DNA of 63,948 bases, filler included, from Octopus bimaculoides (GCF_001194135.2; 6 parts of 6 records of this genome joined end to end with filler, not necessarily neighbours in it); one strand, 5' to 3'; positions 1 through 63,948 are shown, counted from the whole stretch's first letter. A program made the numbers and translations. Notes: generated by a model from the letters alone, not told the origin.

Positions 1-390
1 CAGGAATGCCAGCTGATTGTTCTGTTCCTTTTCCATGGTGAACTGTATGGATGGATTTATTGAGTTCACATGATCTAACAGCATTTGGACATCTTGCTGG
101 TGGGGTCAGAGAATAAAGGTGTCATCAACGTATCGCAGCCATAGGGTTGGTTTTAGTGGTGTTGATCCTAAAGCCAAATTCTCGAAGTATTCCATGTATA
201 TATTGGCTATTATCGGTGATAATGGCGAACCCATAGCTAAACCATCTTCTTGTCGATATATATCAGTGTCCATACTGAAGTAGGTAGTTTCTGTACAGAA
301 AGTCAACATTTCCATCAAGTTTGTTATTGGTATACTAGTGCGTTCTTTTAGATGGGTGTCTAGGTTCCTAGTTCGATTCACGACAGCGAC
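1..390 (-). mobile_element. Penelope-like element reverse transcriptase remnant
   Basis: ORF 106..486(-) reads ...QEDGLAMGSPLSPIIANIYME...WLRYVDDTFIL, the PLE-type RT core with YVDD; it runs into an (AAT)n tract at about 397-441. Confidence 0.85.
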
Positions 391-393
391 CTG

Positions 394-442
<49 letters not shown>

Positions 443-486
443 GTAACATCGTTAGGAATGAGAACCCAGGTTCGAAATTTCCCCAA

Positions 487-532
487 GACACCTGACGAAG
501 GCTGGAGGGTATATCAGCCGAAACGTTGTGTT
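487..532 (+). ncRNA. Minimal type I hammerhead ribozyme motif (Penelope-type)
   Basis: Stem I GACAC(487-491)/GUGUU(528-532); core CUGACGA(492-498) plus one extra A; stem II GGCUG/CAGCC; GAAAC-GUU with the palindrome AACGUU replacing the stem III loop. Confidence 0.65.
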
Positions 533-1232
533 AACAACAAACAAGATGAGGACAAATATCCGTCAAATGTAAATAATGTAAATATTGTAAATAATGCCTC
601 ATCTCTTAAATATAGAACTGTATTAGTTAAGATTAGTTTTGCATATAATATTTCTGTTAGTTTATATTGTAATAAACGTAAAGTTAATGATGGCACGTTT
701 ATAATTTTTGATATTTCTAATAATATTTTTCTATCTTAATATAATAAATATTTTTATATACATTCATTTGTTATTTATTGTTGGCTGATATATACATTAT
801 TATTATTGTTGTTGTATTTTGACCTGAAGATTAGCTATATCTTTGAACAGAATCGATTTTCGATCGTTTTAATCGGTTTGAATATTTTTTATTTTCTATT
901 TGAAAATTTGGTTATGAAACACGTGTAGTCGTTTTATTATCATTATCTTATGATATTTACTTTGTATTATATTATACTTATTTATCGTGCATTTACTTAT
1001 TAATTTTTTTCTATATGTGACTGTGGATTATTATATTATACTTATTTATCGTGCATTTGCTTATTAATTTTTCTATATGTGACTGTGTATTTTCATGGAT
1101 TAGTTCATGAACTTTGGTACTTTTCTCTCAAACTATATATTTATATTTTATACTGTGAAATTTAACTAAATTTTAATTTTTAATAAATTGAATTTAATTG
1201 AGTTTTAACCTGTAAACTTGGATTTTTATCCC

Positions 1233-1307
<75 letters not shown>

Positions 1308-1864
1308 ATATATATATATATATATATTCATCAACGTACATACTAAGCTTGTGTACCTGCTAAAAATAACAATCAAACCTTTTTTAAACCGCAGAAGAAA
1401 ATAACACTGATTATAACTACAGAAATCGACCGTGTGCGAGACAACGGATCTAGAAAATTCTAGCTATATATTGTCTAGCTATATATTGTCTAGCTATATA
1501 TTGTGTAGTATTTAAACTCATGTGATAACACGTTCTGAGGAAGGTAAGGCTGTAATGCCAATCCAGAAACCGATCCACGTGAATCCAAATACTAGACAGT
1601 ATATTGAGCTGGATTTTATATAGCTATGTTGAATGCTTTTCTTGACCCGTTTGCTCGAAGACAATGGATTTCTGAAGTTATAATCAGTATTATTTTCTCC
1701 GCGGTTTAAATAAGAGATTTGACTGTTATTTTCAGTAAGGGCCTGCAGTTGCCTATATTAAAATTTATGTTATTATCAATGTAATTATATAACCCTAGAT
1801 AATAGTAGAGTTAATAATATCTTCGCAAATATTTTCTGCTGAATTATTTGTTCCGTATTCGAAT

Positions 1865-1915
<51 letters not shown>

Positions 1916-2177
1916 GTAAGTGGAGATACGGAAAAAGAGCACTCAACTCTATTGGAAGTTACATTGTTTCAAACATTGTTACAAATCCACTATATGTTTC
2001 ATAGACTTCGAAACGATGGAAATTAGAGTTGATGTCAACAGAATTTGAACAAGATTGTGAAGACGGACGAAATGCCGCTGAGTGTTTTGTCCGGCATGCT
2101 ATTGATTCTGTCAGCCCATCGTCTTTCCATCTAACAGTACTTTCTTATGATATTTAACATCTCTGTATATTCTTTCA

Positions 2178-3113
2178 TGTAAAGAATAAAAAGTTTAGAA
2201 TGGTACAACAATGCACTATAAAACAAGAAATGGACTATATACCTGTTGTAATTTAGTTATCTATAGTCCGATGATATTTCGGAATACAATTTCTTCTTCA
2301 GATATTCTTAGATTGAGTCTCTGCTATAAACTGCTTTGCAACGGCTTTTCTTTTTTTCGGAAGCCTCTCAGTAGTGGTCTCACGAAGCTCCTTCCGGAAT
2401 TCCTCATGAGAGTGCGTGAGGTCAGCTATGTTTCAATCTCGTGTGTGTTGGTACATCTGTAGAGCTACTTCTAAGTTATGTGTTATACGTGCAGCTTCTC
2501 TTTTTTTTTCTTTCCTGAGTTGTAATTCTGTGGAAGAAAAAATAAATAAAACTTCTGTACAGAGGTCAATGTAATCGACTCGTCCTTTGTTCAAAATTGC
2601 TGAACTTGTATCAATACTAGAAACCAAGATTTAAATTCGGTAAGGTGGCGAAAAAAAACATGAGAAAACAGGCTGAAGGTTGGTAATCAATATATTATTT
2701 AGCTACATCTGGATGTGTGTAGGTTCATTCTTAATAACATGCTCATGTATTGTTTATAACAAATAAAAAAGAGGAAAAGAAGGGGGTGAAAAACGAGAAG
2801 CTGCACGTATAACACGTAACTTAGAAGCAGCGCCACAGATGTACCAACACACACAAGACTGAAACATAGCCGACCTCACGCACTTCTCATGAGGAATTCT
2901 GGAAGGAGCTTCGTGAGACCTCTGCTGAGGCGCTTCCGAAAAAAAGAAAAGCCGTTGGAAAACAGTTTATAGCAAAGACTCCATCTAAGAATATCTGAAG
3001 GAATTGCATTCCGAAATATCATCGGACTATAGATAACTAAATTGCAACAGGTATATAGTCCATTTTTTTGTATTATAGTGCATTGTACCATTCAAAACTT
3101 TTTATTCTTTACA
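2178..3113. mobile_element. Fold-back/MITE-like element with ~320-bp inverted arms
   Basis: 2178-2500 is the approximate reverse complement of 2795-3113 (ends TGTAAAGAATAAAAAG...CTTTTTATTCTTTACA); ORFs 2211(+) and 2876(-) give near-identical peptides. TA dinucleotides at 2180 and 3110 could be a target duplication. Confidence 0.7.
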
Positions 3114-3175
3114 AACAATACACAATGCTTCAAGCGAATTACAATACTTTCCTATTCTTTCATGATCTTTTCCAG

Positions 3176-3319
3176 GTGAAAACTCTTTCCGAAGACATCT
3201 TACCGACGAACCTCTTCGGCTGATCGCCTCTATTACTTTCTTCACTGCGCTGATCGCAGTTGGTTACTTTCTATTTGGGAAGTTGAGAAGTAGAATGAAA
3301 ATTCTAACACGTGGAAACG
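3176..3319 (+). CDS. Cassette exon A, transmembrane-like, phase 1-1, 144 nt
   Basis: ctttcatgatcttttccAG|GTGAA...AACG|GTattttc; reads (G)ENSFRRHLTDEPLRLIASITFFTALIAVGYFLFGKLRSRMKILTRGN, no stop. Confidence 0.7.
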
Positions 3320-3970
3320 GTATTTTCATTTTATTCTTATATTTCAAAAATTTCTTTAAGACGTTTGATACCCCATTAGTACTTAATTTGTGTGTGTATA
3401 GTTTAAGTGTAAATCAGTTTCCTCTTTAGTCACAATGGCTAGCACGTTCAGAAAAGGAGCTAAGTCGACTGGAACCCGAAAGGCTGAAAGGCAAATTTGG
3501 CATCATCGGAATATAAACTCAGAACGTAAAGACGAACGAAATGCCGCTAAGCATTTTGTTCGGTGTGCTAACGATTGCTCTAGCTCGCCACCTTAACGAA
3601 TTTAAATCTTGGTTTCTAGTATTGATACAAGTTCAGCAATTTTGAACAAAGGACGAATCGATTACTTTGACTCCTGTACAGAAGTTTTTTTAATTTTTTT
3701 TTTTCCAGAGAATTTCAACTCAGATCCTAAAGACGAACGAAATCATTTTGTCCGGTATGCTAATGATGGCGTAATCTTAGCGTCTTTCGAAATCAAAATA
3801 TTGGTTTCAAGTTTTCACCCCAGATTAGCAAATTCGAACGGGGGTTGATTCGATTACATTCGTCTCTGTTCTCCAGCGTTATTCATTTTCTCAATCACAG
3901 ATCGCCTTCTCATATAATAATATTTTATTATGATTTTTAGCGTATCAAACTATTCTTTCATCTTTTTCAG

Positions 3971-4108
3971 GTAAAGATTCTACCCATAGAAATTTCACCA
4001 CCGAAATTCTTCTTCGGGGTCTGTATTTTGCTCTCATTATCGCCACGATCTTTCCTCTCGTCATTCCATGTCAGATGAGAATAGAGAAACATCTAAAATA
4101 CAAACAGG
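3971..4108 (+). CDS. Cassette exon B, transmembrane-like, phase 1-1, 138 nt
   Basis: tctttttcAG|GTAAAGATTCT...CAGG|GTattttg; reads (G)KDSTHRNFTTEILLRGLYFALIIATIFPLVIPCQMRIEKHLKYKQ, no stop. Confidence 0.7.
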
Positions 4109-4149
4109 GTATTTTGAATTTTATTCTTTTCTTTCATTGTTCTATTCTT

Positions 4150-4565
4150 TTAATGGTTTCAGTTTTCTGACTGCATCCATGCTGGAGTACTGTCTGAGGC
4201 ATTTAGTCGAATGAATCGACACCAGAACATTTTTTAATTTCAGCCTAATAGGTAACTTGTCAATCTCCTTTGCCAAAATATTACGGGTGCGTAAACGCCC
4301 TGACTCAGTTTGCCGAACAGTGATAGAGGGAAAAATACACACACACACACGCACGCACGCAAGCGCGCACACACACGCACGCAAGCACACACACACACAC
4401 ATATAGGAAGGGCTTCTTTCAGTTTACGTCTACCAAATCTATTCACAAGACTTTGGTCGGTCCAAGGCTATTGCAAAATACAGTTGCCTAATGTGCAACG
4501 TTGAACAGCTGAACCCGAAAGCTTGTGGCTGGTAAGCAAGCCTCTTACCACATAGCCACACCTGC
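4150..4565 (-). mobile_element. tRNA-derived SINE with internal (CA)n (abundant family here)
   Basis: Reverse complement of the ...GGCTxTGTGGTAAGxxGCTTGCTTACCA...GGTAGACGxAAACTGAAAGAAGCCC body; further copies at about 5270-5682(-), 20800-21222(-), 36770-36990(+), 37100-37510(+), 52225-52435(-) and 58555-58840(+). Confidence 0.75.
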
Positions 4566-5069
4566 ACCAATGCTTAATGCCTCACGGCTGCTTGTCTTGT
4601 GTATGTACAGTTAGTTGAAGTGGAAACTGGTTTCACATTTTGACACAACGTCTGCAACTTCAGGGAGAGTCTAAGTCAATTAAATCGATCGCTGGAGTTG
4701 CATCTCGTACTTATTTTATCGACCCAAAAAGATTAAAGGTAAAGTCGACCTCAGTGGAATTTCAACTCATAGCATAAAGCCGGACGAAATGTCATTAACA
4801 TTTTCTCCGGTGTACTAACGATTTTGCAGCATGTCACCTTCGAATTTTGATACAAATACTGCTTCTTGGAGGCCAAGATAAGTCGATCACACCGACCCCA
4901 TTACTCAAGTGTTAATTTTCCATTCAGAGAATTTGAACTAGGAACGAAAAGCCGGACGAAATGCCGTTAATAATTTTGTCCGACATTCTAAAGATTCTTC
5001 CAGCACATCAACTTCTCATGTGAAAATATTCCATTACGATATTTAATAATCTTTCATGATCTTTTTCAG

Positions 5070-5201
5070 ATGAAGATACTTTCATATCGATTTGCATTGT
5101 CGCCATTATCTTTGGGATTTTCTCAATCCCTCTCTTCTTTGCATGGCTCATAGCTTTTTACAAACTGTACAAAATGGGACAACAAATGGAGACTGTAACA
5201 G
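5070..5201 (+). CDS. Cassette exon C, transmembrane-like, phase 1-1, 132 nt
   Basis: ctttcatgatctttttcAG|ATGAAGAT...ACAG|GTaaaa; reads (D)EDTFISICIVAIIFGIFSIPLFFAWLIAFYKLYKMGQQMETVT, no stop. Confidence 0.7.
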
Positions 5202-6162
5202 GTAAAAAAAAAGGGATTTTGATCTTATTCTTTCTTTCATTCTCCTCTTCTTTTAATTATTTCAGTCATTTGATTGCAGCCTTGCTGGAGCACCGTCCTG
5301 TAGCGTTTCAGTCGAATGAATCGACCCCACTACTACCTTTTGAGCCTAGTACTTATTCTATTAGACTCTTTTGCCGAAATTCTAAGTTACGGGGACGTAA
5401 ACACACCGACACCAGTTGTCAAGAGGCGATGGGGCGACAAGTATAGACACACAGACATACACACATAAACACACACACATATATATTTACGTGTGTGTGT
5501 GTGTATGTGTGTGTAAGTAGATGAGGGGCTTCTTTCAGTTTTCGTCTTCCAAATCCACACACAAGTTTTAATCCGAGCGAGGCTATAGTAGAAGACACTT
5601 GCCGAAGGTGCCATGCCGAAGGACTGAACCCGAAAGCATGCGGCTTGGAAGCAAGCTTCGTACCACACAGCCACACCTGCACCTATGCTGGATACCCCAT
5701 TGTTACTTACTTTGCTAATATATAATTGGTTTAAGGAAAAATTTGTCTCATATTCTGCTCCGAGGTCAATTTTGGTGAAGAGGTTAAATCGATTTTATCG
5801 ATCTCAGTGCGCAGGTGGTACTTATTTTATTGACCCGAAACGATCAAAAATTAAGTCGATCTCGGTGAAATATCTATTTTACCAGCTTATCACCTTAATG
5901 AACCTAAACATTGGCTTCCCATTTTTGACCCAAGTCCAACTAAAATAGGCACCGGGATAAGTCCATAACACCAACCCTAGTTCTCAAGTATTATTTATTT
6001 TATGAACCCCAAAATGTGAACCCAGAAAGTAAAGCCGTATGAAAAACCACTAACCATTTTGTCCGGCATGCTAACAATCTTACAAGCTCATCGCCTACCC
6101 ATCTGGTAATACTCCTTTATGATATTTAGCATATTATATTAATCCATCATGTGCTTTTCCAG

Positions 6163-6303
6163 GTGAAGATTCTCTTCCATCGATTTGTACTATCTGGATT
6201 GTCATTGCGTTTTTATCTATTGCTCCTTCCATTGCATGGGCCACAGCTGCTTACTGTCTGCTCAAAATGACAATACAAATGATAACTCAAAAATGGAAAA
6301 ATG
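6163..6303 (+). CDS. Cassette exon D, transmembrane-like, 141 nt, homologous donor mutated (CT instead of GT)
   Basis: cttttccAG|GTGAAGATTCT; reads (G)EDSLPSICTIWIVIAFLSIAPSIAWATAAYCLLKMTIQMITQKWKN, followed by ctattttgatt where paralogues have gtattttgatt. Confidence 0.5.
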
Positions 6304-7062
6304 CTATTTTGATTTATTCTTTTAAAATTTATTTTATTTGATTGATGCCCCAATGCTAATTATTTTGGCTCTGTACAGTTGGTTAAAGTGGTGACTGGTT
6401 TTATATTTTGGCACAAGGCCAGCAATTTGAGGCAGAGGCTAAATCGAGTACATCGACCCCATTGTTCAGCTGGTACTTATTTTATCGATCCCGAAATGAT
6501 GACAAGCAAAGTCAACTTCGGAGGAATTTGAACTTAGAATGTAAAGATGGATGAAATGACACAAATCACTTTGTCCGGCATGCCAACGATTCCACAAGCT
6601 GGCTGACTTGTATAATAAATAATATTGGTTTCATATTTTGGCACAAGGCCAGTAATTTCGGGAAGGTCGTAAGTTGAATGCTTAAACTCTACTCCTAGCT
6701 GGTCCTTATTTTATCGAACCCTAAAAGTATGAGATGTAAAGTATGAGTTAAAATTGAACTCCGAATGTAAAGAAGGGCCAAACGCCGCTAAGCATTTTGT
6801 CCGGTGCGCTAACGTTTCCGCCAGCTCATCGCTTTACTAAAGATAAATAAAGACCAGCAATTTTGGGACCGGAATTAAGTCGTATATATCGACACGCAGT
6901 GCTCAACTGATATTTAATTTTATCCACTCCGGAATTTGAACTCAGAACGTAAAACCGGACGAAGTGCTGCCAACAATTTTGCTCAATGATCTCACGATTC
7001 TACCTGCTCCTTGCCTTCTCATGCGATAATGTTCCATTATGATATTTCATGATCTATTCCAG

Positions 7063-7179
7063 GTGAAGATTCTCAACAACGAAATCGTAATTCCGCCATT
7101 GTTCCTCTGTATGTACCTCTTCCTGAATTCATTGTAATGATAGTGGCTCTTATCTTTTCGTGCAGAAAATGTGAACAGG
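7063..7179 (+). CDS. Cassette exon E, hydrophobic, phase 1-1, 117 nt
   Basis: gatctattccAG|GTGAAGATTCT...CAGG|GTatttg; reads (G)EDSQQRNRNSAIVPLYVPLPEFIVMIVALIFSCRKCEQ, no stop. Confidence 0.65.
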
Positions 7180-7735
7180 GTATTTGAAATTTATTATTTT
7201 ATTTAAAACTAATTATTTTGTATGATTGATATCTCGTTGTTACTTACTTTGGTTACGTACCGTAGGATTTAGTGTAAATTCGTTTCTAGTTTGGTACAAA
7301 TCAAGCAAATTCAAGGGTGGGGTTCAGTCGATTTCCTCGACCCTAGCAGTCCGCAGCTGATACTTTATCCATCAGTCCTCGATTACTGGTAAAATCGATC
7401 TCAGTCGAATTTGAACACGGAATGTATTGACTGACGATAAGCATCTGTGCATTTTCTCCAGTGTGCTCACGATTCTGCCAAATCACCGCCTTAAAACAAA
7501 GATTGTTTTAAAATTTTGACACAAAGCCTGCAATATAAGAAGTGGGGTGAAGTCTATTACATCGACCCCAGTGTTCCAGTGTTATTTATTTTATCAACCT
7601 CCTATTATGAACTCAGAACGTGTATCCGGACAAAACGCTGCTTAGTGTTTTTTTCCGTGCTCAACGTCTTCTTGTGTAAAAATACTGCATTATGATATTT
7701 AGCGTTTTATAACAATCTTTCATCATTATTTCCAG

Positions 7736-7846
7736 GTGCAGGATGTCCCACATGTCTTCTCGCTAGTGTTGTCTCCATACTTCTTCTAAGCATAGCACTT
7801 TTCTATTGGTTGAAGAAGAGAACTCAAATTCGAAAATGGGAAAGAG
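7736..7846 (+). CDS. Cassette exon F, transmembrane-like, phase 1-1, 111 nt
   Basis: cattatttccAG|GTGCA...AGAG|GTattttg; reads (G)AGCPTCLLASVVSILLLSIALFYWLKKRTQIRKWER, a typical TM followed by a basic stop-transfer patch. Confidence 0.75.
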
Positions 7847-8739
7847 GTATTTTGATTTTATTCATTTATTAAAAGTTTTGTTTTAGGTGTCCCATTGCTT
7901 CTTACTTTGTCTATGTAGCGTTGGTTCAAGTGTAAATTGGTTCCATATTTTAACACAATGCTAGGAAGTCCGAGAGAGGGGCCANNNNNNNNNNNNNNNN
8001 NNNNNNNNNNNNNNNNNNNNNNNNNNNNNNNNNNNNNNNNNNNNNNNNNNNNNNNNNNNNNNNNNNNNNNNNNNNNNNNNNNNNNNNNNNNNNNNNNNNN
8101 NNNNNNNNNNNNNNNNNNNNNNNNNNNNNNNNNNNNNNNNNNNNNNNNNNNNNNNNNNNNNNNNNNNNNNNNNNNNNNNNNNNNNNNNNNNNNNNNNNNN
8201 NNNNNNNNNNNNNNNNNNNNNNNNNNNNNNNNNNNNNNNNNNNNNNNNNNNNNNNNNNNNNNNNNNNNNNNNNNNNNNNNNNNNNNNNNNNNNNNNNNNN
8301 NNNNNNNNNNNNNNNNNNNNNNNNNNNNNNNNNNNNNNNNNNNNNNNNNNNNNNNNNNNNNNNNNNNNNNNNNNNNNNNNNNNNNNNNNNNNNNNNNNNN
8401 NNNNNNNNNNNNNNNNNNNNNNNNNNNNNNNNNNNNNNNNNNNNNNNNNNNNNNNNNNNNNNNNNNNNNNNNNNNNNNNNNNNCTAGATGTTGTTTTTAA
8501 AAGTTTGACACAAGGCCAGCAATTTCGGGGTCGAGGGTTAGTCGATTACATCAACTCCAGTATTCGAGTATTATTTATTTTATAAGCCTCGGAATTTGAA
8601 TTCAGAAGGTAAAACCGGATGAAATGACGCTAAGCATTTTGGCCGGCATGCTTATGAATCTACTAGCACATCGTTTTATGTAATAATTCTCCATTATGAT
8701 ATTTAGCATATTATTGTACTCTTTCATGATTTTTTCCAG

Positions 8740-8874
8740 CTAAAAAATACCTCATAGATATTTGTGTTGTTACCATTCGCCTTCTGGAAGGAATTTTGAT
8801 GTTTATCGCTGTACCTTTCTTGTGGATTAGAAGTCGTTTGCAGACGATGAGTCAAAGACTAACCCGTAAAAAAG
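8740..8874 (+). CDS. Cassette exon G, transmembrane-like, phase 1-1, 135 nt
   Basis: ctttcatgattttttccAG|CTAAA...AAAG|GTattttg; reads (A)KKYLIDICVVTIRLLEGILMFIAVPFLWIRSRLQTMSQRLTRKK, no stop. Confidence 0.7.
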
Positions 8875-9310
8875 GTATTTTGATTTTATTCTTTTCTTTA
8901 AAAAAATGTTTTAGATGATTCATGCACCATTGCTTCTTACTTTGTGGAGTTTGTTTCAGTGTAAATTAAGTTCATATTTTGGCACGCGGCTAGCAAGTTC
9001 AGGCCATGGACCGGCATGTTAAGTATTCTACAAGATTGACATCTTGTAACAAACTTTATTTTAAATTATTTCTTAAGATCAGAAATTTCAAAGGAGGGGA
9101 TACGTCGATCATATAGACCCGGCTCCAATGCTCAGTTCGTAATTATTTTATCAGCCTGAAAATAATGAGAGGCAATGAGTACCACCGTGGAATTAGAACT
9201 CTGAACGTAAAGACGGGCGAAATACTGTGATGGATTCTGACTAGAATGCAACCGATTCCATCAGTTCACCACCTTAATAATAATACTGCTACTAATAATA
9301 ATAATAAATT

Positions 9311-12300
9311 TGTTTATTGGCCACAAGGGCTTACATAAAATTACATTAAGAGACATACAACAAGATAAAAGACAAAAACAGGACAATACAATGGGATTTG
9401 CAACGTGTAAACAATATAAATAACAACAAAAATTAAAAATAGGGGAGGCATATTAAGGATCTCCTGGAAAAACCGCAGGTGCACGCTCAGAATTGGTCCT
9501 TTTACACTGGCCATTCTTCCAACATTCACCCATCATTCAACAAACTTGCTACAAGTCTACACTTCCCTCTCCACCCTCAACTTCCTTTTCAAGTGAAACT
9601 TGAAAAAGTTGTTCAGGGCTTGGNNNNNNNNNNNNNNNNNNNNNNNNNNNNNNNNNNNNNNNNNNNNNNNNNNNNNNNNNNNNNNNNNNNNNNNNNNNNN
9701 NNNNNNNNNNNNNNNNNNNNNNNNNNNNNNNNNNNNNNNNNNNNNNNNNNNNNNNNNNNNNNNNNNNNNNNNNNNNNNNNNNNNNNNNNNNNNNNNNNNN
9801 NNNNNNNNNNNNNNNNNNNNNNNNNNNNNNNNNNNNNNNNNNNNNNNNNNNNNNNNNNNNNNNNNNNNNNNNNNNNNNNNNNNNNNNNNNNNNNNNNNNN
9901 NNNNNNNNNNNNNNNNNNNNNNNNNNNNNNNNNNNNNNNNNNNNNNNNNNNNNNNNNNNNNNNNNNNNNNNNNNNNNNNNNNNNNNNNNNNNNNNNNNNN
10001 NNNNNNNNNNNNNNNNNNNNNNNNNNNNNNNNNNNNNNNNNNNNNNNNNNNNNNNNNNNNNNNNNNNNNNNNNNNNNNNNNNNNNNNNNNNNNNNNNNNN
10101 NNNNNNNNNNNNNNNNNNNNNNNNNNNNNNNNNNNNNNNNNNNNNNNNNNNNNNNNNNNNNNNNNNNNNNNNNNNNNNNNNNNNNNNNNNNNNNNNNNNN
10201 NNNNNNNNNNNNNNNNNNNNNNNNNNNNNNNNNNNNNNNNNNNNNCCAGTAAATGGGGCAAGGGACGACAGTTAAGTGATGATAAATAACGGGTGCGATG
10301 TACTCATTCGTCACCTCTACTCGACCTTTCAGGGACACTTTCTCTCGGCCCATTTCTGGGTGGGATTGGCTACGCTGCCTGTCACCTCATCCCAGTTCTT
10401 CTCCAGCTGGTAGTCCGTACCAAACCAGACTCCAAGCGACTTAACGCCACCGTTTGTCAAGCATCCCACCACGCTGTTAGACGGCATGGCCTTGCATCTC
10501 CATGTGCCGAGTTGCAAACCGCGTGAAGTTTTGCTCCTTTCACCGCTTCATATTCCTGTAGCGTTTCGCCAATCAGGTCTATATGTCTATAGCTCGACAC
10601 TATGACAGTGATATCAGCCTATGTATAACTTCTAGAATTCCCTTGCCGCCAACCTCTTTTGGCCAAGAAGAGAAGGCAATTTTTATTTTTTTAATGGCTG
10701 TAGCGAAAAAGGTAGTATGGTGGGCACGTTTGAAAAGGCCTAAGACAGGCACTTTCTTCTTTGGCTAAGCCCTCATCAACTTTTTCAAGTTTCACTTGAA
10801 ATGGAATATGACACACATCCTAGATCACGCGAGACACCCCTCAACACCTCCAAATTCCACAGAAATGGTTCAAGAGTTAGTAAAGGGGAGGAGAGAGTGA
10901 ATCCTTGATGGATCGAACGCAAGATTGCGAATGGCTCCGACAGATGACCATTCACCCGAATAACCGAGCAGATGCCGCTGTATAAAGCAGTGATCCAACT
11001 GCGGAAACTAGAAGAAAACCGGCTACCAAGTATTGATGGTCGATAATATCAAAAGCTTTAAATTGATCTAAATTGATAAGCGCCGCAACCATGCTAGCTT
11101 CGTTATCCACACTCTCTATGATGTAGCGCATAAGAAGGAGATTATCGTGTGTACTCCTTGCTGGGATGGTGCATGTCTTTGCCTTGCCAACCAGCTTGTC
11201 CATGAGAAGCTCTAATCTCTTGGCTAACGCTTTGGTCAAAATCTTCAATTCTGCATTGAGCAGAGTGATGGGCCTCCTTGTCTGGGTCCTTTCTCAGCAA
11301 TGCCACTACTCTTCGACAGACAAAAGTAGGAATTCTCCCATTTTGGTGCCAGTTGCAGTAGACTTTTGCTAAGAGGCCAGCAAACAAATCTGGCATCGAA
11401 TTGCAAAGTTCGTAGGGCAGACCATCCAAACCCGGCGATCCACCTCGTGAAACTTTTCATCACTTTCAATATTTACGCGGCTGTTATCGGCCTTTCACAG
11501 TACTCCGCCTCGTTCACCAAGAGTAGAAGCATGCCGTCCGTGTAGACACCGAAGTCTGCTCTGCTATCCGTCCTACCATTCGTCCCGAACAGTCGTGCAA
11601 AGCGCTGTTGAACAGACGCACACATCAGTTTCGGCTCGAACACCACGCATCCGCTCTTGTCTACCAAACACCGAATGATAGNNNNNNNNNNNNNNNNNNN
11701 NNNNNNNNNNNNNNNNNNNNNNNNNNNNNNNNNNNNNNNNNNNNNNNNNNNNNNNNNNNNNNNNNNNNNNNNNNNNNNNNNNNNNNNNNNNNNNNNNNNN
11801 NNNNNNNNNNNNNNNNNNNNNNNNNNNNNNNNNNNNNNNNNNNNNNNNNNNNNNNNNNNNNNNNNNNNNNNNNNNNNNNNNNNNNNNNNNNNNNNNNNNN
11901 NCGTGCCTTAGCTCTGTCAACACAGCCTTCGTGTTTGGCGTCGAAAAGTTGGTCGAGGGCAAAATTCGCCGCCAATACATTAGCTGCGATGCCTGTTCTA
12001 TGCGCTTCAACTAACTTTCTAACACAATCTCCCTCTGTTCTACTTCTTTCTACCGCTAATATTTTGCTAAACCTAATCGATTCTACTCTAATTGCCATTT
12101 TAAGAGCAAACCACCAGTTGTTGTCGACGACTGCACCCATCAACGCCCGCATAACTAATTCGCTAATCCGATCTCTGTAAGCTTAACCCGCCTGTAACGA
12201 CGTATTCAGCTCTCAATAACCGGAACGCTGTCTATGAAGCCTATCTAAGTCGACCGTACAGATCATGTGAAATTTGTGGCTGTGTAGCCGACCATGTGAA

Positions 12301-13375
12301 ATTGTGGACACCGTATGTTATCCTTGTCCGCTGGCCTACAAAATACCATATCTAGATACGATCTAGATGACCTAATGCCTTTTGTCCAAGTCCACATCGT
12401 CATATTCGGGTAATCTAATCGGCACCTGTGAGACAGCTGAAAACGTATGAGGAGGTTTTGGAGGCTTTTGTACTCCCCTCTCCTATCAGATACCCCCACG
12501 CAATCGAAACGTCCATCTAAGACAGCGTTCCAATTCCCTACTAATACTAAAGTCCGAAACGTTCCCAGGAAAACCTCCAGATGCTTGAAGTAATCAGACC
12601 GCCCTACCCCTGTCGGAGCATAAATACCCACCACTCGGAAAGCACCAGCGTCACTGCTGTTGTTCACATCTAAGACCACAAACTTACCTTCTGGATCCAG
12701 GAAGAATGCCTTTATTTTGAAATCCAGACCCTTCCGGAATAGTGCCACAGTACTACTACCGCCTTCTTCCCGGCAGACACTGAGATACAATAATCTCGTA
12801 TCTACCGAAAAAGCTTATGAGGTCTCGTGGGTCGGATAGTCTTGATTCACTAATGGCTGCAACATCTACAATAATGGACCTCAGGTTATTTAAATCTTGA
12901 CCTTGTTCCAAGGCCTCTGATATTTATACAACCTATTCTGAGTGTCACCATGGTAAAATAAATTTAGGATGGAGAAGAGCTCTACTTACCATTGTTGTCT
13001 AGCAGGACCACTGTTCTGTGTTGTAGGCGTTTCCATGAGCTTTTATACATTCTATGAGAAAATGTTTTTTGAAATGACCCAGTAGCATTTGGAAAATTAA
13101 ATTAATATTTAGCGTGTTGTAGGTGTCCTGTTTTAGTTTTAAAATTTGTTTGTCTGGTAGTGATGCATTGTGTGTTGGGAAGACAAAGTTTTCCGTTGTG
13201 ATGTCTGTGTTTTCTCTGATGCATTTAAGAAGTGTGTATTGTCGGTGTCGATGGCTGTGAAGTTGGTGGTGTTTGTGCAGTCTGTGCTGTGTACGGTTTC
13301 GGTGTTTGAGGTGGTAGTGCTGGTGGAAGTGTTTTTGTTGCTGTTGGTTGCACTTGAGGTGCCGAGTTCCCCTCA
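9311..13375 (-). mobile_element. Tx1/L1-clade LINE, degenerate and gapped
   Basis: Endonuclease-like peptide 12263..12790 (FVVLDV...GIYAP...LVGNWNAVLD); RT fragments (LINLDQFKAFDIIDHQYL); C-terminal FFKFHLKRKLRVEREV; bounded by (AAT)n. Confidence 0.8.
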
Positions 13376-13392
13376 ATAATAATAATAATAAG

Positions 13393-14398
13393 TTATACTT
13401 TTATTAGCCGCAAGGGCTCACATACAAAAACATCGAATGACATACAACATGACAGACAAAAACAGGATCGTACAATGTGTTTTCCGCGTGTACACAATAT
13501 AATAACGATAAAAATTAAACAAATTAAAACTCCCAATAGGGAAAGCGCTGTAAGGGCCTTGGGGAAAGACGCAAAAAAAATCCACGGTTGCCTGCACAAC
13601 AGGGCAAGAGCCTTTCTTCCTTGATTATCTTTTTACATCTGTCCGATCAGAATTCGACCTTTCACACTAGACATTCTTCCAGCATTCACACACTTTTCAA
13701 CAAACTTTCTACAAGGTAATACTTCCCTCTCTACGCTCAACTTCCTTTTCAAGTGAAACTTGAAGAAGTTGATGAGGGCTTGGCCAAAGAGGAAAGTGTC
13801 CGTCTTTAGCCCTTTCCAACGTGTCCACCATACTACCTCTTTCGTTACAGCCACTAGACAAATAAAAATTGACCGCCCCACTCGGCTAAAAGAGGGAGGT
13901 GGGGCAATCTTCACAATGGATTCAGCTGATAGCCAGATCCGTCCCACACACGACAGCAGGCGTTCGACGTAAACCCATTGATAAGCAATAATCAGGCACT
14001 GGACGAGGGCGTGCAGAATGGCNNNNNNNNNNNNNNNNNNNNNNNNNNNNNNNNNNNNNNNNNNNNNNNNNNNNNNNNNNNNNNNNNNNNNNNNNNNNNN
14101 NNNNNNNNNNNNNNNNNNNNNNNNNNNNNNNNNNNNNNNNNNNNNNNNNNNNNNNNNNNNNNNNNNNNNNNNNNNNNNNNNNNNNNNNGTTATCCATAGG
14201 TCCAAGCCCGAAAGTTCTCCAAAAAAGTCAGGTTAGTTTATCCTCATCAACGCCCAGCGTTTCCCCGAAAATGCCGTCGCACTTTCCCTCCATTAACTTC
14301 CTATAGAACGCTATAGTAGGGCTATCACCGACCGCATTGCCCACCTGGGAGAAGGCTGTGAGCGCTTAACGTCACTCGAAGTCCCAAGCACCCCTCAC
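13393..14398 (-). mobile_element. Second, 5'-truncated copy of a related Tx1/L1 LINE
   Basis: ORF 13633..14205 (VVWWTRWKGLK...LINFFKFHLKRKLSVEREVL) matches the 3' end of the copy at 9311; flanked by (AAT)n. Confidence 0.8.
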
Positions 14399-14454
<56 letters not shown>

Positions 14455-14763
14455 TTTCTACATGGCAATATTTATATAGAACTGGCTGGTGTCGTGTATA
14501 TTCCATGGTAGCTCTCAGCACATTTATGCGCTGATATTCATATTATGCCTGTGTATTCAATAGAAACCAGAAGTTTGAAAAGTTTGTTTTTATATCCTCC
14601 CATTTAACAAGGAGTTGCCAACTGACCCACATGTGAAACTGATGTGCATTTTATTCTAAGAAAAGCATCTTTGAATTAAGAAGATAATTTTATATATATT
14701 TATTAAATGTTTATTATTTACAATTTTGTTAAGCGTGTCTCCTTGTTTCTCATTTATTGTCAG

Positions 14764-14827
14764 TGACTGAGAGAGAATTTCGGGATCCTGAAGTCAATCC
14801 GTTATCAAATGAAGATCCGGGTCATTT
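14764..14827 (+). CDS. Candidate phase 1 exon following the TM cassette array (possible shared cytoplasmic tail)
   Basis: Pyrimidine tract ccttgtttctcatttattgtcAG| and donor TT|GTgagt; only the phase 1 frame is open: (V)TEREFRDPEVNPLSNEDPGH; read-through gives HL*. Confidence 0.35.
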
Positions 14828-15400
14828 GTGAGTGACCTCTCTGCGAGGTAATACTAAGCGCATCCCTTCTTTTGCATCTCTTATTGAAGTGGCTTTAATG
14901 TAAATATCGAGGACGCTGACACGTCCTACATGTACTACATGTTTCTTTCTTGAAAAATAATCCTTTCCATACTTTCTCTGTCTAGCTAATGCTGTCTATC
15001 TTTTTGCATATTTTATAAACAAATATTTCGATTAAGCAGACGATAATTAATTTTATTAAAGAGCATACGTAAAGTGAGGGAGTTTAACAAACTAGAGATA
15101 CGTAAGCCAGCTACACTTTTCGCTGTCTAACCAGTAATATAGTTCAAGATATTTGCCAATCGAGAATATTCCATTTCATTTCCATTCAAAGATCTCTCTA
15201 TGATCATATCTATTAATATTTCTCTCAATTCGCATGACTTAATATATCGGTAGGCCCACCTACCAACCTACCTACCTACTGACATGCTCACCTGTCTTTT
15301 TTGTCATTCTATTTAAGCATCTACCATATCCACTTTCCCTTCTGCCGTTGTATGTATCTGTTTATTCATAATAACGTTAAGCATTCAATCTAAAGTAATA

Positions 15401-15459
<59 letters not shown>

Positions 15460-15462
<3 letters not shown>

Positions 15463-16102
15463 GCCCGGATGTAGTACCAGGCAGTGACTCTCATGGATTC
15501 TGATCTTGATTGGAAGTGTTATCATGTACATTGTTTTGTCTTGGTATAAAAGATGGGCTACAGCAAATATTCCGCTCAATACCACAGATTTGCTTGTCAG
15601 TTGTTTGACCTTAACCAGTTGAATATGTCCCTTGGTGGCTGACGATATGTGCAACTCTGATCATGAGCAGAAGTAGTGGGGGAGCATGATAGCCATGTAT
15701 TGAGAGGAATTCTTTGGGATTTGAATANNNNNNNNNNNNNNNNNNNNNNNNNNNNNNNNNNNNNNNNNNNNNNNNNNNNNNNNNNNNNNNNNNNNNNNNN
15801 NNNNNNNNNNNNNNNNNNNNNNNNNNNNNNNNNNNNNNNNNNNNNNNNNNNNNNNNNNNNNNNNNNNNNNNNNNNNNNNNNNNNNNNNNNNNNNNNNNNN
15901 NNNNNNNNNNNNNNNNNNNNNNNNNNNNNNNNNNNNNNNNNNNNNNNNNNNNNNNNNNATATGAGATCACCATGTCGCGCACATATGGTTGTGATGCATG
16001 TGCCTGGTGTACCCTTATCAGACGGGTAGTCATGATGGATATAATGTGCTTCGTATATTTTACCCCAGTGTCACTTTGATGGCATACACTGCTCTCTCAC
16101 TC

Positions 16103-16105
<3 letters not shown>
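15460..16105. repeat. Unclassified interspersed repeat between (AAT)n tracts
   Basis: Higher-GC block bounded by long (AAT)n runs at about 15400-15460 and 16103-16160, with an internal gap; family not identified. Confidence 0.35.
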
Positions 16106-16160
<55 letters not shown>

Positions 16161-16170
16161 GTCATGATCA

Positions 16171-16209
<39 letters not shown>

Positions 16210-17834
16210 GCAGTCTTGCTGCAGTATGGCCACAGGTTTTATCTTGAACGCGTAAAAGATAAAAGTGTAACTTCCACAGATGTTGGGTAAACTAATTTCA
16301 CTTTAATTTAACTCTCTTTAGATGTATCTTATAAAGTTTAAGTTTATAAACAGTCATGACGTTGTTTTATTTATAACAAACACAGAAAAATGTAAAGTTC
16401 TTCGTTTCCTTCACTCAACTATTATAGACCATTTCTCTGTAATAATATAATCCTTCTCTCTCTAATAATATACACCTTACTCCTCCCTGTATCTCACTCA
16501 TAATTGTTCACTGATTCAACTATTTCCTTTCCGTGCTGTTCTTTGTCGTTCTTTGTTTAGGTCTTTCCTTTACCTCTTCCTCTCTCTATTTCGCTCTATA
16601 TATTACTCCATTAAGTTATAACTACTCTTCATGACGTAAGGACAGAAACTGAGAGAGAAACGAGGAAAGTATTCTAATAATAAAACATTCAGACTTTCAT
16701 GGATTTAACCGATGTTAGATATATAATAGGTAAAAGGATACAGAAGTAGATATTAAATTAGATATTTCACAAATATTTAGACAAGCATATAGGAAGTTCG
16801 ATAGATAAATCGATACGTTGAGAGCTTCTCTAAATTTATATGTACAAATACATATGTGTATTTTTGTATGGGTGTATGTGTGTGTATATACATATATATT
16901 AAATATATTATCTATATAATATAGCAAAACTGTAAAGTGTAAATTTTGTGGGTATTACTTATTTTCCATTTCATATATTTTACAGTTGCTAATTGGGAAT
17001 TGCAAATTTTTACCTGTAAAAATAAACATATAAACTAAAAATGAATGATTTCCAACCAGAAATTCTTCGTACAGAAAAAAAAAATATATAATTGAAATTT
17101 TACATTTGGATAAAGCGTTATGTCTCTACATAAAAATCATGAGCAGCACGAATAACTCGGTGAAGGAAAGAGAGTGTTACACACACACGCGCGAAGATAT
17201 TCACATCGACATGTAATAATCATATTGAAAATAGATCAAATCACAATAATTTTTATCACAAATAACATTAGAAGACCACGTTCAATCCAATTATATAATC
17301 ATATTTTAAATGCATTTTTTCTTTTAAATAATATATCTTATAATTCATAAAGGATGTCCAGACCCAACAGTATACATACCAATATATAGGTTCCACACAT
17401 CTAAAATTCAAGTTTAGATACGACAACCATATTTCCTCTTTGAAGCATGAAGCTAAATCTAACAATACATCTCTAGCACCATTATATGGAATTTAAAATT
17501 AAAAATATGCGAGACACGCCATCTTGGACAATTGTTACAAAAGCTACTACTCATAAAATAGGTAATATATTTTGTAATCTATATTAAACAGAATTTTGTT
17601 ATCTATATTAAAGTGTACAGATCATAGTAACGAGCACAAAATTTAATTCTCAGAAGCGTTCATGAAAAAAATTAGCACATTTCAATACTTTAGATGTTGC
17701 CATAAAATTGATGCTTTAAAGTATAACATACTTTATTAACCAATAATAATTATAACAATTATTTTGAATATTAATATATGAAAGTGTACGCCTTGCTTAT
17801 ATAGGTATCGGTTGAAAGTACGTGTATACTAGTC

Positions 17835-17844
<10 letters not shown>

Positions 17845-17877
<33 letters not shown>

Positions 17878-19560
17878 TTAACGTCCGATTTCCATGCTAG
17901 CATGGGTTGGACGATTTGACAGGGGACTGGCGAACCGGGTGGCTACACCAGACTCCAATCTGATCTGGCAGAGTTTCTACAGCTGAATGCCCTTCCTAAC
18001 GTCAACCACTCCGAGAGTGTAGTGGGTACTTTTTACGTGCCACCGGTACAAGGGCCAGTCTGGCGGAACTGGCAACGGCCACACTCAAATGGTGTTTTTT
18101 ACGTACCACCTGCACAGGAGTCAGTCCAATGTTTTGTTCACATGCCACCGGCACAAGTGTTACGAAGGCGAAGCTGGAAACGATCGCACTCAAATTGGGC
18201 TTTTTACGTGCCACCGGCACGGGAGACAGACCTCTGCTCTGGCAGTGATCCCACTCGGATGATGCTGTTAGCGCTCCACTGGCACGGAAGCCAGTCATCA
18301 AACTTGGTTCAGTTTCGATCTCACTTGCCCCAACACGTCTTCGCAAGCTAAGTTTAGTGTCCAATGAGGGAAGGTTGGCATGGGTGCCAGTCATCAAATT
18401 TGGATCGATTTCGATTTCGATTTCACTTGCCTCAACAGGTCTTTGCAAGCAGGGTTTTGTGTCCAAAGAAGGAAAGGTACGCATAAGTGGGCTGGCTACA
18501 CCCCTGGTAAAGGCTACGGGTTATGGTCTCACTTGTCTTGCCGAGTCTTCTCACGCACAGAATATTTCCACAGGTCTCGATCACTAGTCATTGTCTCCAT
18601 GAGACCTAATGTTCGAAGGTCGTGCTTCCCGACTTCATCCCAGGTCTTCCTGATTCTACCTCTTCCACAGGTTCCCTAAACCGCTAGGGTGTGGCACTTT
18701 TTCACACATCTATCCTCATCCATTCTCGACAAGTTACCATACCAGCGCAATCGTCTGTCTTTCACACCACAACTGATGCTTCTTAGGTCCAACTTTTCTC
18801 TTAAGGTACTTACACTCTGTCGAGTATGCACACTGACATTACACATCCAACGGAGCATACTGGCGTCATTCCTTGCGAGCTTACGCATGTCCTCAGCAGT
18901 TACGGCCCATGTTTCACTGCCATGTAGCATGGCTGTTCGTACACATGCGTCATACAGCCTGCCTTTTACTCTGAGCGAAAGGTCATTGTCACCAGCAGAG
19001 GTAAGATCTCTCTGAACTTTGCCCAGGCTATTCTTATTCTAGCAGCTACACTTTCAGCGCACACTCCCCCGCTACTGACTTGGTCACCTAGGTAACGGAA
19101 NNNNNNNNNNNNNNNNNNNNNNNNNNNNNNNNNNNNNNNNNNNNNNNNNNNNNNNNNNNNNNNNNNNNNNNNNNNNNNNNNNNNNNNNNNNNNNNNNNNN
19201 NNNNNNNNNNNNNNNNNNNNNNNNNNNNNNNNNNNNNNNNNNNNNNNNNNNNNNNNNNNNNNNNNNNNNNNNNNNNNNNNNNNNNNNNNNNNNNNNNNNN
19301 NNNNNNNNNNNNNNNNNNNNNNNNNNNNNNNNNNNNNNNNNNNNNNNNNNNNNNNNNNNNNNNNNNNNNNNNNNNNNNNNNNNNNNNNNNNNNNNNNNNN
19401 NNNNNNNNNNNNNNNNNNNNNNNNGTTTTAGGTAGGTTGACTCTAAGGCCCTTCGATTCTAATCCTTGCTTCCACACCTGAAACTTCTCCTCTAGTTTTG
19501 ATAGTAACTCAGCAATTAGAGCAAGATCATCAGCATAGAGGAGCTCCCAGGGACAACCTT
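17845..19560 (-). mobile_element. RTE-clade LINE 3' part with (CAT)n tail
   Basis: LHGSETWAVTAEDMRKLARNDASMLRWMC...RRLRWYGNLSRMDEDRCVKKC and RT LLYADDL-like sequence near 19540; (CAT)n tail at about 17838-17878. Confidence 0.85.
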
Positions 19561-19719
19561 ACAAAAATACGTAAACACACGCACGCACACACATACACAC
19601 ACACACACGCACGTACTCACACACACACACACACACGCAAGTACTCACACACACATATACAAAATTAAAGAAGGAAAATGCATACAATTTACATTTTTAA
19701 TATATATATAAGTGAAAGT

Positions 19720-22700
19720 GCATTGTGCTTGTCGACCGGTTTCGCTTTCGCTAATCATGACATTGAATTGAATGAAATTTCGTATTTTCTACAGATTTTA
19801 TTCCATGTTCCTAAATGGAAGTTGGTGAATGAATAAACAAATAAAATAATCTAACGGGAAGTAATTGGCGATCGTTATTATCAGGGCTATGGAAGATAGA
19901 TGCTGCTTTTTTTCGGGTGTTAAATAAATATATAAAACTTCAAAAGTTAAAGTAGTGCGATAAAATATGTAGAGTGATTGGTATCGGATCATGAATTAAC
20001 ATATATATATACTGAGACCAAAGTTGGTTATGCGTTGATAAAAAAGCTTGTCTTGTATTTTTCGATACATATATTTTCTTTATTTAAATGTTCCTGTACA
20101 GAAATTGCTTCTTTGTACTGGTAGATCGGGAAAAACTGTCAAGTTTGGTTGGATATTACCTGAATATCTCTATGTATTCACTCAAATGAATTTGTCTCTA
20201 CTTTTGGGATAAGATCCGTTCCTTATGTAGTGCGGTTCTCCGTCTAACTGACATACATAGTTATGTCCACAACTTGAACAAGTTATAGCAAATTAGAATC
20301 TCGGAAGCACAAGTGAAGTTGGTTTCAATTCTGAGCCTCTCTCCTTGTTTTGAATAGGAAATCTGAGCCTTCCAGTAGGTTGGGACATGTTCCCCCGTTT
20401 GGACATCAACATTTTTTATCCGTTGGTTTTGTGGTTCTTGTGTAAAGTTTCACTTTTGTCAGAAGCCTTTTCAACGATTTGTATTGCTTTTTTGCATTTG
20501 ATCAGTTTATGCGTTTCTAAAATTTTGTTCATTTTTGGGTCCCAAGTAAGCAGAGGTAGATTTTCTACAATAGCTTTATATTCTTCAGTGTTACTATGGT
20601 TGTGAGTTAATATATACATCTCAACGCTTCTAAAGCAAACTTAGATGAGGTGTTGTGTTACTTTTTGTTTCCTTGTTATTTTAATGCTTAAATTCTTGGC
20701 ATGCTTAATTCCATCATCTATAAGTGAGGGTGGATGTCTCAGTATTGTTGCGAGATCTTGAACACAGAGGTGCCGAATATTTCCAACAGACACTATTCTT
20801 TTACTCATTTACTTGTTTCAGTCATTTGACAGCGGCCATGCTGAAGCACCGCCTTTAGTCGAGGAAATCAACCACAGGACATATTCTTTGGAAGCCCAGT
20901 ACCTTTCGGTCTCTTTTGTCGAACTGCTAAGTTACGGGGTCATAAACACACCACCATCGGTTGTCAAGCGATGTTGGGGGGAACAAACACAAACACACAA
21001 ACATACACACACACACACAAACATACACACACACACACAAACATACACACACACACAAACATATATATACATATATACGACGGGATTCTTTCAGTTTCTG
21101 TCTACCAAATCGGCCCGAGGCTATAGTAGAAGACACTTGCTCAATGTGCCACGCAGTGGGAATGAGCCCGGGACCATGTGGTTGGTAAGCAATCTACTTA
21201 CCATACAGCCACTCCTGCGCCTTGTGAAAATCCTTTTCGCAAAATTAAAGGGGATATTTCTTTTGATGTGTTTCGGGTGGTATGAGCTAAAACGAATACA
21301 TTGCTTCGAGTCCGTTGGTCTATGATAAGTGTCATTTACAATTTGGTCGTTGACATTTTTATCATAACATCAAAGTAAGAGAGACGTTCTTTGCTACATT
21401 CAATTGATAAATTGAATGTTAGTTTTTATATTATTTACTATTGGTTTCAATTAAAAAAGTTGATCAATTGTCTCACTCCAAATGATAAAGCAGTTATCCA
21501 CATATCTTTTACAGTTCTCTCTTATATAATGGTGAAATAGATATCCATATTTTGGCAGTGACATTTCATATATAGTGAATTCAAAATATCTCATTATTAG
21601 GTTCGCAAGAACAGAGGCTGCTCTCGTTTCCATCGATATTCGGCATTGTTGACGATAGTAGTATACATCAAATAAGAAGTATTCGCACTGGAGTGTAAAT
21701 TTTAAAGTTTCAATAATACTAACATAGCTTATGCGTTCCGGAATTTCTTCGGGATATATTTCCAGTCACTATTTTATTACTTCTACTCCATAGTCATGTG
21801 GGATAATGGTATAAATATTAATAACATCGAAGGACACCAATAATGTCGTTCATTGGTTATTTTTGGCAGGTGGTCAAGCATTTCTAGATAGTCTCTTATG
21901 ATACTTTTGATGTATTTCATCAAGGGTTGAAAATTGCTTAGATGGTGTGTGTCACAGGCTGAGCCAGTTATATGGTTCTGAACTTTAAATCTTCTGGCGT
22001 TAAGATATTTATTTATTTGACTGATGATTGCTTGCAGACTTTGTTAAATATCGTGCTCTTCTGAATTTTAAGTAGGCCGTAAAAAAGACTAGGTTTACAT
22101 TCAAAGTCGTGATATAATCTATATTTTTCTTTTTATATGTAGACGAATTCAAGATACAAGATTTTTCATTGTCTTTTTTTTATTCTTTATATTTTACAAC
22201 TTTTCCGTAGAAGGTATCGTTTTCTAGCATGGACAATACTAGGTTTTTGCAGTATTCTATTTCCAACAGGAGTACAGCACTTCCTTTGCTTCTTTAAGTT
22301 CCAGTTCTTTGTCGTTTTGTAGTTCAGTTAGATTTTTCATTCTAGATTGTTGAGGTTTGAATTTAGTTTTTGCTTATGGAAAATATTTGGGAAATTGTGG
22401 ATATGATCGCAAAAGTCATCTACTGTTAGGTGGTAGATAATTGCCTCAGTTTTTGACCAGTGATTCATCCTCGTTGTTGTAGGCAATTAGTGCTTCTATA
22501 AGTCGTAGTTTTCTGCAAAATTCAAAAATAATATCTTTAATTTTATCCTGGTCGGATCTTTGTTGTGTTGGTGTACATTTTTTATCCTTTACTTTGTATA
22601 CTGATCTTTGTTGCAGAGAGAGTCTTTTCTTTAATAAAGTTATTACTTTCTGTTTTCCCTCTATGTCTTGAGCCCAGAACCATGTGGTTGATAAGCAAAC

Positions 22701-23050
22701 TTCTTCCCACAGAGCAACTCCTGCGCCGATGTATATATATCTATATCTATTTATTACTTTGTGTTTTCCCTTTATGACGTGTTCCAACGTGTGATCCTGT
22801 TTCTCTCAACTCGGTCTAAAAAATCTTTACTTTAATTTGAGTGGTAAAAATTATCAGCATTATTGATTAGATTAAAATTGCTTGGAGGCTGGTTTTGATG
22901 CCTGGGTAAATTGCTTGGACTTGTGTGGTTCGAGAAGCTTCGTTGATATAAATTACAGAGTCCTCAATTATATTTGAGATGCTGGGCTGTTGAATTTGAT
23001 GTCTGGGTAAATAGGTTCGAATTCTGTAAACCGAGTTTCTTCGATGAGGG
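19720..23050 (-). mobile_element. Degenerate Penelope-like element interrupted by SINEs
   Basis: ORF 21451..21633 (ASVLANLIMRYFE...RYVDNCFIIW) is PLE RT-like; degenerate hammerhead-like GAAACCGGUC at the 3' end (about 19730-19765, -). Boundaries approximate. Confidence 0.6.
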
Positions 23051-23072
23051 ATAGAAAAAGTCTCTAGGATGG

Positions 23073-23884
23073 GATCTTTCTGAATTGACGGGCGCCACTT
23101 TTTATTTATGTTTTATTTAGTGTGTTTTCTACCGAAACACTTTAAAATTTCCTATACTTGTATATTTTGTGTTATAGAACAGATAAAAAATTTCATATTC
23201 GAAGTTATTTCATGTAAAAAAATTTCGTATTTCGGTAATTTCAACCAATCACTGACGTCTATTGAAGTGAAAACAATTACTGCTATGGATTGTAAACAAA
23301 ACGTTGTGCGGTGTAATGAGATCTTTTCCCTTGAATAAAATTAGTGCCGTTGTTTGTCAACAACAACTATCGGTGGTACTGTTATTTATAACATCGTTCG
23401 TGCGTTTGTACTGGTTTTAGCTTTAGGATTTTAGGGCTAGGGTTCGGCTTTTAGAGTTAGGGTTAGTTTTAGGGTTAGGGTTAGGGTTGGGGTTATGATT
23501 ATTTTTCCTATAACCTAACTCATAACCCTAAACCTAACCCTAAAACCCTAACCCTAACCCTAACTCTAAAACCCGAACCCTAACTCTAAAACCCTAAACC
23601 CTTACTAGGGAATAACGATATAATTACCAGGGAGTAACGATCCTGAGACCGGCAAAAATTATTGTTTACAAAAACAGCAATAACTGTATTTAGCTGAATA
23701 GACGTCAGTGATTGGTTGAAATTACAAAAATACGACAACTTTAACATGAAATAACTTGCAATATCGAAAGTTTTGTTAAGAGTCTAGGAGAAAAAGATGC
23801 TTTATATGACACATTCTACCAGTATCCCAAGCTTGAAAGTGTTTCGTTCAGAAAAAAAGTGGCGCCCGTCAATTCAGAAAGATC
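23073..23884. mobile_element. Palindromic MITE with internal inverted telomere-like repeats
   Basis: 31-bp perfect TIR GATCTTTCTGAATTGACGGGCGCCACTTTTT (23073-23103 and 23854-23884); internal inverted pair about 23200-23275 and 23695-23760; degenerate (TTAGGG)n 23417-23495 facing (CCCTAA)n 23508-23605. Confidence 0.75.
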
Positions 23885-24135
23885 TCTAGGACGTTTCTAG
23901 TTGCTGGGGGCAAATAATTACTCCTAAACCTATGCTGTTTGCGTGGTAGAATTAATGGTGTTGAGTTCATCCATTTTTCATATACTCCTGCCTTATTAAG
24001 TATGTGTTTCAAGAGGAAAATATTCTAGCGTTTAGGTCTTTGAGCCAAATATGGCTAATGCGGTTTTTTAATTAAATGTGCTGACATTCTAATATTTTCA
24101 TTATGGTTTTGGTATTTTGGTGATGTTTCTTTCTT

Positions 24136-24235
24136 NNNNNNNNNNNNNNNNNNNNNNNNNNNNNNNNNNNNNNNNNNNNTTAATTAATTAANNNNNNNNN
24201 NNNNNNNNNNNNNNNNNNNNNNNNNNNNNNNNNNN
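24136..24235. other. Assembly spacer N44-TTAATTAATTAA-N44 (also 42998-43097, 53757-53856, 60254-60353, 61907-62006)
   Basis: Five identical 100-bp N blocks with a central six-frame-stop 12-mer; artificial joins. Confidence 0.9.
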
Positions 24236-24760
24236 TGCAGAGAAATGTTCTACCCAACGCTTATGAATAGAAGCGGTGTCAGTCAGAAGAAAACATCCAT
24301 CTTCTGTTCTCACCGGAGCTACTGAAGAAGATTTTGGACCATATACCTCCCTAACATAAGAATACAAACAACTGGCATCATTTCTATCAGCTGCTTCTTG
24401 TGCCCCTTTTGCCCTATCATTCCACCATTCCTGTTTAATTTTCCTTAGAGCAGTTTGCACCCTCCTTTTCAGCTTTCTGTAAGTTTCATTTGAGTTGGGA
24501 TTCAATGACTGAGAGAGCAGTGTATTGCCTAAGTTTTGTTTTTCTAAGGATTACGGTTGGACAGTTATTTTCTCATCGCTACAATTGTTTCGACGCAACG
24601 TAGTTCTCCAAGAATACAGGTATTTGATTATGCAACTGTTTGTTTGCATAATGAGATTTAGTTGTGTTTCCTCAGGCGATATGCGAGTGTTGTCTCTGTT
24701 AGTTTAAAATCGTCGACTTCAAGTCCATCCCCTTCCTCTGTCGAGGTTTGAATTTAGTAG
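24236..24760 (-). mobile_element. RTE/BovB-like LINE internal fragment
   Basis: RKIKQEWWNDRAKGAQEAADRND...VREVYGPK...IHKRWVEHF, typical of the RTE EN-RT linker. Confidence 0.75.
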
Positions 24761-24939
24761 CGGTTGATAGACTCATGTTGTGTGCTGCCAGAGTACGTTT
24801 GGCAGACTGCTATGAACGGTAGTAGATGGCTATTTTGGTACTGGCTGGCATTTGAATGGGATCGGTATTTCATTTGGTTGTATAGATCGCTAGCCACTAC
24901 ACATTCTTTTTTTTTCTCTCCTTGTTTCTTTCTGTGTTC

Positions 24940-24975
24940 CTTTCTGTGGAAGAGCGTAGGCTCGAAACGTTAAAG
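24940..24975 (+). ncRNA. Hammerhead-like motif with non-canonical core
   Basis: Stem I CUUU/AAAG; core CUGUGGA (A6 replaced by U) plus extra A; stem II GAGC-GUAG-GCUC; GAAAC-GUU with palindrome AACGUU. Confidence 0.4.
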
Positions 24976-25250
24976 ACTTTTTCACTTCCCGAGCGTTAGA
25001 CCAATATACCCGTTTGTTGNNNNNNNNNNTGTGTGTGTCTGAGTAATTGCTTCTGTTGCAATTAGTTTTTTTATTACTGTTGCTGTCTTCTTCTTCTCTC
25101 TTCATCTATCTATCTATCTATCACTTTTCTCTTTTCTTGTTAATTTCTCATTGCAATCATAATTTTCTTCTTTGATCCATCACAAAAAGAGACACATGAC
25201 TTGGCGTTCCATAAATTAAGATACGTTGATACATTCAAATGCATGCACAA

Positions 25251-25339
<89 letters not shown>

Positions 25340-25359
25340 TGTGTATGTATACATATATT

Positions 25360-25572
25360 AGCTTCAAATTTTGGTTCAAGGTCAACAAATTCTGGGGAGC
25401 GGATTAAGTCGATTACGTTGACCTCAGAACTCAAGTGGTACTTATTTTATCGATCCCGAAAGGATGAAAAGCAAAGTCGACATCGATGGAATTTGGACTC
25501 AAAACGTAAAGACAGACGAAATGCCGCTAAGCATTTTGCATGGCATGCTTACAATTCCGCCAGCTCGCAGCC
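25360..25572 (-). mobile_element. Second SINE family (GGCGAGCTGG...GCTTAGCGGCATTTCGTC...GAGTTCAAATTCC)
   Basis: Cleaner copy at 27635-27793(-); degenerate pieces make up most introns of the 1.9-9.3 kb array and 33310-33480(+). Confidence 0.7.
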
Positions 25573-25804
25573 TTTTGTGTATATATGCATATATTAACGC
25601 TTGTTTTTATGTCAAGTTATATAAAAAAAATAATTTAATATTAAAATGACGGGTTACTCAATCCTTTTTAATGGAGCTCAAAGTTTATTACCTTTTACAG
25701 CAGTCTTGAGCAGATCTTGTCAGATGATAACCGTCTCATATTCAGCCTGGTTGTTCTGACTTACTTTCATCTTTGCATTGTCTGTGCTTTGATATCCATC
25801 GTAA

Positions 25805-26135
25805 GAAGACTTTCTGGCACTCCGTCGCTTACGAGGACGTAGGTTCCAGTTGATCCGATCAACGGAACAGCTTGCTCGAGAAATTAACATGCAAGGGGAT
25901 GAGCACTCCGCAGATACATGTACTCTTAACGGAGTTCTCAGGGAGATTCAGCGTGACACAGAATGTTATAAGGCTAGCCTTTCGAAATACAGGTACTACA
26001 CATTTTTGCCAGCAGAGTAGAGTGGAGCAACGTCAAATAAAGTGTCTTGCTCAAGGCCACAATGCGTCGTCGAGAATGGAACTCACGACCTTACGATCGC
26101 GAGCTGAATAGCCTAGCCACTAAGCTACACGCCTT
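25805..26135 (-). mobile_element. Third SINE family (tRNA-like head GGCCCAGTGGTTAG, RTE-like tail)
   Basis: Homologous copies at 30357-30715(+) and 58155-58465(+) share GGTACACGTGTCTGTGGAGTGCTCAGCCACTTGCA. Confidence 0.7.
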
Positions 26136-29100
26136 TATAAAATAGAAAACGGGTCAAGAAAGGAAACGACTGTGAAACATTTTTACGTCAATGGATTTAA
26201 ATGACGTACAGCAGTCTTTCCATTCTCTTGCTTTCCATTTGCAGGTTCCATAGAGAAACGTTACAAGATGATTGGTACTATTTTGGCTGCAAATTTTATG
26301 TCAGAGTATCGTTCTCCTAGAAAAATTGCCGTCCCCACGGCTTTGTCAAAAATAACGGGAGCCTCCTCTGCTCCTAGGAAATCTATTTGATCCATTGATG
26401 TGTCCCTGACAGATACTACTGTTCCGGGTCAGAACTAACCTAGGATTAATGGTTATTAGAGGATGATGATTCCACGCTCCCCCACAACTCAGCTCTCGAA
26501 CTGGAGCCTTAGTACCGGGTACAGTTTAATGTCGTACCCAGGTTTTGATTTTTATTCGTGTTTGGTGCTCGTACACACTCCGGTCAGTAAGCATATGATA
26601 GCATTGTTAGTAACAGAAACTAAACCCAACTATTATATACATACGCACATACACACATACATAGACACACACACATACATACATACATACATACATAATA
26701 CATACATACATACACACCCTGCTGTTGATGTGAAAATTCCAATGAAGGAGCCTTGGATCTAGATTAGAAACCGGCTCTTTCTCTTTTAGCAAGAAATCAA
26801 AATAAAACTGAATGATGACGTACATACATACATACATACATACGTATAAATATTTGTCTGTGTGTATAAAACTTTTGTTTGTTTCAACTAAATATACAAC
26901 TACAAGAGTTAACTTGACATGTAATTACAATCATAGACAACTCTTTATATTAAAAGCCAACTCACAGTAAGAAGGAACTAAGTATTTACTTGTCTTCTCA
27001 AACTACACAACACCCTGCTTATTTCCTACTCTCAACAGAGATATGTAGAATGGATAAGCCTTTTCGCAGTAACTCTCAGCATTGGTACAAGACCCCTGCC
27101 ATCTCAGAGGGGGATATATTAAATCTATTACATCTATAGACACCATACACAAATTACATAAAATTTATGCAATCGATTCAGTTTTCCCTATCTTTCTGGA
27201 CTAACGTGCTACTATATAACACTATCTTTTCAACTTGTGCTCTCCTTTCTCCTGAATACCAATTAAGTCATCTAACTTCCAAAGTTGTTTCCATAGCATT
27301 TCCATTTTGGTCTTGGGCTTTTCTGCACCCAGAACCAGTCCTGTATAGAATCAAACATTGGAGTAACTTCCATTCAAGTGGTGTCTGTTTCCTTCCTTGG
27401 ATTTAGTTGCAGTTGGTGCTGTCCTTCACCTATCTTAAAGGGTTTTTGGTTTTTACTCTTGCTGGATGCTCGCACACACTCTGAATAATAAGTGATAGCA
27501 TAGTAATAGATACCAACCATCGCCATTTTGTACATACATACATGCATGCATATATACATACATACATACAGATAAATAGAGACATAAATACATGGTAAAT
27601 AGATATGTACATACATGCACACATATATACATGTACATCGATCCCAGTGCGTAACTGGTATTTAATTTATCGACCCTAAAAGGATGAAAGGCAAAGTCGA
27701 CCTCGGCGGAATTTGAACTCAGAACGTAACTGCAGACGAAATGCCTCTAAGCATTTTGCCCGGCATGCTAACGTTTCTGCCAGCTCGCCGCCTTTGTACT
27801 ATGTTTATATTATAAATTATATGTACTAGAATGATGTCAAAAGTTTTGCTGGTTCATTAACTGTTTTAATGTATACCTACCCGCTCAGTGATAAACCACT
27901 TCTATCCGCCATGAATAGGAGGCAATTTCAGCACCACACATTTTTGTTGTAGTTGCAGACGGGGTTTTAGTGGTAAACCAAAGTGAGCACTCACAGTACA
28001 TACTTATTACATTGTCAAATGACGTAATGAAATAAAAATGGTCAATTTTATGCCTATATATATACATATACATAGATATAAGTACATATATGTTGAGAGA
28101 GATTGAGAAAGAGAGACAGACAGACAGACAGATGTATGTATCCTTTGTAGTAGACATATAAGCAGAGCAAATTTATCTCTGTAGGCGGAAAAAAGTAGCC
28201 AACCAGTTTATATACACAACAAATCTAGTAACTTCAGAGAACTGGAGCCACTAATTAACATACTATAAGTATTTACCACCTTATTTAATATCAGTGTCCA
28301 CTCAACACTTCAGAGAACTGGAGCCACTAATTAGCATACTCACCTTATTTAAAATCAGTGTCCACTCAACACATACACATGCACGCACATACAAATACAT
28401 ATATGTATATTTACACACACACACACACAGATACACACATACACAGACACGCACATATAATTAACCAGAATCAAAATTCTACTTTCAGTTAGGATTCAAT
28501 TTTTTTTAGTTAATGCATGTTTTTAATTTGTTAAGTAAGTACATATATATATATATATAGACATGCACTCACATACACACATATGTATGTATGTATCAAA
28601 TGGCAATCTTTATATCCTACTTAACGGGAATGTATTATTAAAACGTCGTATTTGTATTACAGAGATATTCGTCTCTAATATAGACGTACAGAGCCAAAAG
28701 CACAGACATATATCGTTAGTAAAGAATTGTCTGGCATGAGCACCGGAACTGGTAGATCGCATGATTTCGGTGAACATGCGCTTCTTCTGTGATATGTGTC
28801 TTTCGTTGCAGGTCAGCCAAATCTCACTGCCAATAATATATAGAATAACAGTGACTGTTCAGTCACTGGTGATGCAAATAGCCAGAAAGCTTTAAAAAGA
28901 AATAAATACTTGTGACGGAAAACGTACTTATACCAAATGGCATTCTTTATGCCCTACTTAACGTGAATGTATCATTCGATCGCCGTGTTCGCTTTGAGAG
29001 ACTCTCTCATATAGACTTACATTGCTAAGAGCACAAGCAAATGTCAGTGGCAGGCGAGCGCTCTGTTATTTTATATATTATTGGCAGTGATTTGGCTGGC

Positions 29101-29352
29101 ATGCAACGAGCAAATGCCTGCTACTGAGGAAGTGCAAGTACGCTGAAATCACATGATCTGGCTGTTCCAGTGCCCATGGCGAATGGTTTCATCTGCTAAC
29201 GATATGTTTCTGTGTCCTTAACACAGTAGTTCTATATGACAGGATCTCTCGAGGTGAGTACCGCATTGATACAGTATTCTAACCCATATTAAGTAGAATA
29301 TGAAGATAACCATTCTGTCTTAATACTGCTTCTGTTGCTAATATATATGTGG

Positions 29353-29397
<45 letters not shown>

Positions 29398-29398
<1 letters not shown>

Positions 29399-31670
29399 TA
29401 GCAGAGACACCCGGCGTTGCTTGGGATTAAAATGGCATAGTTTGTATATAATATATTACAGTTATGTTGAAACAGGTGATATGGGAAAGTGCATTTGTGG
29501 AGTAAATGATGGGCTAATTCGACTAAGCAACATGTTATGCGTCTGTTTGGAGTATTTCAGGCCCTAACCTGTGGAGGTTATGTGATTTTTGAACGCACCG
29601 AGAAGTTATGAATGGATATACTCTATTTTGCAGCAGTCGGCGCTGTCTAACACGACCCATCATCTAAAATGTTGACCTCCTTCGGGTTTGGTGTCCTACA
29701 CCACTCACAAAGTAAATTTGGAGGAACTGTGGTTGTTTATTTGTGAGTAACAGTGAACCAAATAGGTGATAGATAGACTTGCCTTTGAACTTTGACGTCG
29801 TCGTAAATTCATGTTTATCTATCTTCTTAGATGCACCAAACGATGTCATTTGCAGAGTTGTATTGTTTGATATTGTTCAGAAAATCATTTGACTGGATGG
29901 AAATGTCTTCTAGAAGATCCGTAAGAGGTTGAGAATGAGCTGGTAGTGCTGGCAATGGAACCTGACCGTCTGAGCACCACATACCACTTGTTTCATTTGA
30001 AAATTTTAAAACTCTACCGAAAAAACAATTTGTGTTTAGCACACCAATTTGGACAGAGTTATTATTTTTATAAGAATAGGATGGATCATATCTGAAAACA
30101 GCTTCAGGAGTTGTAAAGAACGAATTTGTACTTAGTCTGTTTCTGAGAGCTATTCTATTGGACCTCTGTCTAATCATTAAAACATTGATTTAATGATCCA
30201 GCATTAAGTGCTGCAACATGCATTTGCTAATGTTGAGAAAATCTCATCTAGCCTTTCTCTTCAAACTCTCGCCTTTGGTTTTCTACAATCCTCCTTGCTT
30301 TATACTTGTTTCTGGAGAGATTACGTCTTTTCTTTGGTGGCATATTTTTCCCAATGTGGAGGCGCAATGGCCCAGTGGTTAGGGCAGCGGACTCGCGGTC
30401 ATAGGATCGCAGTTTCGATTCCCAGACCAGGCGTTGTGAGTGTTTATTGAGCGAAAACACCTAAAGCTCCACGAGGCTCCGGCAGGGGATGGTGGCGAAC
30501 CCTGCTGTACTCTTTCACCACAACTTTCTCTCGCTCTTTCTTCCTGTTGTACCTGTATTTCAAAGAGTCACACTCTGTGTCACGCTGAATATCCCCGAGA
30601 ACTACGTTAAGAGTACACGTGTCTGTGGAGTGCTCAGCCACTTGCACGTTAATTTCACCAACTGGAACCCTCGACGTCGTAAGCGACGGAGTGCCAACAA
30701 CAACAAAATTTTTTCCAATATTGTAAACAAAAAATTATGAACATAGAAAGAAATTACACATTAATCCCTATTTTTGTAAGCAGTTGTATCCGTAAAAAGT
30801 TTTATTTGAAAAGTGCAGAAATTGAAAGAAGATAAAACGAAAAGAACAGAGAAAGAAAGTGAAAAATGTATGTACGTCTATATGAAATGGACGTGCGTGT
30901 GTGTGTGTGTCTGTATGTGAAACAGAAAGAGGGTGATAAAGAGAGATAGAGTGAGTGAGTGGAGGTGTGTATCGTGAAGATTGACATATTTTAAGGTACA
31001 CACACATATAGAAAATGTGACGTCATCGTATAAAATTTTTACGATAGTTTATTTATGGAAAAGATTATGCTAAACTTTTGAAATGCAAACATGTGAATGA
31101 AAATTAAGTTTAATTTGTAGCCAAAATAGTACTGAATCTTTTGATACCCCATACGTCAAAATCTGTAACTCGGTTTTGGAAAGCAAAAGGAATATACAAT
31201 AGGCAGACCTCTACATGGTAGCTAGACCTGGTAGAAATAGCAGCTAAATCTCTCTCAAAACATCCTACTGTCTTAATCCGACAATTCTACCTATTATGTA
31301 GTTTGAATGAGAAACTATAACTAAAGATTAAGATTATCAACCACACACAGAGAGGAAAGCAGAGAGACAGCATAGCGACGGTTTTGGCTGATTGTCATCC
31401 TGTACTCCCTTTGTTGCTAGCGAAATGGTATATGCCGGCTGTCTGAGCAACTGGTTGTTTTAATGGCGGAACATACAGGACATTAAAGATTACAAAAATA
31501 GCGATTCTCACTTTGAAACTAATGATTTTGAAAATCTTATTAAATTACAGGACGCCCAGCTCTCCCCTGTATCCATGTTTAAAATTTCGGTGCAATCGGA
31601 TGAACAATACTCGAGTTATAAGCGCACAAACAGACAGACAGACAGACGGAACGGATTTTATATATTAAGA
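29398..31670 (-). mobile_element. Internally deleted Helitron with Rep N-terminal remnant, interrupted by a SINE
   Basis: 5' TCTTAATATATAAAA at 31670; 3' hairpin CCCAAGCAACGCCGGG then CTAG at 29398-29401; peptides MPPKKRRNLSR, FRYDP...KFSNETSGMWCSDGQV and MTSFGA...IYHLFGSLL...FLQIYF are Helitron Rep motifs. Confidence 0.85.
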
Positions 31671-32634
31671 CATATATATATACACACACACACACACTCA
31701 CACAGCCGCACGCACGCACACACACGCACATATATATATATTTTAGCAACAGAAGGATCTTTTCCTTATGTATGTATATATATATATATATATATATATN
31801 NNNNNNNNNNNNNNNNNNNNNNNNNNNNNNNNNNNNNNNNNNNNNNNNNNNNNNNNNNNNNNNNNNNNNNNNNNNNNNNNNNNNNNNNNNNNNNNNNNNN
31901 NNNNNNNNNNNNNNNNNNNNNNNNNNNNNNNNNNNNNNNNNNNNNNNNNNNNNNNNNNNNNNNNNNNNNNNNNNNNNNNNNNNNNNNNNNNNNNNNNNNN
32001 NNNNNNNNNNNNNNNNNNNNNNNNNNNNNNNNNNNNNNNNNNNNNNNNNNNNNNNNNNNNNNNNNNNNNNNNNNNNNNNNNNNNNNNNNNNNNNNNNNNN
32101 NNNNNNNNNNNNNNNNNNNNNNNNNNNNNNNNNNNNNNNNNNNNNNNNNNNNNNNNNNNNNNNNNNNNNNNNNNNNNNNNNNNNNNNNNNNNNNNNNNNN
32201 NNNNNNNNNNNNNNNNNNNNNNNNNNNNNNNNNNNNNNNNNNNNNNNNNNNNNNNNNNNNNNNNNNNNNNNNNNNNNNNNNNNNNNNNNNNNNNNNNNNN
32301 NNNNNNNNNNNNNNNNNNNNNNNNNNNNNNNNNNNNNNNNNNNNNNNNNNNNNNNNNNNNNNNNNNNNNNNNNNNNNNNNNNNNNNNNNNNNNNNNNNNN
32401 NNNNNNNNNNNNNNNNNNNNNNNNNNNNNNNNNNNNNNNNNNNNNNNNNNNNNNNNNNNNNNNNNNNNNNNNNNNNNNNNNNNNNNNNNNNNNNNNNNNN
32501 NNNNNNNNNNNNNNNNNNNNNNNNNNNNNNNNNNNNNNNNNNNNNNNNNNNNNNNNNNNNNNNNATATATATTCATATTTATATTTATTATATTTATATT
32601 TATGATATATATTTACGTCTTTTTTTCTTTATAG

Positions 32635-32834
32635 CCTACAGTGAAGTATATTTGGTTAATAGCAATTATCAGAGGCCTGATCTGTTTTCCATTCTTCATG
32701 TTTTGCAACTATTTACCAGAACAGCGGACATTTCCTGTGTACTTCTCAAATGATTATGTGTATATTATTGGCATTGTATTACTTGCCTCAACCAATGCTC
32801 ACTTTACGACGCTAGCTTTCCAATATGGGCCAAC
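32635..32834 (+). CDS. SLC29A-like: Equilibrative nucleoside transporter (SLC29/ENT family), penultimate exon (TM9-TM10)
   Basis: tttcttttatAG|CCT...CCAAC|GTaagt, 200 nt, phase 0 to 2; PTVKYIWLIAIIRGLICFPFFMFCNYLPEQRTFPVYFSNDYVYIIGIVLLASTNAHFTTLAFQYGP fits the ENT pattern R..F.P....CN.......VF..D.........SNGY...L...GP. Confidence 0.85.
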
Positions 32835-34235
32835 GTAAGTATATTTTATGGTCTTTACTTTCTTCCATGTTCTTTTCCCATTTAATAATTACTAATAGTT
32901 AAGGTCCTTATTTTATAGCCATGACTGTGCGCTGTCGTTGAGCCTTATCTAACTAAAGTATATGATGTCTCTTCGATTTGACTATTGCTAAGGAAGAAAT
33001 AGATATCTGTCGGGAGATATACTGTAGGAGTATTGTATGAGGAAAACAAAATATTTTGAACGATTAAGCGACGTTAGTAAGGGGATTTCATCTCATGCAT
33101 CCGTGTCTGTTTTGAAAAGATGCTATTTCAAATGAGAAAGAGGAACAGTTACCGTTTGCTTAAAACTACACATAAATTCGTGTATGTCCAACTTCTAATC
33201 AGTTATTAAGTATAGTTTGTTCTCTTTTGAATAGATCACACATTGTATAACCAAGATCAGAAAAAAATTGGGGATCCGGTTGTAGCAATTTTTTTTTATT
33301 ATTACGTCATAAATTAAGGAGGCAAGCACACTGCACAAAATGTTACGCGGGTTCAATTTCCGCCGAGATTGACTTTGCCAATCAGACCTTCGGGGTCAAT
33401 AAAGCAACTACCAGTTGAGTACGAGGGTCGAAGTAATCGATTAACCCCGCCCCAAACATTCGGATATGTGCCTATAGTAGAGAGAATTATTACGTCATGA
33501 ATTGCATAATTTTGCACATTTTTACTCACGTATACTAGTATTCCATGTGGAAATTCTTACAAAGATGGTCGATCAGTTCAAAGTTGGATCTGTCTACGAA
33601 TGTTGATAACTAACACTGGATTACATTTTTGTTTTCTTCTGATGCTCCGAAGTAAGGGTGATTAAGCAAGTGTCTTTGTAACGATTATCGTACAATATTC
33701 TTGTTTACATACACTAGTGAAACACGTGTAAAGATTATGCAAACTATGACATAATAATAAAAAGCTTTGTTGCAACCAAAGTTTTACTTTCATTCTGATT
33801 TTGGATATACATATGTGTATATGCAAATACATATATGTGTATATGCATATACATATGTATATGTGTATCAAGAACATATATAAAAATAATTCTTTTGACG
33901 TGAGGGAATTATTGGATCTTGAAGAAGAAAACTTACATATATTAGTGTGTAAATACTGGATTTAAAAAAAAAACCTTTCGATAGAAAAAGTCTCAGGCTG
34001 TCGATAGAATTCGAAATAACATCTTTTTTAAACATACCAGGCGTTCTACCATTGAACCAGAGCAAGCTCGAATTTCTCTGTCCATTTGAAAAACTTCATT
34101 CTGAACACTGAGAATTGTACGTTGCTGACATCACAAGAATTTTGGAAATTTCCACAGCACATGGAATAATTCTTTTTTAGAACGTTAGATCTTGAAGCAG
34201 ATAAGTTATAAATAATAGCGCACGCGTATGTATAT

Positions 34236-34291
<56 letters not shown>

Positions 34292-35024
34292 NNNNNNNNN
34301 NNNNNNNNNNNNNNNNNNNNNNNNNNNNNNNNNNNNNNNNNNNNNNNNNNNNNNNNNNNNNNNNNNNNNNNNNNNNNNNNNNNNNNNNNNNNNNNNNNNN
34401 NNNNNNNNNNNNNNNNNNNNNNNNNNNNNNNNNNNNNNNNNNNNNNNNNNNNNNNNNNNNNNNNNNNNNNNNNNNNNNNNNNNNNNNNNNNNNNNNNNNN
34501 NNNNNNNNNNNNNNNNNNNNNNNNNNNNNNNNNNNNNNNNNNNNNNNNNNNNNNNNNNNNNNNNNNNNNNNNNNNNNNNNNNNNNNNNNNNNNNNNNNNN
34601 NNNNNNNNNNNNNNNNNNNNNNNNNNNNNNNNNNNNNNNNNNNNNNNNNNNNNNNNNNNNNNNNNNNNNNNNNNNNNNNNNNNNNNNNNNNNNNNNNNNN
34701 NNNNNNNNNNNNNNNNNNNNNNNNNNNNNNNNNNNNNNNNNNNNNNNNNNNNNNNNNNNNNNNNNNNNNNNNNNNNNNNNNNNNNNNNNNNNNNNNNNNN
34801 NNNNNNNNNNNNNNNNNNNNNNNNNNNNNNNNNNNNNNNNNNNNNNNNNNNNNNNNNNNNNNNNNNNNNNNNNNNNNNNNNNNNNNNNNNNNNNNNNNNN
34901 NNNNNNNNNNNNNNNNNNNNNNNNNNNNNNNNNNNNNNNNNNNNNNNNNNNNNNNNNNNNNNNNNNNNNNNNNNNNNNNNNNNNNNNNNNNNNNNNNNNN
35001 NNNNNNNNNNNNNNNNNNNNNNNN

Positions 35025-35067
<43 letters not shown>

Positions 35068-35079
35068 ACTTTCCAATGT

Positions 35080-35450
35080 AGATTCAATCCATCACTGGAA
35101 CTGTAAAAATCTGTAAAACTTTCCAGAAGTTTATCATTTAAATATATATGAAGATGTTTATTTATGCAACTATATGCATGAGAATGCATACATAAAACAA
35201 TATATACAAATCTGCACATACATACATACATACATACATACATACATACAAGCAAACAAAATACCCTGTTGTTGATGTTGAAATTCCAACGAAGGAACCT
35301 TGGATCTAGGTTAGAAATCGGTTCTTTCTCTATTGGCAAGAAATCTTGAAATAAACTGAATAATGACATACATACATACATACATACATACATACATACA
35401 TACATACATACATACATACATACATACATACATACATGCATGCATGCATA
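35080..35450 (+). repeat. Solo 3' tail of the R4-like LINE with (CATA)n
   Basis: Matches 49975-50290 and 26640-26840 (CTGTTGTTGATGTTGAAATTCCAA..GAAGGA.CCTTGGATCTAG.TTAGAAA). Confidence 0.7.
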
Positions 35451-35596
35451 CATATTGATATATGAATATAGATATAGAAACGGAGAGAGAGAGAGAGAAA
35501 GAAAGAGCGGGGAAAAGAGATGGGGGAGGAAGAGAAAATATTTTTTGTAAATATGAATAATATTTTTCATATCATATATTTATTTCTTCCTATCAG

Positions 35597-35762
35597 GTTG
35601 CTGAAAAGTGATGAAGTTGTAATTGGTGGAATGATGCTGAATATTTTCTTGTATCTTGGAATTCTATCTGGTGGCTTTTTATCATTTTTGTATCCTTACA
35701 TCGTGAAGAACATCGGCAGTTCTACCCTAGTGAATGATGATTCGGATGCGCTGAACTTTTGA
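35597..35762 (+). CDS. SLC29A-like: ENT terminal exon (TM11 and tail)
   Basis: tttcttcctatcAG|G TTG..., phase 2 matches the preceding donor (AC|G = Thr); LLKSDEVVIGGMMLNIFLYLGILSGGFLSFLYPYIVKNIGSSTLVNDDSDALNF* fits ENT TM11 E..G..M..F..LG...G...S.L. Confidence 0.85.
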
Positions 35763-50339: not shown

Positions 50340-51263
50340 GCAGGCAGACAGAGAGTACTATTACGCTAGTACTCTGAGAATACAACTGTCTCATGCGACC
50401 CAAAGGAGGCTGAACTGGCCTACCTAAACAGAAGCTTGGAGGAGAAGCAGGCATCATACTAACAAAAAGCAATGAATGGGTACATATCCCGTAAGCTAGA
50501 TGGCAACAACAGCATAGACATAAGAGTAGCCTCCCCTGAACATGCGACAGATACATTACATTCCACCTAGAAGGATATGCCTTCACTATCCAGGAACAGG
50601 AAGTAGGTATACCTGACAAACAAGAAGGACAAAGATACTACTAAACATCCATGTTGTGATAAAAAATGTCGGCTCTGCTATACCAGAATGGAAGATTTCA
50701 CCCACATCACCAGCAGTTAACCCAAAATGTCAACGAGACACTGTCTACCCGTGAGGTATGATATAGTTGCAAAGACTATTTACAATGCTATCTGCAGGAA
50801 GGACTACCCTGGCGTATACATCAAAGGCATGTCAGAACCAGCAGGTATTCACACCTTTAAAAACAAGGAATACTGGTGGAACACCCCAACAAAAGCATCA
50901 GTCCAGTGCAAACATAATAGACCTGATAGTGTTCCGTGGGACAGTGAACAAAAGCCATGCACTGTTGTAGAGATCAGCTGCCCAGCGGATGTGAATGTAC
51001 AATGAAAAGTTCGGGAAAAAGAGAACAAGAACATTTAGGGCGAATTAATGCAGTACTTACATATCTTGTCCTCTGGCCATGAATTCTCATTTGCACCAAT
51101 CATCATAGGTGCATTAGGCTATGTACCAACAAATTTACGCGAAAACTTAGTATTACTCGGTTTCACAAGGAAAGAGCGAAAGAAACTGACGCTGATTCTT
51201 CAAATCCAATCTATTTGTGGCACAGTAATGATATGTAAGACATTCCCAAAATTCTCAATTTGA
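50340..51263 (+). mobile_element. Second, more diverged R4-like LINE 3' part
   Basis: RYDIVAKTI...EYWWN...KHNRPD...VVEISCPAD and FAPIIIGALG, the RLE endonuclease motifs. Confidence 0.8.
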
Positions 51264-51445
51264 GATTCTTTAGATAAATAGATACACACACTTTGGTGTG
51301 TACATCGACAACTCAACCAACACACCAACTCAACAACATATTTACAAACACCAGGAACTCTCTTAACTCAAAAAAGTTCTGTTTGTTTGTTACTGACCGG
51401 CTTGAACTCTCTCAAGAACTTACATTAAACTCATAGAAACCCCTC

Positions 51446-51548
<103 letters not shown>

Positions 51549-52612
51549 AGATTTGTTTCACAAGTCTTGACGTATATACGTCAAGTCTTGTTTCACCGAG
51601 CTAACGAGGAAACCGCAAGATTGTTACTGAACGCGATAGAAAGAGCATCCAAATTTTCCTCACAATCTTCGTCTTTAAAGAGTAAAGAGAAATTGCATCC
51701 GAGGAAAAAACTGTTCATAAGTTTCTGGGGGTCAGAAATGAACTGGGACATGGCAACAAATCAGTTACTTTCTTGTATTATTGTTAGCTTTTGATTATTT
51801 TCACTGTCACTGCTTTATGTAATTTACGTTTAGTTAAAGCCTGCTAATACTATAATCATATAATCTGCAGCAAAACATGTGTCGTCTGGATTCCATTTTA
51901 GCGAATCGTTACTGTTATTTGTTACTCCCTTCGTTGAAAAACAACCTACTGGATATTAAAAGGTCATTTGTTGAAGGAGACATGACTTGTACACAGTAAT
52001 TTTATTGTTTCATCAATAAACCTTGAAGAAGAAGCATGATCAATAAAATAAGATATATAAAATAGATTTTCAGATAAGAGAAATAAAATACGGTCTTAAA
52101 TTTCACTCTTTTACATGGGAGATAAAGATCTTGTTTCAGCTATTTATCGGCCACTTTCTGTCTTTCCCTCTTTCTTTATCTTAGGTTCGTTTTATTCTTA
52201 TCATCGTTAACATCTTTTTTCCTTTTACTTGCTTCAGTCATTAGAATGCGACTATGCTGGGGCATACATATGCGACGGACTTCTTTCAGTTTCCGTCTAC
52301 CAAATCCAGTCATAAAGCTTTCGTCGACTCGAGGCTATAGTAGAAGACGCTTGCCCAAAGTGCCACGCAGTGAGACTGAACCCAGAAATATGTGGTTGGG
52401 AAACAAACTTCGTAACACACAGCCAGGCCTGCGACTATAATATTGATTTCTCTAGTTTACAATCTTTCAATAATTACAAAACATCAATGAATGTGTACGA
52501 CCGCGGCGTTTTATAACATCAAGCCGGAGGGCGTAAAGAAATTTCAAACAATTGTACGGGGGAAGGGAGCTAACATAAGGTTAACTCTCCACCCCAGGGG
52601 GTAAAGGAGGAA

Positions 52613-53441
52613 ATGAAGAGGAAAACGGTGGTTTACAGGACTAAAAAGATAGTGACAGCGTCCAAACAAGAGATAGAGAAGGCATCGAAGCCTATCATGT
52701 TCAAGCTGGCGTTTATGAGACCTGGAAGGAAATATGCTACTGTGGAGGTTCAGTTTATAACTGAGAGTGATGTCAGGGTCGACTCAGTAATCACCCTGCA
52801 GACCAAAGAACTGATCCTTTTGCCGATATACCTCGGCAAAAGAACAACAGAAATAACTGTAGAAGGGTTTGCACCAGAAATTAAACCAACATGGTTCCTG
52901 GCAGCCGCCTTCACCAACATAAAAGAGGAAGTAACACTTATGGAGTTTGAGGACAGAAGTGCCCAGAACTGGTGCGGCGAGAGCTTAAGAGCAACGATTC
53001 AAGCCCCACCAGCGGACATTGACGATATACCGGAATTCGTCATTCTTCTGGATGAAACAAAATTGAAAGTCACCGCACAGGGCAGAATTCCAAAGTGCTC
53101 CGGGTGCAGACAGAAAGGGCACATAAGAAAAACGTGCCCCCAGGACCTACAACCTGAAGCACAGGGAGAAAGCCAGTGTTCAGCAGGAGAAAGTTGAAGA
53201 GGAGGTCCCAGAGGAGAAGGGGAAGAAGAAGGAAGAGGTGATAGTGGAGAGAGAGAGATGGTCCACGACAAAGGAAGACACACCGTTGACATCAACGTCT
53301 ACAGAGATAAGTGACGGTGAATGGAAAGTTGCTGGGAGGAAGAGAAAGAAGAAAAACGCTTGTTCTCTCCCTCCCACACACAAAAGAAGTTTAAGAATAC
53401 ATAAACACGAACAAACAAGAACAAATAACATCAGAGACTAA
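52613..53441 (+). mobile_element. LINE ORF1/Gag-like protein with CCHC zinc knuckle
   Basis: 194-aa ORF with CSGCRQKGHIRKTC (C-X2-C-X4-H-X4-C); a frameshifted continuation has EWKVAGRKRKKK; no ORF2 before the spacer at 53757. Confidence 0.7.
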
Positions 53442-54829
53442 TGAAAACACTCAAAAAAGAAAAGATAAGATAAAACAATGAAGTGACTTCACAAACAACA
53501 CCAAGCAAAATAAAAAAGAAAATAATTTTTTGAAAATTTATGTACGTTTTAAAAATGTTCAATGATGTTACCTGGGTCGTGGGGCCCGGGTAATCCTCAT
53601 TTCATCTTTCTCATCATATAATCATTCATTTTACATTTGAGGCATCTTTGGCTCTACTTGGATGGTGAACGGGTGTGGTCTCTGTTTGTCAAACTGGTAC
53701 TTCCTTGGCTCACTGGTTTCGGTGAACTGAAACCTTGGATTGAGCGTAGACGAAAANNNNNNNNNNNNNNNNNNNNNNNNNNNNNNNNNNNNNNNNNNNN
53801 TTAATTAATTAANNNNNNNNNNNNNNNNNNNNNNNNNNNNNNNNNNNNNNNNNNNNCAAACCTTGAGACCAGTGCGACAATTTATTATATTATATTTACT
53901 TTTTTTTTTTTTAAAGTACGGGAAGTACTGGAGATCGCATTGAACTCATTCATATTGTCATTTATATTGCTTATGAACTCAACGATTCATTATTTTTTGA
54001 CCGGCGTGTACACCTTCGCAGATTCTTAAAAACCATATTTTAACGTGTATAAGAAACCCCCTAATTTTGCTGGCTTAAAATTTGGAAACCTAATTTTTGA
54101 CAAAAAAGGGTTCCTTATACACGTTAAAATACGGTATTTACAATTCATTCTCATCTTAAAGAAGAGAATCGGCAGAGTTTTGGAACAACTGTGCCCTCGT
54201 AGTCCCTTACCTCACCGGAAAGGGTGGAAAGAGATGTATAAAAAAAAAAGATTGGGAGCGGGGGTCAGACTGGTAATTTCAATTTCTGTTGTATGAAACA
54301 TGAGAATATTACAGAGGAAAACCGTTCTTTACTTAGCTGTTCCAAAATTCCGCCAGAAAAGTTCATCTGCTTTAGAATGTACCACTAAATATCTTTACCT
54401 TCGGAGTGGCCATTTTTGCTTTTTACCATTCTAGAATCGATAATTGTTCGCAGATAAATTTACAAGAGGTTTCAAATAATTATCCGAGCATTGCTTTGCA
54501 TATATTTAAAAGTTAAAGAAACTCTATTAAATACTTCAAACAAAAAAAAAAGTGAATTCCTGTATTTACAATTACAGATTATTTTGTTTACTTTGTTCGC
54601 TATATGTACAAAGATCGAAAATTACCATTTGTCTTAATTATATTCTCTCTTCAAAATTATGACATTGTGTTTCGGTTAGAAATTATCTACTGTATTTCAT
54701 AGACCTTTCGTGACGTAGGAAAGGCACGGTTATATATTAATCTCATCTAACAGAAACTCAGTTAAACGGATATTTTAATAACGAATGTGCTAGCGTCTTC
54801 ATATAAATGTTTCGTGCGATATTCGGCCG

Positions 54830-55200
54830 GCTTCGACATTGCCACCACGTGGGTTAATTACTGTGGGGGTTTTTTAAATAAAACTGAAAGTAAATTGATT
54901 GGATAGGCTTGTCATAAACCAGAACTAAACAGTAAACAACGAATTCCGTTTTTGCCTGACATATATAATGGCGAGAATAAAGAATACGCACACTAGGGGT
55001 TAGGGTTTTTGTTACGCCGAAAACGGGTGGGATGTACGTATTCTTAACCTTTGTACCCCCTGGTCTAAATTAAAACAACCTGTGAACATAAACCGTTGAT
55101 GCAATTAGGGATTTCTTTAAAAACCTAACTGGAAGTGACGACGGTGAATTCTGATAAACAGTATAAAACGTGAATCGTCAGGTACAATGCCATCGCTTCC
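54830..55200. promoter_or_regulatory. Possible promoter region upstream of the homeobox exon
   Basis: Repeat-poor, locally CpG-containing, with ATTGG (reverse CCAAT) at about 54898 and GGAAGTGACG (ETS/CRE-like) at 55131; motif-level evidence only. Confidence 0.2.
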
Positions 55201-58200
55201 CGTCGGTTCTTTCTGTGAAAGCTTTCTTGCAAGGATTATTGCATTGCTCCCATGTAACAGTGTTGGCTATCATTCGTCGACATACGAGTCACTGAATTAC
55301 CTCTCAGTGATGTTGTTCGTTGCCGGGTGGTATAAGTACGTTGGAACGGTGTGCCTCAGCTGCTATTTCTGAAGTTCTACATGTATAGTACCTTCTCGTG
55401 ATATTAGCAGTCACAAAAAGCTACTTTTAGATGTCTGTGGATGTGGTATAACGGAATTGTTTAAAATTAAAACTATTTTACAGTTGTTGTTTAATGAATC
55501 TGTTTTAAAACCAAAAGTCACCTATCGTTTTTCTTTTTATTCCTTCATACTTTTGCCAGTTTGTAAAGAATAATTTTAATTGTGGTTGCTGTTGTGAAAA
55601 TACGATGGGTTTTTTGTTTTTTTTTGCCTTTCCCCATTCATTTGAAATGTAGGATACAAAAATTTGAGAAAATCCTAAAACAGAAATTCCAACTTATGTG
55701 GGATGGCTGTTCTGAAAGTTCGCTTAGTTACTTTGTTTTTATTATTCATACTTCTAAATAAAACTTTTTTGTCATGACACTCAAGCATGTGTATAATATT
55801 TCAAAGCCTGCAGGCGCACTTAGATGCCCCCTTGCGGTGCACCAGTGCATCGCAGTACCCGATTTATTAATATACCCACTACCACAACCTCCACTACTTG
55901 AGGTATTGTTTATCCTATAAAAAAATGTGTCATTCCTTTCTCTTTTTACTGTCATTAAATTAAAAGCAGCTTATTTGTTTTTACTAACGTTTAGTTAATA
56001 ATATAATTGTGTGACGAAAAATTTGCTTTAATTTAGATTATATAGGTTAATCTTTAGCTTCCGTAATGCGATCGACAGAGCGTTGACACTTGAAAACTAA
56101 AAGGTTTTCCCTTACCGTTCTGAATCACTTGTTCTCCAGGTCGAGATGACCTGATGATTAAAGATAATCTTACACAATCTACCTGACTATCCCGTGTTTG
56201 TTTGTTTCTTTCTTTTTTTTTTTTCCCCGAACAGTTTATCCTTGACATTATTCTATCTTCTTTCTCCACACTTGCTTTCATGATGTTAATGGGAGTCTTT
56301 TTAAGACACTGTCTCGAGCTGACCTAATTTTTGTGAGTGGATTTGGTAGACAAACTGAAAGAAACCTGTCGCGTGTGTCTGTGTTACTGTTTTCTTCACT
56401 TCACAATGCGTCATAGTTTGTGATCGAGTGTCGCCATCATGCAGACAGTTGTCTCTCTTTCAATTCCAGTCTTTCCTGAAAACGTGTCTTCATAGGAAAA
56501 TGTTGCCTTGCGTTGGTAACGGGAAAGGCATCAAGTCGTATAAAATCTTAGTGAATTCCGTCCGGCCTTTGCGAACATGGAAAAGAGGGTACTAAAACGA
56601 TGATGATGATGATATTTCGCTCTTTAATTAAGTTCTTGTTGGCATTAACAGAGGCATGATTCATTAAATAAATGTCGGTGGAGGGGGGGTTATCCAATGT
56701 TTTTCATAAGGATTGAAAACATGCGAGGGCAGGCAAATTGCTAGGTTTTAATATGAAGATGGGTTTTAAATTTTTATGGATGCAAACTCCACTTTGTCTT
56801 CTCATAAATAAGTGGGGGACTAGGATGGGGGTGAAAATAATTCCAATGAGAACTTTAATCTTGTTTTTGATACCTTTTGTGGGGGGGTGAGGCTTCGTAA
56901 CTTCATTTTTCTTCCTCTGGGTAGTGTGTGTGTGTGTGTTAATTTCTATAACCTCGGGTCGACCCATACCTTGTTGAGTGCAATCGGATAATCGGAAAAT
57001 ATATAGCTTTTATTCATTTGTTTATTTCCATGGGAAAGTTTGTGACTACGAAGTTTTGGCCTTAGCCGTCATGGCACACATTGATAGTAACTGGTCAGTC
57101 GAAAATTGTAAAAATTAGTAAATATGTATTATGCTAAAACAAAACAAAAAAACTATTGAGTAATCTAGTTTAATGTTTTTGTATATAACTTCACACGAAA
57201 GCAATGACACAATGTTTGTGTGTGTTTATATCGTTGCTAAAATGCAAAAGTGTCGTAAGTCCAAAACGTTGCTTTTTCAGAAAACGAAAAAATAGTTTCA
57301 CCATTCCATAGCAAAAACCGTTGTACTCCACTTCGACAATTTTTGATATCTTGGCATCTGAAGCAGCTGGAGATACGATAGTTTGACCAAAAGAACCGGC
57401 GATGTTCCTTGTGGTTTTGGTGTTTGTGATATTTCTGTCGTGGTCGAGGTGTTGGCGTTGTCAGGTCATGCAGGTACTATTTCTGTCAAGCATATGACAC
57501 AAGCGGAAATTAACTCGCATCTTTGTTCTACGACCACGCAACACAATCCATAGCAACAGATCTGAACGAATACCGGTCATTTCCTGGCCCATCCTTTTTA
57601 GAAAGATGCATATGGTAGCGCCTGTTTGTGTATTTAGGGAATTTGTGTACTTTTATTATATATAATTCGATTTAATACGGTTTATTTTGCCGTTGGTCTC
57701 TTCGGTGTTGTTTTTGTTTTTCCTGATATAAACCACGTATGCTTGAGTAAAATATTTTACATGTCGAATAAACCGTAGCCAAGGAAGGGGAATCCTTTCG
57801 TTGTCGTTTTAGTCTCCTAGAAATAATAGTCAAATCTTTCTCAAATTACATGTTACTATATAAAGAGGATACACATTACATAAATTGAGATTATTTTAGA
57901 ACAAATTTAGGACGGCGAATTGGCTGAATCGTTAGAGCGTCAGGAAAATACCTTGTGGTATTTGTTCTGGTCTTCTTCTTTTTTTTTTATCACTATTTAC
58001 TGCACGTTCTGGGGTCAAATCTTGTCTTGGCCAACTTTCTCTCAAACAAAATGCCAAAATGTAATCGACTTGCCCCACCACCCCTCAAATTACGGGCCTT
58101 GTGAAATTTGATTTTAAATTCCTGTTAACGGCTTAAATGTAGCGCTTTATTAAGATGGCCCAGTGGTTAGTGCAGTGGATGGAGTCAGTCATAGGATTAT

Positions 58201-59149
58201 GGTTTCGATTCCCAGACCAGGCGTTGTGAGTGTTTATTGAGTGAAAACACCTAAAGCTCCACATGGCTCTAGCGGGGTGTAAAAGGAAAGCCTGCTGTAT
58301 TCTTCCACCACAGCTTTCTCTCTTTCTTCCTGTTTCTGTTGCACTTGTATTTCAAAGGGGCCAGCCTTGTCGCACTCTGTGTCATGCTGAATCTCCCTGA
58401 GAACTACATTAAGGGTACACGTGTCTGTGGAGTGCTCAGCCACTTGCACGTTAATTTCTCGAGCATAATATTATAAATGATACTGTTTACATTGCACTAG
58501 TAAAGTGTGAAATAGTAAATGCCATGATAACCTGGAATACTTATTATTCCCTAAGAGGAGTGGCTGTGTGGTAAGTAGCTTGCTTACCAACCACATGGTT
58601 CTGGGTTCAGTCCCACTGCGTGGCACCTTGGGCAAGTGTCTTCTACTATAGCCTCGGGCCGACCAAAGCTTGACAACCGATGCTGGTGTGTTTACGTCCC
58701 CGTAACTTAGCGGTTCGGCAAAAAGAGACCGATAAAATAGGTACTAGGCTTACAAAGCATAAGTCCTGGGGTCGATTTTCTCGACTGAAGGCGGTGCTCC
58801 AGCATGGCCGCAGTCAAATGATTGAAACAAGTAAAAGAGTAAAGAGTATATACTATATAGCAGTGCTTGAGTCAGTTTGTAACCTCTGTTGCTTAAAAAT
58901 AATTAAGCTTAATATATTCATGTTGTGAGTTCTGTTTATCATGTTGGATCTTTTTCTGTTTGGCTGCAACTTTTCAATTTCTTCAATTTTTGAAACAATT
59001 GATTTCCACAGGTGCAGCCAAACAGAAAAGATCCTTCTTGTTTGTTCTACCAAACCTATATGTAAATTCACTGATTGTTTCTTTTTTTTTAATACAGATG
59101 TATTATTAATCTTTTCTCCCTTTTTTTCTTTTTTTAACTCTCTTTGTAG

Positions 59150-59910
59150 ATAACTGCTCAAAACGAAAGCGAACTCGTGGGAATCTACCGAAGGAGGCTG
59201 TTGATTATCTCATGAAATGGCTGTATCAAAACAGATTTCGTGCCTACCCTTGTGAAGAAACAAAGCGAAAGATGGCCAAGGACACTGGTCTGACAATCCA
59301 GCAGGTCAATAACTGGTACATCAATGCTAGGCGTCGTATTCTACCAGCCCTTATATCAAGTGAAGGCAAAGAACCACGAGATTATCGAATCACACGAAGA
59401 CGCCTGGCATCTTATTCCTCTGATCAAAGCCCATCTTCACCAGCACCATCATCTCCGGCATCAGCTTCCAGTGGCCTTCCAGCGATTCGTGCCGACAGCC
59501 CTGCTCCCCCTTCCAATGCTTCGACTTCATCTTGCCGCCAGACACCAACCCCACCGTCTTCACTGACTCCCACTAGTCGATCGCATCTGGCTCAGCCGCC
59601 ATATTTACCTCTGCCACCCCCTTATTCCTTCAACAGCACCACACCAGATTGCCAAGATTATCACGACAGAACATCAGAATCGTTCCAGGACTGTCAATCA
59701 AATCTTTATCATCGTTATCCTCTTCATTTCCATTCCCATCAGTACGAACCAACTACTGCTGACTACCCGTGCAACCTTATCTACAACAACAGCAACCACA
59801 ATCACAACGTTTTACAAATCGATCCCAACCAACCCACGGACCAGTTGTTACGTACACGATATGGTAATACAGAGAGCCATTTTCGTGTTCTAGAATTTAA
59901 TATGATATAA
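59150..59910 (+). CDS. TGIF-like: TGIF-type TALE homeobox protein, main/terminal exon (phase 1 acceptor)
   Basis: Long pyrimidine tract ctctttgtAG|AT AAC...; KRKRTRGNLPKEAVDYLMKWLYQNRFRAYPCEETKRKMAKDTGLTIQQVNNWYINARRRILPALISSEGKEPRDYRITRR has the TALE AYP loop, I50 and the TGIF-specific C-terminal extension; S/P-rich tail; in-frame stop at 59107 requires splicing; AATAAA at 60059 and 60108. Confidence 0.9.
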
Positions 59911-60198
59911 GATATATTCATAATGTATTTATTTTTTTAAATATCTGCTTAGGGTTATGGTTGGTATATTTCTCTTCAAATGCTGAATACAAAATATATT
60001 TCTTAAATTGAGAACCAAGAAGAAAATATATTTTCAATATTGATATTTTTTTTTTTCAAATAAAAGTTAAATTTTAGATATTTTAAAAATATATTTTAAT
60101 GTAGAATAATAAAAAAAAAAGTATGATAAAAAGAAATTATTTTTTTGGTAGCAAAACAGTTCCATGTATAATTTTTATTTACTTTGAATATAAATATA

Positions 60199-60253
<55 letters not shown>

Positions 60254-60359
60254 NNNNNNNNNNNNNNNNNNNNNNNNNNNNNNNNNNNNNNNNNNNNTTA
60301 ATTAATTAANNNNNNNNNNNNNNNNNNNNNNNNNNNNNNNNNNNNNNNNNNNNATAAAG

Positions 60360-61230
60360 AGGGAGAGAGAAAAGAGCGAAAGAATTCCGTTTCATCCTAG
60401 CACTGCTTATCTCAATCACCTGTCATTCATCATCTCTCTCTCTCTTCAGTCTTTCACCTTACATTTTGCTTATTTCTTCCTCTCTCTCTCTCTCTCTGCT
60501 TATCTCAATCATCTGTCATTCATCATCTTTCTCTTTTCCACTCTTCATCTTCCATCTGTCTGGTGGGGGTGTAAATTACTTTTTAAACCTTTCCAGTATG
60601 ACATAACTGGCACTACTCAGAAATACACACACACACACACACACACATACAATTCCACCCACCCCTCTCTCTCTCTCTCTCTAAATTACTTTTAAAATCT
60701 TCCCAATAGGAGAAAGCCATCACTACTCACAAATACACCAACACCAACACATTCTCTTCCCCCCCCCCCCCACAAGCTCTACCACTCCTTACTCCTTTCT
60801 ATCTCTGTCTACTTTTATTTTCCCTTCACCCCAGTTTCACATTCATTCCACCACCTCCTACCAACACACATCTTCACTAACATTCACTTTCCCCTACCTT
60901 TTCTTCTTCTCATTCTCTTCATCACCTCCACCACCCTTCCCTCTCCTCTTTTCTACCCTTATCTCCCATCCTTCTCTCTCTTTTCTTATTCTTCGCCTTC
61001 TTTCTTTCTACTCTTCATCCCTTCCTAGCTTTCCCACTTTCTCCACTCCTACCTATCCACTTCACTTTGCATTCTCCACTATCTTCACTACTACGACCAT
61101 CACTCTCTCCCTCTCTTCTTTCATACCACACCCTGCCCCACCCTGCACTCAAAAATCATCACTCTTTCCCCACCCACCCTGTCTAACATCCCATCTTATC
61201 TTTCCATCTGTTTTTCTTCCACCCTGACTA
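60360..61230. repeat. Pyrimidine-rich low-complexity tract with short internal duplications
   Basis: The + strand is strongly C/T-biased; about 60400-60460 is repeated at about 60495-60550, and about 60575-60630 at 60685-60735. Confidence 0.6.
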
Positions 61231-61614
61231 TGGACTTACCTTGTGAACTGGTACAGATGGTCTCACACACACATCCCACATATACAACCATTCTTAAGCA
61301 CATATGTACACCTTTTTCACATACATAGATGAACTCACACGCGCACGCGCACTCACACACACACACGTGTATGCCTTTGATCCTATCTATGCTTAATCAG
61401 GGCCGACCTGGAGTTAAACAACAGCACATATATAAATACCAAAACTGTGCTTCTTATGAATCGGGCCTATAAGCATACTGCTTACTTGTGAAGCAGCCTA
61501 TATATGAGTGAGATGTGGTCCTCAGCCCAAGCCAGATAGGAAGGGATAGGAAGGTAGTAACAATAGAGAAAAACTGATTTTATCCATAATGGTGATGATG
61601 ACATACAATTATAT

Positions 61615-61906
61615 ATACCAGTGCAAGAGAGACAGTTGCGCTGGTATGGTCATGTGGTGAGAATGGATGGGGATAGCTGTGTGAAAAAGTGCCACACCCT
61701 AGCAGTTGAGGGAACCTGTGGAAGAGGTAGGTCCAGGAAGACCTGGGATGAGGTGGTGAGGCACGACCTTCGAACATTGGGCCTCACCGAGGCGATGACT
61801 TCTGACCAAGACCTTTGGAAATAATGCTGTGCGTGAGAAGACCCGGCAAGCCAAGTGAGACCTAAATCCAAGGCCTCTGCCAGGGATGTAGCCAGCCCAC
61901 TTATGC
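61615..61906 (+). mobile_element. RTE LINE 3' end
   Basis: QLRWYGHVVRMDGDSCVKKCHTLAVEGTCGRGRSRKTW, same family as 18500-18800(-). Confidence 0.85.
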
Positions 61907-62006
61907 NNNNNNNNNNNNNNNNNNNNNNNNNNNNNNNNNNNNNNNNNNNNTTAATTAATTAANNNNNNNNNNNNNNNNNNNNNNNNNNNNNNNNNNNNNN
62001 NNNNNN

Positions 62007-63948
62007 GAACGAACTACCGAAAGAATGAACAAACGAATGAACGAACGAAAGTGCGTGCGTACGTACGTACGATCGAACGCACGAAAGATTGAACGAACGA
62101 AAGTACGTATGTACGTATGGACGAACGAACGAACGAACGAACGTACGTGCGTACGAACGAAACAAAGAACATACGAACTAAAGAACGAAAGAAAGAAAAA
62201 ACGAACGTAAATACGTACGAACGAACGAGCGAACTTACGTTCGAACGAACAGACGAACAAAAGAACGAACGAACGAAAGAATTAAGGCACAAACATACGT
62301 ATGTACGAATGTACGAACGAACGTACGTACGTACGTACGTACGCACGAACAATCGTACGTACGTATGTACGTACGGACGTTCAAACGAACGATCGAACGA
62401 ACGAACGAACGGACGTACGAACGAACAAATTAACGAAAGAACGAAAGAACTAACGAAGCTACGTACATACATACGCACGTACGTACGAACAACCAAACGA
62501 ACGTACGTACGACATGTGTATGTACATACGTACCTGCGTACCAACGTGTGTACGTACATACATGCGTATGTACGGAATAACGAACGAACGTACGTACGTA
62601 GTTAAGTACTATGAACGAACGAACAATCGTACGTAAGTACGTACCTAAGTACGTACGCACGAATGAACAAACGAACGTACATACGTACGTACCTACGAAC
62701 GAACGAACGAACTAACGAAAGAATGAACCAACGAATGAACAAACGAACGTACGTACGTACATACGTACTTTCGTTCGTTAATTCGTGCGTACGTACTTAG
62801 GTAGGTACTTACGTACAATCGTTCGTTCGTTCGGACGTACTTACGTACTTTCGTTCCTTCTTTTGTTCCTTCGAACGTACGTAAGTACGAACGAACAAAC
62901 GTAATTACGTACGTACGTACGAACGAACGAACGATCGAACGAAAGAACGANNNNNNNNNNNNNNNNNNNNNNNNNNNNNNNNNNNNNNNNNNNNNNNNNN
63001 NNNNNNNNNNNNNNNNNNNNNNNNNNNNNNNNNNNNNNNNNNNNNNNNNNNNNNNNNNNNNNNNNNNNNNNNNNNNNNNNNNNNNNNNNNNNNNNNNNNN
63101 NNNNNNNNNNNNNNNNNNNNNNNNNNNNNNNNNNNNNNNNNNNNNNNNNNNNNNNNNNNNNNNNNNNNNNNNNNNNNNNNNNNNNNNNNNNNNNNNNNNN
63201 NNNNNNNNNNNNNNNNNNNNNNNNNNNNNNNNNNNNNNNNNNNNNNNNNNNNNNNNNNNNNNNNNNNNNNNNNNNNNNNNNNNNNNNNNNNNNNNNNNNN
63301 NNNNNNNNNNNNNNNNNNNNNNNNNNNNNNNNNNNNNNNNNNNNNNNNNNNNNNNNNNNNNNGAACGAATGAACGAACGAAAGTGCGTACGTACGTACGA
63401 ACGAACGCACGAAAGATTGAACGAACGAAAGTACGTATGTACGTAAGAACGAACGAACGAACGAACGTACGTGCGTACGAACGAAACAAAGAACATACGA
63501 ACTAAAGAACGAAATAAAGAAACAACGAACATAAATACGTACGACCGAACGTAAATACGTACGAACGAACGAGCGAACTTACGTTCGAACGAACAGACGA
63601 ACAAAAGAACGAACGAACGAAAGAATTAAGGCAAAATCATACGTACGAATGAATGGACGAACTAACGAACGTAGTACGTACGTATGTGCGAATGTACGAA
63701 CGAACGTACGTACGTACGTACGCACGAACAATCGTACGTACATATATACGTACGGACGTTCAAACGAACGATCGAACGAACGAACGGACGTACGAACGAA
63801 CAAATTAACGAAAGAACGAAAGAACTAACGAAGCTACGTACATACATACGTACGTACGTACGAACGACCAATCGAACGTACGTACGACATGCGTATGCAC
63901 ATACGTACCTGCGTACCAACGTGTGTACGTACGTACATGCGTATGTAC
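62007..63948. repeat. Complex ACGA/ACGT-based satellite with higher-order repeat
   Basis: Built almost entirely of GAAC/GTAC/ACGA tetramers; about 62030-62580 recurs at about 63363-63948. Confidence 0.85.

What the first reader, a model, noticed from the sequence alone, without database searches (positions are those of the whole stretch)
3176..8874. Tandem array of seven hypervariable transmembrane-encoding cassette exons (candidate Dscam-like alternative TM system)
Seen: seven ~0.7-1.1 kb modules, each with the acceptor ...TATGATATTT...CTTTCATGAT(C)TTTTCCAG, an exon often starting GTGAAGATTCT, and the donor G|GTATTTTGATTTTATT. Exon lengths are 144, 138, 132, 141, 117, 111 and 135 nt. All are multiples of 3, phase 1-1 and stop-free in that frame, and each has a hydrophobic stretch usually followed by K/R. 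Flanks are conserved while interiors are barely alignable. All are below the ORF-track cutoff. Known: symmetric tandem paralogous exons typify mutually exclusive clusters (Dscam1 has two alternative TM exons), and basic residues after a TM mark the cytosolic side. Inference: a type I membrane protein with up to seven interchangeable TM/juxtamembrane segments under diversifying selection. I do not recognise the gene, and its upstream exons are not evident in the window.
Basis: partly seen in the sequence, partly recalled or inferred. Interest (0 to 1): 0.92.

Follow-up and report, generated by a model that had tools for sequence, protein, structure and literature searches.

The report
Octopus Ig-receptor gene, repeated transmembrane exons

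Summary
Seven paralogous exons lie at 3176-8874. All have lengths that are multiples of 3, all are phase 1-1, and all are open only in that frame (shuffle P about 4e-9). Each encodes a hydrophobic helix.

Two corrections. Exon 4 has CT instead of a GT donor and is probably dead. Exon 3 uses a new donor 12 nt upstream of the ancestral one.

The window is Octopus bimaculoides LOC106873011. Its upstream exons lie 24-29 kb outside the window and encode the second Ig-like domain. The last exon is at 14764-14831.

The gene belongs to an octopus-only family with two Ig domains. Two paralogues carry the same module, with 5 and 3 copies. The module is a SINE tail, a conserved acceptor, the transmembrane (TM) exon and a weak U-rich donor. 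The 3-copy array is conserved in O. sinensis and O. vulgaris.

All public models join the exons in series, and no isoform swaps TM exons. No docking/selector pairing was found. dN/dS is 0.7-0.8, so diversifying selection is not shown.

Serial inclusion, giving a CD47-like multi-pass Ig protein, is slightly favoured (about 0.5). Alternative cassette use remains plausible (about 0.35). Junction counts from RNA-seq or Iso-Seq would decide.

The parts
2041..2179 (+). Displaced upstream flank of module 1: SINE tail, upstream element (2142-2160) and the first 12 nt of the acceptor motif (TATTCTTTCATG, 2168-2179)
   Evidence: it aligns with the upstream flanks of modules 2-7
2178..3113 (.). Foldback (inverted-repeat) insertion in the intron 62 nt upstream of exon 1. 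Arms are 2178-2506 and 2789-3113, with a 282-nt loop.
   Evidence: 92-97% complementary arms
3176..3319 (+). TM exon 1 (144 nt, phase 1-1): ENSFRRHLTDEPLRLIASITFFTALIAVGYFLFGKLRSRMKILTRGN. Acceptor TCTTTCATGATCTTTTCCAG, donor G|GTATTTTC.
   Evidence: included in XP_014775695.1
3971..4108 (+). TM exon 2 (138 nt): KDSTHRNFTTEILLRGLYFALIIATIFPLVIPCQMRIEKHLKYKQ
5070..5201 (+). TM exon 3 (132 nt): EDTFISICIVAIIFGIFSIPLFFAWLIAFYKLYKMGQQMETVT. It uses the donor AG|GTAAAA. The ancestral donor position (5213/5214) now reads GG|GA. The 12-nt shift keeps the phase.
   Evidence: the same shifted donor type is seen in paralogue exon c
6163..6303 (+). TM exon 4 (141 nt), open frame EDSLPSICTIWIVIAFLSIAPSIAWATAAYCLLKMTIQMITQKWKN. 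The donor dinucleotide is CT and the acceptor motif is degraded. It is a young duplicate of exon 3 (dS about 0.29), probably a dead cassette, and is skipped by the public gene model.
7063..7179 (+). TM exon 5 (117 nt): EDSQQRNRNSAIVPLYVPLPEFIVMIVALIFSCRKCEQ. Marginal helix containing E and three P.
7736..7846 (+). TM exon 6 (111 nt): AGCPTCLLASVVSILLLSIALFYWLKKRTQIRKWER
7985..8483 (.). Assembly gap inside the intron between exons 6 and 7. It interrupts no exon.
8740..8874 (+). TM exon 7 (135 nt): KKYLIDICVVTIRLLEGILMFIAVPFLWIRSRLQTMSQRLTRKK. The helix contains R and E and is basic on both sides.
3925..3970 (+). Conserved upstream element plus branch, pyrimidine and acceptor motif of module 2. 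Equivalent blocks lie at 5031-5069, 6114-6162, 7035-7062, 7687-7735, 8691-8739 and 3153-3175.
8875..8905 (+). Weak donor plus U-rich downstream element (GTATTTTGATTTTATTCTTTTCTTTAAAA) of module 7. Equivalent blocks start at 3320, 4109, 5214, 6304, 7180 and 7847.
14764..14831 (+). Last coding exon (phase-1 acceptor): (V)TEREFRDPEVNPLSNEDPGHL plus the stop TGA at 14829-14831

Best explanation
The array is the membrane-anchor part of Octopus bimaculoides LOC106873011, a member of an octopus-only family of proteins with two Ig domains.

A single ancestral module was copied in tandem. The module is a SINE tail, about 60 nt of conserved intron, the transmembrane (TM) exon, and a weak GTATTT donor followed by a U-rich tract. 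The copying most likely happened by unequal crossing-over between the flanking SINEs. Family members today have 1, 3, at least 5, and 7 copies.

I think the main mRNA most likely joins the spliceable exons (1, 2, 3, 5, 6, 7) in series. That would give an Ig ectodomain on a multi-pass membrane domain, probably five true spans (1, 2, 3, 5, 6) with exon 7 as a marginal C-terminal segment. This architecture parallels CD47 but is not homologous to it. Exon 4 is a recent extra copy silenced at its donor.

Shown: the exons, their frame, the family, the module, and the serial public models. Inferred: the splicing pattern, the topology, and the duplication route.
For: 1. Public models are serial. The protein is identical in two RefSeq transcript variants (XP_014775695.1 and XP_014775696.1) and in UniProt A0A0L8H3I4. 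It joins exons 1, 2, 3, 5, 6, 7 and skips exactly the exon without a donor.
2. Paralogues LOC106877375 (5 exons) and LOC106868859 (3 exons) are also modelled in series, as are the O. sinensis and O. vulgaris orthologues of the latter. Their annotated isoforms differ only at the 5' end.
3. With exons 1, 2, 3, 5 plus 6 or 7 in series, loop charges alternate as the positive-inside rule expects: about +6, 0, +1, +1 to +2, +6. The same holds in the paralogue.
4. Exons 2, 5 and 7 are marginal helices with summed insertion energies of +0.9 to +3.5. An intramembrane R in exon 2 and an E in exon 5 are both conserved in the paralogue. This is typical of multi-pass bundles and poor for a lone anchor.
5. 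Exon order and exon-specific motifs (CRKCE after exon 5/d; RN[FL]TTE in exon 2/b) are conserved between the two paralogous arrays.
6. No enforcement mechanism for exclusivity was found. The flank motifs also surround the only TM exon of a single-TM relative, so they are not specific to arrays.
7. The youngest duplicate (exon 4) is the one that is silenced.
Against: - No transcript data could be examined. Gene predictors tend to string in-frame exons together when read support is thin.
- All 15 TM exons of the three genes have the same charge polarity, with an acidic or neutral N-flank and a basic C-flank. That is what independent N-out/C-in anchors would show.
- Six exons in series leave a basic tail on the wrong side unless exon 7 does not span the membrane.
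- The donors are uniformly weak (GTATTT, against GTAAGT or GTGAGG at the Ig exons). All exons are symmetric and dN/dS is high. These features are common in regulated cassette exons.
- Structure prediction of the serial protein was uninformative (pLDDT 52).
Confidence: 0.5

Rival explanations
1. Each mRNA takes one of the six spliceable transmembrane (TM) exons, or a small variable subset of them. The result would be single-pass type I Ig receptors that differ in their TM and juxtamembrane segment. Because every exon is phase 1-1, and so are the Ig exon before the array and the tail exon after it, any choice stays in frame, including none (a soluble form). The conserved weak donor with its U-rich tract, the purine-rich exon start (GTGAAGATTCT) and the upstream element would be the regulatory handles.
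For: - Tandem homologous symmetric exons whose lengths are multiples of 3 in 15 of 15 modules across three genes.
- Uniform N-acidic/C-basic polarity in 15 of 15 exons.
- Stereotyped weak donors and flanks that are better conserved than the coding sequence, across paralogues on two chromosomes.
- dN/dS of 0.74-0.80, higher than the 0.54 of the Ig exons.
- Precedent: tandem exon duplication commonly yields mutually exclusive exons (PMC9013439 and PMC6071210).
- Serial use of six helices fits the positive-inside rule less well at the C-terminus.
Against: - No public isoform swaps or skips a TM exon, although 5' isoforms are annotated for these genes and many isoforms for a relative.
- Introns are 556-961 nt, so there is no steric exclusion. 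All lengths are multiples of 3, so frameshift/NMD cannot police the choice. All introns have the same GT-AG context.
- The docking/selector scan did no better than shuffled controls.
- Exons 5 and 7 are poor lone anchors.
- The same flank motifs surround a necessarily constitutive single TM exon in LOC115232395.
Confidence: 0.35
2. The array is a decaying or barely expressed locus. The gene is a young, lineage-specific duplicate, 5'-truncated in the assembly, whose TM modules drift nearly neutrally. On this reading the public models are largely ab initio and neither splicing pattern is of functional importance.
For: - dN/dS is near 1 for several exon pairs, and one exon is already dead.
- No annotated orthologue of this gene or of LOC106877375 exists in O. 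sinensis or O. vulgaris.
- The signal-peptide and first Ig exons were not found in the locus; they may lie in the 7501-9420 gap of L001.
- The introns are full of SINE, foldback and LINE debris.
Against: - All seven frames are open (P about 4e-9), and all 15 module lengths stay multiples of 3.
- Donor losses were repaired in phase twice: exon 3/c and paralogue exon b.
- The splice-proximal motifs are conserved far above the distal intron.
- The 3-copy paralogue is kept intact in three species.
Confidence: 0.1

Closest known systems
Dscam1 exon 17 (two mutually exclusive transmembrane exons) and Dscam-type exon clusters
   Same: Both have tandem paralogous exons of equal phase that encode a transmembrane (TM) and juxtamembrane segment of an Ig-superfamily protein, with conserved intronic elements next to each variant.
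   Different: There is no sequence homology: two Ig domains here against ten Ig plus six FNIII domains. Here there are seven copies instead of two. No docking/selector complementarity was detected (the Dscam mechanism is as described in PMC7430681). Exclusivity is not demonstrated, and the public models are serial.
CD47 (IgV domain, five membrane spans, alternatively spliced short tail)
   Same: Both have an Ig ectodomain followed by an odd number of short-looped membrane spans and a short tail (CD47 description: PMC10902115). This matches the serial reading of the 3-, 5- and 6/7-exon genes.
   Different: No CD47 Pfam family was hit, even at E up to 10. There are two Ig domains, not one. Here the spans are visibly paralogous copies of one exon module. 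The family is restricted to Octopus.
Tandem exon duplication giving mutually exclusive or substituted exons (general class)
   Same: The exons are adjacent and homologous, in the same frame and of similar length (PMC9013439, PMC6071210, PMC8373072).
   Different: Most known cases have 2-3 copies and replace part of a fold. Here each copy is a whole helix, so serial inclusion is structurally possible.
Regulated skipping of a transmembrane exon to make a soluble receptor (for example Fas exon 6 with a weak donor and a U-rich TIA-1 site). This comes from my own knowledge and was not checked in a paper here.
   Same: Both have a symmetric TM exon with a weak donor followed by a U-rich tract. Skipping all exons here stays in frame (A|TG ACT ...).
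   Different: That case has a single exon, not an array. No factor binding was tested here.

Membership tests
Mutually exclusive exon cluster | Tandem array of homologous exons with the same phase and similar length | tested here: met
   Seven exons of 111-144 nt, all phase 1-1, with shared flank motifs
Mutually exclusive exon cluster | Exactly one exon of the array in each mature mRNA | not testable with these tools
   No read or transcript data were available. All public protein models contain the exons in series.
Mutually exclusive exon cluster | An enforcing mechanism: steric hindrance, incompatible spliceosomes, frameshift/NMD, or competing docking-selector RNA pairing | tested here: not met
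   Introns are 556-961 nt. All exon lengths are multiples of 3. All introns share the same GT-AG context. The best duplexes between the conserved elements and other intronic sequence are no better than with shuffled elements, and they are not at homologous sites in the paralogue. Large assembly gaps leave the docking search incomplete.
Dscam family | Sequence homology and the 10 Ig plus 6 FNIII architecture | tested here: not met
   The family has two Ig-like domains. Relatives were found only in Octopus. No Pfam hit was found.
Ig-superfamily type I membrane protein | Signal peptide, Ig-fold ectodomain, membrane anchor | tested here: met
   Paralogue P0012 has a hydrophobic N-terminal leader. 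AlphaFold2 predicts two beta-sandwich domains with pLDDT of about 95. The best Foldseek matches are butyrophilin, Neph1/Rst and nectin D1-D2, at E about 1e-10. For this gene only the second Ig domain was found (L001 9953-10051 and 14991-15158; 69% identical to the paralogue). The leader and first domain were not found and may lie in an assembly gap.
CD47 family | Homology to the CD47 V-set and multi-span domains | tested here: not met
   No CD47 families appeared among the Pfam hits at E up to 10. The resemblance is in architecture only.
CD47-like architecture (Ig ectodomain plus odd number of spans) | All helices present in one polypeptide, with alternating topology | tested here: inconclusive
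   Loop charges of exons 1, 2, 3, 5, 6 in series fit the positive-inside rule, and copy numbers are 3, at least 5, and 7. However, every exon also has the polarity of a lone N-out/C-in anchor. The structure prediction was not confident.

The most novel reading that the evidence does not exclude
An Ig-superfamily receptor of octopus picks one of six live transmembrane/juxtamembrane cassettes per transcript, with a seventh recently lost. This would be the largest known repertoire of alternative membrane anchors. It would be driven by a conserved splice module (weak U-rich donor, purine-rich exon start, upstream element) shared by a small gene family, and would let one ectodomain couple to different membrane partners or signalling states.
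Probability: 0.3. Interest if true: 0.85.

Novelty: new variant of a known kind. Interest (0 to 1): 0.55.

Why it matters
Both readings make this an unusually clear case of how membrane anchors evolve.

If the exons are joined in series, one genus holds a graded series of proteins with 1, 3, 5 and 6-7 helices. All were built by copying a single transmembrane exon together with its splice signals. That would be a live example of a single-pass protein turning into a multi-pass one.

If the exons are alternatives, it is a new way of diversifying a receptor at its membrane and juxtamembrane segment rather than at its binding domain.

The family is uncharacterised, restricted to Octopus and fast-evolving. 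The question can be answered with existing public RNA-seq data.

Tried and rejected
- **Docking/selector search.** I scored duplex energies of the three conserved elements against all readable intron of this locus and of the paralogue. The best hits were no better than with shuffled elements. Two tempting sites did not hold up. AAAAGAATCATTTGAAAG, just after the Ig exon, is not conserved in the paralogue. CTGGAAAAG..GTCATGAGG at L001 15560 is not at a homologous position there.
- **Flank conservation between species as a sign of alternative splicing.** Alignable flanks are 90-100% identical between O. bimaculoides and O. sinensis. I dropped the argument after a control showed that the constitutive Ig exons have equally conserved flanks.
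- **O. vulgaris model P0016 as evidence for an optional second transmembrane (TM) exon.** Rejected. The extra segment is read-through of the intron after the TM exon, and the locus is not a strict orthologue.
- **Structure prediction of the serial protein.** pLDDT 52 and pTM 0.26 with a 4-sequence alignment, so it is uninformative.
- **Rfam.** No hit in the window.
- **Pfam and PDB sequence searches.** No significant hit.
- **Literature.** No paper mentions any of the seven LOC identifiers searched.
- **Protein databases.** No entry from transcriptome or read assemblies contains any of the seven peptides.
- **Exon interiors evolving faster than neutral.** Only a slight excess over the SINE-derived intron (about 0.48 against 0.55-0.6 identity). 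dN/dS is below 1 when pooled.


Full report
**Gap and observation**

The N run at 7985-8483 lies wholly inside the intron between exon 6 (ends 7846) and exon 7 (starts 8740). No reading frame of interest crosses it, and both of its edges are SINE-like repeat. With the estimated gap length the spacing of these two modules is 1004 nt, inside the 673-1099 nt range of the others. A hidden module is not indicated but cannot be ruled out.

Each is open only in the phase 1-1 frame, and the other frames carry 1-5 stops each. The joint probability from shuffles is about 4e-9. Each encodes a stretch with a Kyte-Doolittle mean of 2.1-2.7 over 19 residues. The acceptor and donor motifs occur nowhere else in 64 kb of the locus.

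- Exon 4 has G|CT where the others have G|GT, and it has no usable in-phase donor.
- Exon 3 lost the ancestral donor (now GG|GA) and uses AG|GTAAAA 12 nt upstream, which keeps the phase.
- Module 1 lacks its upstream element because a 936-bp foldback element (2178-3113) pushed that element to 2142-2160.

**What gene this is**

A search with the seven peptides found one protein, O. bimaculoides LOC106873011. It is XP_014775695.1 and XP_014775696.1, also UniProt A0A0L8H3I4, and is 351 aa long. The window is identical to CM046630.1, with window position equal to locus L001 position minus 39223.

The model joins exons 1, 2, 3, 5, 6 and 7 in series and skips exon 4. It ends in a small exon at 14764-14831 encoding VTEREFRDPEVNPLSNEDPGHL. 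Its first two exons lie outside the window at L001 10001-10051 and 14991-15158. The first of these is really 9953-10051 with its own acceptor, so the model is truncated at the 5' end.

**The family**

An exhaustive profile-free search and a profile search found relatives only in O. bimaculoides, O. sinensis and O. vulgaris. All are unnamed. No Pfam or PDB sequence match is significant, and no paper mentions the loci.

A structure prediction for the paralogue LOC106868859 gave two beta-sandwich domains at pLDDT of about 95. Their best structural matches are two-domain Ig ectodomains: butyrophilin, Neph1/Rst and nectin. The upstream exons of our gene encode the second of these domains and are 69% identical to the closest paralogue. 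The signal peptide and first Ig domain of this particular gene were not found; they may lie in an assembly gap.

**The module is shared by three genes**

LOC106877375 lies 1.4 Mb away on the same chromosome. It has five transmembrane (TM) exons followed by a 7-kb gap. LOC106868859 is on another chromosome and has three. The three are kept in O. sinensis and O. vulgaris.

All 15 modules share these features:
- a SINE tail;
- the element CCATTATGATATTTAGCAT;
- the acceptor TCTTTCATGATCTTTTCCAG;
- an exon start of the form GTGAAGATTCT;
- the weak donor G|GTATTTTGATTTTATTC.

In 11 of the 15 modules a SINE head follows downstream; the exceptions are exons 2 and 3 here and b and c in the paralogue. 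All 15 lengths are multiples of 3 when measured to the ancestral donor. Where that donor was lost, a new one was recruited in phase: exon 3 here, and exons b and c in the paralogue. The flank motifs are better conserved than the coding sequence: 0.7-0.95 identity against 0.37-0.53, including in cross-gene comparisons.

The same flanks also surround the only TM exon of a more distant single-TM relative. They are therefore an ancestral property of this family's TM exon, not a mark of arrays. SINEs bracketing every module make unequal crossing-over the obvious route of duplication (inference).

**Selection**

- Between the two paralogous arrays, pooled dN/dS is 0.74.
- Between O. bimaculoides and O. 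sinensis orthologues of the 3-exon gene, dN/dS is 0.80 for the TM exons and 0.54 for the Ig exons, with dS of about 0.23-0.26 in both.

The whole gene evolves fast and the TM exons fastest, but diversifying selection is not demonstrated. Conservation of intron flanks between species looked striking. The Ig exons show the same, so it says nothing about alternative splicing.

**In series, or one at a time?**

For serial use:
- Every public model of the three genes in three species is serial. This includes two RefSeq transcript variants for our gene. Annotated isoforms differ only at the 5' end.
- The model omits exactly the exon that lacks a donor.
- With exons 1, 2, 3, 5 and 6 as spans, loop charges alternate as the positive-inside rule expects, here and in the paralogue.
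- Exons 2, 5 and 7 are marginal helices. An R in exon 2 and an E in exon 5 are both conserved in the paralogue, as in multi-pass bundles.
- Exon order and exon-specific motifs are conserved between the arrays.
- No exclusivity mechanism is visible.
- CD47 shows that an Ig domain on five spans is a workable design (PMC10902115).

For alternative use:
- The exons are symmetric and homologous.
- All 15 exons have the same N-acidic/C-basic polarity.
- The donors are uniformly weak, unlike the GTAAGT or GTGAGG donors of the Ig exons.
- dN/dS is high.
- Six spans in series would put a basic tail outside the cell, unless exon 7 does not span the membrane.

I put serial inclusion at about 0.5, alternative or variable cassette use at about 0.35, and a drifting, barely used locus at about 0.1. 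None of these can be settled without transcript data, which these tools do not reach.

**Verdict**

The Dscam-like interpretation is only partly supported. The gene type and the TM nature of the exons are right. Exclusivity and diversifying selection are unproven, and the available models point the other way.

Under either reading this is an uncharacterised, lineage-specific Ig-receptor family that multiplies its membrane anchor exon. It is worth a direct look at existing RNA-seq data.

Noticed in passing
window 2178-3113: A 936-bp foldback element with about 330-bp arms that are 92-97% complementary (2178-2506 and 2789-3113). It sits 62 nt upstream of the exon 1 acceptor. A 12-nt direct duplication, TATTCTTTCATG, lies at 2168-2179 and 3153-3164. 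In the pre-mRNA it would form a long double-stranded stem next to the first transmembrane (TM) exon.
   Followed up: partly
window 2041-8685: At least 11 copies or fragments of one SINE-like repeat fill the introns of the array, nearly all on the + strand. Every TM exon has a SINE tail about 62 nt upstream. Exons 1 and 4-7 also have a SINE head about 100 nt downstream.
   Followed up: partly
window 106-486 (-), 10952-11248 (-), 12263-12790 (-): Fragments of retrotransposon reading frames. The first two hit reverse transcriptase RVT_1 below the Pfam cut-off. The third has no Pfam hit. They lie upstream of the array and in the 5.9-kb last intron.
   Followed up: partly
L003 and L005 (O. bimaculoides and O. 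sinensis orthologues of the 3-exon paralogue): Alignable intron next to every exon, Ig as well as TM, is 90-100% identical between the species. Synonymous sites in the exons differ by about 20%. Synonymous sites therefore look faster than the flanking intron. I have no explanation.
   Followed up: partly
window 7166-7179 with 7736-7755; L002 34436-34449 with 34926-34951: If exons 5 and 6 (paralogue d and e) are joined, they form a four-cysteine cluster across the junction: CRKCEQGAGCPTC here and CRKCEKGEECLSGFC in the paralogue. It exists only in the serial reading.
   Followed up: no
L001 9953-10051: The annotated start codon of LOC106873011 is an internal Met of a family-wide exon (VKPKIEIK...CYQGK) that has its own acceptor. 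The public model is therefore 5'-truncated. The missing leader and first Ig exon may lie in the 7501-9420 gap.
   Followed up: yes
O. sinensis LOC115225115 and LOC115225116 (proteins P0015, P0017, P0019, P0025): More distant family members carry tandem repeats of the V-like Ig domain. They have many annotated isoforms (up to X18) that differ in how many Ig repeats are included. Exon-array splicing variation is therefore annotated in this family, but at the Ig exons and not the TM exon.
   Followed up: no
window 1237-1330, 1864-1915, 4340-4400, 15385-15460, 16150-16210: Several long microsatellites (ATT, GATA, CA/CG-rich, ATT/AAT runs) and six assembly gaps. The region is repeat-rich and poorly assembled.
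   Followed up: no
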